From: Escherichia coli 042 | Lineage (GTDB): Bacteria; Pseudomonadota; Gammaproteobacteria; Enterobacterales; Enterobacteriaceae | Length of the DNA stretch: 64,000 bases | Strand: one strand, 5' to 3' | NCBI RefSeq assembly: GCF_000027125.1 | Contig: NC_017626.1 | Part shown: piece after piece, positions 1-64,000 of the stretch | How positions within the stretch are numbered: position 1 is the stretch's first letter | How the letters are laid out: every line of letters starts with the position of its first letter | The notes under the pieces: model-generated | What the model was told of the DNA's origin: nothing | The model's input: only the letters and a program-made list of their open reading frames with translations | Database searches by the model: none | Program-made: the position numbers and the translations under genes

Positions 1-42146: not shown

Positions 42147-44534
42147 TTATCCAATACGTGCTCGTGCGCGTTCCTGTTCACGGATCTGCGCCTGAATTTG
42201 TGTATAAAGCTGCGCCTGTTCATTATCGCGATCGGTCGCGGTCACGACCAGTGCGTAAGGCTCCTGCTCGCTGCTGAATGCTTCGCCCCAGTCTCTGTCC
42301 TGACGGGTAACAACAATAAACCATTTTTCATCCGGGTTACGCTGGCGAAAAGTCCAAATCGACGACTGTACCGTCCCGCGTTCCCGCTGTTGGGCTGATA
42401 CAACACGGTTAGTCTGGGCATCATCGGAGCGGGTTTCCGTCTCACTCTGCGTCTGGTGATTAAAACTGGCCTGCACTTCATCCAGCGAGCGGCCCTTAAC
42501 CAGCCGGAAACCGATCCGTGTGGCAGTATAATCCAGCCGGGTGGTACGCACGGCGGGTGAATATGCCAGCGTAACGCGGACTTCACGGGTTGCACGCTGC
42601 GATCGTAAAAAAGAAGCCGGGAAGGGCAGTTCAAAAAATTGGTGCGCGTTATTTTCTATCTGCTCTTCACATCGCATGACCACCACATTTTCAGAAGAAC
42701 GATATAACGCATCTTCATCAATGATGCCGTAGCCTGTCACGTCGCGCTCAATCTCCCGGTTTCTCGTTGCAGGCGCATTTCTATAGCTTTCTCTCATGGC
42801 CTGCGGAAAAGCCTGCGTCATCTCCTGAGAAACAGAAGCATGATTGACCAGCATTGCCCGCAGCATATTGGCAGACATTTCCGGGTATTCATTTAGCAGT
42901 CGACCCGCCAGATGTGTGATATACGGCGCGGCAAAGCTGGTGCCGCTGAGTTCTTTAAACAGCGTATTACCCTGAAACTGGTGATGGCAGCTTAATACGC
43001 CCAGACCGCGCATATGTGCCTGCCATTGCCCTTGCCGAACGTTGGAAGCGACATTGCCACCGTGCGCTACAACGTCAGGTTTAAACGCGCCTTTTACCGA
43101 CGGGCCGTGTCGGGTAAAAGGCGACGGTTGGTTTTCCGTTGCCGGGCTGAGATGCTGAATATCGCCAGGCCTACGCTGCGCATCCAACGTTGCGTTATGT
43201 CTGGCGACGCTGCCCACTGTCAGTACGTTCAGCGCCGGAGCCGGATCGATGATTACGCTGTCCTCATGCAACAGGTAGTCAGGATATTCATCCCGCCAGC
43301 TATTTTGCGGCACCGGAGGATCGTCGCTGCCTGCGAAATTCCCCGCAGAGACGACAAACAGTACATTATATTGCCGCGCCAGCGTATCTAACAGATACGC
43401 CATACCGCGAATATGTTTGCCGTCATAGGGCGCATTAGCATTCCCCAGCGACAGATTGAAAATGCGGCAACCGAGATCGGTAAAATACGCGACGGCGGCT
43501 GTTAGTGTGCTTTCAATCGTTTCGGCATTGAATTCAGCCCGCTCGTTCAGTACTTTCCCGTTATACAGCCATAGCTGCGGCTGCCAGAAATTGCTCTGGT
43601 TACAGGCTTCAACGTCGCCATACAGAGCAATACTCGCTACGGCGGTGCCATGCCCCTCTTGATCAAACGCATCCTGATTGGGAATAAAGCTGGCGCTTTC
43701 AGCAATGGCGGCACTTAACAGAGGGTGATTGGTGTTGATGCCGCTATCCAGAATACAGACTCTGGCCGCATTTACCGCAGGCGAAATCAGATGCTCTGGA
43801 AGTGTATTGATGTCCCGGTTAATTTGTTGATAGCTAATGCCGCTGGACGGTGGCAAATCAACCAACCTGACGTCCCGATGCGCTAACAGGTATTCTGCTT
43901 GCGCGAGCGAAACCTCTATCCGGTACATCAACAGGCTGTCCAGATTGACTTTATCCCGCCAGAGAATCCCCTGCTCTCTGAGCCAATTTTCAAAACGGGT
44001 ATACAGGTCGATACGTCTGGGGTGATGCGCCACATCGACTGGCCAGAGCTCCACATCCAGATTAAAGCGTTCCGCTACAGGAAAACCATAGCGCCGGAGT
44101 GCCCAGCTTTTACGATCTTCCGCCGACCAGCCGTCAATGCCGTCAAGCGCTTCGAGAATATTCCTGTAGGTTAGGTCCGTACGGGGAAGCCCCAGTTGCG
44201 CCAGATGGGTTTCGAAGGTTGTCAGACCCTGCTCATTAGTGAAAACGATACAGACCTGTTTACCTTCCTGACTGATGAACTCCACGCCGTGATGTATCAA
44301 TGCTGAAAAATTCATTGTGCCGCTGTAGTTCAGCTTGAGGATATAGCGCCCGTCATCGGCGCTGCCGGGTACTTGTGCCAGCGTTGGGCGCAAGGTATGG
44401 AGTTGCGTCAACAGCATTTGCCCGTGCTGGCGTAAATCGCCCCTGCGAATACGGGGCATATTGACTCTGCGGGTCCGTCGGTCGTTTTGAAGTGGTGCTT
44501 TGGTAATCGTTAGATGCTGATAATTCGCCGTCAT
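42147..44534 (-). CDS. S8-family subtilisin-like serine peptidase (IetS-like)
   Basis: 795-aa product with catalytic-triad motifs in D-H-S order (CILDSGINTNHP, EGHGTAVASIA, SGTSFAAPYITH); 9-nt gap to the upstream AAA ATPase gene. Confidence 0.85.
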   Translation of the reverse strand: MTANYQHLTITKAPLQNDRRTRRVNMPRIRRGDLRQHGQMLLTQLHTLRPTLAQVPGSADDGRYILKLNYSGTMNFSALIHHGVEFISQEGKQVCIVFTNEQGLTTFETHLAQLGLPRTDLTYRNILEALDGIDGWSAEDRKSWALRRYGFPVAERFNLDVELWPVDVAHHPRRIDLYTRFENWLREQGILWRDKVNLDSLLMYRIEVSLAQAEYLLAHRDVRLVDLPPSSGISYQQINRDINTLPEHLISPAVNAARVCILDSGINTNHPLLSAAIAESASFIPNQDAFDQEGHGTAVASIALYGDVEACNQSNFWQPQLWLYNGKVLNERAEFNAETIESTLTAAVAYFTDLGCRIFNLSLGNANAPYDGKHIRGMAYLLDTLARQYNVLFVVSAGNFAGSDDPPVPQNSWRDEYPDYLLHEDSVIIDPAPALNVLTVGSVARHNATLDAQRRPGDIQHLSPATENQPSPFTRHGPSVKGAFKPDVVAHGGNVASNVRQGQWQAHMRGLGVLSCHHQFQGNTLFKELSGTSFAAPYITHLAGRLLNEYPEMSANMLRAMLVNHASVSQEMTQAFPQAMRESYRNAPATRNREIERDVTGYGIIDEDALYRSSENVVVMRCEEQIENNAHQFFELPFPASFLRSQRATREVRVTLAYSPAVRTTRLDYTATRIGFRLVKGRSLDEVQASFNHQTQSETETRSDDAQTNRVVSAQQRERGTVQSSIWTFRQRNPDEKWFIVVTRQDRDWGEAFSSEQEPYALVVTATDRDNEQAQLYTQIQAQIREQERARARIG

Positions 44535-44543
44535 GGCAGTCCC

Positions 44544-45524
44544 TTATCGGTGGGTTCTGGCGTTTTCTCGCTGAGTTGCGTTTTTTAAATCTTTTAGCGT
44601 CAGGAATTCCTGATGACGCAGGATCATATGCTTGGTTGCCCGACGGACAATGCGCTCAATATCTGCACCGCTTTTCCCGAGCAGCAGGGATAATAGCTCG
44701 CTATCGTCCAGCTCAAACTGACGGCGGGTGCCGCGTAATTTTAACGCCAACAGCTCACGTAACTGCGCCTGATCCGGCAACGGAAATTCAATCACTTCAT
44801 CAAATCGACGCCAGATGGCGCTGTCCAGAATGTGTTCATGGTTAGTGGCCGCCAGAATCAGGCTTTTACCCTGATAAGCATCCATCATTTGTAAAACGGC
44901 ATTGACGACCCGGCGTAATTCACCGTGTTCGCCGCTGTCGCCACGCTCTTTTCCTATGGCATCAAACTCATCGAACAACACCACCATTGGGTGCTCTGCA
45001 ATAAAATCGAAAATTTTACGCAGATTGGCGGCGGTTTCTCCCAAAAACGAAGACACCAGTACGTCGAGGCGGACAATTGCCAGCGGCATGTCCAGTTCAA
45101 AAGCGATAACCTCTGCTGTCAGCGTTTTACCGCAGCCCGGCGGTCCGAAAAACATGATCTTACTGGCTGCTTTCATCCCGTAGCTATGCAATACATCGCT
45201 ACGCCGGTGCTCTTCAAGGAGTTCATCAATCACTGTAGCGCTGGTCGCCGGGAGGATCATTTCATCAAGGCTGCGCTGTGGCTGCCGGAGATCCAGCAAC
45301 GGCAGGCCCCTTTCTTTATCTATCGGTGCTTGAGGAAGCGCAGGCGAGCGCGAAGCCTGAACAAGACGATCGCCGTAAAGAATATGCTCCAGATCGTTAG
45401 CCAGAAGGTGGTGCTGTTTCTGACGTTCCTCATCAATAATGGCTTCCGAAACACGACGGAAAGTAGCGGTATCACCCGTTGCGCCCGCTTTTATTAGTTG
45501 CCTTAATATCTTACCGTTAGCCAT
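44544..45524 (-). CDS. AAA-family ATPase (IetA-like)
   Basis: Walker A GPPGCGKT and Walker B VVLFDEFDA. ATG at 45524 has an AGGAG RBS; the ORF track extends to GTG 45548. Confidence 0.85.
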   Translation of the reverse strand: MANGKILRQLIKAGATGDTATFRRVSEAIIDEERQKQHHLLANDLEHILYGDRLVQASRSPALPQAPIDKERGLPLLDLRQPQRSLDEMILPATSATVIDELLEEHRRSDVLHSYGMKAASKIMFFGPPGCGKTLTAEVIAFELDMPLAIVRLDVLVSSFLGETAANLRKIFDFIAEHPMVVLFDEFDAIGKERGDSGEHGELRRVVNAVLQMMDAYQGKSLILAATNHEHILDSAIWRRFDEVIEFPLPDQAQLRELLALKLRGTRRQFELDDSELLSLLLGKSGADIERIVRRATKHMILRHQEFLTLKDLKNATQRENARTHR

Positions 45525-45549
45525 TATTGACTCCTGAAACCACAGCACT

Positions 45550-48416
45550 TCATGCGGAAGGTGAACTCAACGTCCAGCTCACCGCGAATAATTGACGGGA
45601 CGTTATTTCCGTCGCCAGCTTTTGCTCGACCTCTTCCAGCAGACGGTCCTCTTCCTGCTCGATTTTTTTCTTTTCATCATGATACTGCAACATGATGCTA
45701 TCCCGCTCGCGTTCCAGCACCTTTAATGCGCGCTTGGCTTCCATTTTCTCTTTTAGAGAAGGAAGCTGACGGGCGGCTTTACGCGCCTCTTTAATTTCTG
45801 CATCTAACTGTTTGATACGTAAGTCCAGCGCGATACGTCGATCTTCTGACCAGCGTTCAAGTTTTTCTACTTCTTCATTGTAATAAAGTTCGTTATCGCG
45901 TTCGACCTGTTGGATAAAAGAATGCCGTAAAACCTCACATTGTGTTGTTAACGCAGGCAGCAAAGGCTGTTCTTCGACAGATGTTATCTCTGATAATGGC
46001 AGGCGAAGCAGACGGGATACGGTTTCCTCTGCCAGCACTTCGCCATTTTCTGTAACAGCGACGGTCAATAGTTTCTCTCGCTGTTGCTCCTGATTTCCGA
46101 TGCTGACTTTTGCCAGCAACAGCTGTCCCGATTTCCCGCAGAACAGTTTAACATCGGCCAGTTGTCCGCTTCTGGGTTGGTAGATGAAATGGAGCTTCTG
46201 GCAAACTGGGGATGTGGAAAGGCTTGCCCCTTCATGCAGGGCAGCATCAATCAGTTGCTTCCCATATCCCTGGCTGGGCCGGAAGAATTCGGCATCTTTT
46301 TCATCCGCAATGGGCCAGTTGACGTCAAAATACTTTCCTCTGGAACGAAAACCCGTCTCAGAACGTTGAAAATCGCTCTCGTCGCTCAGAAACATTTCCG
46401 CCAGCAGCAACAGATTTTCCTGGTAATCGTTTAACTGCGCGAGGGTGGTTGTACGTCGGGTTTTCAGATTGCGGACCACATCAACGTCAAAATGCTCGAA
46501 TAATGAACGCCGGGTTTCATTCTCCCGATTTTCCAGTTGATCTTTGAGTTCATCCTGCAGCTGATTAAATTCCTGTTCAATTTGTTCATCGGAGCGGCAG
46601 TGCTGGTATATCTCATGAATACGTCGTTCAATATCAACACCTGATTCGATCGACCCCAGAATGTCATCGGATGCGCCAAACACCCCTTCAAAAAGCTGGA
46701 ACTTCTGGCTCAATAATTCAAACACGCGCTGATCGGCACGGTTGCCTTTATTAATAAAATTAACCACCACGACATCGTGTTTTTGTCCATAGCGGTGAAC
46801 ACGCCCGATACGTTGCTCCACGCGCTGCGGATTCCACGGTAAATCATAATTGATTAACAGCGAACAAAACTGGAGGTTGATACCTTCTGCGCCCGCTTCA
46901 GTACAAATCATCAGGGTGCCTTCGTCCCTGAATTTTTCAACCAGCGCTGCCTTCATATCCGCCGTACTCGAACCGGAAACCCGGCCAGAGTTCTGATGTT
47001 TCTCCAGCCAGTCGCTGTAAATCTTCTTCGACACCGCATCGCTATTGCTGCCATTGAGCAGAACCACTTCTCCCTCGTAGCCACTTTCTGACAACAGTTG
47101 CGCCAGCCAGGTCTGGGTGCGTACGGACTCGGTAAAAATGACCGCCTTACGTAATCCGCCCAGTTCAGCCGTAAAGGTAAAGGCCCGATCGAGAACGCGT
47201 AACAGTGCTTCGGCCTTGGCGTTTTTGGTAATCGATGCCGCTAAAGTCTTATAATTTTTTAACTGGTCAATTTCGGCCTGTAGCGCCTGAGGATCGATGG
47301 TATCTTCGTCATCAATGCCTTCTTCATCGCTGTAATCGTCGTAATTTTCATAATCCGTCAGCGCATCCAGCACCGGCATTTTACTTTCAAGACGGTGGAT
47401 CATCGTTTCCAGCGTTCCCTGGATCGCTGTAGACGATGAGGCCAGAATTTTACGAATGACTAACGTTACTAGGTGACGCGCGCCGCTTTTGATCGCCAGT
47501 AGATCGTCCCGCTGCAAATAAGAGGAAACCTGTTTATAGAGCACTTCTTCGTCTTCCGTCGGACGAAAGTCTTCGGTTATTGAATGGCGTCGGGTAAAAC
47601 TGATCCCGCCTTCCTGCTGAACCTGTCGACGAAGCGTTCGATTACAGATTTTATTCAGACGAACCCTTAATAATGCCAGTTCTGCATCGTCAATATTCTG
47701 TCGGGAATAACGGGCCTTGAACGAAGCAAGGTCGCCGAAAAAATGAGGATCAATCACGGAAATCAGGCCGTAAAGCTCAAGAATACTGTTTTGTAGCGGC
47801 GTGGCGGAAAGCAGTATTTTTTTTCTGCCGGACAGTGCGCCACTGAGTTTTTTGGCTGTTTTAGCGCCATCGTTCTTGTAGATATTACGCAGTTTATGCG
47901 CCTCATCCATGACGACCAGATCCCACGGGATTCGTGCCAGCTCGTGCTCTTTACGGGCAGCGAATTCGTATGAACAAATGCAGATCGCCGCTTTCCCGGT
48001 TGCATTTTCAATATCAAAGGGATTATCGCTCCCCTCTTTAACCATTTGATTGAAGATCTTCGCTTCAATAATTTGTGAAGGCAGCGAAAATTTCTCTTCC
48101 AGCTCCTGGCTCCACTGCTTGCGTAGCGTTGCGGGTGCAATCAGCAACAGTTTTCGGCGGCGTTCAGCCCATTTTGCGCCAAAATCAGGCTGGCCTCAAT
48201 AGTTTTCCCCAGTCCCACTTCATCGGCCAGGATCACGCCATTCGACAGGGGAGATGCCAGCGCAAACATCGCAGCCTCTACCTGATGAGGATTCATATCA
48301 ACCCGTGCGCTGGCAATAGTTTGCGTCAGCGAGTCCTCGGCTTTGCCGCTTAACGTCAACCAGTGGGCCAGATAACTACGTTGGTGATCTGAATACATTT
48401 TCATACCTTTGTGCAA
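45550..48416 (-). pseudogene. SNF2-family helicase-like protein with C-terminal coiled coil, split by a frameshift at a T4/A4 tract
   Basis: N-terminal 91-aa ORF carries motif I (ADEVGLGKTIEAS); the 865-aa ORF carries DEAH (VVMDEAHKLRN) and helicase C motifs (QRIGRVHRYGQ). The downstream frame reads KWAERRRKLLLIAPATL upstream of its ORF-track start, so the frames join at about 48160-48166. Confidence 0.78.
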
Positions 48417-48698
48417 AGAGGGGGAGGGGAGCGCGACCGTATTTTACTGATATATGAACCGGGTTGCTAATCTGGAAGATGGCTCGCATTACATCCCCTT
48501 GTCGTTCACCGGGCTTCGCGGTCTCTTTTCCTCGCGTCTGCAAAATCAGGCGCCGGGCTTGACCTCCTGAACACTCCTTAGTGACGACACAATGGCGCGC
48601 TCGCGCCTTTTTTGTGCCGGTGCTCGGCTACACCTCAATGGCGGACCGGGCGGGGGCGTCGCAAGGCGCGCTGGATGGACTGTTCTGAGGAGGCAGGA

Positions 48699-49402
48699 AT
48701 GAGACGATTACCGCTGATGGTGGGCGTGATAGTGGGCGTAATGCTGGCTGTCGGCTGCCATGACCGTAGGGCTGGTGTGAGGACGCTGCTGGGCGATGGC
48801 GTGGAGCAATGGGGGCAGAAGTTGCCTTACGACCACTGGGAATTCAATTTTTTTACCCGAAAAATCTGCCGGCACTGGTGACAATGGTGTATCTGGAGGA
48901 CGGGGATATCCGGGAGAGCTTTTTCCGGCGACTGGATCCGACTGAACCCAGTCAGAGCAGTGTGGGAAAATGGAGCCAGCACGTAGGCGGTTTTTTAGCC
49001 AGTTTTAATATTGGCAAGGCGCTGCCTGTCAGGATGACGGTATGCTGGGACTCAGTTATCGATAAAAAGGCGTATGAGACGGAGATCTGGTTCAGCCGGG
49101 ATACGTGGCAGCAGATGCTGACTGCCTATCCTGATACTTATCGTCCGGGAAAAATATATTACCGAAACAAAATGATTATTGGCCTGCCCCCCGGTGGTAA
49201 AGTCAGGGTATGGTTAAAAGACAATCGTAATCCTGTTGTACTCCAGAATCCTGCCCGACAGTTCACCCTGACGGGAGATGATATGCTGATATGCAAAAAT
49301 GTTCCCAACAAGATTGATTTCAGTTACATCAAGGCTAACGGTTACGATCCATTTATCCGCGATTTTATCAAGGAAAAGCCCTATCCGTATGGTCACTGGT
49401 AG
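48699..49402 (+). pseudogene. Putative lipoprotein, frameshifted at a T7 tract
   Basis: ATG 48699 with a GAGGAGG RBS; signal peptide and lipobox (MRRLPLMVGVIVGVMLAVGC). The frame terminates shortly after a T7 run (48848-48854) and continues in another frame to 49402 (197-aa ORF). Confidence 0.5.
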
Positions 49403-49424
49403 GGCGCAACGATCAGCAAAATTA

Positions 49425-49785
49425 AAATGATCTTCTTGAGATCCTTTTAAGCTGCGCGTAATCTTCGGCTTGTAAACGGAAAAAGCCGCCTTGCGGCGGC
49501 TTTTTCCGTCCGATTAGAAGTCTTCGACCTCTTCTAATCGACTGTGGTAACTGGCTTGATGGAGCACAGATACCAAATGCTGTCCTTCCAGTGTAGCCGC
49601 TATAAGGCTTCAACTTCAAGAGTTCTGCGTATCTAAATCCACTATCCAGTTACCAATGGCTGCTGCCAGTGGCGTTAAGTCGTGTCTTACCGGGTTGGAC
49701 TCAAGACGATAGTTACCGGATAAGGCGCAGCGGTCGGGCTGAACGGGGGGGCGTGCACACAGCCCAGCCTAGAGGACTCGACTTA
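49425..49785 (+). other. ColE1/pMB1-type plasmid replication origin remnant (RNA II 5' region with antisense RNA I region), truncated
   Basis: Strong similarity to the ColE1-family ori as I recall it (GATCTTCTTGAGATCC, GTAACTGGCTT, CAGATACCAAAT, CTGCTGCCAGTGGCG, TAAGTCGTGTCTTACCGGGTTGGACTCAAGACGATAGTTACCGGATAAGGCGCAGCGGTCGGGCTGAACGGGGGG), with divergent stem-loop sequences. Homology ends near 49785, before the origin proper. Confidence 0.75.
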
Positions 49786-49867
49786 TTTAATTGTGTAAAC
49801 AGGGCCTCTCCGCGAAAGACCCTTATGCATCACCTGACGTTAAAAGTCACTACACCCAAGATGACGT

Positions 49868-50247
49868 TCAATGGCACCATGTGATTTCAATGTAAGCCCG
49901 GGCCGTCTGTTCCAGTACACCAGGCTCAGCGTTGTATGTGTTAGCTGCATCAAATACCAACGTCAGCACTTCAGGATACACAACCAGATATGTAATGGAG
50001 TTATCTTCATCCAATACTTTTCCCCACGCCTGCTCAATCAGATTTCTGAGAACCACCACCTCACGACTCTTACACCAGACATCGTTATTAAGTAGCAGCA
50101 CCATAAGATAAGGAGTGGTATCGTTAGCCACAGCCTCCCTGCTCCAGAGATAATATAAAGGGGGGGCTCAACAGATTGATCTTTACGTCGCTTACACTGC
50201 AAATATTCAGAAATGAGTCTATGCATTTCACCAGTAAAATCAGCCAT
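49868..50247 (-). pseudogene. Hypothetical protein split across two frames at a G7 tract
   Basis: 69-aa ORF (50038-50247) and 87-aa ORF (49868-50131) overlap in different frames. One extra G in the G7 run at 50159-50165 would fuse them into about 126 aa. Confidence 0.3.
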
Positions 50248-50271
50248 CAGAGAGGGGGTAATGACTCCAAC

Positions 50272-50649
50272 TTATTGATAGTGTTTTATGTTCAGATAAT
50301 GCCCGATGACTTTGTCATGCAGCTCCACCGATTTTGAGAACGACAGCGACTTCCGTCCCAGCCGTGCCAGGTGCTGCCTCAGATTCAGGTTATGCCGCTC
50401 AATTCGCTGCGTATATCGCTTGCTGATTACGTGCAGCTTTCCCTTCAGGCGGGATTCATACAGCGGCCAGTCATCCGTCATCCATATCACCACGTCAAAG
50501 GGTGACAGCAGGCTCATAAGACGCCCCAGCGTCGCCATAGTGCGTTCACCGAATACGTGCGCAACAACCGTCTTCCGGAGCCTGTCATACGCGTAAAACA
50601 GCCAGCGCTGGCGCGATTTAGCCCCGACATAGCCCCACTGTTCGTCCAT
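50272..50649 (-). CDS. insB: IS1 InsB reading frame (expressed as InsAB' by frameshifting)
   Basis: 125-aa ORF matching the IS1 InsB C-terminal region ([47 protein letters not shown]). Confidence 0.8.
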
Positions 50650-50693
50650 TTCCGCGCAGACGATGACGTCACTGCCCGGCTGTATGCGCGAGG

Positions 50694-50969
50694 TTACCGA
50701 CTGCGGCCTGAGTTTTTTAAGTGACGTAAAATCGTGTTGAGGCCAACGCCCATAATGCGGGCAGTTGCCCGGCAGCCAACGCCATTCATGGCCATATCAA
50801 TGATTTTCTGGTGCGTACCGGGTTGAGAAGCGGTGTAAGTGAACTGCAGTTGCCATGTTTTACGGCAGTGAGAGCAGAGATAGCGCTGATGTCCGGCGGT
50901 GCTTTTGCCGTTACGCACCACCCCGTCAGTAGCTGAACAGGAGGGACAGCTGATAGAAACAGAAGCCAC
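50694..50969 (-). CDS. insA: IS1 InsA
   Basis: 91-aa product [43 protein letters not shown] matches IS1 InsA. Confidence 0.9.
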
Positions 50970-51349
50970 TGGAGCACCTCAAAAACACCATCATACACTA
51001 AATCAGTAAGTTGGCAGCATCACCTGTTCCCAAAATTTTATTTATCTTCATCACTTACAGAGAATGCTCAACATTTGCTAGTCTTTTCCTGTCCTGGTAT
51101 CCAAAGTCTCCTCCCAAATATCCTGGATACTAGCTTAGACAAAATGAGATTATATTTATGGTAAATTATATCATAACAGCTTTTGTTAAGGATGCTGTGT
51201 AAGATAAAATATATGGGTTAGAGGCAGATTCTTTTGCAATCAGGAAGAAGATAATCACTGATGTTATCGGATATGTAGCAGTATTCGTTATAGCTATTTA
51301 GAGAAATTTGTGCCACAATTTATTATAGAGTTTAAAGAAAAATATATTG

Positions 51350-51378
51350 AAAATAAAATCCGGGCTATTGCCCGGATT
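51350..51378 (-). terminator. Rho-independent terminator downstream of the integrase gene
   Basis: Hairpin ATCCGGGC TATT GCCCGGAT flanked by A/T runs, directly 3' of the integrase stop. Confidence 0.55.
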
Positions 51379-51381
51379 TTA

Positions 51382-64000: not shown

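What the first reader, a model, noticed from the sequence alone, without database searches (positions are those of the whole stretch)
42147..45524. AAA ATPase plus S8 subtilase gene pair (IetAS-like candidate anti-phage module)
A 326-334-aa AAA ATPase (GPPGCGKT, DEFD) is followed after 9 nt by a 795-aa subtilisin-like peptidase with an intact D-H-S triad. The N-terminal 200 aa of the peptidase and the N-terminal 120 aa of the ATPase have no obvious motif and could be sensor or regulatory domains. From memory this architecture matches the IetA/IetS pair reported as an anti-phage system; the mechanism of such pairs is, as far as I know, unresolved.
Basis: partly seen in the sequence, partly recalled or inferred. 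Interest (0 to 1): 0.6.

Follow-up and report, generated by a model that had tools for sequence, protein, structure and literature searches.

The report
IetAS defence pair inside restriction operon
This is a real but already described bacterial anti-virus module, in which an ATPase restrains a toxic protease; here it sits as an inserted cassette inside a helicase-plus-restriction-enzyme operon on an E. coli pathogenicity island.

Summary
On the minus strand, a 326-aa AAA+ ATPase gene (44544-45524) is followed after 9 nt by a 795-aa S8 subtilase gene (42147-44534), and all catalytic motifs are intact. The IetAS reading is supported: the PADLOC IetA profile scores 350 bits and the IetS profile 1206 bits over its full length. 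The pair falls below NCBI's narrower IteA/IteS equivalog cut-offs, so it belongs to a different subfamily. The window is E. coli; 73 of 5426 complete genomes carry the pair.

The pair is not free-standing. It lies in a five-gene operon: SNF2 helicase, IetA, IetS, Type III Mod, Type III Res. The helicase-IetA-IetS trio matches the "ietHAS" variant tested in 2026, with the same K65 and D165 positions. In 11 of 11 sampled helicase homologues outside Enterobacterales, helicase, Mod and Res travel together, with other cassettes or none in the IetAS slot (HEC-01, AIPR/VapC, Abi family). Closely related IetAS pairs also stand alone elsewhere. So IetAS is an embedded abortive-infection cassette.

In this window the helicase and mod genes each carry a private 1-nt frameshift.

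A structure model shows subtilase-propeptide-like domains at the IetS N-terminus. The mechanism remains unsolved.

Verdict: already known, modest interest.

The parts
44544..45524 (-). ietA: 326-aa classic-clade AAA+ ATPase, the antitoxin/regulator. An alternative GTG start at 45548 would give 334 aa.
   Evidence: ORF. PADLOC IetA 350 bits. Pfam AAA. Shine-Dalgarno before ATG 45524. Walker A/B, pore loop, sensor-1 and arginine finger are conserved in 11 orthologues. Nearest solved structures are the p97/Cdc48 D2 domain.
42147..44534 (-). ietS: 795-aa cytoplasmic S8 subtilase, the toxin/effector. Modelled layout: N-terminal Arg-rich disordered segment (17-31), two ferredoxin/propeptide-like units (64-112 and 130-226), linker with the DLPP motif (227-257), S8 domain (258-600), beta-sandwich (617-768) and terminal helix (776-794).
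45550..48398 (-). SNF2-family helicase gene (DrmD-like; 'ietH' of ietHAS). It is broken in this window by a 1-nt deletion (A5 to A4) near 48171, which leaves a 91-aa ORF (TTG start; 85 aa from the RefSeq start) and an 865-aa ORF. It is intact (949 aa) in 65 near-identical genomes.
   Evidence: ORFs. PADLOC DrmD PDLC02619 594 bits. Alignment to E24377A. GLGKT lysine at position 65 and DEAH aspartate at 165. The frameshift is absent elsewhere.
40510..42137 (-). Type III Mod methyltransferase gene (beta-class N6/N4; DPPY motif before FxGxG). It is broken in this window by a 1-nt deletion (GG to G) near 41415, which leaves 247-aa and 302-aa ORFs. It is intact (542 aa) in relatives.
   Evidence: ORFs. 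PADLOC MTase_III PDLC03636: 398 bits (N-terminal ORF) and 551 bits (C-terminal ORF), together spanning profile positions 1-575. Alignment. The frameshift is absent elsewhere.
37637..40507 (-). Type III Res subunit (SF2 helicase plus a C-terminal PD...E-x-K nuclease motif, EPDF...IEPKK).
   Evidence: ORF. PADLOC REase_III PDLC03648 2117 bits over the full profile. The nuclease motif was read directly from the translation.
37255..37548 (-). 97-aa hypothetical ORF with a hydrophobic C-terminus, downstream of res. Whether it belongs to the operon is uncertain.
   Evidence: ORF. Annotated as hypothetical in E24377A and O104:H4. Only about 62% conserved in the 86% variant. No PADLOC hit.
48441..48470 (-). 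Promoter-like site about 45 nt upstream of the helicase start; a candidate operon promoter.
   Evidence: Consensus scan. The number of sites in the region is not above the shuffled expectation, so this is only a positional hint.
51382..52917 (-). Island boundary: P4-type tyrosine integrase (51382-52644) and tRNA-Phe (52842-52917).
   Evidence: ORF. ARAGORN. RefSeq annotation of identical loci.

Best explanation
The two genes are an IetAS toxin-antitoxin-type abortive-infection module.

Effector. IetS is a cytoplasmic subtilase whose unrestrained activity kills or arrests the cell.

Regulator. IetA is a Cdc48/p97-like, substrate-threading AAA+ ATPase that keeps IetS harmless until infection.

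Genomic setting. In this lineage the pair is not autonomous. It is a cassette inserted between an SNF2 helicase gene and the Mod-Res genes of a Type III-like restriction-modification operon. All five genes are co-directional and tightly spaced (gaps of 2-25 nt), probably transcribed from one promoter upstream of the helicase. The helicase-IetA-IetS trio corresponds to the 'ietHAS' variant, in which the helicase ATPase is reported to be required for defence against T7 and for keeping the system non-toxic.

Shown here:
- family membership of both proteins
- intact catalytic machinery
- the operon layout
- co-inheritance of helicase, Mod and Res with a variable slot between helicase and Mod
- stand-alone occurrence of close IetAS relatives
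- propeptide-like N-terminal folds in IetS

Taken from the literature:
- IetS is toxic and IetA neutralises it (pTiC58, SGI1, Mycoplasma)
- abortive infection triggered by a phage protein (B. cereus ietAS and SPbeta yosG)
- dependence on the helicase (Liu-DS4)

Inferred:
- IetA acts on IetS by ATP-driven remodelling or threading through its pore loop.
- The covalent propeptide-like domains participate in latency.
- A phage cue, sensed directly or through the helicase, breaks this restraint, so the protease cleaves host or phage proteins and stops the infection.
- Restriction acts as the first line and IetAS as the suicidal back-up.
For: Family membership. PADLOC IetA scores 350 bits and IetS 1206 bits over the full length. 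The full-length IetS architecture is conserved down to about 29% identity, with 510 clusters at E<=1e-30. Homologues at about 28-33% identity lie on Rhizobium/Agrobacterium plasmids and on pNGR234a.

Enzyme competence. IetS has an invariant D263/H295/N399/S533. IetA has Walker A/B, a conserved aromatic pore loop, sensor-1 and an arginine finger. Its nearest solved structures are the p97/Cdc48 D2 domain, E=1e-57.

Operon. The five co-directional genes are seen in E24377A, in O104:H4 and in an 86% variant at a different tRNA (leuX). They are also seen in Providencia and multi-species Enterobacteriaceae.

ietHAS match. The helicase has its GLGKT lysine at position 65 and its DEAH aspartate at 165. 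These are the residues mutated as K65A and D165A in Liu-DS4, where ietH is described as SNF2/DrmD-like and was mined from E. coli.

Embedding. All 11 sampled helicase homologues outside Enterobacterales (37-72% identity) have Mod-Res downstream. The slot holds other cassettes or none:
- HEC-01A/B
- SLFN_AlbA_2+HATPase_c_4 (three loci)
- AIPR+HTH+VapC
- IS256 plus an Abi-family gene
- unknown ORFs
- a second Mod
In the seven of these loci that were scored, helicase, Mod and Res identities co-vary. IetAS pairs with IetA 72-80% and IetS 62-69% identity stand alone in Dickeya, Klebsiella/Cronobacter, the V. cholerae SXT element, Pseudomonas and Marinobacterium. A distant frame (helicase 43%, Res 44%) again holds IetAS (L006).

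Literature. RM III and ietAS co-localise non-randomly in E. coli. Embedding of defence genes in multi-gene systems is a described phenomenon. TA behaviour of homologues is documented. Abortive infection and a phage trigger are reported.

Against: - No experiment was done on this sequence. Identity to Liu-DS4 rests on matching residue numbers, domain description and source species, because the paper's supplement is not held.
- The pair scores below NCBIfam's IteA/IteS equivalog cut-offs.
- Close IetAS relatives work or exist without any helicase, so helicase dependence may be lineage-specific.
- Embedded and stand-alone IetA proteins show no systematic indel differences that would mark a helicase-binding adaptation.
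- In this window the helicase and mod are frameshifted. If these are real, the locus is not in the configuration described, and an ietH-null with intact ietAS conflicts with the reported toxicity of ietH mutants.
- The propeptide-like fold assignment has a modest Z and 7-14% identity, and ferredoxin-like folds are common.
- The substrate of IetS and the way IetA restrains it are unknown. No orthologue has a solved structure.
Confidence: 0.75

Rival explanations
1. Integrated five-gene 'guard' system. IetAS monitors the SNF2-Mod-Res machine rather than the phage directly. When a phage anti-restriction factor, or any loss of helicase activity, disables the restriction complex, IetA's hold on IetS is released and the cell aborts. 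This would be analogous to PrrC held latent by the EcoprrI Type I enzyme and released by T4 Stp (the PrrC case is from my own knowledge).
For: The five genes are kept in the same order across Enterobacterales and in a very divergent frame. The slot in other frames holds other suicide-type modules: HEC-01, AIPR, VapC and Abi family. ietH ATPase mutants are reported to be cytotoxic and non-protective, which is what a guard model predicts. RM III and ietAS co-localise non-randomly.
Against: Close IetAS relatives stand alone. B. cereus ietAS is triggered by a specific phage protein without any such frame. Liu et al. never mention type III restriction (0 occurrences in the main text), so ietHAS defence was presumably obtained without Mod-Res. 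No interaction data exist. Embedding may only serve co-regulation or co-transfer.
Confidence: 0.25
2. The pair is mainly an addiction (post-segregational stabilisation) module that keeps the pheV/leuX island in the chromosome, as IetAS does for pTiC58 and SgiAT for SGI1. Any defence effect is secondary.
For: Homologues were first characterised as plasmid- or island-stabilising TA systems. The locus sits on integrase-bearing islands at tRNA genes. Relatives sit on conjugative plasmids and an SXT element.
Against: Anti-phage activity is reported for several homologues, including the matching E. coli three-gene form. The position inside a restriction operon and among defence genes fits immunity. 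SgiAT itself gave no post-segregational killing from its own promoter. The two roles are not exclusive.
Confidence: 0.15
3. In this particular strain the operon is decaying. The helicase and mod frameshifts are real, restriction is lost, and ietAS is a remnant that may be poorly expressed through polarity or is on its way to loss.
For: Two 1-nt deletions are the only indels in 17.7 kb compared with O104:H4, and both hit frame genes. Neither is present in 65 near-identical complete genomes. The island is full of IS elements and pseudogenes.
Against: Both deletions are in short homopolymer runs (A5, G2), the typical sites of sequencing error. ietA and ietS are 100% identical to the intact loci. 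With only two events, their location is not statistically telling (about 6% by chance for both to fall in ietH or mod).
Confidence: 0.3
4. An ordinary housekeeping protease and chaperone pair unrelated to conflict systems.
For: AAA+ unfoldases and proteases commonly cooperate in protein quality control. RefSeq annotates the genes only as 'AAA family ATPase' and 'S8 family peptidase'.
Against: Only 73 of 5426 complete E. coli genomes carry the pair, always on islands. Housekeeping family models score far below their cut-offs. Defence profiles match over the full length.
Confidence: 0.01

Closest known systems
ietHAS (Liu-DS4), NAR 2026, PMC13069673
   Same: The gene order is the same: an SNF2/DrmD-like helicase immediately upstream of IetA and IetS in E. 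coli. The helicase Walker A lysine at 65 and DEAH aspartate at 165 match the published K65A and D165A positions.
   Different: Sequence identity could not be checked because the supplement is not held. The paper treats three genes and never mentions the Type III Mod-Res genes that follow 9 nt downstream here. In this window the helicase is frameshifted.
IetAS anti-phage system (Gao et al. 2020; PADLOC/DefenseFinder IetA and IetS; NCBIfam IteA/IteS)
   Same: An AAA+ ATPase sits upstream of an S8 subtilase, and both match the PADLOC profiles. The protease is required for defence according to the literature.
   Different: The pair is below the NCBIfam equivalog cut-offs. IetS is a 795-aa subfamily against a 747-aa model, and IetA is 326 aa against a 367-aa model. 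Here the pair is embedded in another operon.
pTiC58 IetA/IetS, SGI1 SgiA/SgiT and Mycoplasma TA132/133 toxin-antitoxin pairs
   Same: The same two protein families in the same order. The protease is toxic and the ATPase neutralises it. Homologues on Agrobacterium and Rhizobium plasmids align over nearly the full IetS length.
   Different: Identity to the alphaproteobacterial plasmid proteins is only about 28-31%. Those systems were studied for replicon stability, not phage defence. None has the helicase or the restriction frame.
Defence systems embedded in multi-gene systems (Payne et al. 2024, bioRxiv 10.1101/2024.01.29.577857: Hma, BREX, DISARM, Type I RM; HEC candidates)
   Same: A conserved multi-gene frame has a variable, same-strand slot filled with Abi-like or toxin-like cassettes. 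HEC-01 itself occupies the slot in the Aeromonas frame.
   Different: The frame here is SNF2 plus Type III Mod-Res. That frame is not among those analysed in the paper's main text, which does not mention ietAS or SNF2. The helicase scores higher on DrmD (594 bits) than on HmaA (136 bits). It lacks the NOV_C nuclease domain reported for HmaA.
PrrC anticodon nuclease embedded in the EcoprrI Type I restriction locus (own knowledge)
   Same: A suicide effector is encoded inside a restriction-modification operon. This offers a precedent for a back-up that fires when restriction is disabled.
   Different: The effector (tRNA nuclease versus protease), regulator and restriction type all differ. Functional coupling is demonstrated for PrrC and only hypothesised here.
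Class 1 DISARM (DrmD SNF2 helicase plus DrmMI methylase, DrmA, DrmB, DrmC)
   Same: The helicase's best profile is DrmD, and an adenine-type methyltransferase is present in the same operon.
   Different: The DrmD equivalog cut-off is not reached (587 vs 950). DrmA, DrmB and DrmC are absent. A Type III Res nuclease is present instead.

Membership tests
IetAS (PADLOC / Gao 2020 sense) | An AAA+ ATPase matching an IetA profile | tested here: met
   PDLC02196 at 350 bits, E=4e-105, residues 10-330. Three further IetA models score 200-296 bits.
IetAS (PADLOC / Gao 2020 sense) | An S8 subtilase matching an IetS profile over its full length, not only the catalytic domain | tested here: met
   PDLC02198 at 1206 bits, residues 3-794 against profile positions 2-791 of 795. 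Seven further IetS models also match.
IetAS (PADLOC / Gao 2020 sense) | The two genes are adjacent and co-directional, with the ATPase first | tested here: met
   9-nt spacer on the minus strand. The same arrangement occurs in every homologous locus examined.
IetAS (PADLOC / Gao 2020 sense) | Intact catalytic residues in both proteins | tested here: met
   D263/H295/N399/S533 are invariant. Walker A/B, pore loop, sensor-1 and arginine finger are present.
IetAS (NCBIfam equivalogs IteA NF042959 / IteS NF042956) | Score at or above the curated whole-protein cut-off | tested here: not met
   IteA 267.5 against a cut-off of 510; IteS 150 against 900. These are homologues from a different subfamily, not NCBI 'equivalogs'.
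IetAS (functional definition) | Protects against phage; the protease is toxic and the ATPase neutralises it | not testable with these tools
   Known only from papers on homologues.
ietHAS (Liu-DS4) | An SNF2/DrmD-like helicase gene immediately upstream of ietA in the same operon | tested here: met
   The helicase stop codon lies 25 nt before the ietA ATG. PADLOC DrmD scores 594 bits. The gene is intact (949 aa) in 65 genomes but frameshifted in this window.
ietHAS (Liu-DS4) | Walker A lysine at residue 65 and DEAH aspartate at residue 165 | tested here: met
   The GLGKT lysine is at 65 and the DEAH aspartate at 165 in the intact orthologue, matching K65A and D165A in the paper.
ietHAS (Liu-DS4) | Sequence identity to the cloned system | not testable with these tools
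   No supplementary files are held.
Type III restriction-modification | A Mod methyltransferase of the Type III class | tested here: met
   PDLC03636 MTase_III is covered end to end by the two ORF halves (398 + 551 bits). The gene is 542 aa when intact. It is frameshifted in this window.
Type III restriction-modification | A Res subunit with an SF2 helicase domain and a PD-(D/E)xK nuclease | tested here: met
   PDLC03648 REase_III at 2117 bits over the full profile. The EPDF...IEPKK motif is read from the translation. Cleavage activity was not tested.
Class 1 DISARM | DrmA, DrmB (DUF1998) and DrmC present with DrmD and DrmMI | tested here: not met
   Only a DrmD-like helicase is present, and it is below the equivalog cut-off (587 vs 950). 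The neighbours are IetA, IetS, Mod and Res.
Hma (helicase, methylase, ATPase) | An HmaA-type helicase (SNF2 plus NOV_C) with HmaB and HmaC | tested here: not met
   HmaA scores 136 bits, well below DrmD at 594. No HmaB or HmaC model appears among the listed hits for Mod or Res. NOV_C is reported for HmaA and is not among the Pfam domains of the helicase.
Housekeeping AAA proteases / unfoldases (FtsH, PAN, Cdc48, ClpX) | Score at the family cut-off | tested here: not met
   Best score is 123 bits against cut-offs of 500-1008.

The most novel reading that the evidence does not exclude
The real unit is a widespread, unnamed class of Type III-like restriction systems that carry an SNF2 helicase as a third subunit and a dedicated slot between helicase and Mod. 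Suicide modules are plugged into this slot: IetAS, HEC-01, AIPR/VapC, Abi family and Schlafen-like ATPases. In this reading the helicase is the shared sensor. Its stalling or inhibition by phage counter-defence releases whichever cassette is installed. IetAS would then be a guard of restriction rather than an independent sensor, and 'ietH' would be a restriction subunit rather than an IetAS accessory.
Probability: 0.2. Interest if true: 0.6.

Novelty: already known. Interest (0 to 1): 0.3.

Why it matters
The pair itself adds nothing new. IetAS is in the standard defence catalogues, and a matching E. coli three-gene form has been tested.

What is useful is the context. The helicase that was recently named as an IetAS accessory is, by comparative genomics, a stable partner of a Type III-like Mod-Res pair. 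It keeps this partnership across Gamma- and Alphaproteobacteria and Deinococcus, with a swappable slot that holds many different suicide modules. This reframes how helicase dependence of IetAS should be interpreted. It also gives a concrete, testable route to the unsolved question of what triggers IetS. And it nominates the other slot occupants, such as the recurrent Schlafen-like ATPase and the unknown ORFs, as defence candidates.

The propeptide-like domains fused to a cytoplasmic subtilase, paired with a Cdc48-like unfoldase, also suggest a specific latency mechanism worth structural study.

Tried and rejected
- DISARM was considered because the helicase's best profile is DrmD. It was rejected: the score is below the equivalog cut-off, and DrmA, DrmB and DrmC are absent.
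- Hma was considered because HEC-01 (an 'Hma-embedded candidate') sits in the Aeromonas slot. It was rejected: the HmaA profile is weak, and there are no HmaB/HmaC hits and no NOV_C domain.
- A housekeeping protease/chaperone was rejected.
- The genome-contig scan with the IetS alignment was largely wasted.
- No solved structure of an orthologue was found, by sequence or by fold.
- The founding paper (Yamamoto 2009, PMC2704731) and the supplement of PMC13069673 are not held. Direct comparison with pTiC58 IetAS and with Liu-DS4 was therefore not possible.
- The promoter/terminator scan gave no more sites than shuffled sequence, so the single-operon claim rests on spacing and strand only.
- I did not model IetA's N-terminal 110 residues, or an IetA-IetS complex.
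- The first local MAFFT run timed out and was repeated with faster settings.

Full report
**1. Observation**

The minus strand carries an ORF at 44544-45548 and an ORF at 42147-44534 of 795 aa. The first is 334 aa from a GTG; an internal ATG at 45524 gives 326 aa. The ATG is preceded by AGGAG at a 6-nt distance and is the start used by RefSeq in identical genomes, so 326 aa is the likely product. Nine nucleotides separate the ATPase stop from the peptidase ATG.

Pfam finds AAA (PF00004) at residues 131-257 of the 334-aa form and Peptidase_S8 at 258-573. GPPGCGKT and DEFD are present. So are a pore-loop-1 motif SFLG, sensor-1 N228 and an RRFD arginine finger, all conserved in eleven orthologues.

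In an alignment of 86 IetS homologues reaching down to 25% identity, D263, H295, N399 and S533 are invariant.

**2. Identity**

PADLOC's IetA model PDLC02196 scores 350 bits (E=4e-105). IetS model PDLC02198 scores 1206 bits and aligns residues 3-794 to profile positions 2-791 of 795. Several other IetA and IetS models also match.

NCBIfam's IteA_antiphage and IteS_antiphage are the best NCBIfam hits but fall below their curated cut-offs (267 vs 510; 150 vs 900). FtsH, PAN, Cdc48, ClpX and mycosin models are far lower still. The pair is therefore a member of the IetAS family in the broad (PADLOC) sense, but of a subfamily other than the one NCBI's equivalog models are built on.

The family is large. 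A full scan of 1.84 billion representatives gave 510 clusters at E<=1e-30, and the whole 795-aa architecture is retained down to about 29% identity. Homologues at about 28-33% identity sit on Rhizobium, Agrobacterium, Bradyrhizobium and Sinorhizobium plasmids, including pNGR234a. A newer Pfam release names the N-terminal domains Y4kK_N and Y4kK_2nd after the pNGR234a protein.

**3. Source and distribution**

The DNA is Escherichia coli. The 3.4-kb pair is found in 73 of 5426 complete genomes, always chromosomal. In 65 genomes identity is at least 99%, and in 8 it is about 86%.

The window matches the pheV island of O104:H4-type and E24377A-type strains. That island carries type VI secretion genes, the pic autotransporter, group II introns and many IS fragments, and it ends with a P4-type integrase and tRNA-Phe.

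**4. The pair is part of a five-gene operon**

In E24377A and O104:H4 the order on one strand is as follows:
- SNF2-related protein (949 aa)
- AAA ATPase (326 aa)
- S8 peptidase (795 aa)
- site-specific DNA methyltransferase (542 aa)
- DEAD/DEAH helicase (956 aa)

The gaps between genes are 25, 9, 9 and 2 nt.

PADLOC calls the last two genes Type III Mod (PDLC03636) and Type III Res (PDLC03648, 2117 bits). The first gene is DrmD-like at 594 bits. Res ends with an EPDF...IEPKK nuclease motif.

The same five genes, at about 86% nucleotide identity, sit in a different island at tRNA-Leu. They also occur in Providencia and in a multi-species Enterobacteriaceae lineage. Within these, Mod is much more divergent (about 65%) than its neighbours (90-96%). 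This is what exchange of the target-recognition region would give.

**5. What the literature says**

IetAS was first described as a plasmid-stabilising toxin-antitoxin pair in which the protease is the toxin and the ATPase the antitoxin. Homologous pairs on SGI1 and in Mycoplasma behave the same way.

A B. cereus ietAS acts by abortive infection and is triggered by the SPbeta protein YosG. In E. coli, 'RM III and ietAS' are listed among the few defence pairs that co-localise non-randomly.

A 2026 paper describes 'ietHAS' (Liu-DS4), an E. coli ietAS with an added SNF2/DrmD-like helicase, ietH. In that system:
- K65A and D165A in ietH abolish protection against T7.
- The protease activity is required.
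- ietA mutants could not be built.
- ietH mutants are cytotoxic on induction.
- The mechanism is stated to be unknown.

In the intact orthologue of the helicase here, the GLGKT lysine is residue 65 and the DEAH aspartate is residue 165. This is almost certainly the same system or a very close relative. I could not verify sequence identity because the supplement is not held. That paper never mentions type III restriction.

**6. Whose partner is the helicase?**

I sampled helicase homologues outside Enterobacterales, at 37-72% identity. In 11 of 11 loci a Mod (sometimes two) and a Res follow downstream, and none contains IetAS. The slot between helicase and Mod holds the following:

| Host | Slot content |
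|---|---|
| Aeromonas | HEC-01A/B |
| Methylobacter, a Neisseriaceae strain, Endozoicomonas | one SLFN_AlbA_2+HATPase_c_4 gene |
| Vibrio metschnikovii | unknown 252-aa ORF |
| Pantoea | two small ORFs |
| Shewanella | nothing but a second Mod |
| Deinococcus plasmid | AIPR + HTH + VapC |
| Sphingopyxis plasmid | 527-aa hypothetical |
| Salmonella IncFIB plasmid | IS256 + an Abi-family gene |
| Roseomonas plasmid | 1-kb stretch with no listed gene |

In the seven of these loci that were scored against the E. coli proteins, helicase, Mod and Res identities rise and fall together: 63-72%, 55-75% and 61-69%.

Conversely, IetAS pairs with IetA 72-80% and IetS 62-69% identity to this one stand alone, without helicase, Mod or Res. 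They occur in Dickeya, Klebsiella/Cronobacter, a V. cholerae SXT element, Pseudomonas and Marinobacterium.

One distant frame, L006 (helicase 43%, Res 44%), again contains IetAS, at IetA 72% and IetS 60%, together with two extra ORFs. This suggests repeated capture of IetAS by such frames.

The simplest reading is that helicase+Mod+Res is a conserved Type III-like restriction frame with a variable slot, and that IetAS is one of many suicide-type cassettes embedded in it. [quoted passage not shown] This particular frame and its IetAS content are not discussed in that paper's main text.

**7. Mechanism**

IetA has every hallmark of a classic-clade, substrate-threading AAA+ unfoldase, and its nearest solved relatives are p97/Cdc48 D2 domains.

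A full-length AlphaFold2 model of IetS is confident (pLDDT 89.5, pTM 0.86). It shows, in order:
- an Arg-rich disordered segment (17-31)
- a long helix
- two alpha/beta units (64-112 and 130-226)
- a linker carrying a near-invariant DLPP motif
- the S8 domain
- a beta-sandwich (617-768)
- a terminal helix

My working model is as follows, and the steps in it are inferred:
- IetS is a cytoplasmic pro-subtilase-like enzyme whose fused propeptide-like domains contribute to latency.
- IetA hexamers use ATP to remodel or hold IetS inactive.
- A phage cue, either direct or relayed by the helicase, breaks this restraint.
- The protease then cleaves host or phage proteins and aborts infection, as a back-up to restriction.

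The substrate, the trigger for this subfamily and the IetA-IetS interface are unknown. No orthologue has a solved structure.

**8. State of the locus in this window**

Relative to E24377A and O104:H4, the window has two single-base deletions. One shortens A5 to A4 near 48171 and splits the helicase gene after codon ~75. The other shortens GG to G near 41415 and splits mod. They are the only indels in 17.7 kb compared with O104:H4. Neither occurs in any of the 65 near-identical complete genomes.

They may be homopolymer sequencing errors or private inactivating mutations; I cannot tell which. If real, restriction is lost, because Res needs Mod for DNA recognition (established Type III biology, from my own knowledge). 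An intact ietAS would then coexist with a broken ietH, which is hard to reconcile with the reported toxicity of ietH mutants.

**9. Verdict**

The feature is an already catalogued defence system whose matching three-gene form has been tested. The added value of this analysis is the demonstration that the pair, and the helicase recently attached to it, belong to a Type III-like restriction frame with an exchangeable slot, plus a structural hint about latency. Interest is modest (0.3). The more novel reading is that the helicase-RM frame acts as a shared sensor guarded by plug-in suicide cassettes. The evidence leaves this open, and I rate it about 0.2 likely.

Noticed in passing
window 48165-48175 and 41410-41420: Single-base deletions split the SNF2 helicase gene (A5 to A4) and the mod gene (GG to G). 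They are the only indels in 17.7 kb compared with O104:H4, and they are absent from all 65 near-identical complete E. coli genomes. They are either sequencing errors or private inactivation of the two frame genes while ietAS stays intact.
   Followed up: partly
window 40510-42137 vs L002 10285-11991, L003 10375-11991, L102 14259-15869 and L104 14263-15885: Among enterobacterial copies of the operon, Mod is only about 65% identical while helicase, IetA, IetS and Res are 88-96% identical. The N-terminal part of Mod is about 66% identical and the C-terminal part about 83%. This is the pattern expected from exchange of the target-recognition region, that is, changing restriction specificity.
   Followed up: partly
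L093 11847-13118, L098 10383-11657, L100 10845-12086: A single gene encoding SLFN_AlbA_2 + HATPase_c_4 domains fills the helicase-Mod slot in three unrelated hosts (Methylobacter, a Neisseriaceae strain and Endozoicomonas). Its only PADLOC similarity is to Schlafen-type regions of pAgo-associated proteins. It could be a recurrent embedded defence candidate or an ancestral fourth subunit.
   Followed up: partly
L097 10823-11581; L111 10843-12426; L006 8001-8822 and 14024-14572; L099 10751-11512: ORFs of unknown function occupy the slot in other frames: 252 aa in V. metschnikovii, 527 aa on a Sphingopyxis plasmid, and two small ORFs in Pantoea. In L006 a 273-aa ORF sits beside IetAS and a 182-aa ORF sits between Mod and Res. 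None was characterised.
   Followed up: no
L088 8014-15055 (V. cholerae SXT-type element): A stand-alone IetAS pair lies directly next to a Gabija-like pair (OLD-type ATPase-TOPRIM plus a UvrD helicase), between recombination genes and traN. This looks like a defence hotspot of an integrative conjugative element.
   Followed up: no
window 42147-44534, IetS residues 17-31: An arginine-rich segment (RRTRRVNMPRIRRGD) is the only long low-confidence stretch of the model. H7 and several arginines around it are conserved across the family. It might be a degron, a nucleic-acid contact or the handle that IetA grips.
   Followed up: no
window 37255-37548: A 97-aa ORF with a hydrophobic C-terminal tail lies 88 nt downstream of res on the same strand. 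It is annotated as hypothetical, is poorly conserved in the 86% variant, and has no PADLOC hit.
   Followed up: partly
window 1-36900: The rest of the window is an EAEC/O104:H4-type pheV pathogenicity island. It carries type VI secretion genes, the pic serine-protease autotransporter, group II intron ltrA copies, and IS30, IS3, IS66, IS100 and IS110 fragments. It is collinear with O104:H4 2011C-3493 only in blocks, with a 761-nt offset and a stretch of about 1.5 kb of the reference, including an ltrA copy, missing near window 16370.
   Followed up: partly
window 48809-49402: A DUF2931-family ORF (197 aa) on the plus strand lies immediately upstream of the operon. It is followed by a short replication-initiation remnant and an IS1 before the integrase. 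Its function is unknown.
   Followed up: no

Follow-up and report, generated by a model that had tools for sequence, protein, structure and literature searches.

In the satellite phage P4 and in phage P1, a partner RNA is excised from read-through transcripts and pairs with sites on both sides of itself; upon pairing, transcription is terminated and translation of the downstream replication or anti-repressor gene is blocked. The immunity factor of P4 and P1 is said to be an RNA, in work attributed to Forti, Deho and Ghisotti and to Citron and Schuster. IsrK corresponds to the seqA region of P4 and C4 to its CI RNA, and the same design is found in P1, P7, and N15 (PMC3632133; PMC4825925). Terminator read-through is part of the normal mechanism of the family (PMC4825925). 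An intact cassette has a constitutive promoter, with transcription starting at the first base of an ~80-nt leader that carries its own intrinsic terminator (named IsrK in Salmonella Gifsy-1, seqA region in P4, and a1/b1 in P1), and read-through continues into the C4/CI RNA, which is then processed out. The loops a' and b' of C4/CI base-pair with sites in the leader and with a further copy of these sites (b2/a2), which covers the ribosome-binding site of the gene that comes first downstream, and the pairing shuts off a replication or anti-repressor operon. In the P4 genome, the Rfam isrK model matches 8692–8615 (60.8 bits), immediately downstream of a TATAGT -10-like box at the place given for P_LE in the literature, and the C4 model matches 8507–8420 (74.9 bits), inside the old 'cI' annotation.

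We investigated a spacer in a 64,000-nt stretch of the Escherichia coli 042 chromosome (the window), in which the SNF2 gene starts at 48398 on the minus strand and the ATG of a lipoprotein gene lies at 48699, so that the actual spacer is 48399–48698 (300 bp). A preliminary description, made from the sequence alone, had pointed to a spacer richer in GC than the SNF2 gene and to a terminator without a plus-strand gene upstream, SNF2 diverging on the minus strand. The gene coordinates agree with the latter, and the GC content of 48417–48698, at 59.6%, exceeds that of both the SNF2 gene (48.9%) and the whole window (46.1%). The terminator-like hairpin itself is real, although it had been placed at about 48597–48617, some 3 nt too far to the right: the stem-loop GGCGC-GCTC-GCGCC occupies 48594–48607 on the plus strand and is followed directly by T6 at 48608–48613, the GC-rich stem-loop and U-tract of a Rho-independent terminator. 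Its folding energy is -8.4 kcal/mol, compared with -7.1 ± 1.2 kcal/mol for 80 unique family terminators. As a bare pattern it is no better than chance, with three terminator-like sites per 2 kb against 2.0 ± 1.3 in shuffled sequence; because hairpins followed by T-runs are this common, the case depends on the element that the hairpin closes. That element and its surroundings comprise the following features.

48499–48527, plus strand: remnant of the cassette promoter (P_LE-type), with -35 TTGTCG at 48499–48504, a 17-nt spacer, and TCTCTT at the -10 place (48522–48527)
48534–48613, plus strand: IsrK/seqA-type leader RNA gene, full length (Rfam RF01394 positions 1–77 of 77)
48534–48553, plus strand: hairpin 1 of the leader, GCGUCUG, CAAAAU loop, CAGGCGC; 99% of cells paired across 53 diverse members
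48554–48569, plus strand: hairpin 2 with the b1-type target site GGGCUUGACCU (48555–48565), complementary to AAGGUCAACCCC in the C4 of contig L252 and of the Pluralibacter MAG L258
48576–48584, plus strand: linker with the a1-type target site CCUUAGUGA; the loop of C4 hairpin 2 in L252 and L258, UCACUAAGG, is its exact complement
48594–48613, plus strand: intrinsic terminator of the IsrK-like RNA (the hairpin described earlier), with a 5-bp GC stem, a GCUC loop, and U6; the stem base covaries
48634–48676, plus strand: 3'-truncated C4/CI antisense RNA, with the 5' strand of the closing stem and the first hairpin only
48668–48674, no strand: recombination joint GCGCTGG (7 nt), common to the C4 remnant and the plasmid-derived block, where the homology ends overlap
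48668–48688, plus strand: last 21 nt of a DUF2235 (Tle1-like) gene including its TGA stop (48686–48688), aligning to the end of a DUF2235 CDS (L246, 3001–3021)
48699–49402, plus strand: DUF2931 (Tli-like) lipoprotein gene (Pfam PF11153), frameshifted, with T7 at 48848–48854 versus T8 in the plasmid copy

The preliminary description had proposed an Rfam scan and a comparative alignment as checks. The Rfam scan returned a full-length isrK (RF01394) match at 48534–48613 on the plus strand, with 56.8 bits against a gathering score of 50 (E = 1.6e-9 for the 64-kb window, both strands, and all 4227 Rfam families), and the closest relatives, in roughly 900 E. coli genomes, are ~79–81% identical. The c4-a1b1 model (RF03163) matched 48521–48573 at 37.5 bits, under its gathering score of 46.7; in comparison, P4 reached 44.1 bits, also sub-threshold, and the intact cognate cassette of L252 47.8 bits. 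The minimum free energy fold of the 80-mer is the family structure (hairpin 1, hairpin 2, linker, and terminator), with a z-score of only -1.3. In an alignment of 53 diverse leaders including those of the window and P4, 90.7% of cells were paired, a value reached by none of 500 shuffles, and seven pairs showed double changes. Three pairs of hairpin 1 carry such compensatory changes in 22–33 sequences, at positions left free by the search pattern. The two 5' hairpins, the first with a GCAAAAUC loop in the family, and the 3' terminator are thus supported by covariation. The hairpin is almost certainly the conserved terminator of an IsrK/seqA-type leader; homology supports the earlier suggestion of a small-RNA 3' end, and a curated RNA family, left unannotated at this place in RefSeq, now accounts for the 'terminator without a gene'. 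One candidate role, that the CCUCCU of hairpin 2 masks the Shine-Dalgarno sequence of the lipoprotein gene, was dropped, since the motif is common to relatives with unrelated downstream genes.

The promoter is less well preserved. The aligned promoters are TTGCCG-17-TATCTT in the relatives from thrW islands and TTGTCT-17-TATTCT in L252. T(-7) is invariant among 107 unique family members and A(-11) occurs in 105; in the remaining two, a usable hexamer is displaced by one base. In the window, -11 is a C and 48517–48533 contains no A at all, so that the leader is not preceded by the sigma-70 promoter of its own that IsrK has immediately upstream. A consensus scan found no other plus-strand promoter upstream of the leader, although one may lie further away. 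These features suggest that the promoter has decayed and that the element is most likely inert or barely transcribed; any residual transcription would mostly end at 48613, yielding an orphan RNA of ~80 nt.

The partner RNA breaks off. When the stretch was cut at 48676, the Rfam C4 model (RF01695) matched positions 1–43 of 87 with 27.4 bits (E = 5e-4, flagged as 3'-truncated), below the gathering score of 45; in the uncut context there was no Rfam match to C4 at E ≤ 10. An nhmmer C4 profile likewise matched positions 1–39 of 81 in the window. With the 3' strand absent, the closing stem does not form, and no functional full-length C4 fold was found across 48634–48720. The window thus has neither the antisense loops nor the 3' strand of the closing stem, and both the b2/a2 sites and the gene under control are missing: the leader is not followed by a complete C4/CI on the same strand, and plasmid-derived sequence stands after 48676 in place of a second copy of the target sites over a downstream ribosome-binding site. 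This truncation, with the controlled operon gone, bears out another proposal of the preliminary description, that the hairpin is a relic of a lost gene.

The alignment with the thrW-type cassettes and with that of L252 stops at about 48674–48676, and homology to plasmid pSTEC2018_166-a begins at 48668; from there to about 49774 the window is 89% identical to that plasmid. The block opens with the 3' end of the DUF2235 gene, which carries the Shine-Dalgarno sequence of the next gene, DUF2931. Because DUF2931 has T7 instead of T8, its reading frame is split, and RefSeq annotates it as CDSs of 60 and 172 aa, with the same split in E. coli 55989. DUF2931, a gene of the immunity type, is orphaned here, as only the last 21 nt of its DUF2235 partner remain; with its broken frame it is a pseudogene. 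Because it came with foreign DNA, its place behind the leader is accidental. Further into the block, Rfam RNAI (RF00106) matches 49476–49581 on the minus strand (59.9 bits versus a gathering score of 47); because the ColE1-type region came in with the plasmid-derived block, this match is a fragment of a ColE1-type replicon and not a chromosomal small RNA.

To place the locus among its relatives, the spacer was compared by BLAST with 5,426 complete E. coli genomes, which gave two classes of matches. In 65 genomes the arrangement is the same as in the window at ≥95% identity (in 64 at ≥99%), and in about 900 genomes a 72–81% match covers 48516–48674 only and is annotated as 'ash family protein'. 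The two of these ~900 that were examined, both from thrW islands (L002 and L003), contain isrK at 68 bits followed ~20 nt later by full-length C4 (72 and 71 bits). Against a phage collection, BLAST of the spacer returned only Hafnia phage yong2 and not P4; the relation to P4 appeared with covariance models only. When viral contigs were scanned with a pattern for the core of hairpins 1 and 2, 120 further loci emerged, which with L002, L003, and the window yield 126 IsrK-like elements (108 unique). An iterated nhmmer profile detected full-length C4 in 112 of the 126, starting 85–190 nt after the leader start; the elements without it mostly have divergent C4s or lie at contig ends, and one short profile match is unchecked. 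Wherever the downstream sequence sufficed, a complete C4/CI followed the IsrK-like element, and only the window stops short, at profile position 39 of 81. Carriers of the joint (~65 E. coli genomes and eight metagenome contigs) are ≥99% identical over the compared region, so selection is not readable from their divergence. Among the viral contigs, L114 carries three tandem IsrK-C4 cassettes ~850 bp apart with different a/b specificities (3310–5095, minus strand), and L095 carries two.

Inspection by eye, followed by computation, showed that two sites in the leader are complementary to two unpaired regions of the cognate C4. One site, b1, comprises the loop of hairpin 2 and the 5' side of its stem, and the other, a1, is a 9-nt stretch of the linker. 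The a1 site and the C4 loop co-vary between cassettes (CGUUACAGG/CCUGUAACG in L002, CUUAUCGG/CCGAUAAG in L003, CUAAUAGG/CCUAUUAG in L025, and UUCACAGG/CCUGUGAA in P4), and the b1-type site covaries with the cognate C4 across the family. For 90 unique pairs the mean duplex energy was -35.2 kcal/mol for cognate and -23.2 kcal/mol for non-cognate combinations, and the cognate C4 was the best partner in 63 of the 90 and among the top two in 77. Relatives carry a second copy of the sites (b2/a2) downstream of C4, in which a2 covers the Shine-Dalgarno sequence of the first ORF. From a1 and b1 of the window, the loops of the missing partner were predicted as that complementary to a1 (listed above) and AGGUCAA. 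The leader pattern of the window gave one AT-rich chance match in viral contigs (L244) and none in species-representative genomes, and the predicted C4 loop pattern gave 120 chance matches in viral contigs, none with a C4 profile match. A metagenome scan returned eight contigs identical to the window, one chance match (L256), and one intact cassette, L252, which scores 61.8 bits for isrK and 75.8 bits for C4. Its a1/b1 sites are identical to those of the window at an overall identity of only 79%, its -10 hexamer contains A(-11), and its C4 loops, GUCACUAAGG and the b1 complement AAGGUCAACCCC, are exactly those predicted. The window leader pairs with the L252 C4 at -38.5 kcal/mol, compared with -39.2 kcal/mol for L252's own leader and a mean of -16.6 kcal/mol for the window leader with 90 unrelated C4s. 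The leader sites are thus complementary to the two loops of a C4 found elsewhere, while the C4 in cis is deleted. The two-site (a/b) specificity code read from the family had forecast the loops of the missing partner before that partner turned up. A C4 with the same loops also occurs in the Pluralibacter MAG; in this cassette (L258, 1925–2160) the upstream b1 (UUAGCCU) mismatches the b' loop of its own C4 (AGGUCAA), while a1, a2, and b2 match. In view of this mismatch, a and b sites seem to be reshuffled between cassettes independently of each other.

Compared with IsrK of Salmonella Gifsy-1 (RF01394; PMC4825925), the window element has the full-length match above the gathering score, the hairpin that bears the GCAAAAUC loop, the second hairpin, the variable linker, and the terminator, as well as a length of ~80 nt and a start directly at the promoter position. 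It differs in lacking an intact downstream partner RNA (the STnc1160/orf45 equivalent) and an anti-repressor gene, in its degenerate -10, and in its host element, which is a mosaic pathogenicity island and not a prophage. In the P4 immunity region (P_LE leader with seqA, CI RNA, and seqC), too, matches to these two Rfam models follow each other in this order and at this spacing, and the sites in the linker and in hairpin 2 are complements of both partner-RNA loops. Unlike in P4, C4/CI ends at model position 43 of 87, there is no equivalent of seqC (b2/a2) and no alpha operon, and psu, sid, delta, alpha, and cos are absent from the element; the fragment also points towards the island integrase, whereas the P_LE operon, as inferred from the P4 map, points away from int. 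In P1 and P7 (c4 with a1/b1 targets; RF01695, RF03163; PMC2864571), as here, the target sites lie upstream of the antisense RNA on the same transcript; in the window c4-a1b1 is sub-threshold (37.5 versus 46.7 bits) and no c4 follows. The nearest relatives are the IsrK-C4 cassettes of E. coli thrW islands, which are 79–81% identical over 48516–48674 and have the same left boundary, at the -35; these, however, are intact (isrK 68 bits and C4 72 bits) and differ in specificity, with CGUUACAGG or CUUAUCGG and UUAGCCU where the window has CCUUAGUGA and UUGACCU.

Taken in this setting, the spacer appears to hold a stranded fragment of ~180 bp (48499–48676) of a P4-type antisense-RNA immunity cassette. 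Illegitimate recombination at GCGCTGG (48668–48674) would have cost the cassette the 3' half of C4, its downstream target sites, and the operon under its control, and would have joined the remainder to the plasmid-derived block of DUF2235', DUF2931, and ColE1 ori. Given a -10 without A(-11), a deleted partner RNA, and a pseudogene downstream, inertness or at best very low transcription is the most likely state of the element, and promoter activity and function have presumably both been lost. We therefore consider it probable that the locus is an inert relic of a known P4-type RNA system within a mosaic pheU/pheV pathogenicity island, its presumed silence turning on a single promoter position. 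The leader is structurally intact throughout (hairpins, both target sites, and a terminator of family-average strength), and is consequently compatible with either a recent relic or retention. The element is a degenerate copy of an already known RNA system, and leaves the current understanding of that system unchanged; its value lies chiefly in annotation and in the history of the island.

The intact leader raises the alternative that an orphan IsrK-like RNA continues to be produced and has a role in trans, either as a decoy or sponge for the C4/CI of a satellite or prophage of the same specificity or as an opener of an mRNA, in the manner of Gifsy-1 IsrK. In Salmonella, IsrK does work in trans (PMC4825925), and TraDIS of S. 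Typhi showed IsrK-like elements to be required (PMC3632133); in the window, however, the -10 lacks the A(-11) that is nearly universal in the family, and decay is visible in nearby genes, with a frameshift in DUF2931 and, in this strain, in SNF2 and Mod as well. The leader is complete, its terminator is strong, and its a1/b1 sites and pairing energy match those of L252, yet 0 of 90 sampled viral C4s pair with it like a cognate, and although C4 RNAs with matching loops exist in Enterobacteriaceae (the Pluralibacter MAG), no exact window-type cassette occurred in viral contigs or species-representative genomes, nor, among the matches listed, any second cassette of the closest type in three genomes that carry the relic; strains with the relic are not known to harbour a C4 of the L252 type. 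Action in trans is therefore unlikely. Retention of the orphan leader specifically as an RNA decoy, with its perfect a1/b1 sites soaking up the C4 immunity RNA of a satellite or prophage of this type, be it invading or resident, is very unlikely; if it did occur, the decoy would force such an element from lysogeny or block its establishment, and would be an RNA-level addition to the adjacent defence island.

The preliminary description had also raised the possibility of a leader or attenuator for the lipoprotein gene, with DUF2931 expression set by read-through of the terminator. The element is the sole promoter-like, terminator-bearing plus-strand sequence upstream of DUF2931, and read-through belongs to the normal mechanism of the family (PMC4825925); the juxtaposition, however, was created by the joint at 48668–48674, the plasmid DUF2931 sits behind DUF2235, with which it is normally co-transcribed and whose 3' end contains its Shine-Dalgarno sequence, its frame is broken at 48848–48854 both here and in 55989, and the promoter is damaged. 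The juxtaposition thus holds as an accident of recombination, and a regulatory link to this plasmid-derived, frameshifted gene is highly improbable. Scarcely credible, too, is the reading of the GC-rich stretch as a truncated protein-coding gene of the Ash family (Pfam PF10554), even though PGAP annotates 'ash family protein' at the homologous place in the ~900 E. coli genomes and Pfam Phage_ASH matches those translations at 30.4 and 23.0 bits, because these CDSs overlie the C4 RNA gene (72–75 bits, RF01695), whose closing stem shows compensatory changes between members. In the window the Ash frame ends after 16 codons, and a longer ORF spanning the spacer (48612–48881) has no Pfam match; moreover, RNA and not protein is the established immunity factor in P4 and P1 (PMC3632133). 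Finally, a chance GC hairpin with a T-run and without biological origin would fit the chance frequency of terminator-like patterns in the 2-kb region and the modest fold z-score, but is refuted by the covariance-model E-value, the ~80% identity to hundreds of cassettes, and the position-wise covariation. The relic reading of the locus thus stands as the probable one. As a separate observation on annotation, the 'ash family protein' CDSs of L002 (9122–9280) and L003 (9043–9216) sit on the C4/CI RNA gene, where no ncRNA is annotated; the calls in ~900 E. coli genomes fall on an RNA gene, and the Ash protein family may be largely the translation of a conserved RNA gene.

The wider context is that of an island assembled from several sources. 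Positions 36302–50249 of the window are 99.97% identical to the pheV island of the enteroaggregative strain E. coli 55989, which carries the aai type VI secretion system and pic. In RefSeq, the 55989 copy is annotated with type VI secretion genes, pic, an integrase, IS elements, and defence genes, and with none of the P4 core genes (psu, sid, delta, alpha primase, and cos). In the window the island abuts tRNA-Phe (52845–52965; 52950–56000) near cutA/dsbD/dcuA, which we take to be the pheU position, and the 55989 copy lies at the tRNA-Phe near yqgA/speC (pheV); since the tRNA-Phe neighbours differ, the same island occupies either tRNA-Phe gene in different strains. Within this island the joint marks a recombination scar, by which one can date how pieces of a satellite, a plasmid, and a defence island came together as the pheU/pheV aai-T6SS/pic island.

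PADLOC assigns the divergent operon at 37637–48398 (minus strand) to defence genes, namely a DrmD-like SNF2 helicase (669 bits), IetA/IetS (350 and 1202 bits), and type III RM Mod/Res (967 and 2119 bits). Relative to 55989, single-base deletions frameshift both the SNF2/DrmD-like gene (48172–48175, T4 versus T5) and the type III Mod (~41416), which are either strain pseudogenes or homopolymer sequencing errors. A placement of the upstream defence genes at the published P4 psu-int hotspot was rejected, as that hotspot adjoins cos and not the immunity region. IsrK-C4 cassette homology starts at the promoter -35 in four unrelated contexts (~48496 in the window, ~8980 in both L002 and L003, and ~2795 in L252), and the defence cargo just upstream of this boundary differs, including the DrmD/Iet/type III cluster, type I RM hsdS, and a reverse transcriptase; L252 has, ~1.5 kb further upstream, an AAA ATPase and another ORF whose identity is unconfirmed. 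The -35 boundary looks like a cargo-exchange boundary distinct from the psu-int hotspot. Mobile elements are also present: an IS1 copy at 50249–51015 (InsA and InsB' ORFs, Pfam) occurs in the window and is absent from the 55989 island, and an ALIL pseudoknot (RF01497, 116 bits) at 15920–16035 on the plus strand marks the frameshift element of an IS3-family transposase.

Follow-up and report, generated by a model that had tools for sequence, protein, structure and literature searches.

The window analysed here, a stretch of 64,000 nucleotides from Escherichia coli 042, carries on its plus strand a gene for a predicted lipoprotein whose coding sequence is spread over two reading frames (48699–49402). 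The ATG start codon (48699–48701) follows a Shine-Dalgarno sequence, GAGGAGG (48687–48693), at a spacing of 5 nt, both read directly from the sequence. Translation in this frame, hereafter frame 0, begins MRRLPLMVGVIVGVMLAVGC... and has a positive charge at its start, followed by a hydrophobic core and a lipobox (MRR, core, AVGC), as expected of a lipoprotein signal peptide; the codon for the lipobox cysteine, Cys20, is TGC at 48756–48758, and both Gly19 and Cys20 are invariant across 24 aligned homologues. The initial annotation of this DNA had recognized an ORF with signal peptide, lipobox and strong ribosome binding site starting at 48699, and we concur. It had also placed the end of this frame about 30 nt past a run of seven thymines (T7, 48848–48854), the sole long homopolymer of the gene; the stop codon, TGA at 48879–48881, lies 25 nt after the run. 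The resulting 60-aa fragment (48699–48881) thus consists of the signal peptide, the lipobox AVGC, 32 native mature residues and a tail of eight out-of-frame residues, TRKICRHW (ACC CGA AAA ATC TGC CGG CAC TGG TGA). Coding then continues in another frame, again as had been described: the −1 frame is open from 48770 to a TAG codon at 49400–49402, and its portion from 48854 to 49402 encodes residues 53–234 and the stop codon, comprising the bulk of a DUF2931 domain and being 99.5% identical to the intact allele presented below. The frameshift therefore splits the signal peptide and lipobox from the DUF2931 domain. Homopolymers of at least seven bases number 22 in the 64-kb window, and by our own arithmetic the chance of one falling within the 109-nt overlap of the two frames is about 4%, although the comparative data decide the matter regardless.

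Two terminator-like elements flank the gene: a hairpin followed by a T-run on the plus strand at the 5′ side (48594–48615), and a GC hairpin, terminator-like on both strands, at the 3′ side (49485–49507). A consensus scan of the plus strand between the upstream hairpin and the ATG found no sigma-70-like promoter, which together with that hairpin makes transcription of the gene uncertain. E. coli O104:H4 and 55989 match the window without a single difference over 921 nt, and in them RefSeq annotates two CDS, a 60-aa hypothetical protein (WP_001387040.1) and a DUF2931 family protein.

On the minus strand, at about 37636–48416 (L001:1076–11839), we observed a defence island with a type III restriction enzyme and methyltransferase. 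Also encoded in the island are the Ietas system, comprising the IetA ATPase and the IetS subtilase, and an SNF2 helicase resembling DrmD; no other DISARM genes are in sight. The island adjoins an integrase gene and tRNA-Phe. An IS1 copy at 50250–51014 is inserted relative to 55989, with a short duplicated junction; E24377A and several of the genomes labelled O104:H4 have this insertion too.

The −1 frame product matches DUF2931 (Pfam PF11153) with an E-value of 4.5e-29 and a score of 101.9 bits (cutoff 22.2), covering profile positions 18–182 of 182, and PF11153 was detected in all 90 of the 90 homologues found. The fused protein, for which the initial annotation had proposed a check of Pfam or DUF membership, is thus assigned to DUF2931, the family of Tli1. 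Proteins that NCBI names ‘T6SS immunity phospholipase A1-binding lipoprotein Tli1-EAEC’ are 48–54% identical. Tli1 of EAEC has been described as an outer-membrane lipoprotein with a DUF2931 domain, which binds Tle1 1:1 with nanomolar affinity and inhibits this periplasmic phospholipase (PMC6730261; bioRxiv 10.1101/2024.03.05.583533), and the Tli1 proteins of Vibrio cholerae are likewise DUF2931 (PMC10395195). Family and gene context therefore suggest that the ancestral gene encoded a Tli1-type immunity lipoprotein of a type VI secretion system (T6SS). When the intact protein, its two fragments and the Tle1-like protein were compared with NCBIfam, no family was obtained, so that the NCBI name ‘Tli1-EAEC’ does not derive from an HMM among those scanned. 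A sequence search of the PDB found no relative of the protein. An AlphaFold2 model built from 24 sequences was of moderate quality (pLDDT 69, pTM 0.70) and rich in beta structure, and its comparison with the PDB by Foldseek gave no match (best E-value 0.046, TM at most 0.26); hence we made no structural assignment. In this model, the first beta-strand (residues 47–52) is the place of the frame break, and the motif F-x-F-[FI]-x-P found at the break point is conserved in the 24 aligned homologues. The frame-0 product keeps the signal peptide and has lost almost all of DUF2931, and the product of the −1 frame lacks an export signal. Neither of the two should protect the periplasm as an immunity lipoprotein.

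The ancestral state of the gene can be read from its intact counterparts. In the E. coli genomes CFSAN004176 and A24, a single ORF of 234 aa (WP_024200229.1) occupies the same place, adjoining the same SNF2 gene. DNA alignment shows that these intact alleles have a run of eight thymines (T8) in the context AAT TTT TTT TAC, coding for N-F-F-Y, whereas the window has T7, read as U UUU UUU in frame 0; this missing T is the sole difference that matters between the window and the WP_024200229.1 allele. Consistently, tblastn with the intact 234-aa protein aligned residues 1–55 to frame 0 (48699–48863) and residues 50–234 to the −1 frame (48845–49399). Homology thus locates the frame change at the T7 run, and the suspicion that the lipoprotein gene is broken exactly at the homopolymer proved right. 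Since the intact alleles have T8 and the window T7, the lesion is a one-base deletion, and the frame is restored by one additional T, to T8, and not by T6, a direction that the initial annotation had left unstated. As a result, the window has no uninterrupted frame for an exported full-length protein: with T7 in place of T8, the product of frame 0 ends at 60 aa. The T7 allele likely originated by a slippage-type loss of one base from T8.

The sequence upstream of the gene indicates what it was once linked to. Homology to a plasmid-borne tle1-tli module starts at 48668, and the segment 48668–48688 on the plus strand corresponds to the last six codons (ALDGLF) and the stop codon of tle1, equal to the C-terminus of the plasmid Tle1-like protein. 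Beyond these last 21 nt, no further similarity to Tle1 was found within the 64-kb window, and we thus regard the window gene as an orphan immunity gene. Its closest effector-linked paralogue, 87.5% identical in nucleotide sequence, occurs on plasmids of STEC and on one chromosome (the pair WP_000229015.1/WP_001253651.1, for example in pSTEC2018_166-a). There it lies 10 nt past a gene annotated ‘T6SS phospholipase effector Tle1-like catalytic domain-containing protein’, and 10 nt is the distance from the end of tle1 to the immunity gene in effector-linked copies generally. Window and plasmid share the 5′ junction (tle1 tail and ribosome binding site) as well as about 370 nt of 3′ flank; the shared module extends to about 49774 and includes the remnant of a replication-initiation-protein gene. 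However, the plasmid copy is T8, intact and accompanied by a full effector gene of 563 aa, whereas the window copy is T7 and has no effector. Among 5426 complete E. coli genomes, only 7 have a full-length tle1 of the matching type. An adjoining cognate tle1, absent from the window, was found with the plasmid paralogue and at two out of three orthologue loci inspected; these two orthologues, 86% and 75% identical and obtained from other samples, are situated directly 3′ of PF09994 (T6SS_Tle1-like_cat) genes. The third orthologue, an 85%-identical DUF2931 gene in Edwardsiella ictaluri chromosomes (L011/L012:6001–6675), is an orphan with an IS1 nearby; it is intact, with an in-frame T7 (TTT TTT CAC), and indicates that orphan copies of the immunity gene are present in another genus. 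A blastn search of E. coli DNA with ‘distant’ settings recovered no more divergent paralogue, the tli1 gene of EAEC being too diverged for such detection. As a separate observation, approximately 1400 E. coli genomes contain a fragment of about 350 nt, about 78% identical to the middle of the plasmid tle1 (e.g., EC958 3320394–3320743); this fragment, which bears the annotation ‘transposase domain-containing protein’, is possibly a widespread relic of tle1.

We searched 5426 complete E. coli genomes with probes of 80 nt (T7) and 81 nt (T8) spanning the tract, and obtained 65 chromosomal copies, 60 with T7 and 5 with T8. Exact matches to the T7 probe account for 59 of the 65, and E24377A carries T7 together with one nearby substitution. 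The T7 copies are otherwise full length in 46 genomes; in about 14 more, of the type represented by M217, T7 is combined with a 12-bp in-frame deletion in the signal peptide and a 3′ truncation. The T8 copies are intact in two genomes (CFSAN004176 and A24), carry a TGC to TGA change at the lipobox cysteine, Cys20, in two others (CE0007a and CE0026a), and are truncated at the 3′ end in one (TW10573). UMNK88 and ETEC1749 account for two additional copies, 5′-truncated and without the tract. Altogether, lesions of at least five kinds have disabled 63 of the 65 chromosomal copies. CE0026a and CE0007a (L003/L004, position 3197) are bovine isolates, for which the RefSeq annotation begins at an internal start codon and gives a shortened ‘DUF2931 family protein’.

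The copies linked to tle1 present a different picture. All of them are T8 with no net indel, in 7 records from E. coli genomes and 10 plasmid records (one from E. albertii), although the plasmid copies are nearly identical to one another and are thus not independent samples. Within clones, T7 is uniform, both among the genomes labelled O104:H4 in the matches listed and among the approximately 14 of the M217 type, and T8 is limited to other haplotype groups than these. We also scanned metagenomes, allowing 5–10 bases at the tract, and retrieved eight contigs. The six clean ones all read T7; two others, of 1.75x and 2.07x coverage and with several indels, one of them reading TTTTTTTTG, were dropped as assembly noise. 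In the orthologues the tract reads TTTTTTTCAC (T7, in frame) or TTTTTTCTAT (T6). Their codons, TTT TTT CAC or TTT TTC TAT, suggest that the run is a by-product of two phenylalanine codons and not a maintained repeat. The initial annotation had proposed looking for T6 and T8 variants; T8 does exist, in 5 of the 65 chromosomal copies, but the orthologues with their in-frame T7 or T6 show that the length of the tract is not conserved. It had also equated a fixed pseudogene with uniform T7 and no in-frame variants. Uniformity holds within clones, but the absence of in-frame variants does not strictly hold, given the five T8 alleles, which represent the ancestral state or separate lineages and not switching within a clone.

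We consider it very probable that the window gene is an orphan Tli1-type immunity gene in decay, inactivated by an ordinary homopolymer frameshift (the whole pseudogene spanning 48699–49402, with a deletion of 1 nt). According to this explanation, a module of about 1.1 kb, made up of the immunity gene, the final 21 nt of tle1 before it and the replication-protein gene remnant, would have come to reside at the edge of the defence island near tRNA-Phe. Its gene would have had the ancestral T8 run coding for Asn-Phe-Phe-Tyr, from which replication slippage would have removed one T. Translation would from then on end eight codons further, leaving a 60-aa signal-peptide stub and a DUF2931 body without export signal. 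With no effector nearby and the matching tle1 rare (7/5426), the gene is probably under no selection and decaying. The lesions tallied above, independent of one another and reaching nearly every chromosomal copy, agree with the pseudogene reading that the initial annotation had offered as one of its options. Two observations run counter to decay. First, the reading frame is otherwise undamaged in 46 genomes, which suggests either that the loss is recent or that the island spreads as a unit. Second, the truncated haplotype is found with T7 as well as with T8, as would also be expected of a hypermutable site. Indeed, the 3′ truncation junction and the upstream SNP haplotype are common to M217 (T7) and TW10573 (T8), and both the window group (T7) and that of CFSAN004176 (T8) are each 3–4 SNPs away from the M217/TW10573 haplotype over 3.1 kb. 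Because both tract lengths are found on the truncated haplotype, and T8 is ancestral, there must have been two tract events, or one and a recombination. Such repeated change is in keeping with the elevated rate of indels that is ordinary for an 8-nt run in an unselected gene, and we see no evidence of adaptive switching.

One alternative, raised by the initial annotation, is phase variation, with slipped-strand mispairing toggling the tract between T7 (OFF) and T8 (ON), such that a subpopulation would express the orphan immunity lipoprotein. Known homopolymer switches usually have longer tracts. Still, the gene resembles a contingency locus in that a mononucleotide run lies in the 5′ part of a surface lipoprotein gene and that in-frame and out-of-frame alleles, T8 and T7, are both present in the species. 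Moreover, on related haplotypes T7 and T8 are each found both with and without the 3′ truncation, which requires at least two tract events or recombination, and E. coli genes contain fewer runs of seven U than expected, possibly owing to high indel rates (PMC4066793). The resemblance does not extend further. The tract of the window is short; among complete genomes it does not vary between close isolates, as seen in the listed O104:H4-labelled and the M217-type genomes, and the clean metagenome contigs, with T7 throughout, agree. Across orthologues it is neither conserved nor lengthened beyond what coding needs. The gene is also not otherwise intact in its ON and OFF states, as 14 T7 copies and three of the five T8 copies have added lesions: further irreversible damage piles up on OFF alleles, and T8 alleles too are lost, by nonsense codon or truncation. 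Finally, where the effector is present, the copies are always T8. We therefore judge phase-variable expression to be improbable.

We give somewhat less credence still to recoding, according to which T7, in the phase U UUU UUU, would serve as a site of −1 ribosomal frameshifting or transcriptional slippage and a functional amount of the full-length protein would be made. The run at 48848–48854 forms a canonical −1 slippery heptamer in the right phase (AAU UUU UUU), and a −1 slip on it would give N-F-F-Y..., identical to the T8 product. Yet the loss of one T from the in-frame AAT TTT TTT TAC always yields both the motif and its phase, which thus are no sign of selection. The sequence U_UU.U_UU.U supports more than 0.1% of −1 frameshifting in E. 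coli without stimulators, and the class H_HH.U_UU.Y, which includes it, is among the efficient motifs when a pseudoknot follows (PMC4066793). Against this, the 50 and 100 nt downstream of the run fold no better than shuffled sequences (z −0.58 and −0.17), giving no sign of a stimulatory structure. The expected yield is a fraction of a percent. Nor is the two-frame arrangement conserved, orthologues and paralogues being plain single ORFs. A trace of full-length protein is plausible; a designed recoding site is not. To a combination of the two mechanisms, in which T8/T7 would act as a slow and reversible mutational switch and leaky −1 slippage would provide a basal trace of lipoprotein, we assign the same slight likelihood as to recoding. 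It draws on one supporting observation, the occurrence of T7 and T8 on the truncated haplotype; if true, a clone could regain protection on meeting rare attackers with this type of Tle1.

The probability of a sequencing or assembly error, also mentioned in the initial annotation, with the true sequence T8 and the gene intact, is negligible, because, even though the window has two private one-base deletions relative to 55989 (41416 and 48171–48174) and its source assembly may thus contain indel errors, the identical T7 80-mer is present in 59 other complete genomes, E24377A has T7 too, the six clean metagenome contigs read T7, and RefSeq annotates the split as two CDS in T7 genomes.

Tli1 of EAEC is encoded in the EC042_4535 region, within the sci-1 T6SS cluster (Flaugnatti et al. 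2016, as summarised in PMC6730261). The window gene and its relatives share with it the DUF2931 domain, the N-terminal lipoprotein signal peptide, the invariant Gly-Cys lipobox, a length of about 225–234 aa and, in intact relatives, the location directly 3′ of a Tle1 (DUF2235/PF09994) phospholipase gene. The window gene differs in being only about 48–54% identical to proteins so named, in being frameshifted and orphaned (21 nt of tle1 left), and in its position in a defence island near tRNA-Phe, outside any T6SS cluster. Parallels to its fate are tli1b of EAEC and PA3292/tli1b of Pseudomonas aeruginosa PAO1, T6SS immunity genes that are either redundant or non-cognate and have lost their activity through small mutations. 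The lesion of PA3292 is the insertion of a single A in an A-rich sequence, resulting in a frameshift (PMC13133936). Those genes, however, lie beside an effector, and the P. aeruginosa ones belong to DUF3304, whereas the window gene belongs to DUF2931 and is fully orphaned.

Databases and literature already cover the family, the locus itself and the occurrence of orphan or inactive immunity genes, and the sole correction concerns annotation: the two RefSeq CDS (the 60-aa ‘hypothetical protein’ and the ‘DUF2931 family protein’) are one frameshifted Tli1-like pseudogene. The stakes are low and no new question is opened; the locus offers a small and clean example of orphan T6SS immunity genes decaying once the effector is gone, whereas effector-linked copies are intact.

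The two private deletions of the window fall in neighboring genes of the defence island. At 48171–48174, in the minus-strand SNF2 gene (45550–48416), the window has T4, whereas eight of eight compared E. coli genomes have T5; as a result, two ORFs, of 865 and 91 aa, take the place of the 949-aa SNF2/DrmD-like helicase. Over 47600–51600, a 4-kb interval that contains this site, no identical match to the window exists among the 5426 genomes, and the best matches listed are one base longer; the T5 to T4 change reflects either a private mutation or an error in the assembly. At 41416, within the mod gene of the type III system (about 40509–42137, minus strand), a run of two C is reduced to one relative to 55989 (AACGCCAACG to AACGCAACG), which should frameshift mod.

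Follow-up and report, generated by a model that had tools for sequence, protein, structure and literature searches.

Why does the chromosome of Escherichia coli 042 contain, inside a genomic island, a piece of DNA resembling the replication primer region of a ColE1-family plasmid? A preliminary description made from the letters alone proposed that positions 49425-49785 are what is left of a small ColE1-like plasmid that integrated between a lipoprotein gene and an IS1 element. We analysed the window, a stretch of 64,000 nucleotides of contig NC_017626.1 (assembly GCF_000027125.1). We conclude, with a probability of about 0.9, that the locus is a decayed and non-replicating relic of a small ColE1-family plasmid that carried the T6SS pair tle1-tli1.

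The assignment to the ColE1 family was borne out by comparison with plasmids. Using blastn, we found that positions 594-958 of ColE1 (NC_001371) align with 49425-49774 of the window at 77% identity (E ~3e-72), and that at least 5000 records of a plasmid collection match 49400-49800. Among the matches listed, most were small mobilizable enterobacterial plasmids and the best was the natural IncF plasmid pSTEC17_183-a (98.1%). The Rfam RNAI model (RF00106) matched positions 49476-49581 of the minus strand over its full length (model positions 1-102 of 102; 59.9 bits, E 1.9e-8), above its gathering score of 47 bits. Colinearity with ColE1 spans the conserved block TAAGTCGTGTCTTACCGGGTTGGACTCAAGACGATAGTTACCGGATAAGGCGCAGCGGTCGGGCTGAACGGGGGG (49677-49751), which includes the G-run of the RNAII template (49745-49751), and ends at 49774, corresponding to RNAII +303/+304. 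The proposed start of the segment was thus retained and its end was not. When compared by BLAST with the full origin of pS19_141-f (E. coli, NZ_CP075646, 6.7 kb), the closest living plasmid, the relic also stopped matching at RNAII +304, and the ori-proximal motif GGAAAAACGCC lies at +538 in that plasmid. The preliminary description was therefore right that homology stops before the RNase H processing site and the origin. It was also right that the stem-loops differ from those of pMB1: a pUC origin sequence, which we treat as a lead only, is 78% identical to the relic, and the RNAI stem-loops differ from ColE1 in the alignment as well.

Alignment and BLAST found neither the 3' half of RNAII, nor the RNase H processing site, nor the origin elsewhere in the 64-kb window, and no part of the window matched the rop regions of pEA5_2 (E. 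albertii, NZ_CP117577, 5.4 kb), pS19_141-f or ColE1. In living plasmids the 3' part of RNAII forms an RNA-DNA hybrid that RNase H cuts so that Pol I is primed, and rop (also rom) is an accessory gene found in most natural ColE1-type members. Because the RNase H site and the origin are absent, the locus should be unable to prime DNA synthesis or to act as an origin. The distance from the ColE1 origin back to the transcription start is 555 bp for RNAII and 445 bp for RNAI (PMC11012335). Of the parts of a ColE1-type replicon, the window has the RNAII promoter with the RNAII 5' region and an RNAI with three stem-loops, and lacks the RNAII 3' domain with the origin, and rop. The features of the locus are collected in Table 1.

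Table 1. Features of the plasmid relic and of its right-hand neighbours in the window.
Feature	Positions	Strand	Basis
Whole plasmid-derived block: tle1 3' end, tli1 pseudogene, 5' part of ColE1-type origin	48668-49774	+	Plasmid comparison
tle1 (DUF2235, T6SS phospholipase effector), last 21 nt including stop codon; rest deleted	48668-48688	+	Aligns with the end of the pEA5_2 DUF2235 gene
tli1 (DUF2931 lipoprotein, Tle1 immunity), pseudogene	48699-49402	+	Protein alignment, frame switch after EFNFF
RNAII promoter: -35 TTGAGA (49436-49441), 17-nt spacer, -10 TAATCT (49459-49464)	49436-49464	+	Alignment
RNAII template, first ~303 nt	49472-49774	+	Alignments with ColE1 and plasmids; ends before origin
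RNAI gene (antisense RNA of about 110 nt: unpaired 5' tail, then three stem-loops)	49474-49583	-	Rfam, fold
RNAI promoter: -35 TTGAAG (complement of 49614-49619), 18-nt spacer, -10 TACACT (complement of 49590-49595)	49590-49619	-	Alignment
48-codon ORF, TTG start; 'replication initiation protein' of RefSeq/PGAP	49616-49762	-	Annotation, translation
YagK/YfjJ (inovirus Gp2-type) gene: 3' flank and C-terminal part; residual ORF 49868-50131	49775-50256	-	Homology
IS1, 768 bp; truncates the YagK/YfjJ gene	50257-51024	-	IS1 terminal sequences, annotation

The plasmid-derived DNA extends well to the left of the origin segment. Whole-plasmid comparison identified the block in the first line of Table 1 as the sole part of the window matching small ColE1 plasmids, with 95.8% identity to pEA5_2 and 89.1% to pS19_141-f, each over 1113 aligned columns. 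These two plasmids share the layout [tle1]-tli1-ori-rop, in which the DUF2931 gene lies directly upstream of the RNAII promoter. The preliminary description was thus correct about a plasmid integration and misplaced its left limit, since tli1 and the end of tle1 lie inside the block. Full tle1 is intact in the plasmids and in the chromosome of strain DETEC-P1056, and the plasmid-encoded Tle1, a full-length DUF2235 relative, matched EAEC Tle1 (PDB 6SJL) with an E value of 2e-201. The tli1 of the window is 98% identical to that of pEA5_2 and has a 1-nt deletion after codon 52 (~48855) that puts the lipoprotein signal out of frame with the remainder of the protein. This detachment of the signal peptide from the domain accounts for the two PGAP CDSs annotated at tli1. 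The intact allele in CFSAN004176 is one indel apart from it and matches Pfam DUF2931 (PF11153) at 2e-31; NCBIfam gave no match for either form of tli1 or for the YagK remnant. DUF2931 lipoproteins are Tli1 immunity proteins, cognate to Tle1 (PMC10395195). A lipoprotein signal and a DUF2931 domain in one frame are not found in the window tli1, which, being frameshifted, probably confers no immunity.

Among the matches listed, ColE1-type plasmids of 5-7 kb with a Tle1 and DUF2931 Tli1 pair occurred in E. coli, E. albertii and E. marmotae; a literature search found no paper describing such small tle1-tli1 plasmids. One of them, pEA5_2, also has a match to the Rfam traJ-II RNA at 4020-4102 of its plus strand (41.7 bits, gathering score 40), just downstream of a ProQ/FinO-family gene.

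The origin segment of the relic is itself composite. In a comparison of 49403-49774, it follows the Tle1-plasmid type in the RNAII promoter and in RNAI stem-loops III and II. From stem-loop I through the RNAI promoter to the G-run, it is instead identical to the colicin K plasmid type represented by pECAZ146_4. The origin of the ancestral plasmid was thus a recombinant, with the crossover inside the RNAI gene.

To the right of the block, IS1 is not the immediate neighbour that the preliminary description had taken it to be. Homology to the YagK/YfjJ region begins exactly at 49774/5, and the DNA from there to 50256, the 3' flank and end of a gene later truncated by IS1, is 95-97% identical to intact inovirus-type Gp2 or YagK-YfjJ gene regions of other islands. 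We aligned six chromosomal copies (the window, BEC1, SCPM-O-B-9427, CFSAN004176, CAU16175 and DETEC-P1056), and all six have the same right junction, in which ...CCCAGCCT(A/G)GAG on the plasmid side is joined to GACTCGACTTAT on the island side. Uninterrupted islands read ...GCTGGTCG directly followed by GACTCGACTTAT, 66-94 bp past the stop codon of an intact YagK/YfjJ gene. Plasmid and island share a microhomology of only 1-2 nt at the crossover, which argues for illegitimate recombination and rules out homologous or Xer-type integration. We also considered IS1 as the vehicle of the plasmid DNA and rejected it: CFSAN004176 and DETEC-P1056 share the relic junction and have an intact YagK/YfjJ gene with no IS1. 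The IS1 element therefore arrived later.

Two further observations concern IS1. The copy at 50257-51024 lacks a 9-bp target duplication, and in relatives the sequences on either side of it do not adjoin. In UPEC69, the IS1-free site (19495-19545 of the compared segment) looks like a CATCA-microhomology deletion that left the last two IS1 bases, and IS1 thus appears to be ancestral at this site and not newly inserted in the window.

The window is chromosomal E. coli DNA, and over positions 36001-52965 it shows 99.9% identity to the pheV tRNA-Phe island end of O104:H4 strain 2011C-3493. From left to right, this part comprises a defence cluster ending in an SNF2 gene, a short spacer, the plasmid-derived block, the YagK/YfjJ remnant, IS1, a P4-type integrase and tRNA-Phe (52845-52917, minus strand), beyond which lies the pheU neighbourhood (dicD, dsbD, cutA), as in UPEC69. 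This end of the island, with its defence cluster, relic, IS1 and integrase (51383-52917 compared), is found at pheU in the window and UPEC69 and at pheV in O104:H4 and its relatives. The island, or its end, has thus moved between the two tRNA-Phe genes.

Several elements of the surrounding DNA were recorded alongside. PADLOC delimited the defence cluster at 37637-48416 (minus strand), consisting of a Type III R-M system (res 37637-40507, mod 40510-42138), IetS (42147-44534), IetA (44544-45548) and a DrmD-like SNF2 helicase (45550-48416). Two 1-nt deletions, in mod (41415) and in the SNF2 gene (48171), are private to the window when it is compared with O104:H4 and UPEC69, and they reflect either real inactivation or sequencing errors. 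To the left of the plasmid-derived block, Rfam identified isrK (RF01394) at 48534-48613 of the plus strand (56.8 bits, gathering score 50). This match belongs to the SNF2-side flank: CFSAN004176 has it too, and neither the plasmids nor DETEC-P1056 do. The DNA around it (48516-48665) is ~80% similar to DNA beside SymE toxin genes in Klebsiella. Farther away, an ALIL pseudoknot (RF01497, 116 bits) at 15920-16035 of the plus strand is the ordinary frameshift-stimulating element of an IS3-family transposase.

We then consider how widespread the relic is and in what state. The block with both junctions was present in 57 of 5426 complete E. coli genomes, including O104:H4, 55989 and E24377A. The origin query matched 65 chromosomal places in this sample versus 1647 plasmid places, so that almost all ColE1-origin DNA found on chromosomes in the species sample comes from this one relic. 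Its origin part was 100% identical in at least 42 copies (among them O104:H4, 55989, E24377A and UMNK88), and O104:H4 and UPEC69 are both 100% identical to the window over this part. Since the flanks are equally conserved, this identity is neutral with regard to selection, neither proving nor excluding it.

Other copies have decayed differently. The DETEC-P1056 chromosome has a less decayed copy, arranged as rop-(~0.5 kb)-tle1-tli1-ori' and followed by YagK; in this circularly permuted form of the plasmid, the break lies between RNAII +304 and rop, and the 3' half of the origin is gone. It is the only chromosomal copy in which rop survives. In CFSAN004176, the SNF2-side junction, tli1 and YagK/YfjJ are intact, and a 31-bp deletion between CGGCTT repeats has removed RNAII +1 and half of the RNAI terminator, with loss of the RF00106 match. 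The decay added in the window consists of the tli1 frameshift and of the IS1 that truncates YagK/YfjJ. As the right junction is identical in all sampled chromosomal copies, we infer a single ancestral event. The plasmid would have joined the tRNA-Phe genomic island once, by illegitimate recombination, and on its side the breakpoint falls within the primer gene at RNAII ~+303. It would have lost the origin together with the half of RNAII next to it, with rop surviving in one lineage; tle1 would have gone in later deletions, and tli1 would have been disrupted by the loss of 1 nt. The break at +303 may be the integration crossover itself or a later deletion.

Two copies differ in another way. The relics of BEC1-S17-ESBL-09 and SCPM-O-B-9427 have a tli1 that is 100% identical to that of the window and outer flanks that are 99.6-99.8% identical, and their 372-bp origin part (segment positions 2479-2851 and 2479-2853, respectively) has 6-7 clustered substitutions, for example CCAGTGG...GCGCTTTGTCG. 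Such clustering suggests that other resident ColE1-type plasmids served as donors in gene conversion. No plasmid was found to carry the BEC1-specific patch, which is also missing from the colicin K-type pECAZ146_4.

What the relic may still do depends on its RNAI gene. We take the hexamers of Table 1 to be the RNAII and RNAI promoters from established ColE1/pMB1 knowledge, and all four are invariant columns in an alignment of the window with ColE1, pEA5_2, pS19_141-f and pSTEC17_183-a. A simple sigma-70 scan called neither promoter; we do not count this against them because ColE1's own identical hexamers fail the same thresholds. By analogy with ColE1, the predicted RNAII +1 is the G at 49472. 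The RNAI start (A49583) lies 111 nt downstream of it on the opposite strand, compared with 110 in ColE1. The minus-strand RNAI put forward in the preliminary description (49588-49480) thus keeps its strand, with coordinates refined to 49583 to ~49474. The predicted RNAI fold has three hairpins (MFE -54 kcal/mol, z = -8.2), of which the third and last doubles as the intrinsic terminator, in agreement with a terminator-like hairpin on the minus strand at 49485-49497; in stem-loop III, a 16-bp stem carries a 4-nt loop. RNAIs of related autonomous plasmids and of the DETEC-P1056 chromosomal copy scored 59.8-64.5 bits with RF00106. An identical RNAI was not found in any PLSDB plasmid; the closest autonomous plasmid reaches 96%, with the differences in loop I and the 5' tail.

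With its promoter, three stem-loops and terminator kept, the RNAI of the relic is plausibly, and judging from sequence probably, still transcribed. Every promoter and terminator element matches living relatives, from which we infer transcription of both RNAI and a truncated RNAII. Both promoters would fire, yielding an RNAI of ~110 nt and a truncated RNAII that would read antisense into the YagK/YfjJ remnant and IS1, and RNAI would pair with the RNAII fragment, as in the plasmid. In such a case, single-copy RNAI could slightly depress, and the 5' fragment of RNAII could slightly titrate, the copy control of incoming plasmids with matching loops.

Could the relic then be more than inert? One version of this idea is that the hybrid RNAI is expressed from the chromosome as a trans-acting incompatibility determinant and that, separately, the 350 bp of origin homology serve as a landing pad for recombination with resident ColE1 plasmids. 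It would imply that related ColE1 plasmids establish less readily or are kept at fewer copies because of the hybrid RNAI. A hint of the landing pad is seen in the clustered substitutions of two strains; we nevertheless regard the combined proposal as unlikely. Less likely again is a domesticated anti-plasmid or incompatibility determinant, in which RNAI and an RNAII decoy have been kept to interfere in trans with the establishment or copy number of cognate ColE1-type plasmids, for example those with tle1. It draws on the intact RNAI gene, promoter and terminator, which score like those of living plasmids, on the adjoining defence cluster, and on the fact that the chromosomal (+304) and IncF (+351) lineages both keep RNAI and lose only the origin. 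However, loss of the origin with retention of the upstream part is also expected from simple selection against an active high-copy origin. The sister copy in CFSAN004176 has lost the RNAI terminator and the RNAII start, and the adjacent tli1 is frameshifted, indicating that the block is decaying. No PLSDB plasmid has an identical RNAI that could be an exact target, the best autonomous candidate being 96% identical, and the RNAI from one gene copy would amount to only a small fraction of what a multicopy plasmid makes. Collectively, the decay in sister copies, the broken tli1, the lack of a known exact-match target plasmid and the little RNAI that a single copy supplies speak against selection for such a trans function: an effect on cognate plasmids is mechanistically possible, and selection for it is unlikely. 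We prefer the reading as a decaying plasmid relic.

The annotation of this relic raises a different possibility, namely that the minus-strand ORF called 'replication initiation protein' (Table 1) is a protein-coding gene. Although PGAP gives the same name in many genomes and in ColE1 itself, we consider this very improbable. The ORF lies wholly inside the RNAII template, in antisense, its length differs among copies (114, 144, 147 or 162 nt), and its 48-aa product has no Pfam and no NCBIfam match. ColE1 replication uses host enzymes and an RNA primer, with no need for a plasmid-encoded initiator (PMC11012335). Given its 48 codons, its TTG start, the missing support from Pfam and NCBIfam and a replicon class that works without an initiator, we treat it as spurious.

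Two remaining explanations have a negligible probability. Contamination by a cloning vector or an assembly artefact might be suspected from ColE1/pMB1-type origins being the commonest vector backbone, but the relic is only 77% identical to ColE1 and 78% to the pUC origin sequence taken as a lead, its best match among those listed is the natural IncF plasmid at 98.1%, and the block with both junctions occurs in 57 complete genomes from unrelated laboratories; the vector identity named beforehand as a refutation was thus not found. A still-functional integrated replicon or cryptic secondary chromosomal origin would agree with the retained RNAII promoter and G-run (which starts R-loop formation in ColE1), but the whole window lacks the 250 nt at the 3' end of RNAII, together with the hybrid-forming region and the start site for RNase H/Pol I.

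In ~1% of complete E. coli chromosomes, the 'replication initiation protein' annotated by PGAP traces back to this relic. The IncF case suggests that the relic could also cause false ColRNAI calls in the replicon typing of draft genomes, including those of O104:H4, 55989 and E24377A: five STEC IncF plasmids (pSTEC17_183-a, pSTEC2018_166-a, pSTEC648_1, p_STEC1585_2 and CP027674) are typed as ColRNAI replicons by MOB-suite despite truncation at +351, which is probably a false multi-replicon call. The relic further documents a route of gene flow, by which small ColE1 plasmids carry tle1-tli1 into chromosomes and large conjugative plasmids, the high-copy origin being destroyed both times. If RNAI is still made, the chromosome would supply an antisense RNA that can cross-talk with the copy control of plasmids. 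No prior description of this locus was found in the open-access literature, which is weak evidence of novelty. A truncated ColE1 replicon is a thoroughly known kind of object, and the value of this one lies mainly in correcting annotation and typing and in exemplifying the transfer of a T6SS module.

Compared with the theta replicons of the ColE1/pMB1 family, the relic has RNAII and RNAI promoter hexamers identical to those of ColE1 and has kept the conserved block through the G-run, but it comprises only RNAII +1 to ~+303 and is chromosomal and single-copy. It is colinear with the small tle1-tli1 plasmids pEA5_2 and pS19_141-f over tli1, the RNAII promoter and RNAI stem-loops III and II, whereas these plasmids have a full origin and rop, and pS19_141-f also has tle1. 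The IncF cointegrate relics of pSTEC17_183-a, pSTEC2018_166-a, pSTEC648_1 and p_STEC1585_2 likewise consist of tle1-tli1 followed by a 3'-truncated ColE1 origin, but their tle1 and tli1 are intact and they are embedded in conjugative plasmids instead of the chromosome; their truncation at RNAII +351, not +304, points to an independent event. That cargo was kept and the origin lost in both lineages would fit selection against an active high-copy origin in a low-copy replicon. Finally, the locus resembles orphan T6SS immunity genes of genomic islands in having tli1 without its tle1 effector in a mobile island; it differs from them in that tli1 is frameshifted in the window, the intact orphan allele being that of CFSAN004176.

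Follow-up and report, generated by a model that had tools for sequence, protein, structure and literature searches.

The YagK/YfjJ protein family (PF11726, formerly DUF3296 / Inovirus_Gp2) is named for YagK and YfjJ of Escherichia coli K-12 and is associated with cryptic prophage-like islands. A literature search on YfjJ and YagK returned passing mentions only, with no functional study and no experimental function. Here we describe a damaged copy of such a gene in the window, by which we mean the whole 64,000-nucleotide stretch of E. coli DNA that was analyzed. This copy is a significant match to the family and has a similar context, since it lies in an integrase-bearing island at a tRNA-Phe gene. 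In the less decayed islands of Nissle and CFSAN004176, zinc-ribbon genes and a second Gp2-family gene adjoin the corresponding gene. The window copy differs from the family in that it is without codons 1-50, contains two frameshifts, and has no uninterrupted ORF with a start of its own.

Two other described systems are relevant here. In IS1-mediated adjacent deletion, as at this locus, a complete 768-bp IS1 element (here abutting codon 51) borders the loss of neighboring DNA with no target duplication, and the upstream sequence found in CFSAN004176 and Nissle is gone. The difference is that the event in the window is reconstructed from its end state. The locus also resembles the contingency loci of Neisseria, Haemophilus, and Campylobacter in having a poly-C tract within a coding region, whose length (7 to 11 among strains) sets the reading frame. 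Unlike at those loci, most strains carry an interrupted tract and the window gene is otherwise dead, and neutral decay fits these features better.

Our analysis suggests that an overlapping pair of small ORFs in the window is, very probably, the non-functional relic of a single YagK/YfjJ-family gene that was cut by IS1 and by two one-base slips. The features involved are listed in Table 1.

Table 1. Positions of the ORF pair, its lesions, and neighboring features in the window
Feature	Position	Strand	Remarks
Defence-type gene cluster	37637-48398	-	DrmD-like SNF2, IetA, IetS, Type III mod/res
Type III res	37637-40507		Intact
Type III mod (methyltransferase)	41416, within 40510-42137	-	One-base CC to C deletion, ACGCCAAC to ACGCAAC
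SNF2 / DrmD-like helicase gene	45550-48398	-	Frameshift at T4, 48172-48175
DUF2931 lipoprotein gene	48699-49402	+	Split by T7, 48848-48854
Captured ColE1-type plasmid origin fragment	~49400-49774		Adjoins the remnant on its downstream side
RNAI antisense RNA gene	49476-49581	-	Rfam RF00106, 59.9 bits against a gathering score of 47
YagK/YfjJ pseudogene remnant	49840-50256	-	Codons 51-188 and stop of a 188-aa gene
87-aa ORF	49868-50131	-	GTG start (spurious); middle of the ancestral protein plus a spurious 6-residue end
T3 (A3 on the coding strand)	49885-49887	+	+1 insertion; A2 is present in every intact relative examined
69-aa ORF	50038-50247	-	ATG start is internal Met54 of the ancestral protein
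G7 (C7 on the coding strand)	50160-50166	+	-1 frameshift relative to the in-frame C8 and CCCACCCC alleles
IS1, 768 bp, insA/insB, inverted ends	50257-51024	-	Right end abuts codon 51 of the YagK/YfjJ gene
P4-type tyrosine integrase of the island	51382-52644	-
tRNA-Phe (GAA)	52842-52917	-	Island attachment site
Flank beyond tRNA-Phe	53024-64000		TetR-type ORF, dsbD, dcuA, aspA, groL

The ORF pair and its protein family

The 69-aa and 87-aa ORFs lie in different frames and overlap by 94 nt, as the initial annotation of this DNA had claimed. The G7 run on which that annotation relied is the sole G run near the pair, and its true position is one base higher than the 50159-50165 originally given. 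Codons 1-28 of the 69-aa ORF are genuine YagK/YfjJ codons 54-81, and the remainder is out-of-frame read-through. The 87-aa ORF is carried in RefSeq as a 'hypothetical protein' (WP_001387038.1 in FORC_069). Scanning the coding strand for promoters and terminators turned up no promoter-like site and only the hairpin of the RNAI region, and neither ORF is preceded by a start signal or recognizable ribosome-binding site. IS1 points in the same direction, and transcription that reads out of the element could nevertheless extend into the remnant.

Adding one C to the coding strand in silico joins the two ORFs into a 126-aa product (MADFTGEMHRLISEYLQ...EITWCH). The match of this fused reading to PF11726 (residues 3-102, E = 4.3e-8, 33.7 bits against a gathering cut-off of 25.8 bits) spans the junction, whereas the 87-aa ORF by itself scores only E = 0.054 against this Pfam family and the 69-aa ORF by itself has zero Pfam matches. 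Because the match crosses the junction and the separate ORFs have none like it, the fusion is more than a chance reading. It covers positions 30-133 of the 170 in the profile, which falls short of the whole domain. A protein search with the fused sequence finds 51 homologs, and the best of these are 188-191-aa E. coli proteins with 93-95% identity that are named 'YagK/YfjJ domain-containing' or 'inovirus-type Gp2' protein. At least 80% of the segment is present in 845 of 5,426 complete E. coli genomes, most of which have an annotated intact gene.

The intact 188-191-aa relatives themselves match only profile positions 26-135 of 170, with about 39-40 bits, while a neighboring paralog in UMNK88 (L003:6550-7119) matches positions 3-170 with 157 bits. 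With this partial coverage and modest score, the 188-aa 'intact' reference may already be a degenerate family member. In relatives, a 65-aa ORF is found directly upstream of the intact 188-aa gene (L005 168-365 / L010 7213-7410), and it matches the C-terminal end of PF11726 (profile 119-167) that is missing from the 188-aa gene. From these matches, the arrangement looks like two YagK/YfjJ copies that are permuted or have been truncated in tandem.

Other resources say little about function. Neither the fused reading nor the intact protein and its paralog have an NCBIfam match, and PHROGs matches are confined to families of unknown function. One of these, phrog_32179 (87 positions), appears to have been built on the fragment ORF itself. 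A sequence search of the PDB returned alpha-lactalbumin matches at chance level (E >= 0.017), from which no structural inference was drawn.

Reconstruction of the ancestral gene

The lesions were located by alignment with Nissle 1917, E62, UMNK88, and CFSAN004176. The last of these is the most direct comparison, as it has the same allele background (GEMHRL, KDQSVE, LDEDNS), the same island neighborhood, and an intact 188-aa PF11726 gene. Its tract is C8 and encodes VEPPPLYYLW, whereas that of the window is C7. Within the remnant, the ancestral reading begins in one frame (A, 50256-50167), moves to another (B, 50159-49888), and then returns to frame A (49884-49840). The second change is due to an extra A that turns the ATTGAATCAC of every intact relative examined into ATTGAAATCAC. 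This A3 run puts the reading back in its original frame, but the product of the 87-aa ORF ends early at EITWCH followed by a stop. The EITWCH end is consequently an artefact of the extra A, and the true end is ESHGAIERHLGCSDF.

If both indels are repaired in silico, then a 138-codon ORF results that ends in ESHGAIERHLGCSDF and differs by 4 substitutions from the CFSAN004176 protein over residues 51-188. The remnant has 95% identity to the 188-191-aa proteins (P0001/P0003). The proposal that a G8 tract would fuse the two ORFs into about 126 residues therefore stands as far as the fusion goes, since this is the C8 reading of CFSAN004176. The 126-aa product is not a real protein, because 50 N-terminal codons are missing and its C-terminus is wrong. 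The IS1 5' truncation, the A3 insertion, and the mod frameshift at 41416 were all absent from the earlier description. As judged from these alignments, the window locus is a triply damaged pseudogene of the YagK/YfjJ family rather than a functional member.

Truncation by IS1

Codons 1-50 of the YagK/YfjJ gene are missing beside IS1. The undeleted order in CFSAN004176 is a Gp2-family gene, two zinc-ribbon genes, the 65-aa YagK fragment, the 188-aa gene, the ColE1 fragment, DUF2931, and SNF2. The window is without the genes upstream of the 188-aa gene in this order, up to a point shortly past the 3' end of the integrase gene. The IS1 flanks (TTGGGAACA / CCCTCTCTG) do not form a target-site duplication, which suggests an IS1-associated deletion between int and codon 51. 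IS1 would first have inserted and then caused the adjacent deletion. Recombination between two IS1 copies would leave the same end picture.

UMNK88 has C7 and A3 and no IS1, and was considered as the ancestral IS1-less state. This was rejected, as UMNK88 lacks 7 bp of the gene that the window keeps and its junction falls on a TGATG repeat common to the IS1 left end and the gene. With IS1 and these 7 bp lost while C7 and A3 are kept, UMNK88 derives by a secondary deletion from a window-like state. The junction itself (L003 4980-5010 compared with window 50248-51031) has the form of a near-precise IS1 loss via 5-bp TGATG microhomology.

Tract alleles across E. coli genomes

The most common allele at the tract is the interrupted CCCACCCC, which encodes EPTP and occurs in about 300 of 377 genomes. 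Uninterrupted runs of five lengths, each verified by sequence, make up further alleles: C7 in 46 genomes (including the window, UMNK88, and FORC_069), C8 in about five (including SCU-106 and CFSAN004176), C9 in eight (including S1-CHI-01-A), C10 in 12 plus A24 for a total of 13 (including STEC17-183), and C11 in one (OkiPb01717). Some of the C9-C11 calls may be long-read homopolymer errors. Genes with in-frame lengths (8 and 11) are annotated as intact, and those with out-of-frame lengths are annotated as split hypotheticals. A 71-mer centered on the C7 tract is 100% identical in the 46 complete E. coli genomes, which include O104:H4 outbreak isolates, FORC strains, ETEC TW10722, NCTC9082, and a swine isolate. 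C7 and A3 occur together in all four C7 copies that were aligned (window, FORC_069, AST81, and UMNK88), and three of the four, UMNK88 being the exception, also have the IS1 truncation.

On the simplest reading of these alleles, an A-to-C substitution in CCCACCCC created the homopolymer that then slipped. Alternatively, CCCACCCC could have lost its A directly to give C7, a route first suggested by the Nissle alignment. We favor a C8 intermediate, because C8 is present on the same allele background in CFSAN004176; in fact C7, C8, and C10 are all found on the background of the window (in the window, CFSAN004176, and A24, respectively). The C8 run would have been prone to slipped-strand mispairing in replication. 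Once the gene was dead, such slips would have been neutral and would have been inherited by all descendants of the island lineage. Both ORFs would then be by-products of the lesions, and a working protein would be expected from neither. The predominance of out-of-frame lengths is what would be expected if a dispensable gene were decaying neutrally, and fits an adaptive switch less well.

Other frameshifts in the window

Two more homopolymer frameshifts had been reported close to the ORF pair, a T4 in the SNF2 gene and a T7 in the lipoprotein gene, and both are real differences from relatives. The DUF2931 T7 is common to about 60 genomes. By sequence, CFSAN004176 has T8 and an intact 234-aa lipoprotein-like protein, and in at least three relatives (CFSAN004176, CE0007a, and TW10573) a 142-nt match to the 141-nt query accompanies a single DUF2931 annotation. 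The SNF2 T4 is found only in the window and in none of 65 close relatives, all of which have T5 and an intact 949-aa gene. A further frameshift, in mod, is also private. This deletion splits mod into 247-aa and 302-aa ORFs in the window, whereas in all 65 relatives the additional C is present and the gene is intact at 542 aa.

Longer alignments place these changes in context. There are 4 mismatches and 0 gaps between window 1-25100 and BR1220, and window 52900-64000 is 100% identical to many genomes. Between window 26500-52965 and AST81 there are only the two private sites, if one sets aside the final 30 bp past the tRNA, which are divergent and contain two indels. In the ~62 kb compared, the only private indels are thus the SNF2 T4 and the mod CC to C deletion, both of which lie in the defence-gene cluster. 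Each may be either a real strain-private mutation or an isolated assembly error.

The initial annotation offered systematic sequencing error or a strain undergoing gene decay as explanations for these frameshifts, and comparison with related genomes was one of the checks that it proposed. That comparison, which finds C7 shared by 46 complete genomes and T7 by about 60, has been carried out here. Systematic error is excluded by the lack of other indels relative to close relatives in ~62 kb. Across the genomes compared, the C7 frameshift is an inherited mutation and not a sequencing error. Gene decay of the island is supported by the same comparisons, but the C7 and T7 lesions are old and belong to the island lineage rather than to this strain.

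Alternative explanations

If the G7, T7, and T4 runs were homopolymer under-calls made in sequencing or assembly, then the living strain would have intact genes. Each of the three differences from CFSAN004176 does shorten a homopolymer by one base (8 to 7, 8 to 7, and 5 to 4), as errors of some platforms usually do, and the SNF2 and mod changes are seen in no other genome. We regard this explanation as extremely improbable, and for G7 and T7 it is already refuted by relatives that have the same state. The genomes that share C7 or T7 come from different laboratories, years, and hosts, and C7 is accompanied by independent lesions, A3 in the four copies aligned and the IS1 truncation in three of them. 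Comparisons with relatives over 25.1 kb and 11.1 kb have zero indels and a further 26.5 kb has only two. Even a G8 tract would restore no gene, because of IS1 and A3. The poly-C tract could instead be a phase-variable switch that turns expression ON and OFF by reversible slippage, with the window caught in the OFF phase. Tract lengths of 7, 8, 9, 10, and 11 among complete genomes, of which 8 and 11 are annotated as intact and the others as split, are what such a switch would produce, as is the occurrence of three lengths on one allele background. However, CCCACCCC is interrupted and non-slippery in most genomes, and out-of-frame lengths dominate among the rest (46 C7, 8 C9, and 13 C10, compared with about 5 C8 and 1 C11). 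Tract length does not vary among the 46 C7 genomes, and no tract change would restore function in the window after the IS1 truncation and A3. A switch of which the window shows the OFF phase is accordingly an extremely remote prospect. It is very unlikely, too, that in islands of E. coli the poly-C tract truly switches by phase variation (ON at C8/C11, OFF at C7/C9/C10) and that the copy in the window was locked OFF and later decayed.

Recoding would offer another route to a fused protein, by -1 ribosomal frameshifting or by transcriptional slippage on C7. Homopolymer runs are able to provoke RNA polymerase slippage, and the ancestral reading EPPPLYYLW is exactly what would result from a -1 shift on the run of C. 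This possibility has a negligible probability. The two-frame architecture is not conserved, as relatives with CCCACCCC, C8, or C11 have one continuous ORF, and the run, read in the zero frame as CCC CCC C, does not form an in-phase heptamer of the canonical X XXY YYZ type. The product would still be without 50 N-terminal residues and would have the wrong C-terminus, and a promoter or start signal was not found on the coding strand. The relic of an IS1-truncated gene with two one-base slips remains by far the best account of the ORF pair.

Island context

The locus lies at the end of a pic/T6SS pathogenicity island at a tRNA-Phe gene in E. coli. On the minus strand the order from the tRNA is integrase, IS1, the ORF pair, a ColE1-type origin fragment with full RNAI, the split DUF2931, and the split SNF2. 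Beyond SNF2 are IetA, IetS, and the Type III restriction-modification pair, and then pic and the type VI secretion cluster. The SNF2 helicase is recognized by PADLOC as DrmD (669 bits), IetA is an AAA ATPase, and IetS is an S8 peptidase (1206 bits). AST81 is among the relatives in which this defence cluster is intact, whereas its SNF2 and mod genes carry frameshifts in the window. In the relatives whose flank was examined (FORC_069, AST81, and UMNK88), the pic/T6SS island is at the speC-yqgA tRNA-Phe. Homology between the window and relatives is lost in the last ~30 bp before 52965. The different tRNA-Phe flanks of the window and its relatives show that the island has used both Phe-tRNA attachment sites, each in different strains.

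The region from ~48699 to 49774 is a captured piece of a small ColE1-type plasmid in the chromosomal island, composed of the origin fragment and the DUF2931 gene. The same ori-DUF2931 pairing is seen on plasmids, both ColE1-like ones of 5-7 kb and larger ones, with 98.1% identity for the best plasmid match and 91-92% for the others among the matches listed. The PGAP name 'replication initiation protein' for a 48-aa ORF in the origin is probably a mis-annotation. Relative to CFSAN004176, the window also has a ~25-nt hairpin insertion (GCCGCAAGGCGGC) at ~49472-49497.

Implications

A triply damaged island gene is of an ordinary kind that is already known and annotated, and the locus carries little biological weight beyond being a case of routine island erosion through IS truncation and homopolymer slippage. 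If the phase-variation reading were true, then the tract would be a rare case in E. coli of contingency that depends on a homopolymer. The 87-aa 'hypothetical protein' (WP_001387038.1 / WP_001406640.1) that appears in dozens of RefSeq genomes should be flagged as a pseudogene fragment. The separation of shared from private frameshifts also indicates that the window is not full of homopolymer errors. Strain-private frameshifts occur only in two adjacent defence-type genes, the DrmD-like SNF2 and the Type III mod, and they may be of use for studies on defence-system loss in this lineage.
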